IMG/VR virus record: IMGVR_UViG_3300021085_000113
Location: 1 to 33,981 of that record
Length of the DNA: 33,981 nt
DNA from: a virus
Lineage: Duplodnaviria; Caudoviricetes
Strand: one strand, 5' to 3'
Position numbers and translations under genes: made by a program. The notes below the pieces were generated by a model that worked only from the letters and a program-made list of their open reading frames with translations, searched no databases and had not been told where the DNA came from. Positions 1 through 33,981 of this stretch are shown in pieces; position 1 is the stretch's first letter; the number at the start of each line of letters is the position of its first letter.

Positions 1-123
1 GCTAAACCTAAGAAGGATGCCTGTTATCGGAAGGTGAAGGCAAAGTACAAAGTATTCCCTAGTGCATATGCTAGTGGGGCAATTGCCAAGTGCCGGAAGA
101 AGGGCGGGGCGAAGAAGAAGTAA
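1..123 (+). CDS. 5'-truncated Lys-rich small phage protein
   Basis: Frame 1 read by hand: AKPKKDACYRKVKAKYKVFPSAYASGAIAKCRKKGGAKKK*; resembles a conserved hypothetical motif I recall from aquatic phages. Confidence 0.75.
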   Translation, partial: AKPKKDACYRKVKAKYKVFPSAYASGAIAKCRKKGGAKKK

Positions 124-124
124 G

Positions 125-388
125 ATGGCGGTACGGAAGGGAAAGGCAGGGTCTAGCCTAAAGCGATGGTTTAAGGAGAAGTGGGTAGATCAGAATGGCA
201 ACCCTTGCGGGGGAGGAAAGAAGAAAGGTAGCAAGAAAAAGGCTACTAAAGGAGTAAAGAAGTGTCGGCCTAGTAAGAAAGTTTCAAAATCAACACCCAA
301 GACTTGGAAACAGGTTGGGAAAAATAAGAAAAAATTAGTAGCTCAGAAACGCAGGGTCGGGATGGGCAAACGAACAAAGAAAGCATAG
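125..388 (+). CDS. Lys-rich small phage protein, 87 aa (LKRWFKEKWVD...CRPSKKVSKSTPKT type)
   Basis: ATG at 125 lies 1 nt after the upstream stop; the track's start at 62 overlaps the upstream gene. Confidence 0.75.
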   Translation: MAVRKGKAGSSLKRWFKEKWVDQNGNPCGGGKKKGSKKKATKGVKKCRPSKKVSKSTPKTWKQVGKNKKKLVAQKRRVGMGKRTKKA

Positions 389-390
389 TT

Positions 391-492
391 ATGCCATACG
401 CAAAAAAGAAAACTACAAAGAAATTTAAACCATGTCGTGGATGTCCGACTAAAGCTGCTTGCACGAAAGCAAAGAAGTGTAAGAAGAAATGA
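391..492 (+). CDS. 33-aa Lys/Cys-rich micro-protein MPYAKKKTTKKFKPCRGCPTKAACTKAKKCKKK
   Basis: Hand-translated, below the ORF-track cutoff; fills the gap exactly; ATGA overlap with the next ORF; CxxC-x5-C-x5-C. Confidence 0.7.
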   Translation: MPYAKKKTTKKFKPCRGCPTKAACTKAKKCKKK

Positions 493-590
493 AGGGCGGA
501 CATTGTTGCAGTAAGTGTGCAGGCAAGGCGAAAAAGAAATCGCCAAAAAAACGACCTGTTAAGAAGAAACCCACAAAAAGGAAGTACTAA
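489..590 (+). CDS. 33-aa Lys-rich micro-protein MKGGHCCSKCAGKAKKKSPKKRPVKKKPTKRKY
   Basis: Hand-translated; ATGA overlap upstream and TAATG overlap downstream. Confidence 0.7.
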   Translation: MKGGHCCSKCAGKAKKKSPKKRPVKKKPTKRKY

Positions 591-841
591 TGCCAGCTAA
601 GAAGAAAGCATGTAAACCAACAAAGGGGAAACGATTTGCAAAACGAGTCGCAGGAAAGTGCCGTAGCTTTGGACAAAAAGGAAAAGCCAAAGATGGTGGA
701 GACCGCATCAGGCCTGGCAGTGCTAAAGGTCATGCTTACTGTGCAAGAAGTGCGAAAATCAAAAAGTGCAAGAAGCCACCGTGCGCTAATGCTCTTTCCC
801 GCAAAAAATGGAAATGCCGTGGCAAAAGGTCAATGAAATGA
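590..841 (+). CDS. Lys/Cys-rich small phage protein, 83 aa
   Basis: ORF track; FGQKG...RIRPG...YCARS...SRKKWKC motif; coupled at both ends. Confidence 0.8.
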   Translation: MPAKKKACKPTKGKRFAKRVAGKCRSFGQKGKAKDGGDRIRPGSAKGHAYCARSAKIKKCKKPPCANALSRKKWKCRGKRSMK

Positions 842-951
842 AAAAAGGTAAAGGAAAGAAGTCTGCGTGTGCGGTTAAGAGTAAGAAAGCTTTTTCTGCT
901 GGCATGAACATTGGTAGGAGAATGAAGAAACCTAAGGGCAAGAAGAAGTGA
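838..951 (+). CDS. 37-aa Lys-rich micro-protein MKKGKGKKSACAVKSKKAFSAGMNIGRRMKKPKGKKK
   Basis: Hand-translated; ATGA overlap upstream, GTGA overlap with the MazG-like start. Confidence 0.7.
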   Translation: MKKGKGKKSACAVKSKKAFSAGMNIGRRMKKPKGKKK

Positions 952-1238
952 ACGACTTAATTAAGAAGGTGGTTCGTTGGCATAAAGACCGTAACCTTAT
1001 AGACGGATCCGATGATAAGTCTCAGGTTATGAAGCTACTTCAGGAGTTGGGTGAATTATCTGACTCTGTGTGTAAAGGTGAGGATATAATGGACGATATC
1101 GGGGATATGCTCGTTGTCATGATTAATATCTGCGAACGCAACGGCGTGGAAATAGAAGACTGCCTTGGGGTTGCCTATGATGACATTAAGAACCGTAAGG
1201 GTGTTATGCTAGATGGAGTGTTTGTAAAAGATGACTGA
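948..1238 (+). CDS. MazG-like nucleotide pyrophosphohydrolase
   Basis: W..DRNL, KLLQELGEL and DDIGDMLVV acidic metal-binding motifs, C-terminal RKG..LDGVFVK. Confidence 0.85.
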   Translation: MNDLIKKVVRWHKDRNLIDGSDDKSQVMKLLQELGELSDSVCKGEDIMDDIGDMLVVMINICERNGVEIEDCLGVAYDDIKNRKGVMLDGVFVKDD

Positions 1239-1542
1239 GGGTGAAATAAACGAGAACGCCAGTGCTAAGGTGCAACTTGCATTTGCCGCGAAAGTAATTG
1301 CTTTAGTCGGGACTGCTGTTTGGGGGTATAGCGTAATTGTCAACAGGCTAAACACCATTGAGAACGATGTGATTAGAATGCATCACGAGATGGAGTTAAA
1401 TAGTAATTTTAGATACACCTGGCCAAGGGAAGGTGAACTGCCTGCCGATGTTATGCAAAACATGAACATCGACCTAATTAAAGAGAGATTAGGTAAGATT
1501 GACCAGAAGCTGGACGAACTAAGGAATAAGCAAGGTGGATAG
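1231..1542 (+). CDS. Membrane-anchored coiled-coil protein
   Basis: One hydrophobic segment (LAFAAKVIALVGTAVWGYSVIV) followed by heptad-like helices. Confidence 0.65.
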   Translation: MTEGEINENASAKVQLAFAAKVIALVGTAVWGYSVIVNRLNTIENDVIRMHHEMELNSNFRYTWPREGELPADVMQNMNIDLIKERLGKIDQKLDELRNKQGG

Positions 1543-1720
1543 ACATACTCATATATTAGATACCTCACTAGTCAGGTATACCGTTATAACCCATCTTGAA
1601 GAATGGGACTGGGATAATTTTTTTACAAAAGTAATAGCGAGTGGAACATGCAGTAAGGTAATAAAACTAATTAAAAATGAAAGAGGACGAGACACAGTCA
1701 CCGAGTACGAGCCTAGCTGA
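1535..1720 (+). CDS. Hypothetical protein
   Basis: GTG-start ORF that fills the gap between its neighbours. Confidence 0.4.
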   Translation: MDRHTHILDTSLVRYTVITHLEEWDWDNFFTKVIASGTCSKVIKLIKNERGRDTVTEYEPS

Positions 1721-1892
1721 ACCTGGTAGTGTTTACTCTGGTAATGTTAAGCAACTATGCGATGACATCGATAAGGGGTGGCGATACTTCTGGCGAAAGC
1801 GTGGATTCATTGAACCCCCCTCTTTAGTTGATGAAGGTTTTAAATTTGGGAATATGAACTTTGAAAAGAAGCCCACTAAGAAGAGTAAGTAA
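1677..1892 (+). CDS. Hypothetical protein
   Basis: ORF track; operon context. Confidence 0.55.
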   Translation: MKEDETQSPSTSLAEPGSVYSGNVKQLCDDIDKGWRYFWRKRGFIEPPSLVDEGFKFGNMNFEKKPTKKSK

Positions 1893-2118
1893 GAGGAGAC
1901 AAAGCGAGTTTCGAGAGTACAAGAAGTTAGGAGACGATTTCCTTAATGGGAAGGTATGTGAGAAATGTGGGAAACAAAGAAAGCTTGATATCCACCACAA
2001 GGCGGGTAGGGGGCAATTCTACCTAGATGTAAGCACCTGGATGGCGGTATGCCGAGAATGCCATGACTATATACATAAGTGGCCCATTGAGAGCAGGGAG
2101 AATGGATGGTTGGTATGA
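1861..2118 (+). CDS. HNH endonuclease
   Basis: CEKC...DIHHK..R...CRECHDYIH zinc/HNH signature; basic N-terminus. Confidence 0.85.
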   Translation: MKRSPLRRVSKRRQSEFREYKKLGDDFLNGKVCEKCGKQRKLDIHHKAGRGQFYLDVSTWMAVCRECHDYIHKWPIESRENGWLV

Positions 2119-2369
2119 GTAAGGACTACCATGAACAGACTGATCAGTTTCAGATAGAGCTTACTGACTTAATTAATAAATACACCATTGGTGACAAAGA
2201 CTCTCCGGAAAAGGAAGTGCTGAACTCCCCACTAGAACCAAGGCTTAACTTCCAGACATTAATTGGTTGCTTGCAGTGCGAAATGCAAGAACTCATGATG
2301 GTTGGAATGTCTCAGGAATTTACTGATGACGACTTTGCTGAAGAAGGCGATAACCCCGCACAGCTTTAA
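2115..2369 (+). CDS. Acidic hypothetical protein, last gene of the rightward block
   Basis: ATG 2115 overlaps the HNH stop (ATGA); 3' end overlaps the convergent gene by 50 nt. Confidence 0.55.
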   Translation: MSKDYHEQTDQFQIELTDLINKYTIGDKDSPEKEVLNSPLEPRLNFQTLIGCLQCEMQELMMVGMSQEFTDDDFAEEGDNPAQL

Positions 2370-2562
2370 TATGCCTACATACCTTAAATGGCTTAACCCC
2401 CTTCTTGAGCTTTGGCGCCATATTGCACACAAACCATTCGCAACTGCACTCGCCAAAACCGTCATATTCATTCATGTCAACCATATGACACACACTGGGC
2501 TGCTTGAGTGAGCGAACTAAGTATGTGCCATCATCATACGGCTCTACATTATTGAACGCCAT
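2320..2562 (-). CDS. SWIM-type zinc-finger protein
   Basis: GECSCEWF...CRHI (CxC...CxH). Confidence 0.7.
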   Translation of the reverse strand: MAFNNVEPYDDGTYLVRSLKQPSVCHMVDMNEYDGFGECSCEWFVCNMAPKLKKGVKPFKVCRHIKAVRGYRLLQQSRHQ

Positions 2563-2791
2563 CTATTGTCTCTATTGGCTCTATTGTCTCTATTGGCTTA
2601 TTGTCATTGACCAATTTAAGTAATTCCTCCTGAACTAATATAAGATTGTCTTTAAGTATTTCCTTTAAGTCATCTTGCTTGCAGAATTTTATAGCGTTCT
2701 GCCTTAATATAATTTCTTTCTCCAATTCTTCCTGCTTTGTCATAATTTTATTTCCCGTTGATTGCCTAATACACCCTTCAATTGTACTCAT
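2549..2791 (-). CDS. Hypothetical protein (start 2791 or 2743)
   Basis: ATG 2791 is coupled to the upstream stop; helical ORF ending in a PIETIE duplication. Confidence 0.55.
   Translation of the reverse strand: MSTIEGCIRQSTGNKIMTKQEELEKEIILRQNAIKFCKQDDLKEILKDNLILVQEELLKLVNDNKPIETIEPIETIDGVQ
2562..2597. repeat. Perfect 18-nt tandem duplication TCTATTGTCTCTATTGGC x2
   Basis: Copies at 2562-2579 and 2580-2597. Confidence 0.9.
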
Positions 2792-2874
2792 GTGAGTACC
2801 CACCCCCATATCATAACTATTATTAACATTAGTAGTATGAACCCTGTATCCTTATACATATCATCCCATTTCAT
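2788..2874 (-). CDS. 28-aa single-pass membrane peptide MKWDDMYKDTGFILLMLIIVMIWGWVLT
   Basis: Hand-translated; ATGA overlaps at both ends; one hydrophobic helix. Confidence 0.6.
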   Translation of the reverse strand: MKWDDMYKDTGFILLMLIIVMIWGWVLT

Positions 2875-3077
2875 GATTTTGTTACCTCAATTACATGTGA
2901 AAACTCACATCCCATCATTTTTGCGTAATTAATCCCTAACTTTTCTGCTGATTCACTGTCTCGCTGATCGACTTCAAGGATTTTTTGAACCACTTTTCTG
3001 TATGGTTTTTGCATTTGGCGGATACCAATTATTTGATATGTCTTCATTCTTTTTTGCCTTACTTTATGTTTTCCCAT
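2871..3077 (-). CDS. Hypothetical protein
   Basis: AGGAG Shine-Dalgarno just upstream of ATG 3077. Confidence 0.6.
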   Translation of the reverse strand: MGKHKVRQKRMKTYQIIGIRQMQKPYRKVVQKILEVDQRDSESAEKLGINYAKMMGCEFSHVIEVTKS

Positions 3078-3128
3078 TTTATCTCCTGTGTGGTGGTGAA
3101 ACTACATCCTGAGTGTCCCACATAAGTG

Positions 3129-3524
3129 CTAATGCTTCATAGTAATCGGTAGAAACGCCTTCACCGGGACAAGTAGAAGGCGGGACGCACTCTTGAATCC
3201 TCCGTCCACCTTCTTTAGTTGGTGAAACATCGCTTTTAGATGCTTCCTCAATTTTTCCACTTCCACTACTAGAATCGCATCGCTCTTCCTCGGATTTATC
3301 TTGTTTGTTAGTACCACGCACCACCATTTTGCTTCTGTTGTTGATATGCCCGAAGGCTTATTTCTAAATTTATACTCGATGGCAATATTACCTGTTTTAT
3401 GCCATATTTTATCTGCCTTTACTTCAATTGTTCCATCCCCCTCGAAGATTTGACGAACCTCACTTTCATGGTGTTCGCCAAACTCGAGGGAGATATCCCA
3501 ATTACCTTGCGTCCACTCTCCCAT
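3129..3524 (-). CDS. PD-(D/E)xK-fold nuclease-like protein
   Basis: IEVKAD...TGNIAIEY...PSGISTTEAKWW motif, common in phage hypotheticals. Confidence 0.65.
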   Translation of the reverse strand: MGEWTQGNWDISLEFGEHHESEVRQIFEGDGTIEVKADKIWHKTGNIAIEYKFRNKPSGISTTEAKWWCVVLTNKINPRKSDAILVVEVEKLRKHLKAMFHQLKKVDGGFKSASRLLLVPVKAFLPITMKH

Positions 3525-3904
3525 TACCAGGGGGCGTCTTCTTCTCCGCCTTCCTGCTCTGCCTTAGTGGTCAAGTATCTCATCTGATAACACCTGTAAG
3601 AAACAGCCCTATTGAGCTTAGGTTTACCGTCATCATCCCTGACTACATTACCGCTCTTATCCTTAACCTCCCAAGTTCTTATCCAGTCTTCACCTTCAAA
3701 GTAGGCAGGCTGCCCCTTCTTCAATGTTGCGAGGCGTTCTGCCACTTTATCCCATCCTTCGAGTTCATAAAAAGACGCTTGGTCTTCTCCACCAACCTTG
3801 CGATTTACCGCAATTCGTACCTTGGTCAACTGTCCGTTTTCCGTCTTTTTTGTCTCTGGGTCAGCAACCAACCGACCTATCTTTGTCCACTTACTTAGAT
3901 TCAT
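3524..3904 (-). CDS. ssb: Single-stranded DNA-binding protein
   Basis: IGRLVADPE, RIAVNR, W.KVAE..LKKG..YFEG OB-fold pattern; acidic tail EEDAPW. Confidence 0.9.
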   Translation of the reverse strand: MNLSKWTKIGRLVADPETKKTENGQLTKVRIAVNRKVGGEDQASFYELEGWDKVAERLATLKKGQPAYFEGEDWIRTWEVKDKSGNVVRDDDGKPKLNRAVSYRCYQMRYLTTKAEQEGGEEDAPW

Positions 3905-3921
3905 AGTATTTTTGTTTGTTC

Positions 3922-5205
3922 TTAGTTAAGAGAGGGTTTAGTCCTCTCAATAAATTTCTGTATAGATGCCTTAAATTCGACCTCTATTGGCCCCAATCTT
4001 CCATTCCTTTGCTTGGCGAGCTCGATATAGGTGTTTTCATCTCCACCTTTACCCTCCTTTTTCCATAGCATGAGAACGATATCGGCATCTCTTCCCACTC
4101 GGTCTGAGTCTGCTAAGTCGGAAACCCGAGGGCAGGCATTTGTTTGATCTGCATTCCGGTTAACTTGTGACAACATTATGACTGGAATTTTTAATTCTTT
4201 TGCTAACGCTTTTAAACCCCATGTAATTCCGGCAACTTGCTGTTCTCTTGGTGCTTTTCTGTCTTCGGGGCGAACTATTTGGCAATAATCGACAATTACC
4301 ATATCCAAACCTGTTCTTGCCAATTTCCGTGCTTTCGCTCGAATTGTAGCAACTGACATATCTCCTGCATCTTCCATGTAGAGTGGAGCTTTCCGAAGAA
4401 AATCTTTTGCTTTCTCAACGGCATCAATTTGACCTTGGGTCATCACCTTATCCACCATGACCCGAACGGGTACTCCTGAGACATTTGCGAGCATTCTTTC
4501 CATCACTGACTCATTGACCATTTCGAGTGAAAAGAATTGTACCGTCTTTCCTGCCCGCAAAGCCCCCAATGCCATTTCAATTGAAAATGCGGTCTTACCC
4601 ACGGATGTCCGTGCCGCAAGGGTGATTAGGTCGTTTTTTTGCCAACCACATGTCATTTTGTCAAGTGAGCGAATACCGCTCGGTATTCCATTAATTCCGC
4701 CAACTTTCTGCCGTTCGAGAATACCTTCCCACGCTGAGTCAACAACTTCAGCACCCGTTTTTAGCTTGGATTTTTCCTTGAGGGAAAGCTTTGAAAATTC
4801 ACTCCCACCTTGCTCAACAACATCAACCGCACGGCTCCCTCTTTCGGACGCCATTTGGATAATTCCATGACATGCCTCAATTGCTTGCCTCTTGAGCCAC
4901 AAACCTTCTGTGTCTTCGAGAAATTTGCTGAAATGTGCCGTTGTTTCAACCCGATCGAATGCCTCAATAACCTCAGTCCTAACCTCTTCTGGCATGGAGA
5001 AGGCGATTGAAATATCATCCACCTCTCTACCTTTTTGGTCCTCGGAAAGCATTTGCTTTGCAATTTGCTGATGGAGCGGATCCATAAACCATTCTGGCGA
5101 GAATCCACGTTCGAGAGCGTCTGCCCAATTTTCTGTTCTTTTTCCAATGCACCCAAGCAACCCTGCTTCGATGTCCGTGTCGTAATTTTTAATTTCTAAA
5201 TTCAT
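3922..5205 (-). CDS. dnaB: Replicative DNA helicase, DnaB family
   Basis: Walker A AARTSVGKT, FSLEM, Walker B IVDYCQ, LKALAKEL.IPVIMLSQ, AKQRNG. Confidence 0.95.
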   Translation of the reverse strand: MNLEIKNYDTDIEAGLLGCIGKRTENWADALERGFSPEWFMDPLHQQIAKQMLSEDQKGREVDDISIAFSMPEEVRTEVIEAFDRVETTAHFSKFLEDTEGLWLKRQAIEACHGIIQMASERGSRAVDVVEQGGSEFSKLSLKEKSKLKTGAEVVDSAWEGILERQKVGGINGIPSGIRSLDKMTCGWQKNDLITLAARTSVGKTAFSIEMALGALRAGKTVQFFSLEMVNESVMERMLANVSGVPVRVMVDKVMTQGQIDAVEKAKDFLRKAPLYMEDAGDMSVATIRAKARKLARTGLDMVIVDYCQIVRPEDRKAPREQQVAGITWGLKALAKELKIPVIMLSQVNRNADQTNACPRVSDLADSDRVGRDADIVLMLWKKEGKGGDENTYIELAKQRNGRLGPIEVEFKASIQKFIERTKPSLN

Positions 5206-5899
5206 CTAAATAATATCCGTCTATTTCGTTAATTGTTTTTGCGTCTTTATGCTTTTCGAACCACTCGGGGTGCTTCTTCTCCATCCACTTGAGTACCGCT
5301 TCTAAGCTTTCTCCACCTTTGACTTCATCCTCTTTCTCAGGCCTCCACTCGGGGTTGTTTCCAATCCATTTGTTGAGGGCATAACCCCATTTTGCGAGAG
5401 GGGTTCGTCCTTGCTTCCAACCGTTTGCTTCGTAGTGGGCAAAGAATTGTTCAGCTTTTCGCTGAGGGTTGGGAATGCGTCGTTGCTTGAAATACTCCAA
5501 GCATTCGGCGAAATCCTTCGGCTTCCTGTTTTCCCCAATGTCCTGAGAGGAAACTTTTTTCTTTTTGACCCCTTTAGGGGGTTTTTCTTTTTGGGAAGGA
5601 GAGGGGGGAGTGGGGGGAGAGGGAACCCTTTTGCTTTTAGGTTCCAATGTGGCACCACTTTCCTTTTCAGAATTATCAGTGGAATTATGCTCAACCATAG
5701 TAGTAGTCTCGCTTTCCTCATGATTCTCACCCACTTTATCATTTTCAAATGTGGTGCCACATGTGGTGCCACCCAATTGAATGGCAAGTAAAACATTTGC
5801 CACACTATTTTTCGACTCACCCGAAAGGTGCGCCAAAGCCTCGATTCTAGTGATGATTTCGTCACTAGTTCGGAGGTTGAGTCTGTTTCGATTAGACAC
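5189..5899 (-). CDS. Replication initiator with RHH-like N-terminus
   Basis: Directly upstream of dnaB; low-complexity middle with PPTPP; C-terminal AEQFFAHYEANGWKQG..W..W motif of phage initiators; internal DNA repeats. Confidence 0.7.
   Translation of the reverse strand: MSNRNRLNLRTSDEIITRIEALAHLSGESKNSVANVLLAIQLGGTTCGTTFENDKVGENHEESETTTMVEHNSTDNSEKESGATLEPKSKRVPSPPTPPSPSQKEKPPKGVKKKKVSSQDIGENRKPKDFAECLEYFKQRRIPNPQRKAEQFFAHYEANGWKQGRTPLAKWGYALNKWIGNNPEWRPEKEDEVKGGESLEAVLKWMEKKHPEWFEKHKDAKTINEIDGYYLDEFRN
5645..5772. repeat. Putative origin iterons GTGG-NN-CCAC
   Basis: ATGTGGTGCCAC tandem at 5749-5760 and 5761-5772; inverted GTGGCACCAC at 5649-5658. Confidence 0.55.
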
Positions 5900-6230
5900 A
5901 TTTTACCTCCACTTCCGTGACTTCGTTCGAGTACCCTTTGATTTTCTCTTGCGAGACTTCGAGGGTGATGGACGCTGGGTCATCATCAGGGATAATGCCT
6001 GTGAGCCTGAGCGAATCGATGAGATGCTTACACCCCCCATAGAGGTTGTCGACGTCGAGGAGCCTGACTCTAAAGCTTTTAATTCGGACATGATGGCGAG
6101 GGCGACCACTAGGTTCATCTCCTTTTTCTCCTTTAGCCTTTCCCATGGACCCCACCTCAGGAGTTGATTTAGACTTGGAATCCGTTTTGCTATCTTGAAG
6201 TTTATTATTTCTCCCTTTTCCATCGCTCAT
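5892..6230 (-). CDS. RusA-like Holliday junction resolvase (frame with the catalytic part)
   Basis: VRI.S.R.RLLDVDNL.GG.K.LIDSL...GII.DDD motif; start coupled to the upstream stop. Confidence 0.75.
   Translation of the reverse strand: MSDGKGRNNKLQDSKTDSKSKSTPEVGSMGKAKGEKGDEPSGRPRHHVRIKSFRVRLLDVDNLYGGCKHLIDSLRLTGIIPDDDPASITLEVSQEKIKGYSNEVTEVEVKCV
5903..6223 (-). CDS. Overlapping ORF carrying a RusA-like N-terminal strand, PSLN and helix
   Basis: IINFKIAKRIPSLNQLLRWGPWERLKEKK resembles the start of RusA-like proteins, which the other frame lacks. Confidence 0.5.
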   Translation of the reverse strand: MEKGEIINFKIAKRIPSLNQLLRWGPWERLKEKKEMNLVVALAIMSELKALESGSSTSTTSMGGVSISSIRSGSQALSLMMTQRPSPSKSRKRKSKGTRTKSRKWR

Positions 6231-7348
6231 TTCGCTCTTACTAGCGCCTCCGCTTTCGGCTTTTCGGTGATTATCCCTTCAAGGATTTGTTCCAATTCTT
6301 CTACTGCATCTTTTCTTTTCAATGTGGCACCACTTTCATTTCTCTTTTCCATCCAAACCTTAACGAGCTTAGAAATAGAAATGCTAGTAGTCGTCAGTAG
6401 GTCCTCCCATTTAAGTAGGTTGGTGTCCATGATTCTCTCAGCGCAAAGGTTGGCGTCACTTATTGACTTCACTTTTCCACTCGAGCGAAGTTTCCAACCT
6501 TCCACTTCTTCACCATTACCAAGCTCTTCCTTAGCCCTAGACTTAACTGCACTTGCCCATTTTTCTGCAAGAACGGCAATTTCTAATGCCCACCCTAAGT
6601 GAGTATCATCTGGATGAAATCGATAGTCAGCACCCAAATGTGCCTCTTCTTGAATTGTGCCGGCAACATCTGCGCAATGAGCTAAACCATTGCAGAACTT
6701 GCACTGCTTCAAGCCGACAACTTTTTCCGCAGTTTCCTTATTAGCCTCAGAAACAATAGTTGTTACTAGACTTTCTAATTGTTCCAACCTTTCAGTAGAA
6801 TACTCAACTAAGCTAAAAGAAGGGGAGGGAAACGGCTCCACCAATGAGCAGTACATTTTCTTCATCCCTTCACTATTTCTATAAACTGCCAAAGCTTGCG
6901 CGAGTAACTGAATATTATCAGGGGCAGGGGTATGGTCACCATAAAGAGTTTTCCAGTCCACTAGAAGGTATATGCCACCCTCATACTCCCGCAAAAGGTC
7001 GTACTTAGCGGAATAAACCTTATCTTCATTTTGATTCAACCAAAGTCTTTTTTCCAACCATTGGTTGGAATGATTTGAAACTCCTGCTTCAAGTTCAACT
7101 TTTTCAAGTAACATTAATGCCCTTTTAGTACATTCATGTTGTTGGTCGTCCTCAATAGAATCCAAGGTTATGTCACCTCTTATGACCTGTTCAATTAGGT
7201 CATGTCTGATAGTACCTTCATTCGCATCACTTCCGCCACTAGAGGGGAACATCTTTTGATAGTTCCAACTACCTGGGCATAGCTTCATTTGCTCTATGCC
7301 ACTTGCAGATGGTAGCCCTTCTCGTTCGTCCTTAGGCTCCGAATCCAT
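6227..7348 (-). CDS. PD-(D/E)xK exonuclease, Cas4/DUF2800-like
   Basis: SAS...CPGS, EGT..H, YDLL...VDWKT, QL motif, CKFC.....C cluster. Confidence 0.8.
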   Translation of the reverse strand: MDSEPKDEREGLPSASGIEQMKLCPGSWNYQKMFPSSGGSDANEGTIRHDLIEQVIRGDITLDSIEDDQQHECTKRALMLLEKVELEAGVSNHSNQWLEKRLWLNQNEDKVYSAKYDLLREYEGGIYLLVDWKTLYGDHTPAPDNIQLLAQALAVYRNSEGMKKMYCSLVEPFPSPSFSLVEYSTERLEQLESLVTTIVSEANKETAEKVVGLKQCKFCNGLAHCADVAGTIQEEAHLGADYRFHPDDTHLGWALEIAVLAEKWASAVKSRAKEELGNGEEVEGWKLRSSGKVKSISDANLCAERIMDTNLLKWEDLLTTTSISISKLVKVWMEKRNESGATLKRKDAVEELEQILEGIITEKPKAEALVRAK

Positions 7349-7970
7349 CCTTTGACCCTCCTTTTTTCATACTCTTATCTAATGCCTTGCGAAGAATTTT
7401 ATCTTCTTCCGAGGGGTCATTAGAAGTCCATTTACTTTGGTACCATTCTAATTGGTTTGGCTTGAGGTCACCCAAAGGGACGCCTGAATTTCTACCGAAA
7501 TGAATTTGAATTTCCTCCCATGAATCCACCACTACTGTTTCTACTGTTTCTACGGAAACAGGGGAGGGAGCAGTTACTTTTTCTGCCCCACCAGATTTTT
7601 TAACCTTAGTCCCCCCTCCCTGTTTCGTAAAAGCTTCAGTCGGTTCTTTATAAAGGTCTCTTCCAATGCCCCAATGAACACACGCTCTTTTAAAAGCATC
7701 GCTGAAATGTCCTTTCTCAGCTTCGAAATTCGACTCGGTACCAACATCCCACTTAGTTACCCATTCACCATCACTCTTTACGGAAACTCCGCAAATAAGG
7801 TGTCCGCCAATTTCTTTATATTCATTCTTCCAATTCTGTGGACCTACGCTTTGGTCGAGTCTGTCCATACAGAATCTCGCAGTAACATAGTCCATTTTAT
7901 TTCCACCTTTACCGGGTTTTTGTCCAATTCTTTTAGGCGGAGTTGGTTCGCCAATTTTTTTTATATCCAT
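7332..7970 (-). CDS. Sak/Rad52-family ssDNA annealing protein
   Basis: YVTAR.CMDRLD..VGPQNW, KWDVG, EKG.FSDAFKRACVHWGIGRDLY. Confidence 0.85.
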   Translation of the reverse strand: MDIKKIGEPTPPKRIGQKPGKGGNKMDYVTARFCMDRLDQSVGPQNWKNEYKEIGGHLICGVSVKSDGEWVTKWDVGTESNFEAEKGHFSDAFKRACVHWGIGRDLYKEPTEAFTKQGGGTKVKKSGGAEKVTAPSPVSVETVETVVVDSWEEIQIHFGRNSGVPLGDLKPNQLEWYQSKWTSNDPSEEDKILRKALDKSMKKGGSKDGFGA

Positions 7971-7982
7971 ATTATTATTCTT

Positions 7983-8222
7983 TTATATTTTTTCGTGTAT
8001 GTTGAATTCATTGCAATTCACGGGGTTCTTATTGCTACAAATCTCTTCGACTTCATCTCGTCTGTAGCGAAGCGACTTCAATGCAGGTAGCCTTATGGGT
8101 TTGAGAATATTCTCCTTCTCCCAGTGCTTTAAAAGCCTGTACCCCGCAGTACCACCGAGTCGAAGCATTTTCAAGACCTCACTGCCTTTCATTAGTGTTG
8201 AATTAGTAATTGTTTTATCCAT
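7983..8222 (-). CDS. Excisionase-like winged-helix protein
   Basis: LMKGSEVLKML....YR...W...IL.PIRL...LRYRRDEVE MerR/Xis-like pattern; first gene of the early operon. Confidence 0.7.
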   Translation of the reverse strand: MDKTITNSTLMKGSEVLKMLRLGGTAGYRLLKHWEKENILKPIRLPALKSLRYRRDEVEEICSNKNPVNCNEFNIHEKI

Positions 8223-8229
8223 GTGTTCT

Positions 8230-8257
8230 TTTGTAGCACTTGTGACAAGTGTTGCAA
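8230..8257 (-). promoter_or_regulatory. Leftward early promoter with an overlapping palindromic operator
   Basis: Minus strand TTGCAA-N16-TACAAA with extended TG; perfect inverted repeat CACTTGT-G-ACAAGTG at 8237-8251 in the spacer. Confidence 0.65.
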
Positions 8258-8293
8258 CTAAATAAGTAATTTAATTTTTTAAAATAAAACATG

Positions 8294-8321
8294 TTGACAT
8301 AATGAAGTGTAGTGTTACAAA
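8294..8321 (+). promoter_or_regulatory. Rightward promoter for the RHH gene
   Basis: TTGACA-N16-TACAAA with extended TG and an AT-rich upstream tract. Confidence 0.6.
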
Positions 8322-8377
8322 GTGTGTATCCCTAACTCATCTCCCTATCTTGCCCTCAACAATAAGAAAAGGACCAT

Positions 8378-8608
8378 ATGACAAAAATAAAACCAACCCA
8401 AATCGGCGTTAACTTTAGGTTACGGGCCGACCTTCATGAGGAAATGACTCAATTGCTATCTAAGACCGAAAAATCTTCCGCTTCGTTCATAACGAATGCA
8501 ATTGAAAACTACCTCGCCTTAATAAAACAAAAAACAAATCCCAATAAAGTTGCTCTAAAAATAGACCGCTTTGCCTGGGATTTGTGTCAAAAAATAGAAA
8601 ACAAATAA
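8378..8608 (+). CDS. Ribbon-helix-helix (Arc/CopG-like) regulator, candidate repressor
   Basis: VNFRL alternating strand followed by two helices (...SASFITNAIENYL); AAGGA SD; divergent from the early operon. Confidence 0.7.
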   Translation: MTKIKPTQIGVNFRLRADLHEEMTQLLSKTEKSSASFITNAIENYLALIKQKTNPNKVALKIDRFAWDLCQKIENK

Positions 8609-8613
8609 AATAT

Positions 8614-9042
8614 ATGCAAAATTCAACTATCAGCTACATTGACGGGGAAGAACAAATCCTCGAATTTCCCGTGTTGTCTGGGAACCTGAAAAATCTGAAA
8701 GTCAATGGAGAGGATATATTGCAAACACATGACATTGCCAAGAAAACTGAAACGCTTTCTCGGCAAATAAGAGTAATTGCAGTATTGGCAAGTTTGATTG
8801 CCATAGCGGTACTCGTGTTGGTATCTCTGATTTACCATTACGAGGATAATCAAAAAAGGAATTTAGCAACCTTATTGATAAACGAGAAAAATCATCACAT
8901 CGAGATGATTAATGCTGTCCACTCCCGGCAACACCTCGCGAGCAGACTATACGAATTGACTGGAAATACATGGGTCAAGGACAAGTGGGTAGTCGACCCA
9001 AATTGGGTGGAACTTGGCACCAACTTGTCACCAAGGCCCTGA
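8614..9042 (+). CDS. Single-pass membrane protein of the lysogeny operon
   Basis: Long hydrophobic segment VIAVLASLIAIAVLVLVSLIY; ATG 8614 follows the RHH stop. Confidence 0.65.
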   Translation: MQNSTISYIDGEEQILEFPVLSGNLKNLKVNGEDILQTHDIAKKTETLSRQIRVIAVLASLIAIAVLVLVSLIYHYEDNQKRNLATLLINEKNHHIEMINAVHSRQHLASRLYELTGNTWVKDKWVVDPNWVELGTNLSPRP

Positions 9043-9072
9043 GGGTCAGTAAAGACGGGGAAGTTAATCGCC

Positions 9073-9110
9073 TTACAAGTGAGGTGCTCTACCAGCTGAG
9101 CTAAGGTGGC
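9073..9110 (-). tRNA. 5' half (nt 1-38) of tRNA-Thr(UGU); a fragment, not a complete tRNA
   Basis: GCCACCT TA GCTC AGCTGGTA GAGC A CCTCA CTTGTAA; the next bases GGCGA cannot close the anticodon stem; no T-arm or acceptor 3' strand follows. Confidence 0.9.
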
Positions 9111-9134
9111 GAATCGCAAAAGCAATAAGCCAAC

Positions 9135-9162
9135 ACACTACTAAAATACAGAGGAAATGCAA
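9135..9162 (-). promoter_or_regulatory. Putative promoter reading into the tRNA half
   Basis: TTGCAT-N16-TAGTGT ending 24 nt before tRNA position 1. Confidence 0.5.
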
Positions 9163-9185
9163 CAATAAAGCCATTTTCCTTAAGT

Positions 9186-9221
9186 AAAAAGGGGCTTCTT
9201 TTAATCGAGAAGTCCTTTTTT
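9186..9221 (+). terminator. Intrinsic terminator, possibly bidirectional
   Basis: AAAAA-GGGGCTTCT-loop-AGAAGTCC-TTTTTT. Confidence 0.65.
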
Positions 9222-9311
9222 ATTTACTTCACTGTTCATCACGATTACTCATAAATTTACAGATTTTATGTCACCACTTATGTCACCATCCCCAAAAATC
9301 ATGTCACCACT

Positions 9312-10322
9312 ATGAAAAAGTATAAGCGAACGGTTAGGGGTGAAACTAAATATGTGATTGATGTTATGCATCATGGAAAGCGTAGGCGAAAAAGTTTTTC
9401 CGACTTTGGTGAGTCTCAAAGATTTGAGAAAGATGGTGGGCTGAATGAATGGTTGTCCAGTTTTGAAGAACAACCCGATGGGCATAATACTACGGTTTCG
9501 GTTGGAATAAAGAAATACTTAGAAAATTACCAAAGCAGATATCCAGATGCGAGGTGGAGTCATATAGAGTCGAGGCTAAGTTATTTATTAAAGTGGGGAC
9601 TTGGTGGTGAGAAAATTGACTCACTTGACGTTCAATACATTCAACGGCGGGTAGAGGAGCAAACTTCATGGAAAACAGCTTCAAGTAAGTACACCTATAA
9701 GAATCAATTTGTAATATTTTTAAATTGGTGCGGCTTAATGGGGTACTGCAAGAAAACCAAATGGGAAATTAAAACACTCAGAATGCCCCCGAAAGAAAGA
9801 GAGATTGGAATTTTAACTCCCAAACAAGCTGAACTGTTACTCAACGAAGATGGAGGCGAGCGAAATAATTCCCGTTCGTGGGAGAAATATAAACCATCCC
9901 TTGCTATTATGTTATTTGCCGGACTGCGACCGCAGGGTGAAATGGAAAAGCTTGATTACTCTCATATAAAGCATGGTGAGTCTATTAGCGTTCCCGCTTC
10001 AAAGACACCCTCTCGATTTATTACGGAATTGCCTGATAATTTGTGGTCATGGATACCCGATAAGAAAAGTGGCCCCGTGATGCCATCATGGAAGGGAATG
10101 AACCAAAGTCGGTCAAGAGCAGTTAAGAGACTAGGATTTAAATATCCAGGTGATGGAGCGAGGCATAGTTTCGGCTCGTATGGATACTGGATGTATGGAC
10201 TAGAGTGGACGATGCACACGATGGGTCACATGAACTACAATACCTTTAAAACTTACTACATGAATAAAAAAGTATCTAAAGCTGAAGCAAAAAAGTATTT
10301 TAGTATAGATACGGATTCGTAA
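9312..10322 (+). CDS. int: Tyrosine integrase
   Basis: FAGLRPQGE (R), SKT (K), DGARHSF (R), MGH, KTYY (Y); N-terminal arm-binding-like region. Confidence 0.92.
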   Translation: MKKYKRTVRGETKYVIDVMHHGKRRRKSFSDFGESQRFEKDGGLNEWLSSFEEQPDGHNTTVSVGIKKYLENYQSRYPDARWSHIESRLSYLLKWGLGGEKIDSLDVQYIQRRVEEQTSWKTASSKYTYKNQFVIFLNWCGLMGYCKKTKWEIKTLRMPPKEREIGILTPKQAELLLNEDGGERNNSRSWEKYKPSLAIMLFAGLRPQGEMEKLDYSHIKHGESISVPASKTPSRFITELPDNLWSWIPDKKSGPVMPSWKGMNQSRSRAVKRLGFKYPGDGARHSFGSYGYWMYGLEWTMHTMGHMNYNTFKTYYMNKKVSKAEAKKYFSIDTDS

Positions 10323-10347
10323 CCCTTTTCGTAACGCTTCGTAACGC
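10316..10347. repeat. Direct repeats TTCGTAAC x3 at the integrase stop
   Basis: Copies start at 10316, 10328 and 10338. Confidence 0.85.
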
Positions 10348-10459
10348 TTTTCTTGATTAAATAAGGTAGGAAAGTATTTTAATATTCACCCTCTAGAGCC
10401 GATAAGTAAAGGGATTTAGCACAATGGCTAAAGGCAGTCCCCTTTAACGATAGTTTGAC

Positions 10460-10483
10460 TTTGATCTAATAAATTAGGTCAAA
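10460..10483. promoter_or_regulatory. Palindromic late-region operator, best copy
   Basis: TTTGATCTAAT-AA-ATTAGGTCAAA, one mismatch. Confidence 0.7.
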
Positions 10484-10524
10484 ATGCTTGCCATGTACAA
10501 AGTTTTTATTTTAAGTTTTAAATT

Positions 10525-10740
10525 ATGGATAAACCAGCAGGAGAAATTATACACGAAGCATTCGGTGGTCAGTTGTCAGAATTTATGGATGACTACCTAA
10601 TAATTGGAATTAAGGCAGGGACTAAACAAAGAATGGTCCTAGATACCGTATCAGTTAAAAGGCGAAAAGGTGAAATGAAGGAAATAGTTAAAAAAGCTAT
10701 AGACTGGGCAAATAAGGATGAATTGGGAAAAGCTGAATGA
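10525..10740 (+). CDS. Hypothetical protein, first gene of the late block
   Basis: ORF track; preceded by TTGCCA-N18-TAAGTT. Confidence 0.65.
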   Translation: MDKPAGEIIHEAFGGQLSEFMDDYLIIGIKAGTKQRMVLDTVSVKRRKGEMKEIVKKAIDWANKDELGKAE

Positions 10741-11071
10741 TTTCCCCCCTCCCTTGGTTCGATGTTTAGCTAGGGTAAAGGCAAGGGGTCGGGCGGTTAG
10801 GGCATTAACTGATCAGGAGGTTGCAATTGGCTCAGGCGGATTAACGACTATTAAGGTTAGGGAGTTATCAAAATTTACTAATTGGTCTGAAGTTCCCATA
10901 GGTGAGGCAAAGCAGTTTTGCGATGGTTGTAGGTTTGACCCATTCTCAAGTGCCGACCGAAATCGAGCAGGGGCATACATGAGGAGTAATCCGCAATTTA
11001 TATTTTTAAGGCATCATCCACATTGGGAGTCCACATTCCTGCCATTAGTTAAATTAATTAAAGATGCCTAG
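10718..11071 (+). CDS. Hypothetical protein, possible HTH
   Basis: LTDQEVAIGSGGLTTIKVRELS resembles an HTH. Confidence 0.55.
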   Translation: MNWEKLNDFPPPLVRCLARVKARGRAVRALTDQEVAIGSGGLTTIKVRELSKFTNWSEVPIGEAKQFCDGCRFDPFSSADRNRAGAYMRSNPQFIFLRHHPHWESTFLPLVKLIKDA

Positions 11072-11735
11072 AGATAAAAAGTTTAGCGATGAGGAGGTTG
11101 GTGCTTCCATGAAGAAGGCTAAGATGTCTAAGCCTAAAGCAGCCGAAATACTTGGCGTTACACTTAATCACTTTAATAGAATAATAAGTCGGTCGGATAA
11201 ACTAAAGGCATTGTATAACCCCACTCAAGTGGGCGACCCCATCCCTGATAAGGTTGAGCTACTTACAAGAAGCGAGGATAGACCATTGACTGAAAGTGAA
11301 GCAGTAGCCGCTATCGAGCCACAAGGGGAATACTTAAAGGCGTTAAAGGGTCTTGGGTTAAAAGCAGAGACAATAAAATCAATTCGTGCCTTTGAGAAGT
11401 TTGAAAAGCATACAGGTTTATTAATGGTGGAGGCCTTAAAAGGCTACCAATCCTTAAATATTCAGCAGAATATGCAACTTTATGAAGTCTCACAGAGACT
11501 TAAAGAGGAACTAGAAACCACAGAAATGGATCCGGAGATGAAACTTCAGTACATCCGTTCCCTAACCCAAGTAAGTTCAGAAATAGGCAAAGGGTATGAT
11601 AGGACGCTTACAGGAATAAACATTATGTTAAAGATGCATAACGATGAGCAGTCTAAATCTAAGAAGAAAGCAGGCTTCCAACCACTCAAGAATCTTCAAC
11701 AGATGAAAAAAGATGCCGAAGGAGAATCCAATTAA
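11064..11735 (+). CDS. Putative terminase small subunit
   Basis: N-terminal HTH (KAAEILGVTLNHFNRII), helical body, upstream of terL. Confidence 0.5.
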   Translation: MPRDKKFSDEEVGASMKKAKMSKPKAAEILGVTLNHFNRIISRSDKLKALYNPTQVGDPIPDKVELLTRSEDRPLTESEAVAAIEPQGEYLKALKGLGLKAETIKSIRAFEKFEKHTGLLMVEALKGYQSLNIQQNMQLYEVSQRLKEELETTEMDPEMKLQYIRSLTQVSSEIGKGYDRTLTGINIMLKMHNDEQSKSKKKAGFQPLKNLQQMKKDAEGESN

Positions 11736-12003
11736 TAGCAAGGAAGTAGTAAGCGGACTTAAGAAATATTTAGCAAAAAAATATAATGAGAGAAGGGCTC
11801 CATTTAAAGCCATTAAAGAAGTGGGAAGTCTTGTTGACCAAGAGGTAGATTTGGAACCAAAGCCAGAAAGGTGGTTAAATTGCATTAATGGAGGCACTGA
11901 GGAGTATGAAGATATCCCTCCTGTATTTCCAAGATGGTTACTAGGTAAAAATGGACCTCTCACAAAATTAGAATATTTTAGAAGAAATGGGAAAACTAGA
12001 TAA
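11713..12003 (+). CDS. Hypothetical protein
   Basis: ORF track; bridges the TerS-like gene and terL. Confidence 0.55.
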   Translation: MPKENPINSKEVVSGLKKYLAKKYNERRAPFKAIKEVGSLVDQEVDLEPKPERWLNCINGGTEEYEDIPPVFPRWLLGKNGPLTKLEYFRRNGKTR

Positions 12004-13507
12004 AGATTTATTAGCCGAAAGGCTGGGTCAGGCAATAAAAGATGAAGGTGAGGTAGAGTCACTTCCTTGGACTCCAAGTCTCACTCCCACCCAACAGGAG
12101 ATGTTTGATTCCTCGGCTCTGTATATTCTTGCATATGGCGAAAGAGGAACAGGAAAAACCTACATATTGGGTGGTCATAAATTGGTAAGACATTTATGGG
12201 AAAACTTTAATGCACTAGCAGTATTAATAGTAGGTATAAAGTCTCAGGCTACAATGGGAGGGGTTTGGCATAAATTAAAAACAGAAATACTACCACTTTG
12301 GGAAGATGGAATTGGTATGCATGTAGCAGGGGAAAGGCAGGATGCACAGAAGAATTTATATATTGCAGTATCTAATAGATTTGGTGGTACAAGCCAGGTG
12401 TATTTAGTATCTGCGCCATATGGTACTTATATCAAAGATAGAATCAAAGGTTTTGAGCCAAGTTATGTATTTGTGGATGAGCTAACAAATTTAGACACAG
12501 ATGATTACTTTAATGCTGTTGTTCAGCAGTTAGGTAGAAGACCAGGTATTGATTCACCAATGCAGTACACTGCAGCTTGCAATCCTGACGGCCCATCGCA
12601 TTGGGTATATAAAAGGTTTTTCAAAACTCCGCTCAGGGATGGCAAGTATAATGAAGATTACTTTGTAAGACATTTAAAGATTGATGATAATAAAGATAAT
12701 CTCCCAGCAGGGTATTATGACCGGATTATGGAGGCTATTTCGGATGACCCGATTGAGGAAGCCCGAATGGTTAGAGGGGAATGGATTGACAGGCCAGCGG
12801 GTAACGCAATTTATAAACCCTACTTCGTGGAGGGAGTACATAGTAAAGCTGAATACCACCCATCTACTAAATTTCCAATTATATGCGGGTGGGACCCCGG
12901 TTCGGTTAATAATGCGATGATATTCATGCAAAGCATAGTTATGGGTGGTAAGCCAGTCTGGTTAGTGTTTGATGAAATAATACACAACGAGGAACATATC
13001 CCGTACACGCAACTAGTGGTAGAGGTGTTCAGGAAAATGAAGTACTGGAATCAAAAACTAGACCATGAGTTTAAGTATATTCATATATCGGATAATTCTG
13101 CATTTAATCAATACAGGGCAAAGACAGGTTCTTACGATGTCAGGGATATAGAAGAGATATCTAGGGAAAAACTTGAGAGCTTCAAGGAGTATAACCTCGA
13201 GGCAATAAAGCTAAAAGCGGCACCCAAGTTTAATGGGTCGGTAGAAACTAGAATAAGGTTACTTATTTCCAAGTTACAAAACGAAGAATTTTTACTTTCC
13301 AATAAATGCACATACCTAAAGAAGATGTTTTTTGGTTTAGTGTCAGAGAACACTAGTGGTAGCTTCGACCCAATGAAGTCATTTAAGCCTAGAAGAAATC
13401 AATATGTCCACTCCCATGATGCAATGACATACCCGATTCTGTATTACCATGCAGGCCCAGGTGCAATACAGACAACAAAATCAGAGATAATAGAAATCAA
13501 TGCTTGA
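11987..13507 (+). CDS. terL: Terminase large subunit
   Basis: TPTQ adenine-binding motif, GERGTGKT, YVFVDE, ACNP, GWDPG and HSHDA nuclease motifs. Confidence 0.92.
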   Translation: MGKLDKDLLAERLGQAIKDEGEVESLPWTPSLTPTQQEMFDSSALYILAYGERGTGKTYILGGHKLVRHLWENFNALAVLIVGIKSQATMGGVWHKLKTEILPLWEDGIGMHVAGERQDAQKNLYIAVSNRFGGTSQVYLVSAPYGTYIKDRIKGFEPSYVFVDELTNLDTDDYFNAVVQQLGRRPGIDSPMQYTAACNPDGPSHWVYKRFFKTPLRDGKYNEDYFVRHLKIDDNKDNLPAGYYDRIMEAISDDPIEEARMVRGEWIDRPAGNAIYKPYFVEGVHSKAEYHPSTKFPIICGWDPGSVNNAMIFMQSIVMGGKPVWLVFDEIIHNEEHIPYTQLVVEVFRKMKYWNQKLDHEFKYIHISDNSAFNQYRAKTGSYDVRDIEEISREKLESFKEYNLEAIKLKAAPKFNGSVETRIRLLISKLQNEEFLLSNKCTYLKKMFFGLVSENTSGSFDPMKSFKPRRNQYVHSHDAMTYPILYYHAGPGAIQTTKSEIIEINA

Positions 13508-13532
13508 TTTAATGACCTAATATATTAGATTC
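13504..13532 (+). promoter_or_regulatory. Promoter with operator copy
   Basis: TTGATT-N16-TAGATT overlapping TGACCTAAT-AT-ATTAGATTC; ATG 7 nt after the -10. Confidence 0.6.
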
Positions 13533-13538
13533 TAAAAT

Positions 13539-13817
13539 ATGAACACAATTCTACTAGACACTACGGATGATGAAAAAACACAAAATGCTTTCTCTGGGGT
13601 AAGCGAAGGACAAACGGTTGAGATGACCGTACAGGTTCTTATTAGCGAGAAGACGGACGAAAGAATTGCTGGAACAATTAAGCTTCCTGTAGATGAAGTT
13701 AGGCGCATGAAGGGTGACATTGACGACCAGAATGACGCGAATGAAATGGATGATGAAGATGAAGAGCCAGAGTCTGAGATTCCTGGTGGCGTACTTCGGT
13801 CTATGACAAATGGGTGA
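13539..13817 (+). CDS. Small acidic protein
   Basis: ORF track; D/E-rich tail. Confidence 0.65.
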   Translation: MNTILLDTTDDEKTQNAFSGVSEGQTVEMTVQVLISEKTDERIAGTIKLPVDEVRRMKGDIDDQNDANEMDDEDEEPESEIPGGVLRSMTNG

Positions 13818-14139
13818 TTTTCAAACTCCTGCATCACTTGCAGTTGAAATACACTATAAAAAACTAGACCTTCAGGATAAATGGAACGAAAGAAGAATCT
13901 CAAGACTATGTGGTTTTATTCGAATAAATCGAATGGAACTAGCAGCTTTAATTGGGGTACCTTTTCAGACTTTCCAAAGGCAACTATCAAGAAGGAAAAT
14001 AAATTTTTCGGCATGTATTCTACTTACAATTTTGGAACATTCCATAATTGGAGACTATGTCGATGACACAATACCAAATGTAATAATGGAGCCTTATGGT
14101 AAACTTAGACATACTCAAGAAGTTCGGATGCACACATGA
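13810..14139 (+). CDS. XRE-like HTH protein
   Basis: INRMELAALIGVPFQTFQRQL HTH pattern. Confidence 0.6.
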   Translation: MGDFQTPASLAVEIHYKKLDLQDKWNERRISRLCGFIRINRMELAALIGVPFQTFQRQLSRRKINFSACILLTILEHSIIGDYVDDTIPNVIMEPYGKLRHTQEVRMHT

Positions 14140-16390
14140 GCGCTTAATGCAGATATTTACGGAGACTGATGAAAACTCCGATAATTTCCGAATAAGAGCA
14201 AAATTTGAAGACCAGATAGAGTCAAGGGTGAGGCAGGGTATTTTTCATTCCGCCAAGCATAGTAATCTTTATATGTCTGTGGATTTAGCGTGGGATACTC
14301 TTCCTATAAACAAGGCATCAATTCCATTGCTTCAGTATGCTCAAGGTAAAATAGATATTGAAGATGCGGCTCAAGGTTTAACTGATGCGGGATGCTCGGA
14401 GCAGTTTTGTGAGTATGACGAGGAAGGTACATTAAAAAATATTAACCTTCAGAACTTTTATGATGTTTCTGTTGATATTATTAGGTCTTATGTAACTCGA
14501 AGAGTTGCGGCACAGGTATCTCGTTTTTCAAACCTATTTCCTTATTTTAAATACGAGCCAAGGGGTACATCATCAGTTGATAAGCTAAGAGCAGACGCAC
14601 TTAGTCAAAGAGTTGAGATAATCGCTGATCAATTTAATTACAGGCATTTATTCGCTCAGGGTATTAGGGATATGTTTATGTACGGTCATGTTGTTATGTT
14701 CCCGTCACAGGCATGGACTAGAGATGTTCAGTGGAAGGTGAATAAGGATAGAGAGAGCGGAGTAAGTAGTTATGTATGCAAGGAGGGGGTAGACTTTATT
14801 AAGCCACACCCGACTAGAATCATGCACGACCAGTCTGCTCCAATGGCGGATATTAATACAGATAACGGCCCTAGTTGGTTAGGATATTGGGACATTATTC
14901 AATTTAGTGACATCTCTGAAAACTCTGGATATTGGAACACGGACGATATATCCTTCAATAGTAATTTATTTGGTGCTTACGATTCTTATAAAGAGTTTTT
15001 TAATTACTATGTAGAGCCTGAGACTATGCGCTTCCCAACAAGGAAAGCGGAGTGGGCCATGAAGAACGACAGGACTGCAAATGTTGGCGTTTACGGCTCA
15101 GAGGACACAGATAAGGGGATATTTATAACAAATTATTTTTGTAAGGTTAATCCCGCGCAAGAAGGTATTGGTGATTATCCTCACGATGTTTGGATGAAGA
15201 TGGTAGTCGCTAGTGATAACACGGTACTGCATGCAGAGTTTCTTCCTAGTATTCCTGCTATTTATGGTGGTTTAAATCAGAATGACGCACGAATGGTAAA
15301 TACATCCGTTGCACATGAGTTGATGCCATTTCAGGACCAGATGAATAACATCATGAACAAGATGCTTCACGATATGAAGATTTCGATGATGAAAATTTTC
15401 ACAATCGATCAGGATGCATTAGATGATGAGGTCAAAGATTACATCATGGATTCAATGAGCGAGGGTACATTGTACTCAAAGCAACATGCGATATTTTATT
15501 CCGGATCAAAGATGGCAGACCTTGGACTAAATGCGAAGGATTTTATAACCGTGGTGGATGTTCAAAAAGAGATGTCAGCATCGATATCTCAAGCAATGAC
15601 TGCAGTTACTCAATTGCTTAATCTAGTTGAGCGACTACTTATTCTATCGCCACAGGAACTGGGGCAACCAGCACCTCGTGAAATCTCTGCCACAGAAGTA
15701 ACGGAGATAGCTACTACAACACAGGCAATATATTCGTTTATATCAGAAGGTATAGATGAATTAAGAGGTGGGGCTAAGAAGATGCTATTTGAACATTTAG
15801 TTTCATGCAGTAACGAGGAATTTAAAGTTCCAGTGACTGGTAGATACACAGAAGATGTAGTGAAGAGGGCAGGGTTGCTAGATGCAGATGAAGGAGATTT
15901 AGACCGTAATCCTCAATCAAAACGAACAGTTATCGGTAAGCCTGAAGTATTGTTCCATGAATATAACTTTTCATCGAGAGATGGGGCAGAGCGAGCCGTA
16001 AATACACAGTCTGCTCAAACTTTAGCAGGCCTACTCCAACAGGTAGTATCCGTTCAACCAATCATGCAGGCAGTGGGAACTGAAAAAGTGTTAGAGATAA
16101 TGAATGAAATATTCAGACTCTCAGGTGCCGCATATGATTTAAATATTGAAACAGAAAGCCAGGAGGATATGTCCCTTGCTAATACTCAGTTTGTTGAGCA
16201 ATTGAAACAGCAAGTTCCTCAACTCATGCAAATACTCGAAGGCATGAATCAAGAGGTTCAGTCAATTAAGGGTGCATTAGCTCAACCAGCACCACAAGGT
16301 GCTCCACCCCCACCGCAACAATTTCAGGCAGGAATGCCTCCGCAAGAACTTGCTCCTCCCCCTCAAGGAATGCAACAACCACCACAGTAA
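14096..16390 (+). CDS. Portal protein
   Basis: 764 aa after terL; FQDQMN, SATEV motif, P/Q-rich tail typical of podovirus-type portals. Confidence 0.8.
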   Translation: MVNLDILKKFGCTHERLMQIFTETDENSDNFRIRAKFEDQIESRVRQGIFHSAKHSNLYMSVDLAWDTLPINKASIPLLQYAQGKIDIEDAAQGLTDAGCSEQFCEYDEEGTLKNINLQNFYDVSVDIIRSYVTRRVAAQVSRFSNLFPYFKYEPRGTSSVDKLRADALSQRVEIIADQFNYRHLFAQGIRDMFMYGHVVMFPSQAWTRDVQWKVNKDRESGVSSYVCKEGVDFIKPHPTRIMHDQSAPMADINTDNGPSWLGYWDIIQFSDISENSGYWNTDDISFNSNLFGAYDSYKEFFNYYVEPETMRFPTRKAEWAMKNDRTANVGVYGSEDTDKGIFITNYFCKVNPAQEGIGDYPHDVWMKMVVASDNTVLHAEFLPSIPAIYGGLNQNDARMVNTSVAHELMPFQDQMNNIMNKMLHDMKISMMKIFTIDQDALDDEVKDYIMDSMSEGTLYSKQHAIFYSGSKMADLGLNAKDFITVVDVQKEMSASISQAMTAVTQLLNLVERLLILSPQELGQPAPREISATEVTEIATTTQAIYSFISEGIDELRGGAKKMLFEHLVSCSNEEFKVPVTGRYTEDVVKRAGLLDADEGDLDRNPQSKRTVIGKPEVLFHEYNFSSRDGAERAVNTQSAQTLAGLLQQVVSVQPIMQAVGTEKVLEIMNEIFRLSGAAYDLNIETESQEDMSLANTQFVEQLKQQVPQLMQILEGMNQEVQSIKGALAQPAPQGAPPPPQQFQAGMPPQELAPPPQGMQQPPQ

Positions 16391-16414
16391 AATGTGCAAT
16401 AACCAGTATAGTAA

Positions 16415-17752
16415 ATGAGTGAAGAAGTAACTAGTGAAAGTGAACCACAAGAAGAAAAGACAGTAGGGAATTCATTACTGGACTCCCTTTTTGCCGCGGC
16501 AGAGTCAGAGGAGTCTACGCCAGTTCAAGAACAAGAGGCGGAGCAAGAGGCGGAGCAAGAGGTAGGGCAAGGGTTTGACCCTAATGAGCCACTTGCGTTA
16601 ACGGATATTATTAACGAACCTACCCCTGAACCGACAGAGGTAGAACCTGAACCGGAATCCAAGGAAGAGGTTAAAGAAGAACAACCGAGGAATCTTGAAA
16701 AGTTCGATAAGAATTTATTTGAAGGGGGGCTACCAGAACCAAGTGAGGTCGAACCTGATCCACAACCCGAACCTAAGGTTGAACCTGAACCTGAACCTGA
16801 ACCTGAACCTGAGGTAGTTCTAACCGAAGACCAGGATAAAAGGTATCAGTTAGCTAAATTTGCAGAAGAGAACTTCAGTGAGCATAAAGGTTTAGCTAAG
16901 GAATATTTAAATTTCTTTGATGAGCAAAAGAAATATATAGACGAGCGATTAATCGAAGACCCGAATGCTAAGTTTGATGAAACAGACTATGAGTATCAAA
17001 ATTTCCTTCAGCGTAAAAAGCCTAAATTCTCTCAGGATGACCTGGAGAAGGTAATTGAAAAAAGAACGATGAATCGCGCAAAGCAGGAAACTATATCTGA
17101 GTTGACGCCTGAAATTGAAAAACTGAAAGAACAGCAAAGAGTCTTAAAGGTAGAACCTACCGTTAATAAACTAAAAGAAGCTACTAGGGAAAGTATCAAA
17201 GATTTAATCCCGGAGGGCATGAGAGAAGTAATTAATAGTAAAGGCTCAGATGTTGCTTATGAGCAGAACCCTATTGAGTTTGATATCGTTGATAAAGTTG
17301 CAACTTTTCACCAAGGAGCAATGTTTGCGTTCCATGAAATTAGCAGTGGATTGAAAAAGTTCGACCCAACCAATGATACGCACATAAGATTAGCTACCTG
17401 GTTGGATAATTTACAGCATTCTATGCCAGAAAAAGACGGAAAAAAGTTTGTTCGCAGGGAGGACTTCGGAAAATTAAGTTCCAAGGAAAAGTCCAAATCA
17501 TACACTTTAACAGATAATGATGTTGTATCAATGGCCCATGACTCCGCGAAACTTTACATTACTAATGAACTCAATGCTAACGAGGAGAGATTAAGAAAGT
17601 CTGGATATGTAAGGTCACAAGGTGCTGTAAGTCAATCAGTTGAGCAGACCCCAAGGCAACCTAAGCCAGCACCAAGACAGGGTCATAATGTAAATCAGGA
17701 AGCTCAAGGTAAGGAAAAAGCGAACCCTGTTTTATCCGCCCTAGGTCTTTAG
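16415..17752 (+). CDS. Capsid scaffolding protein (putative)
   Basis: Acidic E/P-rich N-terminus, helical; lies between portal and capsid genes. Confidence 0.65.
   Translation: MSEEVTSESEPQEEKTVGNSLLDSLFAAAESEESTPVQEQEAEQEAEQEVGQGFDPNEPLALTDIINEPTPEPTEVEPEPESKEEVKEEQPRNLEKFDKNLFEGGLPEPSEVEPDPQPEPKVEPEPEPEPEPEVVLTEDQDKRYQLAKFAEENFSEHKGLAKEYLNFFDEQKKYIDERLIEDPNAKFDETDYEYQNFLQRKKPKFSQDDLEKVIEKRTMNRAKQETISELTPEIEKLKEQQRVLKVEPTVNKLKEATRESIKDLIPEGMREVINSKGSDVAYEQNPIEFDIVDKVATFHQGAMFAFHEISSGLKKFDPTNDTHIRLATWLDNLQHSMPEKDGKKFVRREDFGKLSSKEKSKSYTLTDNDVVSMAHDSAKLYITNELNANEERLRKSGYVRSQGAVSQSVEQTPRQPKPAPRQGHNVNQEAQGKEKANPVLSALGL
16781..16810 (+). repeat. GAACCT x5 coding microsatellite (EP repeats)
   Basis: Seen directly. 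Confidence 0.85.
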
Positions 17753-17877
17753 TTTTAAGTTGTAAAACCTAATTTTAATATAAAAAAGTAAACTAGTATT
17801 TGTACGTTTTGTAGAAAAATCATGTAAAAAACGATTTGTGCCAATTTTTATATAACTTTTCGTTAATATAAGTTATC

Positions 17878-17897
17878 TGACCTAATAAGTTAGGTAT
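17878..17897. promoter_or_regulatory. Operator copy upstream of the capsid gene
   Basis: TGACCTAAT-AA-GTTAGGTAT in an AT-rich intergenic region. Confidence 0.65.
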
Positions 17898-17918
17898 TTA
17901 ATTAACAAAAAATATATT

Positions 17919-19694
17919 ATGGCAAATCCATTCGATAACTCGCAACTGAGTACGCCCGCTACATCTTCTAACGGAAGTCTAGTAAAGGCACCTGGCGCAT
18001 TGAATGCTAGTGGAGATTTTCTTCCTCGCATCGTAAGTGTAGACTCCAGTACCGGTTGTACACTTACTAACGCCAGCATCAAGGGTATGACTCCTGCTGA
18101 GTTTGAAGGTCTCTCCAATAAGGAAATTGACCTCGCTCGCGTGATTGCATCTGCCGCTGAAGCTAAAATGCTTGGAGTTCAAGAAAAAGGATTCTCCTCT
18201 TTAATTAGATCGAGTATCACGAACATCAAACCATTACTTAATCAGCAAAAGATTGAAACACAGTCTTTGATTCTTCCTTACATCCAAAGAAGACAAAGAA
18301 CCCAAATCAATAGTAATTACTTTGCCGGTTCTGGTGGAGAAGCTGCTTCTGGTGCAGGAACAAACGGATTACACGCAGGGGCATGGTCATGCACTGTTGA
18401 CCTTGGTGATTCTCCATGGAAGTCAAATCTTTCATTAATTGACAGATACTTCCTACCTGGTGCTACTGTTATTGTAAGCTCATGGGGGGAAGACAAGAAA
18501 GCTAAAGACTTAGTTTACAAAATTGTTTCCGCAGTTGATGCTACTCCTTCTGGTGGTGAAGCAAAGGCAACTCTCGTTCTTGAGCCAAATATAACTTCTA
18601 CTGCATATGCCGCATTAAGTGAAGGTGCAAAAGCAGCTTATCAATTCGGAGTCGGTGTAGTTCAGACTGGAGCAAATTCGGTTAATGATTACGAAGAGTG
18701 GTGCCACAATCAACCTTCTGATTTAAGTAATCACTTGATTGTAAATTGGCTTCAAACAACTCGCGAATCTCGCATTGTTGATGACCAGTACAAAGCTACT
18801 CTTGAGTCAATTATGACTGGTAAAACAAATCCGTTCTTACAGAACTTTGTTTACCAACCTCTCGCCGAGCAGAACAAGCGCGCAAGTCAACTTTCTGACG
18901 AAGCATGGATGCGTTCAGTATGGTACGGTCAAAAGATTGATGAGAATCAAACTCCTGAGACTTACATGAATCTCCCTGCTGTTGTTGACCCCGAGGGTGC
19001 TCGCACAGGCAGTTCTGATTGTGTTCTTGAGTATAAATCAAATGCTCTTGGCCTTCACACTCAACTTCGTGACGCAAATCGTGTAGTTGATAATCAAGGT
19101 GCAAAACTTGACTTGGATTACTTATTCCAACAGTTGTACTACTTAAAGCGTAATCGTGAGGCAGATGGAGATAGCATTCAAGTTATTGATGTCATGACTG
19201 ACCGTGTTACTGCGAACAACATCTTCACTGTAATGAATAATTACTACAAAGCGAAGTATGGTTGGGATACAGTTCGTAATGCAGATATCAATCAAAAGAT
19301 TGAGCATAACGGAATCATGTTGTTTAACTACAACAAGTACGACATTCCTGAGATTGGTATCCAACTTGCGGTATTTCATGACCAGTACTTTGATGATTTA
19401 ATTTCAGCAACTCCAAAAGACACATCCATAACTGGATATGACTCCAAGTCACGCTCGCGTGCATTGTGGTTATTAGATTGGTCTGACATTAAAGTTGGAA
19501 TTGCAGGAACTAATTCTGTTACTCGTAAGAATCCGGCTCCTGAAGTCATGGATGCTTATAAGTGCCGCATGAGTGCCGTAATTAAGGAATACTCACTTCG
19601 CTCTACTACTTGGACAACTATGATGGATCGACCTGAGCGTCACCTCATTATCCAAAACTTTAGTGGAGAAGCACCATCGGTCACAACTGAGTAG
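17919..19694 (+). CDS. Major capsid protein (putative, 591 aa)
   Basis: Position after scaffold; own upstream regulatory region and downstream terminator; NWLQTTRES and WYGQK patterns compatible with an HK97 fold. Confidence 0.7.
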   Translation: MANPFDNSQLSTPATSSNGSLVKAPGALNASGDFLPRIVSVDSSTGCTLTNASIKGMTPAEFEGLSNKEIDLARVIASAAEAKMLGVQEKGFSSLIRSSITNIKPLLNQQKIETQSLILPYIQRRQRTQINSNYFAGSGGEAASGAGTNGLHAGAWSCTVDLGDSPWKSNLSLIDRYFLPGATVIVSSWGEDKKAKDLVYKIVSAVDATPSGGEAKATLVLEPNITSTAYAALSEGAKAAYQFGVGVVQTGANSVNDYEEWCHNQPSDLSNHLIVNWLQTTRESRIVDDQYKATLESIMTGKTNPFLQNFVYQPLAEQNKRASQLSDEAWMRSVWYGQKIDENQTPETYMNLPAVVDPEGARTGSSDCVLEYKSNALGLHTQLRDANRVVDNQGAKLDLDYLFQQLYYLKRNREADGDSIQVIDVMTDRVTANNIFTVMNNYYKAKYGWDTVRNADINQKIEHNGIMLFNYNKYDIPEIGIQLAVFHDQYFDDLISATPKDTSITGYDSKSRSRALWLLDWSDIKVGIAGTNSVTRKNPAPEVMDAYKCRMSAVIKEYSLRSTTWTTMMDRPERHLIIQNFSGEAPSVTTE

Positions 19695-19722
19695 TCACCC
19701 TTCTTTCATTCACTGGTTTATT

Positions 19723-19766
19723 AGGGAGGGGGGCACTGCGTATGCGGGGCCTCCCTCTTTTTCTTT
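19723..19766 (+). terminator. Intrinsic terminator after the capsid gene
   Basis: AGGGAGG...CCTCCCT stem followed by CTTTTTCTTT. Confidence 0.7.
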
Positions 19767-19769
19767 ATT

Positions 19770-20159
19770 ATGAAATTTTTATATACGAATAACGCCACGA
19801 GGGAATATAAGGCAGGGCGAGATTTTTTTAAATTCAAGTCGGTTCAGTCGTTAAGTGGTTGGATAGGGGTCTTAAAGATTGGCGGTGATATTGCCGAAAA
19901 GCTATTAGAGCACGAGCAAGTAATTGAGGTAGATGAGGCTTTTTACGAAGATATTTTAAAAAAAAAGAATCTGAATCAAGACCCCAATCGAAAAGAAATA
20001 TTAACATCAGCCGACCCAACAAAGCCAACAACGGCTCAGGAAAAAAGTGTGGAGTCTGTGGAGGTAGACCTTAGTGAGATTGAGGTAACTGAAGCTGAAG
20101 TAGCTGAAGTCGAAGTTGTTGATAGTCCAAAACCAAAGAGGTCTAGGAAGAAGAAATGA
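19770..20159 (+). CDS. Hypothetical virion-associated protein
   Basis: ORF track; acidic then basic tail. Confidence 0.65.
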   Translation: MKFLYTNNATREYKAGRDFFKFKSVQSLSGWIGVLKIGGDIAEKLLEHEQVIEVDEAFYEDILKKKNLNQDPNRKEILTSADPTKPTTAQEKSVESVEVDLSEIEVTEAEVAEVEVVDSPKPKRSRKKK

Positions 20160-20329
20160 GTGATGACTCGATTAGTGAAATACTGGATGGCCTGCGCGTA
20201 ATAGGTGTAAATACCGGAGTTCTTGGGGTTGTTACATTTGGCGACTTTGAAAGCGTTATGAATATTATACTGCTTTCCCTGACATGCGTTTGGACAATTA
20301 TTAAAATAAAACAATTAATTAAAAAATGA
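20156..20329 (+). CDS. 57-aa membrane protein, holin-like
   Basis: Hand-translated MSDDSISEILDGLRVIGVNTGVLGVVTFGDFESVMNIILLSLTCVWTIIKIKQLIKK; ATGA overlaps at both ends; hydrophobic segments and basic tail. Confidence 0.65.
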   Translation: MSDDSISEILDGLRVIGVNTGVLGVVTFGDFESVMNIILLSLTCVWTIIKIKQLIKK

Positions 20330-21315
20330 ATACCTTAAGGGAAAAAGACGGATATCCTCCAATATACCCAACTGTTCAAGATTCAGAGGTTCCTATTCTT
20401 GCAACAAACCAAGGTCGCTTAATGGTGTCCCAAAAGCCAGCAGGGCATGGTATATTTGGGGTGATGTGTGCGGATAGTTATGTAAAGCTTCCATATTTCA
20501 AATCTGATCAGGTTAGAATTTCAAATACATCCGGTAAAGAAATTGCCTTGGCTAAGACATGGAACCCTTCAATCTTAGGTTCATTTGATGCGGATCCGTA
20601 TGTAGACGGTCAAACCATCGATGGAGTAAATGGATGGGAAGGTAATGGCGTAACAACTCCTGACTCAAATGATGAGACAAGGACGCCGATAATGGAGATA
20701 CTCCAGGGAAGAAGGTCTGTTTATATAAATGACAAGATAACCAAACAGGGGGAAAGTTACAATGGAGTCGTTCCTGACGGAACTAAAGTATCTTCTTTAT
20801 TTCGCCCGAGGTTAGCGTCTAAGCTTACTGGTCTTGGTCTTTATGATGGCTCGAAAAACTTAGTGGTAGGTATTTACACAAAAGATGGATTCCTCGGTAC
20901 AACTGAAGGTGGCGTTGATACTGATAGTGCCATAAAGGTTGACCCTAATTCAGCAGTTAGGCTTGAGATTGTTTTTGCTCCATCTATTGGATTTATTAAG
21001 TACTATGCGTTTCAAAATGAGGTTAGATACTTAATTAAAGAGGGGGTGGTAGATACAATTAAAGCTGAAAATCTTGCCTATAATTCTTATCGAGTTGGGG
21101 CAGAGGGAGAGGGTGCATTGGTTGATGAATTTAGAATGTATTTATTTAATCCTGCGGACCGTGATTTTGAGGTGCTACCAACATCTTCTTCGACTGTATT
21201 TAGCCTTTCCTTATCAACCGATGAATTAATGGTTAAAAGCCTTGGCTCAATTGCAGGGGAGTATAAGGATAATACTGACCCAATTTATCTTACTGGATTT
21301 TATGAAGAGTCATGA
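20326..21315 (+). CDS. Beta-rich virion structural protein
   Basis: ORF track; context; possible lectin-like core. Confidence 0.55.
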   Translation: MNTLREKDGYPPIYPTVQDSEVPILATNQGRLMVSQKPAGHGIFGVMCADSYVKLPYFKSDQVRISNTSGKEIALAKTWNPSILGSFDADPYVDGQTIDGVNGWEGNGVTTPDSNDETRTPIMEILQGRRSVYINDKITKQGESYNGVVPDGTKVSSLFRPRLASKLTGLGLYDGSKNLVVGIYTKDGFLGTTEGGVDTDSAIKVDPNSAVRLEIVFAPSIGFIKYYAFQNEVRYLIKEGVVDTIKAENLAYNSYRVGAEGEGALVDEFRMYLFNPADRDFEVLPTSSSTVFSLSLSTDELMVKSLGSIAGEYKDNTDPIYLTGFYEES

Positions 21316-22010
21316 TTGACCCAACATCATATTCAGACACGCAATACCTTAGCCTTAAGACGGGCAAGAGTAGTCAGGCAGAACCTGGTAATACACCAAC
21401 CCCTCCAACTCCTAGAGATTTAAAGGACTCGGTTAATGACCCGATTCCTCAATCTGATATCAGTGCAATAAAGTCACAGGTACATGATACGCTTGAGTGG
21501 GATAGTCTTTTATTTGATAATAGGGAGAGACCATTTGTTGACTTACAACTATACCCCGATGCAAATAAAGTCAGACTTCCTATATCGGTAAAAGATTATA
21601 ATCTTTATGCCGACAATGGTAAGTTCTATGAAGATGTTACAATAGATGGTAGCGTATCCATAGGGCAAGGGATAAGAGGAGATTTGGATGTGGCGGGAAA
21701 TTTAAAGTTTCTTCGAGCAATAGAAGTTGTCACTCAAAATAAGACAATATCCATAGATGATAAATCTAAAATAATTCATGTCGAACCCGATGCTGCTAGT
21801 GTGACCTTAACTCTTCCTGCTTTCGGTATACCTACTGGTTTCACCTTTGATGTTATTAACGCAAAGCAGGGTGCGTTTACAGTTATTGCAACAGAGGCAG
21901 GAACGCTAAAGGCAAAGCACCCTGGCTTATCTCAGGCTTATTCATCCGCTACGGTTTATTGGACAGGTAGTGATTGGTTTGCTATAGGCGACCTAACTCC
22001 AATTGCATAA
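21312..22010 (+). CDS. Short fibre protein
   Basis: C-terminal VTLTLP...GFTFDV...W.AIGDL domain typical of phage fibre ends. Confidence 0.6.
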   Translation: MIDPTSYSDTQYLSLKTGKSSQAEPGNTPTPPTPRDLKDSVNDPIPQSDISAIKSQVHDTLEWDSLLFDNRERPFVDLQLYPDANKVRLPISVKDYNLYADNGKFYEDVTIDGSVSIGQGIRGDLDVAGNLKFLRAIEVVTQNKTISIDDKSKIIHVEPDAASVTLTLPAFGIPTGFTFDVINAKQGAFTVIATEAGTLKAKHPGLSQAYSSATVYWTGSDWFAIGDLTPIA

Positions 22011-22774
22011 TGCTTGGGGTTAATGTTGAGTCTATTGATTTCAACCTTCCTGTTGATGCATTAACAGAGAAGCCTTTATTTGCATTCTCCTGTAATCGTA
22101 ATGTAAGGGAGAATTACAGAGGCCCACTCTTACTAGATAATGACGATGAGCCAATAACCTTGGATAACATATCAACCAAGGTGGGCAGTCGAGTTAAAGG
22201 AATATTTGATCAAAAATCTAGGTATAATCACTCTCAACATGACGCAATTGCGTACGGGGATGTAACACTAGGAAAGGACGGCTCTAGATATTACTTAAAT
22301 TTCAATGGGTCTTCATTTTTTGATATTCCTATCACGCAGTATCTAACAAAAGATGTTGGGGTATTTGTAGTTTGTGACCCTGACGGAACTGGCAGGGAGC
22401 CAGTCTTCTCAGGATTTAGCGCGACTCATGAGTTATCAATGGATGTGGGTTCTGCTTATATGCGATTTTCTTACTATAAGTTAAGCGACAAGCAATTATT
22501 ATTTGGCGGGCTTGATAGTCCTGAATTGAAGCGAGACGGATATGTGGCAAATTTCTCAGATGAAATAAATATTACTAATGTATCTGGGAGTACAGGTAAG
22601 TCAGTACGCTCGCTCGAATTGTCATCACCACTTTCAGTATGCTGTATGGGTAAAGATGCAGGAAATTACTTCACGGGTAAGATATACGAAATGATTGTTA
22701 CTGATTTTGAAATACAGAATGATTCAATCGACCAGGTGTTTGATGACTGGACTGATTACTATTCATTGACCTAA
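22010..22774 (+). CDS. Concanavalin/LamG-like lectin-fold virion protein
   Basis: TAATG-coupled start at 22010; AFS..R.VRENYRGPL, FDQ, LNFNGS, YFTGKIYEMIV patterns. Confidence 0.55.
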   Translation: MLGVNVESIDFNLPVDALTEKPLFAFSCNRNVRENYRGPLLLDNDDEPITLDNISTKVGSRVKGIFDQKSRYNHSQHDAIAYGDVTLGKDGSRYYLNFNGSSFFDIPITQYLTKDVGVFVVCDPDGTGREPVFSGFSATHELSMDVGSAYMRFSYYKLSDKQLLFGGLDSPELKRDGYVANFSDEINITNVSGSTGKSVRSLELSSPLSVCCMGKDAGNYFTGKIYEMIVTDFEIQNDSIDQVFDDWTDYYSLT

Positions 22775-22798
22775 GTTCTGACCTAATATATTATATAG
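22766..22798 (+). promoter_or_regulatory. Promoter with two operator half-sites
   Basis: TTGACC-N17-TATTAT; TGACCTAAG at 22767 and TGACCTAAT at 22779; ATG 6 nt after the -10. Confidence 0.65.
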
Positions 22799-22800
22799 TT

Positions 22801-23265
22801 ATGTTTGAGTTACTTGCATTGTTTTTAACCGGAGGCGGTTCAGCTGCAATGGGTAGTATTCTTAAAGGCGTGTTTGGCATGATTACCGATTCACGCTCGG
22901 CTAAACATGAAATGGAAATGGCAAGGGAGTGCCGAAATAATGAACAAGCTATACAATTTCAACAAGCGCTTAATAGCGGACCTAGTGGAGCTTTTACTCG
23001 TGCTACTCGTAGGATGCTTGCTCTTATCGGCATGTGCACACTCTCCTTCATCACCTGTATCACAACCATCTACCCCTCGGTTCCACTCATCAGTACAACA
23101 AACATTACGGGAGAAGGGCGGAGAGAGTTTTTATTCGGGCTCCTCAGTTTTCCAGCTGAGCAAGCCCCTCTGGTCGTTACAACAGGACATATTGCACTTT
23201 TCGAAGCAACCGTAGTGTTGCCTCTAATTATTGGATTTTATTTTACACCAGGAGGTAGGCGATGA
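22801..23265 (+). CDS. Multi-pass membrane protein (holin-like)
   Basis: Hydrophobic N-terminus, TRRMLAL-led transmembrane segment, IIGFYF..GGRR C-terminus. Confidence 0.65.
   Translation: MFELLALFLTGGGSAAMGSILKGVFGMITDSRSAKHEMEMARECRNNEQAIQFQQALNSGPSGAFTRATRRMLALIGMCTLSFITCITTIYPSVPLISTTNITGEGRREFLFGLLSFPAEQAPLVVTTGHIALFEATVVLPLIIGFYFTPGGRR
22940..23215 (+). CDS. Candidate nested lipoprotein (+1 frame; start 22907, 22940 or GTG 22985)
   Basis: LLLVLLVGCLLLSA-C lipobox followed by P/S-rich AHSPSSPVSQPSTP. Confidence 0.35.
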   Translation: MNKLYNFNKRLIADLVELLLVLLVGCLLLSACAHSPSSPVSQPSTPRFHSSVQQTLREKGGESFYSGSSVFQLSKPLWSLQQDILHFSKQP

Positions 23266-23975
23266 AGTGGCTTGAATTTAATGAATCGGTAAGAACTTTT
23301 CTTTTGGTAGATTCAGAGAGAAAGGGCAGGGGGATACAGAAGTATATCGATAAGCAAATTATTGCAGGAGCACTTGACCTACAGCAGTATGTCTCTCAGT
23401 TACAATCAAGTAATGTAAATACATTCTTTGCTACGGATATGCTACCCGTACCAACGGGAACTAGGTCATCAGAGGTGGAGTTCGTCCCTACCCATGCAAA
23501 GATAAACTCGGTGATTATATCAGGGCTAGAGTCTGATGAGTCAACTAGGTGGTATTCATATGTGCAGGTTGTTCCATGGGTTAATAGATTTTCGGTTATT
23601 AATGGTTGTCCAGTTCGATCGAAATCATATGCCGGAAAGATTACATTCGGAGATGGGAAGATATATCTTTGCTCGCCATTAATTGATGATGAGAAACTTT
23701 ATATTTACTGGAGTGGGGAGAAGAGAATATACGATGTGGATGATATTGTAATCTTTGACGATAGTTGCGCAAAAGCAGTAGCGGATTTTGTCAAAGCTCA
23801 CCTTAATCGAGAGGTGGATAAAGATGTGGCGATGTATAAATCCTACATGGATATGTACAACAAGCAACGACAGCAAATTCATGTGAATTGGAAGGACTAC
23901 AATATAACTAACCCAATTGACCATGTTTCTGGAGGAACTTCAGGTAATGGAATAGGAAACTTTACAATCAAATAG
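23262..23975 (+). CDS. Putative head-tail adaptor/neck protein
   Basis: Helix-beta-helix organisation, size and position. Confidence 0.5.
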   Translation: MKWLEFNESVRTFLLVDSERKGRGIQKYIDKQIIAGALDLQQYVSQLQSSNVNTFFATDMLPVPTGTRSSEVEFVPTHAKINSVIISGLESDESTRWYSYVQVVPWVNRFSVINGCPVRSKSYAGKITFGDGKIYLCSPLIDDEKLYIYWSGEKRIYDVDDIVIFDDSCAKAVADFVKAHLNREVDKDVAMYKSYMDMYNKQRQQIHVNWKDYNITNPIDHVSGGTSGNGIGNFTIK

Positions 23976-23977
23976 AT

Positions 23978-26551
23978 ATGGCTACCAAGACTACACTAAA
24001 GAGTTACTTCGAGACTGGGGACTCTCCAACACAGGCACAATTTTCTATATTAATAGATTCCCTATTGGGGATAGATGAGGAAGTCGCAGATAACTTAACT
24101 ACCGACTCAGGTGTACAAGCACTTGCGGCTCGTCAGGGTGTTGCCTTGAAGGCAGTAGTTGATGCACTTGGAATAAGGGTTGGGTCTATTGAGGAATTAA
24201 ATTCCACAACACTTAATGACTATTTACTTAAAGCTGACTTAGGGGGTTACCTGGTCGGGAAGTCAGACACAAACCATACTCACTTGGCGTCTAGTATTAC
24301 TGACCTTCTTGATTTAGTTTACACAAAGGCACAGGTTCAAGACCTAGTTGATAATCACGCATCAAGTGCTCATACTCATCAAATATCTGAGGTTACTGGA
24401 CTTCAGACTGCATTGGATAATGCAAATGATTCAAGTTTAGTAGCTCAAGCAAAGTCAGAATTAGAAACTTCAATTTCAGGAAAAGCAGACTTATCTCACG
24501 GGCATACTGAGTCTGAAATTTCTGACCTCAAGAATTACATAGAATCTGCAACTGCAAATTTATTATTGCAGGGTAAGTCTGATATTGGGCATACGCATAG
24601 TGAATCTAGTATTTCTGACCTAGACAAGTATTCAAAAGCGGAAGTCGATTCTCTTTTCGCCGGAGTGGTTAGTGATGGAAGCGTTCCTGCTCACACTCAC
24701 ACGGAGGCTAATATTTCCGACCTAGATAAATACTCGAAAGCGGAGGCGGACCAAAAGATAGAGGATGGTAAAACCACTATGTTGGTTGGTCACTTAGCAG
24801 AATCTAATCCACATAGCATTACGAAAGCGGATGTAGGATTAGGAAATGTAGAAAACCTCTCAAGGGTAAGTTTATTTACCGACCCAACTTTATCAGGTAA
24901 TATTAATTTATCAGGCGTAATTACTGGCTTAACTAAAAATAGCGTAAGTCTTGGAAATGTTCCAAATGTTGATGCACAGGCATTACTACAAGCTCACTTG
25001 AATGATGAAGATAATCCCCATAAGGTGGCATTGTCAGACTTTGATACATATTCAAGAGCACAAACTGATAGTCAGATTCAAACACTTATCGAAATCTACA
25101 GAACGGTACACACAGGAACACTCCCAGAGGAAGGAACAGGTAGTACAGGATTAGTTACACAGCGAGATTTATGGGATAGGGTTAAGGATATTACCTATGA
25201 TGTAAATTCCGACACTACTTCTATTAATGGAAATTTTGTAGTTACCGGGGATGTGTCACTTGGTGGCGTGGCGGATATGCCTAGGGCAAAGATTGGGGAT
25301 GTTAGTATATCGGGCGGTGCAATCTCGAGCCTTTCTCAACTTCGTCTATTCTCAGAAAACTCTAATGTATTAATAGATGATAATGTTAATATAAATGGTA
25401 AGCTAGAAGTAGTTAGCTTATTTTCCGCCCCACAAGTTTCTATTGGTAATGGAGGAGCAAAAATCCTTGGGGGCGTATCAATAGGTGGTAGCTTAAATGT
25501 GGGGGGAGCATCAAATTTCTATGATAATATAACTCTAGGAAATTCAACTGATACTAATCCACCAGACCTAGTCGTGTGGGGTGACCTAACTGTTCATGGA
25601 GATAATACTATTCTTAATACATCACAACTTGATGTTGAGGATAATATAATAAAGCTTAATAAAAATGTAACAGGCACACCATCCTTGGATGCAGGGATTG
25701 AAGTTGAGCGTGGAACCGCAACAAATTCTCAGTTATTTTGGGATGAGAGTGATGATACATGGAAGTTGAATATTGGTGGCACGATAAAAACAATTGCATT
25801 TAATGAAGACCTTACATCTCATACTAGTGATACAGGTAATCCACACTCGGTAACTAAAGCACAAGTTGGACTAGGTAGTGTTGAGAACACGGCTCTATCG
25901 ACATGGGCAGGAAGTGGAGAAATTACCAAGCTTGGGACAATAGTAAGTGGAACTGTTCCTGCTGCTAATACATCAGGATTTCATGCGGTTGCGACATCAG
26001 GTAACTACACTGACATATCGGGTACACCCACTACTGCATCCTTGCTTGCTAATATAACTGCTGTGGAAGGAGTGCCATCTTCAAACGCATCATACAATGC
26101 TTCAACATTAAAATTTAGCATTCCTAGAGGTAGTCAAATAACAAATGTAACCGCAAGTACAGTAACTCCTGCAACAAGTGCATCTGCAACTGATACCAAA
26201 GATTCAAATGGTGATGTCTCAATTTCATTAAATATCCCTAGAGGAACTAAGATTTCAGGTGTAACTGCTAATGGATTAGGGGCGGGGGCAACCCCAACCG
26301 TACAACTCGGGAATGGTACAAATGGCGACCAAACTATTGCTTTTGGTATACCCCAAGGACTCAAAGGAGATGCTTTCGTTTATAATGACTTTACCACCGC
26401 TCAACTTAATGGACTCAAAGTCAAAGGAGATGCTTTCGTTTATAGCGACTTTACCACTGCTCAACTTAATGGACTCAAAGGAGCAGATGGAACCACCCCC
26501 ACCTTTGCATACGATGAAGACACTAAGACTTTAGCAATTACAAATCCATGA
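23978..26551 (+). CDS. Long tail fibre protein
   Basis: LKSYFETGDSPTQAQFS.LIDS N-terminus, HxH repeats, NPHSVTKAQVGLG repeats, VEDNII.LN...AGIEVERG module, IPRG/KGD collagen-like end. Confidence 0.8.
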   Translation: MATKTTLKSYFETGDSPTQAQFSILIDSLLGIDEEVADNLTTDSGVQALAARQGVALKAVVDALGIRVGSIEELNSTTLNDYLLKADLGGYLVGKSDTNHTHLASSITDLLDLVYTKAQVQDLVDNHASSAHTHQISEVTGLQTALDNANDSSLVAQAKSELETSISGKADLSHGHTESEISDLKNYIESATANLLLQGKSDIGHTHSESSISDLDKYSKAEVDSLFAGVVSDGSVPAHTHTEANISDLDKYSKAEADQKIEDGKTTMLVGHLAESNPHSITKADVGLGNVENLSRVSLFTDPTLSGNINLSGVITGLTKNSVSLGNVPNVDAQALLQAHLNDEDNPHKVALSDFDTYSRAQTDSQIQTLIEIYRTVHTGTLPEEGTGSTGLVTQRDLWDRVKDITYDVNSDTTSINGNFVVTGDVSLGGVADMPRAKIGDVSISGGAISSLSQLRLFSENSNVLIDDNVNINGKLEVVSLFSAPQVSIGNGGAKILGGVSIGGSLNVGGASNFYDNITLGNSTDTNPPDLVVWGDLTVHGDNTILNTSQLDVEDNIIKLNKNVTGTPSLDAGIEVERGTATNSQLFWDESDDTWKLNIGGTIKTIAFNEDLTSHTSDTGNPHSVTKAQVGLGSVENTALSTWAGSGEITKLGTIVSGTVPAANTSGFHAVATSGNYTDISGTPTTASLLANITAVEGVPSSNASYNASTLKFSIPRGSQITNVTASTVTPATSASATDTKDSNGDVSISLNIPRGTKISGVTANGLGAGATPTVQLGNGTNGDQTIAFGIPQGLKGDAFVYNDFTTAQLNGLKVKGDAFVYSDFTTAQLNGLKGADGTTPTFAYDEDTKTLAITNP
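26361..26480 (+). repeat. 60-nt tandem duplication (KGDAFVYxDFTTAQLNGLK x2)
   Basis: 26361-26420 and 26421-26480 differ at 3 positions. Confidence 0.9.
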
Positions 26552-27498
26552 GCTATAACTTGGGTAATACAGATGCCATCACCTATGATGGTCAAGATGT
26601 TGATAAGTTGACCCTTAATGGCACTACGATATGGGAAAAAGCATCGGCATATCGAAGTAACCCAAATGTAAATCCATCAGTGGGTGACCACGGGATTCTA
26701 GATGGTCAAATAATACGAATCACCAACCCCGACGGGATTCCATATTACCCTTATTCGGCGGGAGCTTCTTCCTCTACAACTTCCGTTGATGTATTGCTAT
26801 TGAGTAAGGCAAGAACGAGCACCGGGCGAATGCATTGGGACCAAAATTTCGGAATGAATGGAGGTATTGCAGCCCATCAAATTGTATTCCCGAACATATT
26901 TTCTCCTTGGTTGATATCGGCATTGTATGGTGAGTACCGAAATGAAGTGTTTTACCCTCAGGCAAACAATATAGGAATTATGGGCTTAGGTCGTTGGTGG
27001 TATCCGGCGGGGGTGGATGAGGTAACATCAGGTAGCGATGCACTAAATACGGAGTCTATTTCAATTGATTTAGGAAATCAGGTATTCATGGGTAATACTC
27101 TTAATTATACGGATACCAGTGGGAACGGTATCGCTGATACTTTTTATGTCCATAATCTTGTTTGGAGTGGAGGGAATCAAGCCCCATTGGAGAATCCTGG
27201 CAATATGTCATTAGAAAACAAAACCTTTTTCACTAATATACCTCACACTGCGAATACCCTTGAGCAATCAGCAAGTAATTATTCATTAGAATTTATAAAA
27301 ACATCTCCAGCACTTCCGCCCATCAGTGCGTCGCCTCCAAGCAGTCAACACACCGCATTGGACTATGCTAACGCGCCGTGGGGGTGGCAAGAGTCAGGTG
27401 GTTTTTTAATACCAAAATCATATATATATGAAATCGCAAGTGCTCCATCAGATGCCTATAGGCAACATCCATTACCTTATTTTGTTTCCGTATCGTAA
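26548..27498 (+). CDS. Putative receptor-binding/fibre tip protein
   Basis: N-terminal ITYDGQDVDKLTLNGTTIWEK peptide of the kind seen on phage adhesins; aromatic-rich body. Confidence 0.5.
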   Translation: MSYNLGNTDAITYDGQDVDKLTLNGTTIWEKASAYRSNPNVNPSVGDHGILDGQIIRITNPDGIPYYPYSAGASSSTTSVDVLLLSKARTSTGRMHWDQNFGMNGGIAAHQIVFPNIFSPWLISALYGEYRNEVFYPQANNIGIMGLGRWWYPAGVDEVTSGSDALNTESISIDLGNQVFMGNTLNYTDTSGNGIADTFYVHNLVWSGGNQAPLENPGNMSLENKTFFTNIPHTANTLEQSASNYSLEFIKTSPALPPISASPPSSQHTALDYANAPWGWQESGGFLIPKSYIYEIASAPSDAYRQHPLPYFVSVS

Positions 27499-27501
27499 GC
27501 T

Positions 27502-29823
27502 ATGCCTAGTAAAACAAAAAAGTTCGTAAATAAAACCATCAAGCCCATGATGGGGGGTGCCTTGTTGCAAAACTTAGCAGGCGAAAGTGCGAGTGGAGAA
27601 CACTATACAAAGAAGTTAAATTTTCGCAGACATCAAGAAGGGGAGGCAAGAAGAGAAGGGTGGGAGATATTTAAACCATCAGGTAAATTCCTTGAGGGGT
27701 TTCCCCAAGTTGCTACCAATTCTCCCTCCACCGATCCGATCCGCTTAATTTGCCAATTCCGTTCAACTAATAATATATCCTGCCTAGTGGTAGCCGCAGG
27801 AGATAAGCTTTATCGTTATAAATATGTAAATAATCCTGAGTATATAAATAAGAATACATCTTCAGGATGGGCTCCAGGTACTTACTTTGTGGATGGATAC
27901 ATAGAGGAACCTCCGGCAGACTTTAAATGGGACATTATAGCTGAAGGATTATGTTCGGTTGATGACACAGTAGGAGATTACTTTGCAAATGAGGTTAATG
28001 CATGGGAGGCAACTGTTGTAAATGGAGTGCTTTATTTAAATAATGGAAAAGACTTACCACTAGCATTTCGCGAGGATTGGGATAACGCAATTCCACTCTT
28101 AGAATTACGAGAGTCTCCTGCATACCGGATGGCTGCAGTAGGTACAATTAGTGAGTTTAATGGATTCCTCATGCTGGGTGATATTACACAAATCAAAGCA
28201 AGGGATTGGGTTGACTGGATGAAAGGGGACGACCCTTACGGAAAGGTTCTTGATAGTCCGACATACTTAAATGGCGAAACCGAAACAATTAGGAGTCCTT
28301 ATTCATTAGTCTGGAGTTATGAAGGTGATGGATTGCGATATGGTACGGCTCTGTATGGAACAATGGCGGAGGGTACAAATCAATTTATTTCCAAGTATCC
28401 ATTGCGAACAGATACTGACGGGGATTACCAGACCAACCTCGAGCATCCTGCAATTACATTTAGCCCAAGGGAGGGGACGGAGGTTGTTATTGTTGGTGCT
28501 GGAGAGGCAATAACCACACTTGAGAATGGAGTTGAATTTAATAGTGCATTTTCTACCACTCCAATTGTTAAAGGTTCGGTTACGAGAGACTCAAGGATAC
28601 ACATTGGATCAGTCATTGATAATGGTGACGGAACGCAGACTTATTCAATTGTGGACGAGGAAGGGAATAACGCAAATGCTCCTGGTAGTATAACTGATGA
28701 GGAACTTTCCGAACCCATTAATAATTCCACCACAGGATATATGATTCGGTTGGATTCGGTTGGTAAACTTACCTCGGTTGCGGATTTAGTTGATGACGGA
28801 AGTCGAATAATTAAAATGAAAACCCTTGTAGATCGACTTATGATTTACAGGGACACGGGTTACATGACTGCAATTAAGGTCAATACTGCTGAAGTTTTTC
28901 AATTTGAAAGAAGATATACAGGCCCACGAGTAGTCGACTTTAGGAATACATTAATTGATGTTGCGGGTAGATACCATATTTTCATGGGTTATACTGGAGT
29001 TTATCAAACCGACCGTGCTGCATCTCAACCAAAGTTACTTCAGTCGATGGACAAAGGCACTAGGTTTTGGGAAGGTCTAAGTGCTGATCAATCTGAGCGT
29101 GTATTCACAGTAGATAATGGGGAGACAAAGGAGATTTTCTTCTGCTCGCCCGAAGGAACATATGCATTCGATTATGAAAATAATACGGTTTCTGAAATAG
29201 ACCAAGTATTTACAGCGGGGGCTCAGATTACACGACCAGCCACTACAAAGAGAATAGAATATCGATGGGTTGTATTTTCGGTGTCAGATAAGGAAAAGAA
29301 CATTAATCAATTTGCAGGAACATCGGAGGATATATTCCACTTCTTGGTAAGGTACGGAAGGGGACCGGATAATTATGCGATATATAATAGATATGGAAAT
29401 GACTACAGGTCAGTTCTCCAAAGTGGATTAATAGATTTTACTGATCAATTTAATGACAAAGATGTTAGGTCATATGCATTGCATGTAGCAGAGAATACGC
29501 TCTATGGGCTTCCATCATCCGCTAATGTAAAAGTAAGAATTGCGACACTACCATCCGCTCAAGCGGCTAATAATGATATAACTGAAGTGGAACTAAATGA
29601 GGACGGGGAGTATGAATTTGCCTCAGGTGAGAGAGTTGAGGCGGAACACTTAATGGATAATACTACATCTGAAAATATGCTACCATTATACTTACGTGGT
29701 CCATACTTTAGGGATGCGATTATTATAGAAGGTAAAGATAATCCAATAAAACTAATTGGTCGTACATTTGAAGTTAGTGGAGTTAGTTCAAAACTCTCAC
29801 AATCAGCACCTAATCAAGGATGA
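27502..29823 (+). CDS. Tail nozzle/stabilisation protein (P22 gp10/T7 gp12-like, putative)
   Basis: 773 aa, beta-propeller-like repeats (LYLNNG, F.GFLMLG, LVWS, AFDY), position. Confidence 0.55.
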   Translation: MPSKTKKFVNKTIKPMMGGALLQNLAGESASGEHYTKKLNFRRHQEGEARREGWEIFKPSGKFLEGFPQVATNSPSTDPIRLICQFRSTNNISCLVVAAGDKLYRYKYVNNPEYINKNTSSGWAPGTYFVDGYIEEPPADFKWDIIAEGLCSVDDTVGDYFANEVNAWEATVVNGVLYLNNGKDLPLAFREDWDNAIPLLELRESPAYRMAAVGTISEFNGFLMLGDITQIKARDWVDWMKGDDPYGKVLDSPTYLNGETETIRSPYSLVWSYEGDGLRYGTALYGTMAEGTNQFISKYPLRTDTDGDYQTNLEHPAITFSPREGTEVVIVGAGEAITTLENGVEFNSAFSTTPIVKGSVTRDSRIHIGSVIDNGDGTQTYSIVDEEGNNANAPGSITDEELSEPINNSTTGYMIRLDSVGKLTSVADLVDDGSRIIKMKTLVDRLMIYRDTGYMTAIKVNTAEVFQFERRYTGPRVVDFRNTLIDVAGRYHIFMGYTGVYQTDRAASQPKLLQSMDKGTRFWEGLSADQSERVFTVDNGETKEIFFCSPEGTYAFDYENNTVSEIDQVFTAGAQITRPATTKRIEYRWVVFSVSDKEKNINQFAGTSEDIFHFLVRYGRGPDNYAIYNRYGNDYRSVLQSGLIDFTDQFNDKDVRSYALHVAENTLYGLPSSANVKVRIATLPSAQAANNDITEVELNEDGEYEFASGERVEAEHLMDNTTSENMLPLYLRGPYFRDAIIIEGKDNPIKLIGRTFEVSGVSSKLSQSAPNQG

Positions 29824-30812
29824 TTGGAAATCAAAAGCATAAGGTAGGTACTGATCCAAAGTTTACTGGGCCAGATGAAATTCCGTTGCTCCCTAAGTTT
29901 TTATCGGATCAGAATCCTGACCAAGCAAGTCATTATCATTTATTACTTAAGGAGTGGTGGGAATCGGTGTATGAAAACTTGAATCGTATTCGAGACATGG
30001 TGGTAAATTTCCAAGTTGCGGATCTAAAGGAAGGAACGGAGGGGAATTTAGTAAGTGCTAAAAATGAACTTTCTCAATTAGCAAATGATTTGGTTAGGAG
30101 TCTTGATGGTGAAATAAATGAAGCTATACAAAACCTAGAGGGTACATTAACAAAAAATATCACTGACCATATAAATTCAACCAATAACCCTCATAGTGTA
30201 ACTGCTGATCAATTAAATATTAGTACAGTTGGGAAGACTGGTGATTATGGTGATTTAAGTAATATACCAAATGAATTTAATCCATCCTCACATAACCATA
30301 ACATATCAGATATTACTGATTTATCTACAACCTTAGAAGGAAAAGCGGGTACGGGGGATGTGTTTAGTGGTGATTACGGGGATTTAAGTAATAAGCCCAC
30401 CATACCTACAGTTCCTGGTGTAGCTACTACAACTGCGAATGGACTGATGTCCTCGGGTGACAAGAGTAAGCTGGATGGAATGAGTTCGGGGGGGAGGATT
30501 GTTTATGCAGATAATATTACTTGGGGTGGCCTAGGGTTTACTAATACAATATTCTCGAACGGTACTGGCTACGAAGTACCTGCGGGGGTAACAAAAGTCG
30601 TCTTCATGGATGGGACAGCTGTAACAAAAAGGACAACAGCATACCCAACCTACCCCGGCCCCGGCCGGCACTGGGGGTTACCTCTGCCGGCTGATCAAGG
30701 GGGTGATGGTCGAAGTCCCCCATTTGATAATAAAATTCACATCATCTCGGAAAGATTGAATGGACAGAATGTCAACTCCGGTGCCGCCCCACAAGTCTTA
30801 CTTCTTCTCTAG
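29820..30812 (+). CDS. Second fibre protein
   Basis: Coiled coil, NPHSVT, GDYGDLSN.P x2, HNHNISDITDL, ATTTANGLMSSGDKSKLDG motifs. Confidence 0.7.
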   Translation: MIGNQKHKVGTDPKFTGPDEIPLLPKFLSDQNPDQASHYHLLLKEWWESVYENLNRIRDMVVNFQVADLKEGTEGNLVSAKNELSQLANDLVRSLDGEINEAIQNLEGTLTKNITDHINSTNNPHSVTADQLNISTVGKTGDYGDLSNIPNEFNPSSHNHNISDITDLSTTLEGKAGTGDVFSGDYGDLSNKPTIPTVPGVATTTANGLMSSGDKSKLDGMSSGGRIVYADNITWGGLGFTNTIFSNGTGYEVPAGVTKVVFMDGTAVTKRTTAYPTYPGPGRHWGLPLPADQGGDGRSPPFDNKIHIISERLNGQNVNSGAAPQVLLLL

Positions 30813-30863
30813 AAACCCTAACCCAACTAACATGCCAAAGATATCATTAGTGTACGCAAATGG

Positions 30864-30921
30864 AATGACCCAAGTCATTAGTTGACATAAATTAAATAAG
30901 TGAACATATTATATTAGGTCA
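30864..30921 (+). promoter_or_regulatory. Promoter/operator region
   Basis: TTGACA at 30882, TATTAT at 30907, ATTAGGTCA at 30913-30921 running into the ATG; small inverted repeat AATGAC/GTCATT. Confidence 0.55.
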
Positions 30922-31661
30922 TGTTTACTGTTAACGCATTAGGGGAATCTAGTTTTGATGAGTCTGACATTTTTTCGTCTCGGGCAAAGAAGCAGGGCGC
31001 TCCATCAAGTGTTTACGATTATGCTGCAACTCGTGTATCTTTAGCCAACTTAAAGAATGAAGTCTTTTCCACTCTGTCAAACCTAGCCCAGTCACCAGGT
31101 AGTTTCGTTCATGATGGTTCAGTTTTCAAGCAAGAGATTGATACGATAAAGCATGCCCTCGAGGAGGCGTATGTCCGTACAGATTTGGTTGAAAATGGAT
31201 TTGATAATTTCTCTGCAGGGCTTGATGGGGTGTATGGAACACCTAGTCAATCTTTAGTCGCGAAGTATAATATACATATCGCAAGTCGCTCCGGTGGTGT
31301 TGCATCCGTTCAGTCTGCAGGCAGAGGGGACGCGCAAGTAAATGATGATGTGCTAATTGTCGCACCCTTTACTTCCGGAGGAAGAAACTTCATAATAGGT
31401 GAATCACTTACACTTACCTCAGAAAGAAAGGCAACAGAGAATGGAGTGGAGTATGAATTGGAAGCAGACAAATTTAAGAAAAAAATACCAACAACTTCAG
31501 ATAATGTATATGAAGAAGGAACGCATTTAATAATAAAAGCGACTCCATTATCTGGTCACAAATTTCTTAAATGGGAGCAGGGGGGAGAGACTGATGATGT
31601 AATTACAGTCATTCCAACGGATAATTTTTATACAGAGGCAACATTTACAAAAGATGACTGA
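30921..31661 (+). CDS. Protein with a C-terminal InlB B-repeat-like domain
   Basis: YEEGT.L.IKATP.SGHKFLKW...ATF pattern. Confidence 0.55.
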   Translation: MFTVNALGESSFDESDIFSSRAKKQGAPSSVYDYAATRVSLANLKNEVFSTLSNLAQSPGSFVHDGSVFKQEIDTIKHALEEAYVRTDLVENGFDNFSAGLDGVYGTPSQSLVAKYNIHIASRSGGVASVQSAGRGDAQVNDDVLIVAPFTSGGRNFIIGESLTLTSERKATENGVEYELEADKFKKKIPTTSDNVYEEGTHLIIKATPLSGHKFLKWEQGGETDDVITVIPTDNFYTEATFTKDD

Positions 31662-31962
31662 TGTAAATTCCATACTTTATAAGATTGGGCAGGCAGTAAA
31701 AATTGCTGGGCAATCAGGTGGTGGCGGACCCACCTTAACTGATGACTATTCTGAGCCTACCTTTACGGATGGTGCGTTAACATCACTTACCACATGGACG
31801 AGTAATGGTGGTACTAAGGTTTCATCTAAAACATTTACATATACAAGTGGTAATCTAACTAGCGTAGTAGAAAAAGACGGCTCCGATGTTACTACTCTTA
31901 CAAAAACTTTAACATACGATTCAAGTGGAAACTTAGAGTCTGTTACCAAGGATTACGCATGA
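31654..31962 (+). CDS. Small YD-like beta-hairpin virion protein
   Basis: KTFTYTSGNLTSV and KTLTYDSSGNLESV repeats. Confidence 0.6.
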   Translation: MTDVNSILYKIGQAVKIAGQSGGGGPTLTDDYSEPTFTDGALTSLTTWTSNGGTKVSSKTFTYTSGNLTSVVEKDGSDVTTLTKTLTYDSSGNLESVTKDYA

Positions 31963-33981
31963 GTTTTTCAGCACCAAGTAATGGTATTATAGAACAAACA
32001 GGTAGTGACTTGAATTTGTCTGGTCTAACAGGCAATAGTGGCGTGACCATAACCGTTGACCAAGGTCTGACGTATTATGACTTTGGCGTGAATAGACTTT
32101 CTATAAAGGGTGGATTAAAACTAGACCCAGAATCTGAAGTTGCAATTTTTCAACATGACCAAAATCCTGATGGGGATGGGGCTGCCCTTTCTATTTCTGG
32201 CACACAAATTACTAGCTGGAAATACGGATTTACAATCGCATATAATTCTGAGGGTAATGCTGTACTTACTTTTACCTCCGATACAGTCTATGAGGTAGGA
32301 CAAAGTCTTTTCATCCAAGGAATTACAGGTGATTCTTCAGATTCATTAAGAAGATTTAATGATTTACCCCATCTTATTAGAAGTATTTCCTCAGATACTA
32401 GGGAAGTTACATTGGATTACAAGGACATTGGTGATACATTAGCGACCAGTGGCGGTAGTAGAATTGCAAGTTATCCTGGTTTTGAGTATGGGGGAGAGTA
32501 TACAGGTTACGGCAAAACAAGAACATCCCGTGGGACAGGTATTTTTATTACGGGTCAAACTAACAGCAATTGGCATCCAAGTGGTTACGGTATGTCTGGC
32601 GGTTCCAGAACTAAGTTCCGAGCTAATGGTGGAACAATAGTAATAACTAAGCCTTGGAGTTTTGGCTCTCATGTAGAATGGAAAGATTTAAAAATAGTAA
32701 ACCCAATAGCTGGTTGGAGTCCAGAGGCAAGGGGTATGGCAACAGGATATATAACAAATGTTGAACTTGTTAATATGTCTATCGGAAACTTCAGCAGTCT
32801 TTACACGAAAGAATTTAATCTTGTAAATGCGTCTTTCTTTAGAACTTTCGGGAATACCTATGAACTACCTTTGTTTAATGTAGACACCAATCAAAATACC
32901 AATGGTTATGATTTTGGTGATGCTTCAGGGACGGGGCATGGGCACACGCTCGTCAAGGCGTACAATCCTTCTGCTGGCTCAAGTTTTAGGTCTATGTGGA
33001 GAGGCACTACAGGAAGTGTAAACCAGAGTAATGTCACAGAAACATATAGAAATGTTAGCATAAATATTACGGATATTGCGAATAATCCATTGCCTGATGT
33101 TAAAGTTCATGTAAAAGACAATCCTTCAGAGTATGCAAAAAATACAGCGTTAAGAAATAAAAGCGGTGGTAGTCATTCTTATTCTGTAAGTATATCTGCC
33201 GCAACTCCTGCCGTAGTGACATTTACTAGTCATGGATTTGCTACTGGAGATTGTGTGGCAATATATAATTTTCCTGATGCGTCAGGCATAAGCGGAGCAG
33301 ATGTAGTTAATGGTAGAAAAAAAATCACAGTTATTGACGCTGATTCCTTTAGTTTGCAAGATTTTGATGGCAGTGATGTTGTTGGAACTATTAACCATGC
33401 TGTCGGTGACGGAAAACTAGCTACCGCTATAGAGTATAACAACCTGAGTGCAAAAGAATACCTTAACACTTCCGATTCTAATGGAGAAATATCTGAATTT
33501 TCAATTTTAACTGGTGCTCAAATCAAAGAATATAACACCAGTGAGCGGGCAGCACTCCAATCATTTGGAGGCCCTTACGCAATTGATGACTATACGAGTG
33601 CGTGGAAGGACAATGCAGAAAATAGAGGAGCTTCATACGCCGATTGGGACACGGATAAGTTTGGTGGATTTTACAAAGTAGACAGAAGGGGTCAGGGGAA
33701 TACTACAGAAGATATTTTTAATTTCAATTTTTGTGCCTACGACAAGATGCTAGGAACTAGTGCAAGGTCATTACTCGGAACACAAACCTTGTCATTTGAT
33801 TGGCTTCTTTTTGATGACTCTATAATTACTGACACGCGAGCAACCACAGATGCATACACAGTAATTGAAACACCGCAGAAGTTCTATAACAGAGCAAAGG
33901 CATACTTGACCGATAACTACGCAGGCGAAACATCAACTATTGTTTCTCGTGAAGGTAACACCATTAATGCGGGCTCTTATG
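31959..33981 (+). CDS. Large beta-rich tail/adhesin protein, 3'-truncated (absent from the ORF track)
   Basis: ATGA-coupled start MSFSAPSNGIIEQTGSD; no stop seen in the stretches read by hand; contains an E1-FCCH-like module (SISAATPAVVTFTSHGFATGD...ITVIDADSFSL). Confidence 0.75.
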   Translation, partial: MSFSAPSNGIIEQTGSDLNLSGLTGNSGVTITVDQGLTYYDFGVNRLSIKGGLKLDPESEVAIFQHDQNPDGDGAALSISGTQITSWKYGFTIAYNSEGNAVLTFTSDTVYEVGQSLFIQGITGDSSDSLRRFNDLPHLIRSISSDTREVTLDYKDIGDTLATSGGSRIASYPGFEYGGEYTGYGKTRTSRGTGIFITGQTNSNWHPSGYGMSGGSRTKFRANGGTIVITKPWSFGSHVEWKDLKIVNPIAGWSPEARGMATGYITNVELVNMSIGNFSSLYTKEFNLVNASFFRTFGNTYELPLFNVDTNQNTNGYDFGDASGTGHGHTLVKAYNPSAGSSFRSMWRGTTGSVNQSNVTETYRNVSINITDIANNPLPDVKVHVKDNPSEYAKNTALRNKSGGSHSYSVSISAATPAVVTFTSHGFATGDCVAIYNFPDASGISGADVVNGRKKITVIDADSFSLQDFDGSDVVGTINHAVGDGKLATAIEYNNLSAKEYLNTSDSNGEISEFSILTGAQIKEYNTSERAALQSFGGPYAIDDYTSAWKDNAENRGASYADWDTDKFGGFYKVDRRGQGNTTEDIFNFNFCAYDKMLGTSARSLLGTQTLSFDWLLFDDSIITDTRATTDAYTVIETPQKFYNRAKAYLTDNYAGETSTIVSREGNTINAGSY

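Follow-up and report, generated by a model that had tools for sequence, protein, structure and literature searches.

The overlapping genes and their genomic setting

The window, meaning the whole stretch of 33,981 nucleotides analysed here (IMG/VR record IMGVR_UViG_3300021085_000113), is a tailed-phage genome with terminase, integrase, portal and tail matches, and it turns up in marine runs. An operon on the minus strand encodes, in this order, a Rad52/Erf annealing protein, a DUF2800 exonuclease, two overlapping frames named A and B here, a probable initiator, a DnaB helicase and an SSB (Table 1). The locus of frames A and B, about 330 nt long, is a real, conserved two-frame layout. Both frames are read from the minus strand; 7 nt separate their starts and 11 nt their ends, in agreement with the coordinates in an earlier note on this DNA. 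In frame A a strand, PSLN and a basic helix are followed by a basic tail rich in S/T. Frame B begins with a leader that has a pLDDT below 50 over residues 1-41, and the catalytic motifs D59-x-D61-N62...K68...D82-D84 lie behind it; this division of parts, also described in the earlier note, is borne out. Frame A was missed by gene finders and its exact sequence is absent from a collection of 15 billion called proteins, in which frame B, unlike frame A, is present.

Table 1. Features of the two-frame locus and its neighbours in the window
Feature	Position	Strand	Remarks
Frame A gene, 106 aa (P0002)	5903..6223	-	N-terminal RusA-like half-fold and basic tail
Frame B gene, 112 aa (P0001)	5892..6230	-	Disordered leader and catalytic half (strand, helix, two strands)
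PSLN motif, frame A residues 16-19	6167..6178	-	Invariant in 41/41 alignment rows
Predicted helix alpha-1, frame A residues 27-50	6074..6145	-	Matches helix 23-44 of the one-chain model
Double-duty stretch	6069..6100	-	Frame-A helix end LAIMSEL and frame-B first strand HHVRIKSFR on the same bases
Frame-B Ile50 codon ATT	6083-6081	-	Inside the double-duty stretch
Predicted catalytic residues of frame B (D59, D61, N62, K68, D82-D84)	5979..6056	-	
Frame A tail, residues 55-106	5906..6061	-	13 K+R, 0 D+E
G_AAA_AAG, proposed slip site	6122..6128	-	In frame-A phase; judged incidental
Candidate second frame-B start	6144..6158	-	GAGGT at 6158-6154, ATG at 6146; product 84 aa
DUF2800 exonuclease, upstream	6227..7348	-	PF10926 E 3e-21, phrog_69
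Rad52/Erf-like single-strand annealing protein	7332..7970	-	PF04098 E 5e-12, phrog_1097
Downstream gene, probably a replication initiator	5189..5899	-	Inferred from position before DnaB
DnaB-like helicase	3922..5205	-	PF03796 E 3e-69
GTGGYRCCAC copies	5649-5658, 5751-5760, 5763-5772, 6324-6333, 18698-18707		

The frame B ATG overlaps the exonuclease stop (ATGA) in the window, and in two relatives (L002 and L004) this stop overlaps the ATG of frame A instead. The GTG of the downstream gene lies 3 nt past the frame A stop. Both starts in the window are without a clear Shine-Dalgarno sequence (-2.1 and -2.2 kcal/mol), as are those of many window genes. A promoter scan stayed at chance level, with 10 found and 12.4 expected.

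An integrase gene (9312-10322, plus strand; phrog_1, E 2e-21) lies between the replication and packaging arms, and from this match the phage is probably temperate. The near-palindrome GTGGYRCCAC has five copies in the window against 0.06 expected, four of which flank the locus. It also occurs at matching places in 10 of the 39 clusters of relatives described below, all of them with the window-type downstream gene. These copies are candidate operator or origin sites, and the N-terminal segment of the probable initiator, which we take to resemble a ribbon-helix-helix DNA-binding domain, could be their binder. A Verrucomicrobiia MAG (L271, JBAXTX010000019.1) holds the sole distant-type two-frame copy among four matches in 185,579 genomes, at most a hint that Verrucomicrobiia are the host group. 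L272, a window-clade copy labelled as an uncultured archaeon bin, may be a mis-binned phage contig. Among cultured-phage records frame A has no match and frame B one weak match (MW202801.1, E 6e-3), so no isolated phage with the two-frame layout was found.

Conservation of both frames and of their starts

Scans of viral and metagenome contigs give at least 125 distinct loci with the catalytic motif, one scan contributing the best 80 of 144 loci. Among the matches listed, both frames are open and PSLN stands in the +1 frame in 102 of the 125 loci, and another 20 are one-chain. The remaining three are a locus cut by a contig end (L076), a two-frame locus with a short frame A (L083) and a locus with a 2-nt insertion (L170). 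Clustering at 90% nucleotide identity reduces the 101 loci that share the window's register to 39 clusters, one of which holds the window itself, with a median pairwise nucleotide identity of 0.66 and a minimum of 0.49; these clusters share ancestry, so counts over them are not independent events. Left out of the counts are 23 of the 125 loci, as well as L084 (ungapped set) and L272 (distant set). In relatives, positions are counted in nt from the codon of the first catalytic Asp (6056 in the window).

More distant relatives have the same arrangement. In the scan with more distant seeds, 79 of the best 80 of 348 loci have PS[LIV]N in frame A and the other has TSLN, and a reverse scan with frame A gives 57 loci, all carrying an open frame B with DxDN. 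A protein search with frame A finds no homologues, and a profile of frame B collects 865 clusters (50% identity) at E <= 1e-10. Of the best 150 of these 865, 144 can be evaluated, six having the motif missing or too near the N-terminus. A trace of PSLN in the other frame's leader is present in 135 of the 144, where shuffles would give 18.4; 107 of these traces stand exactly 37 residues before the Asp. PSLN is in the same chain as the catalytic part in only two of the 144. These trace counts are indirect, being read from protein sequences.

Stop codons are avoided in both frames. With the synonymous codons of the conserved frame randomised over the 39 clusters, 104.7 frame B stops are expected over frame A codons 1-42 and 70.9 over codons 1-26, and none is observed in either; over the catalytic part, frame A has no stops against 182.5 expected. 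Stops are present in the third frame of all 39 clusters and in the +1 frame of 18 of the 19 one-chain controls. Codons for Leu, Ile or Val with a TA ending before a purine, which would give a stop in frame A, number 0 of 460 here versus 205 of 580 in other genes. Amino-acid conservation follows frame A in the front of the locus and frame B behind.

Both frames also keep start codons. The frame A start is at -167 in all 39 clusters, and each cluster has a frame B start between -186 and -141, which is ATG in 37. The frame B ATG takes six different positions from -183 to -141, behind differing upstream genes, and the third frame has an ATG in none of the 39 clusters. Among 24 distant clusters an ATG is present for frame A in 23 and for frame B in 22. 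Thus both frames are under selection and each has its own start, as in nested genes, and from this selection on the sequence both frames appear to be translated.

The codon at 6146-6144 is ATG, GTG or TTG in 39 of 39 clusters and never CTG, and its TG is conserved because the Trp of frame A read there is invariant. GAGGT in front of it is strongly Shine-Dalgarno-like in the window, which is not general in the family (median -4.1 kcal/mol versus -2.5 for internal controls). This codon was considered as the main start of frame B and dropped, since frame B is open upstream of it over frame A codons 1-26. It may be a second start that gives a shorter chain.

The tail of frame A has a more varied history. 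Its stop is bimodal in the 24 distant clusters, lying 2-32 nt before the Asp in six and at +136 or later in 18, with none between, which suggests that the tail is dispensable in some lineages and held open in others, the window's included. In the six (L175, L185, L187, L189, L190 and L271) frame A ends just past the helix and lies wholly inside frame B, and these loci are the minimal nested half-gene. Fourfold sites of frame B differ at 0.21 over the frame A tail versus 0.37 in the front half (pairs 80-90% identical); the comparison with flanking genes is suggestive, its pairs being non-independent and binned on the locus itself and the flanks possibly mosaic. A function of the tail in DNA binding or in translational coupling to the next gene is possible.

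A tree built on the catalytic region, with 61 rows and 65 columns, includes 20 of the 39 clusters from the window's clade, 24 distant clusters and 17 one-chain proteins, and is poorly resolved. It needs four changes, and on it one common origin is neither established nor refuted (p-AU 0.087). The layout would be obtainable by a frame-shifting deletion near the junction of helix and strand, followed by in-frame shortening.

Two proposed half-folds and the readings of their shared bases

Frame B matches the RusA-like PHROG phrog_34 (E 1.7e-4, residues 48-105). In Pfam neither frame has a match, in the PHROGs frame A has none, and 1 of 16 family members matches PF05866 (E 0.013). One-chain relatives provide the link to RusA. 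Of these, 15 of 18 match phrog_34, and the model of one (pLDDT 93.5) is matched by Foldseek to E. coli RusA with E 1.4e-4 and a TM score of 0.68-0.71. Frame B aligns to their back part with an hhalign E of 9e-23, and frame A residues 5-41 align to their residues 2-40 with an E of 5e-4 and a probability of 30%, weak on its own. The frame B model over residues 43-112 superimposes on residues 52-117 of RusA 1q8r (Z 4.4, rmsd 2.9, 64 aligned), a score tied with unrelated folds. Chain B alone gives no Foldseek match at E <= 0.001, and a PDB profile search with it is likewise empty, while its pLDDT is 73-90 over residues 41-112.

RusA's own motif is PPSNN near residue 11. According to two papers (PMC1636454; PMC10956419), the RusA monomer is a four-stranded mixed sheet with two helices, its catalytic residues are D70, D72, D91, N73 and K76, and its residues 13-16 and 65-69 contact DNA. 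By these accounts the set D59, D61, N62, K68 and D82-D84 of frame B corresponds to D70, D72, N73, K76 and D90/D91 of RusA, with an Asn-to-Lys spacing of 6 in frame B versus 3 in RusA. D59, D61, N62, K68, D83 and D84 are invariant in 41 of 41 rows, and all catalytic residues and an Arg-rich stretch are in chain B. From the same accounts we infer that PSLN of frame A is the counterpart of the DNA-contacting helical turn 13-16, and chain A would hold the strand, turn and helix that are missing from chain B.

The earlier note had called for a heterodimer prediction. For A(1-56) with B(42-112) the predicted complex scores 0.52 versus 0.00 for three controls, so the pairing stands out from the controls at a level that is only weak. 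The runs agree in at least 96% of contacts, the partners have a pLDDT of at least 73, and no interface was given. The mark is reached by 116 of 157 solved pairs and 2 of 215 mismatched ones; at 0.60 or below there are only 18 solved pairs and both mismatches. The score may come from the likeness of the split halves to solved RusA.

The end of the frame-A helix and the first strand of frame B use the same nucleotides, which the earlier note had pointed out and which proves to be the strongest clue at the locus. The Ile codon in that strand is ATT in 39 of 39 clusters, giving Leu in frame A in 38. Among the distant clusters it is ATT in 15 of the 16 whose helix overlaps the strand and in 3 of the 7 with an earlier helix end; as background, 38 of 64 Ile codons (59%) in four flanking genes are ATT. 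This invariance suggests that both readings of the shared bases are under selection, and since one chain cannot read the shared bases twice, it counts against a single-chain product. The Asp follows PSLN at a distance of 41 residues in the clade of the window and of 37 or 44-45 among the distant groups (37-45 overall), versus 53-56 in 17 of 19 one-chain relatives (50-66 overall). A fusion of frames A and B, its fold assessed from spacing alone, would be 12-15 residues shorter than the one-chain relatives and without the conserved helix end.

The layout might reflect an assembly error or a decaying frameshifted gene, and single-contig indels are known in the family. In L170 an AG run around 1980 contains two additional bases that join one frame to the other, and P0046 has a frame switch within one protein on a single contig; together with P0179 (below) these are probably errors or rare mutants. 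At the window's locus, however, other runs are without an indel. Contigs from run X2 tile 5600-6600 and one X3 contig covers 5679-6600, both ungapped against the window, and an RNA-library contig (X9) spans 6017-6167, including the proposed slip site, also ungapped. Four runs were compared, of which X4 covers little and X2 and X3 are 2018 marine runs, possibly from one campaign. For the window alone with synonymous codons randomised, the probability is 0.033 that frame B is open over frame A codons 1-42 and 0.0012 that frame A is open over the catalytic part, so the openness exceeds what chance would give. The layout recurs in 102 of 125 distinct loci among the matches listed in the first scans and in 79 of the best 80 of 348 in the distant scan, and amino-acid conservation changes frame along the locus. 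The other runs, the conserved layout and the stop counts already refute an assembly error or decay, and the earlier note was right to find a sequencing indel a poor explanation: there is no single-base error, and relatives keep frame A open with PSLN.

Recoding would join the halves into one product. The earlier note had proposed a programmed -1 frameshift at G_AAA_AAG, which does lie in the correct phase in the window, and AAA_AAG is a known slippery motif in bacteria. Such a frameshift, or a transcriptional slip, would join the front of A to the catalytic part of B in an active fusion, and a fusion of this kind is found in the database as P0179, which has the A front and the B back in frame. 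P0179 is a singleton on one contig, though, as expected of an indel. Of the two things whose conservation the earlier note had asked about, the two-frame layout holds in 39 of 39 clusters and the slip site does not, N_AAA_AAG standing at the proposed position in six. None of the tested slippery motifs occurs upstream of the strand in 27 of the 39 clusters; one is present in 3 of 24 distant clusters and in none of the eight of the -131/-134 group. It is in this last group that the helix ends almost before the strand starts and a fusion would lose little, whereas in the window's clade the fusion would be too short. As for a 3' stimulatory structure, the 81 nt past the site are less stable than 199 of 200 shuffles (z +1.82; window only, without pseudoknots). 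Frame B is moreover open, with a start, upstream of any slip point, and the shared bases are under selection for the helix end as well as for the strand. A frameshift or slip is therefore very unlikely. If the ribosome hopped backward, or the polymerase realigned, by about 40-55 nt, the shared stretch would be read twice; this would restore the one-chain spacing and account for the double selection, but it leaves unexplained why frame B has a start and an open leader in all 39 clusters. Four further RNA runs give the locus only thin coverage, too little to bear on expression or slippage. RNA-library contigs are without joints or insertions (only X9 bridges the stretch), and we know of no precedent for such an event, which we regard as highly improbable. 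Even taken together, the recoding readings are improbable.

The main rival, which we consider unlikely, is that the two chains are made separately but B needs no A for its activity, working as a homo-oligomer or beside a different partner, and that A is a regulator, inhibitor or DNA-binder derived from the front half of RusA. All catalytic residues and the Arg-rich stretch are in B, which is modelled with a pLDDT of 73-90 over residues 41-112, the complex score is weak, and the basic tail of A is open and partly constrained in the window's clade by the fourfold-site comparison (0.21 versus 0.37). Against this, B is without strand 1 and helix 1 of the four-stranded, two-helix fold described for RusA, A and B occur together in 57 of 57 loci of the reverse scan and in 79 of the best 80 of 348, and A retains exactly the missing elements, with nothing else in 6 of 24 distant clusters.

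The two-chain explanation, in which each chain comes from its own start, is half of a RusA-like fold and assembles with the other into a Holliday-junction resolvase, we hold to be quite probable on the sequence comparisons and models. The earlier note had named two co-expressed chains that complement each other as its other possibility, and it is this one that gains support from the open frames, the separate starts and the double selection on the shared bases. Each frame would be translated from a start codon of its own, in part through coupling to the stop upstream. Chain A would supply strand 1, the DNA-contacting PSLN turn and helix 1, and chain B the other three strands, helix 2 and all catalytic residues. 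A 1:1 pair of A and B would then make up a RusA protomer, and a complex of two pairs, A2B2, would correspond to RusA's homodimer. This enzyme may resolve junctions produced by the neighbouring exonuclease and annealing pair during phage recombination and replication. The leader of chain B would be a disordered by-product of reading the front of A, open only to reach its start. The basic tail of chain A, optional in the family, may contribute to DNA binding or link translation with that of the following gene; assembly alone gives no explanation for its openness.

Comparison with known systems

In the literature searched, mainly open-access and at abstract level, there is no description of RusA or any single enzyme domain split over overlapping frames. 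On balance we favour the view that one domain has been split and the two genes slid together until neighbouring fold elements share bases, that a phage resolvase family with hundreds of clusters at 50% identity normally has this arrangement, and that the second chain has been missed by gene callers. If so, overlapping genes can originate when one gene is split and its parts telescope, a route other than the overprinting of an unrelated protein, and a natural, conserved enzyme fold would be made from two chains encoded atop each other. The locus would be a small testable model for the origin of overlapping genes and for the sharing of constraint between two frames. It also marks an annotation blind spot, in which the catalytic chain is filed as a truncated "hypothetical protein" and its partner is absent. 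The trace method, which looks for the image of a conserved motif in the other frame, may be usable for finding other hidden half-genes.

Programmed -1 frameshift genes, such as dnaX, those of IS3-family transposases and those of phage tail-assembly chaperones, have one ORF in 0 phase and another in -1 phase; the overlap is short, the slip site is conserved, and the second ORF needs no start. The locus resembles them in having two overlapping ORFs in 0 and -1 phase, but its slip site is unconserved, its overlap is near total and both ORFs have starts. Lambda Rz/Rz1 and 11 viral pairs are two frames of one DNA that encode interacting proteins, and in the papers describing them (PMC3494269, PMC6195259) they are treated as a gene and an unrelated overprinted newcomer. 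Here, by contrast, both products would be fragments of one ancestral enzyme domain.

The closest sequence relatives are the one-chain DNLYGGCK-type phage RusA-like proteins (L005, L007 and L086), which, unlike the present pair, have the motif and the catalytic Asp in one frame. The locus shares with E. coli RusA (prophage DLP12; 1Q8R, 2H8C, 2H8E; PF05866; PHROGs 34, 1682 and 4632) the D-x-D-N...K...D set, the basic stretch before the first Asp, a fold predicted by way of the one-chain relatives and of the alignment of chain B to residues 52-117, and the setting in a phage recombination-replication operon. RusA acts as a dimer that makes symmetric nicks in Holliday junctions with Mg2+. RusA itself is one 14-kDa chain that forms a homodimer, according to PMC10956419. 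Here the protomer would be cut between helix 1 and strand 2, with the halves in different frames and each half carrying an extension read from the other's codons. The pair is RusA-like by every testable sign but lacks the one-chain feature, and is thus a split variant and not a canonical member; judged from sequence and models, this variant likely works like RusA.

Follow-up and report, generated by a model that had tools for sequence, protein, structure and literature searches.

The stretch of DNA analysed here, referred to as the window, is a single phage contig of 33,981 bases that encodes terminase, DnaB, SSB and Rad52-like genes. The contig lacks a terminal repeat, and its final ORF continues past the sequence end, indicating that it is incomplete; its putative capsid protein had no match among 50,697 GenBank phage records. 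The features around the half tRNA gene that is the subject of this analysis are the following.

7983–8222, minus strand: small MerR-type HTH gene (weak Pfam match to MerR_1, E 0.003, below the cut-off)
8378–8608, plus strand: ribbon-helix-helix-like gene (from a cluster of look-alike proteins, 29% of whose members carry RHH_1)
9015–9022 and 9026–9033, plus strand: two arm-type repeats, across the core from the integrase (motif count, positional conservation)
9073–9110, minus strand: nucleotides 1–38 of tRNA-Thr(UGU), the att core homology (exact match to eight whole host tRNA genes)
9073–9079, minus strand: anticodon loop of 7 nt, where strand exchange is predicted (overlap region; end point of host identity)
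9135–9162, minus strand: predicted promoter, with -35 TTGCAT at 9162–9157, a 16-nt spacer and -10 TAGTGT at 9140–9135 (host-trained matrix, conservation)
9185–9222, plus strand: conserved hairpin followed by a T run (RNAalifold, eight-row alignment)
9269–9276, 9281–9288 and 9302–9309, plus strand: three arm-type repeats on the integrase side (motif count, positional conservation)
9312–10322, plus strand: tyrosine integrase of 336 amino acids (PF00589 in homologs, 37-sequence profile, catalytic residues)

The integrase that was originally predicted next to the tRNA half belongs to the tyrosine family. As a single sequence it matched nothing in Pfam, NCBIfam or PDB; most of the more distant of its 106 homologs carry PF00589, however, and a profile built from 37 sequences matches solved tyrosine integrases (best E 6e-11). 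Catalytic residues R206, K231, R284 and Y316 are invariant in the alignment and H306 is nearly so; in the H-x-x-R motif, D281 takes the place of the first His. The closest annotated phage matches are integrases of Akkermansia phages, at 29–33% identity. A 12-nt unit that overlaps the integrase stop codon is repeated three times at 10316–10349, with apparently about five copies in the related phage locus L017.

On the tRNA half's far side, the product of the MerR-type HTH gene would be excisionase-like, and its divergent pairing with the ribbon-helix-helix-like gene is likely to form a lysogeny switch, both assignments being offered as leads. The two small regulators are separated by a 13-bp inverted repeat at 8231–8257, a candidate operator. 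Under the host promoter matrix described below, the top-ranked site of the whole window is at 8619–8591 on the minus strand, directed leftward across the ribbon-helix-helix-like gene and towards the excisionase-like gene.

The minus strand from 9110 to 9073 is identical at 38 of 38 positions to nucleotides 1–38 of host tRNA-Thr(TGT), the host genes having been called by ARAGORN, and the identity stops exactly at the end of the anticodon loop, just as the original prediction had described. An exact search with this core covered 185,579 species genomes and returned nine loci, all in MAGs of Opitutales/Opitutia/Puniceicoccaceae: eight are whole tRNA-Thr(TGT) genes and one is a phage-type half. 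The host gene that had been supposed to match 9073–9110 is thereby found, and a marine phage clade that was otherwise unplaced is now assigned to Opitutales hosts. The last base of the anticodon loop is the end point of host identity both in the window and in the related locus L002, with identity running 0–6 bases beyond it in other phage variants; in the window, the bases past 9073 do not rebuild the anticodon stem. From this end point we infer that the crossover falls within the loop, 9073–9079.

A viral search with 29 nt of the core yielded 16 viral loci. Eight are halves, each beside a homolog of the integrase; the remaining eight have the tRNA in full, in most cases as part of a tRNA array in a larger phage. 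Larger phages with a whole tRNA-Thr(UGU) that is identical or nearly so, often in an array, are represented by L011–L014, L019, L020, L022, L104 and L105; these phages may share the same hosts, and their tRNA may be a second target for the window's integrase. A different phage, at L023:1010–3029, has a 436-aa integrase of 25% identity, the same 38-nt front half, other repeats and no matching promoter motif, and is an independent user of the same tRNA site.

Could the half gene be something other than, or in addition to, an att core, either a tRNA gene of the phage that is split or has decayed, or a sequence expressed as a tRNA-half RNA? The idea draws on the whole copies of this tRNA in 8 of the 16 viral loci, on the incompleteness of the phage genome, and on the transcription of the half that would be expected from a promoter in the free phage. 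The original prediction had itself named a matching 3′ half elsewhere in the phage as grounds for giving up the attachment site. In the window, the longest match to the host tRNA 3′ half is 8 nt, and both ARAGORN and Rfam came back empty; the 3′ half is also missing from all five related phage records searched (the window and these five being all incomplete, at 18–87%). A split gene is argued against by this missing half, and also by the position of the front half, which stops at the loop, has arm repeats on both sides and in every case adjoins an integrase. Moreover, the sequence that follows the half is unconserved and folds differently across nine variants. We therefore regard a tRNA gene or tRNA-half product as very improbable, and treat the half gene below as the core of an attachment site.

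Eight att regions were compared (those of the window, L002, L010, L015, L016, L017, L028 and L036), with duplicates, near-duplicates and the truncated L025 excluded. Among them, L028, whose integrase is 63% identical, carries a second allele of the host tRNA, and L036, like L033, is a metagenome-derived locus. In all eight the integrase is followed by two or three arm repeats, then by a hairpin and T run on the integrase strand, next by a promoter-like motif and the front half, with one or two further arm repeats last. The arm-type repeats that had been noted on both sides of the core hold up well. Their motif, TG(G/T)CACCA, has 11 copies in the window (1.93 expected), a count reached in none of 100 shuffles, and five of the 11 copies lie within 300 bp around the core, two on the far side and three on the integrase side. 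In every one of the eight variants, one or both of the far-side repeats occupy -47/-58 (±1) relative to the core; on the integrase side, seven variants have three copies and L028 has two. Between variants with long and short leaders, the spacing of the integrase-side repeats from the core shifts by about 11 bp, or one helical turn. We infer that the five repeats are bound by the integrase. Further copies of the motif lie at 5650 (plus strand), 5752 and 5764 (minus strand, 12 bp apart), inside a 236-aa ORF upstream of DnaB; those at 5650–5771 are possibly origin repeats or secondary integrase sites.

The hairpin at 9185–9222 has 16 pairs, three of them with changes on both sides (RNAalifold on seven variants, L028 excluded), and the T run that follows is invariant across the eight-row alignment. 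A terminator scan did not call it; it is likely a terminator that guards the integrase gene against read-through.

The promoter-like motif upstream of the half requires closer attention. The original prediction described it as sigma70-like, and this part needs qualification: a generic sigma-70 scan makes no call at 9135–9162, but a matrix trained on the host places TTGCAT-N16-TAGTGT second of the window's 135,804 candidate sites, and all eight phage variants have an identical -35 box. The matrix consists of two boxes derived from 22 distinct upstream regions of host tRNA-Thr genes, picked by a TTG-anchored rule, such that the rank is that of a TTG-anchored matrix. The spacer is 16 nt in 13 of these host regions and 17 nt in seven. 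Across the eight phage variants the mean pairwise identity is 1.00 for the -35 box, 0.85 for the -10 box, 0.44 for the first 10 bases of the spacer and 0.84 for its last six; even where integrase identity falls to 63%, the -35 box and the 16-nt spacing are retained, whereas the sequence of the spacer drifts. Among hosts that have the window's tRNA allele, the shared pattern is TTGCA(T/A)-N15–17-TAnnnN, with TTGCAT as the -35 box in six of seven and TTGCAA in the other. In one host locus, L077, the -10 hexamer is identical to that of the window; among the phage variants, L002 shows a weaker -10. Such a pattern would be expected of a conserved promoter that was either copied from the host tRNA promoter or converged on it.

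Runs X1–X3 provide a further view of this segment. At 9114–9152 their contigs differ from the window at eight promoter and leader positions, among them a change in the -10 box in the direction of the L015/L018 type, and their main contigs are otherwise identical to the window in the parts compared; the promoter segment thus looks mosaic in the population. The one RNA run covers 8400–8742 of the phage and does not reach the promoter site.

An alternative is that the front half is indeed supplied by the phage, and that the upstream motif is a site for an accessory protein or for recombination, with the rebuilt tRNA transcribed from elsewhere. The failure of the generic scan would fit such a site, as would the conservation of the last six spacer bases, which are kept like the -10 box and could mean a protein site. 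The leader between the -10 box and the tRNA half is 24 nt in the window and either 13–14 or 24 nt among the variants, one helical turn apart; the helical phase to the core is thus kept, which suggests a phased recombination complex. Other front-half elements (L023, and G010 and G265 described below) lack the motif, so it is not required for the front-half form. On the other hand, both boxes and their spacing match those of host tRNA-Thr promoters, to the extent of ranking second in the window; there is no IHF consensus in 8950–9350; and upstream there are a hairpin and the arm repeats, with no other evident promoter. On balance we consider it unlikely that the motif is something other than a promoter, and continue with the promoter reading.

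What would such a promoter transcribe? The E. coli operon thrU-tyrU-glyT-thrT-tufB is the precedent for the suggestion, made in the original prediction, that the phage promoter captures a tRNA/EF-Tu operon and thereby controls host translation genes. This part does not survive. In the host loci tRNA-Thr(UGU) is solitary according to ARAGORN, the exception being L003, where a tRNA-Ser lies 2.7 kb away with opposite-strand genes between. None of 23 host loci has an EF-Tu gene or an adjacent tRNA downstream, over the 0–6 kb of DNA examined per locus, and in five of five host genomes tuf maps to a different contig, where tRNA-Thr(GGU) and tRNA-Trp flank it. In 16 of the 23 loci the next ORF downstream runs on the opposite strand, and in three it is unseen; in the other four it shares the strand of the tRNA and lies 68–525 bp downstream; these four are what remains in favour of capture of any downstream gene. 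A monocistronic host gene had been named beforehand as the finding that would count against operon control, and it is what the hosts found here have. Because tRNA-Thr(UGU) stands alone in the Opitutales hosts, takeover of an EF-Tu operon is wrong as a description of this site, and we give operon capture next to no credence: the phage gains no control of translation genes through its attachment site. In the closest hosts, the gene upstream of the tRNA encodes a radical SAM protein like spore photoproduct lyase (SplB-like) and ends about 60–75 bp before it. The tRNA allele had one match per genome in 22 of 23 matching genomes, with 151 searched.

Given an exact tRNA front half and a promoter-like motif beside an integrase, the phage likely inserts at this gene and rebuilds it from the front. 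The reading we favour, at a probability of about 85%, is that the locus is the attP of a temperate phage predicted to infect marine Opitutales, whose integration would rebuild tRNA-Thr(UGU) from a phage front and a host back, under a phage-borne promoter. In this model the integrase would bind the five arm repeats and exchange strands within the 7-nt anticodon loop. One prophage end would then read divergent integrase, terminator, phage promoter, whole tRNA and host downstream DNA, and the other would read host promoter, orphan front half and phage DNA. The phage motif, with the same -35 box and the same 16-nt spacing, would be a like-for-like substitute for the host promoter, and its task would be the upkeep of a solitary, apparently single-copy tRNA rather than the control of other genes. 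A promoter of tRNA type would face the same phage arm before and after integration, and no regulatory switch is therefore implied. Towards that arm, the promoter is antisense to the ORFs at 8584–9042 and 8378–8608 and directed at leftward genes. No conserved terminator was found in the arm beyond the front half; a terminator scan gave one weak match after the half, at 9000–8986, which is unconserved in the other variants.

Integrated forms were sought in several collections. A metagenome scan for promoter plus core gave seven loci, all of them free attP, of which L034 is apparently the window's own record and four repeat viral loci. Neither these seven nor the 16 viral loci include a junction between the window's phage clade and a whole tRNA. 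The integrase was absent from the five host genomes searched, and there was no prophage of the clade among 301 Opitutales genomes, 90 of which have distant integrase homologs (at best 44% identity over the catalytic part). The 30 best integrase loci from the 301 genomes were classed by coordinates and motifs: 15 lie downstream of a whole tRNA or tmRNA, six are beside a 3′ fragment, two are divergent and upstream of a whole tRNA, and seven are without a tRNA. Far ends were sought only for the two divergent loci and for G209, which is discussed below.

The two divergent loci, in G010 at tRNA-Thr(UGU) and in G265 at tRNA-Leu(UAA), have distant integrases and show both predicted junctions, on separate contigs. 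At the first junction, upstream genes are followed by the front half and then by non-tRNA DNA with arm-like repeats; at the second, on the other contig, a divergent integrase precedes the whole tRNA. The G010 element ends at the same base of the tRNA-Thr(UGU) loop as the half in the window. The paired ends of these front-half elements are L091 (G010:C149) with L098, and L099 with L100 (G265). The element of G010 is longer than 16 kb and has helicase-, primase- and ATPase-like genes, with no evident capsid genes in the part seen. These distant relatives lend indirect support to the claim that the attP supplies the 5′ part of the tRNA, with crossover in the loop.

A nearer case, also indirect support for the site, is found in the MAG G001, where contig C24 begins (L094:53–890) with an 83.5%-identical copy of window positions 8917–9358 that includes just 16 integrase codons, along with the arms, the promoter motif and the front half. 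The copy is followed by a truncated oxidoreductase fragment and then the SplB-like gene, about 390 bp away, and is oriented as predicted for insertion at the tRNA. Its -10 has changed to TTGTAT, and on the same contig the host promoter that follows the SplB-like gene has a broken -35 box, with the tRNA missing from its usual location. Another contig of this genome, C85 (L107:1–76), has tRNA nucleotide 1 as its first base and runs on through host genes in synteny with those of other hosts. We read the C24 copy as a prophage remnant or a tandem junction, with a misjoin possible. One scenario is that most of a prophage was deleted, that the sole tRNA-Thr(UGU) was left on phage-derived DNA, and that a second phage then reused the site, front-half docking acting as a ratchet by which a phage promoter supplants that of the host for good. 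We consider this history rather doubtful; if true, it would mean that the prophage end cannot be deleted and that tRNA promoters are being swapped in wild marine Verrucomicrobia.

In the assembled contigs of X1 and X2, host-type upstream sequence at a depth of 5–6 ends at a 30-base node where a phage contig at a depth of 140–194 starts. This fits a junction, or equally a repeat shared by uninfected host and free phage, and we have not counted it as evidence. For habitat, runs with small shares were left out.

As to how this arrangement evolved, the nearest integrase in a genome is that of G209 (L037), which is sister to the window's clade (SH-aLRT 99–100). It shares with the window a divergent integrase, arm repeats, an A-run plus hairpin, and a core, all in the same order, but differs in that a displaced 3′ fragment (back half) resembling tRNA-Ala(GGC) comes next, followed by host genes, which is the usual form. 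The far end of the G209 element was sought and not found. The window's front-half form is likely derived from a back-half ancestor of the same geometry. The attP of the window had been called reversed, which is imprecise: the geometry of integrase and tRNA is the same as in G209, and only the half carried differs. Both integrase trees were built by a quick method, and L023 and L040 have long branches in them. A single clade of six front-half rows was rejected (AU p 2e-11, in a test of 18 of the 37 rows with the group chosen after the first tree was seen). With a single origin rejected, the front-half form seems to arise repeatedly, by switching of the half carried rather than by reversal of the site; the tree suggests that such switches occur within one integrase family while the geometry is unchanged. 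An implication is that prophage finders restricted to displaced 3′ ends would miss front-half elements.

Finally, the site can be compared with systems already described. The usual 3′ form is treated in PMC1635311, in the portion available, and recombination with the 5′ region of the target is called "considerably less frequent" in the accessible part of PMC6563490, which cites Zhao and Williams 2002 and several archaeal cases; the 5′-region case cited there involves another host and another target than those of the window's phage. The accessible portions of PMC9897764, PMC4611503, PMC11476347 and PMC12540744 contain nothing on 5′ fragments, and the literature covered, mostly outside subscription journals, yielded no report on the window's clade and none that tests a phage-borne promoter at a 5′-fragment attP. 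Marine phages have been tied to hosts by identity between attP and tRNA, including a Verrucomicrobia group, G11 (Mizuno et al. 2013, PMC3861242). As in those phages, the combination of an integrase and an exact tRNA fragment (36–46 bp there) gives the host group here; which half of the tRNA they carry is unstated in the part of that paper available.

The closest parallel is with the genomic islands of Islander (Hudson, Lau and Williams, PMC4383910), of which, according to the portion available, 159 of 3,919 have a 5′ fragment. These islands share with the window's phage a tyrosine integrase, an anticodon-centred site and restoration of the target by element-borne sequence, and their 5′ fragment remains upstream of the whole gene, as our model predicts for the integrated phage. 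They differ in that the present case has a free phage attP and a conserved promoter-like motif, whereas Islander, in the text available, is silent on the source of the promoter. What the window offers is a clean, alignable example of the form found in about 4% of Islander islands, in which a putative replacement promoter is visible as a conserved copy of the host tRNA promoter pattern; this predicted stand-in promoter and the remnant in G001 are the points of interest. The front-half attP itself is a known, uncommon arrangement, to which the window's site adds one well-conserved example.
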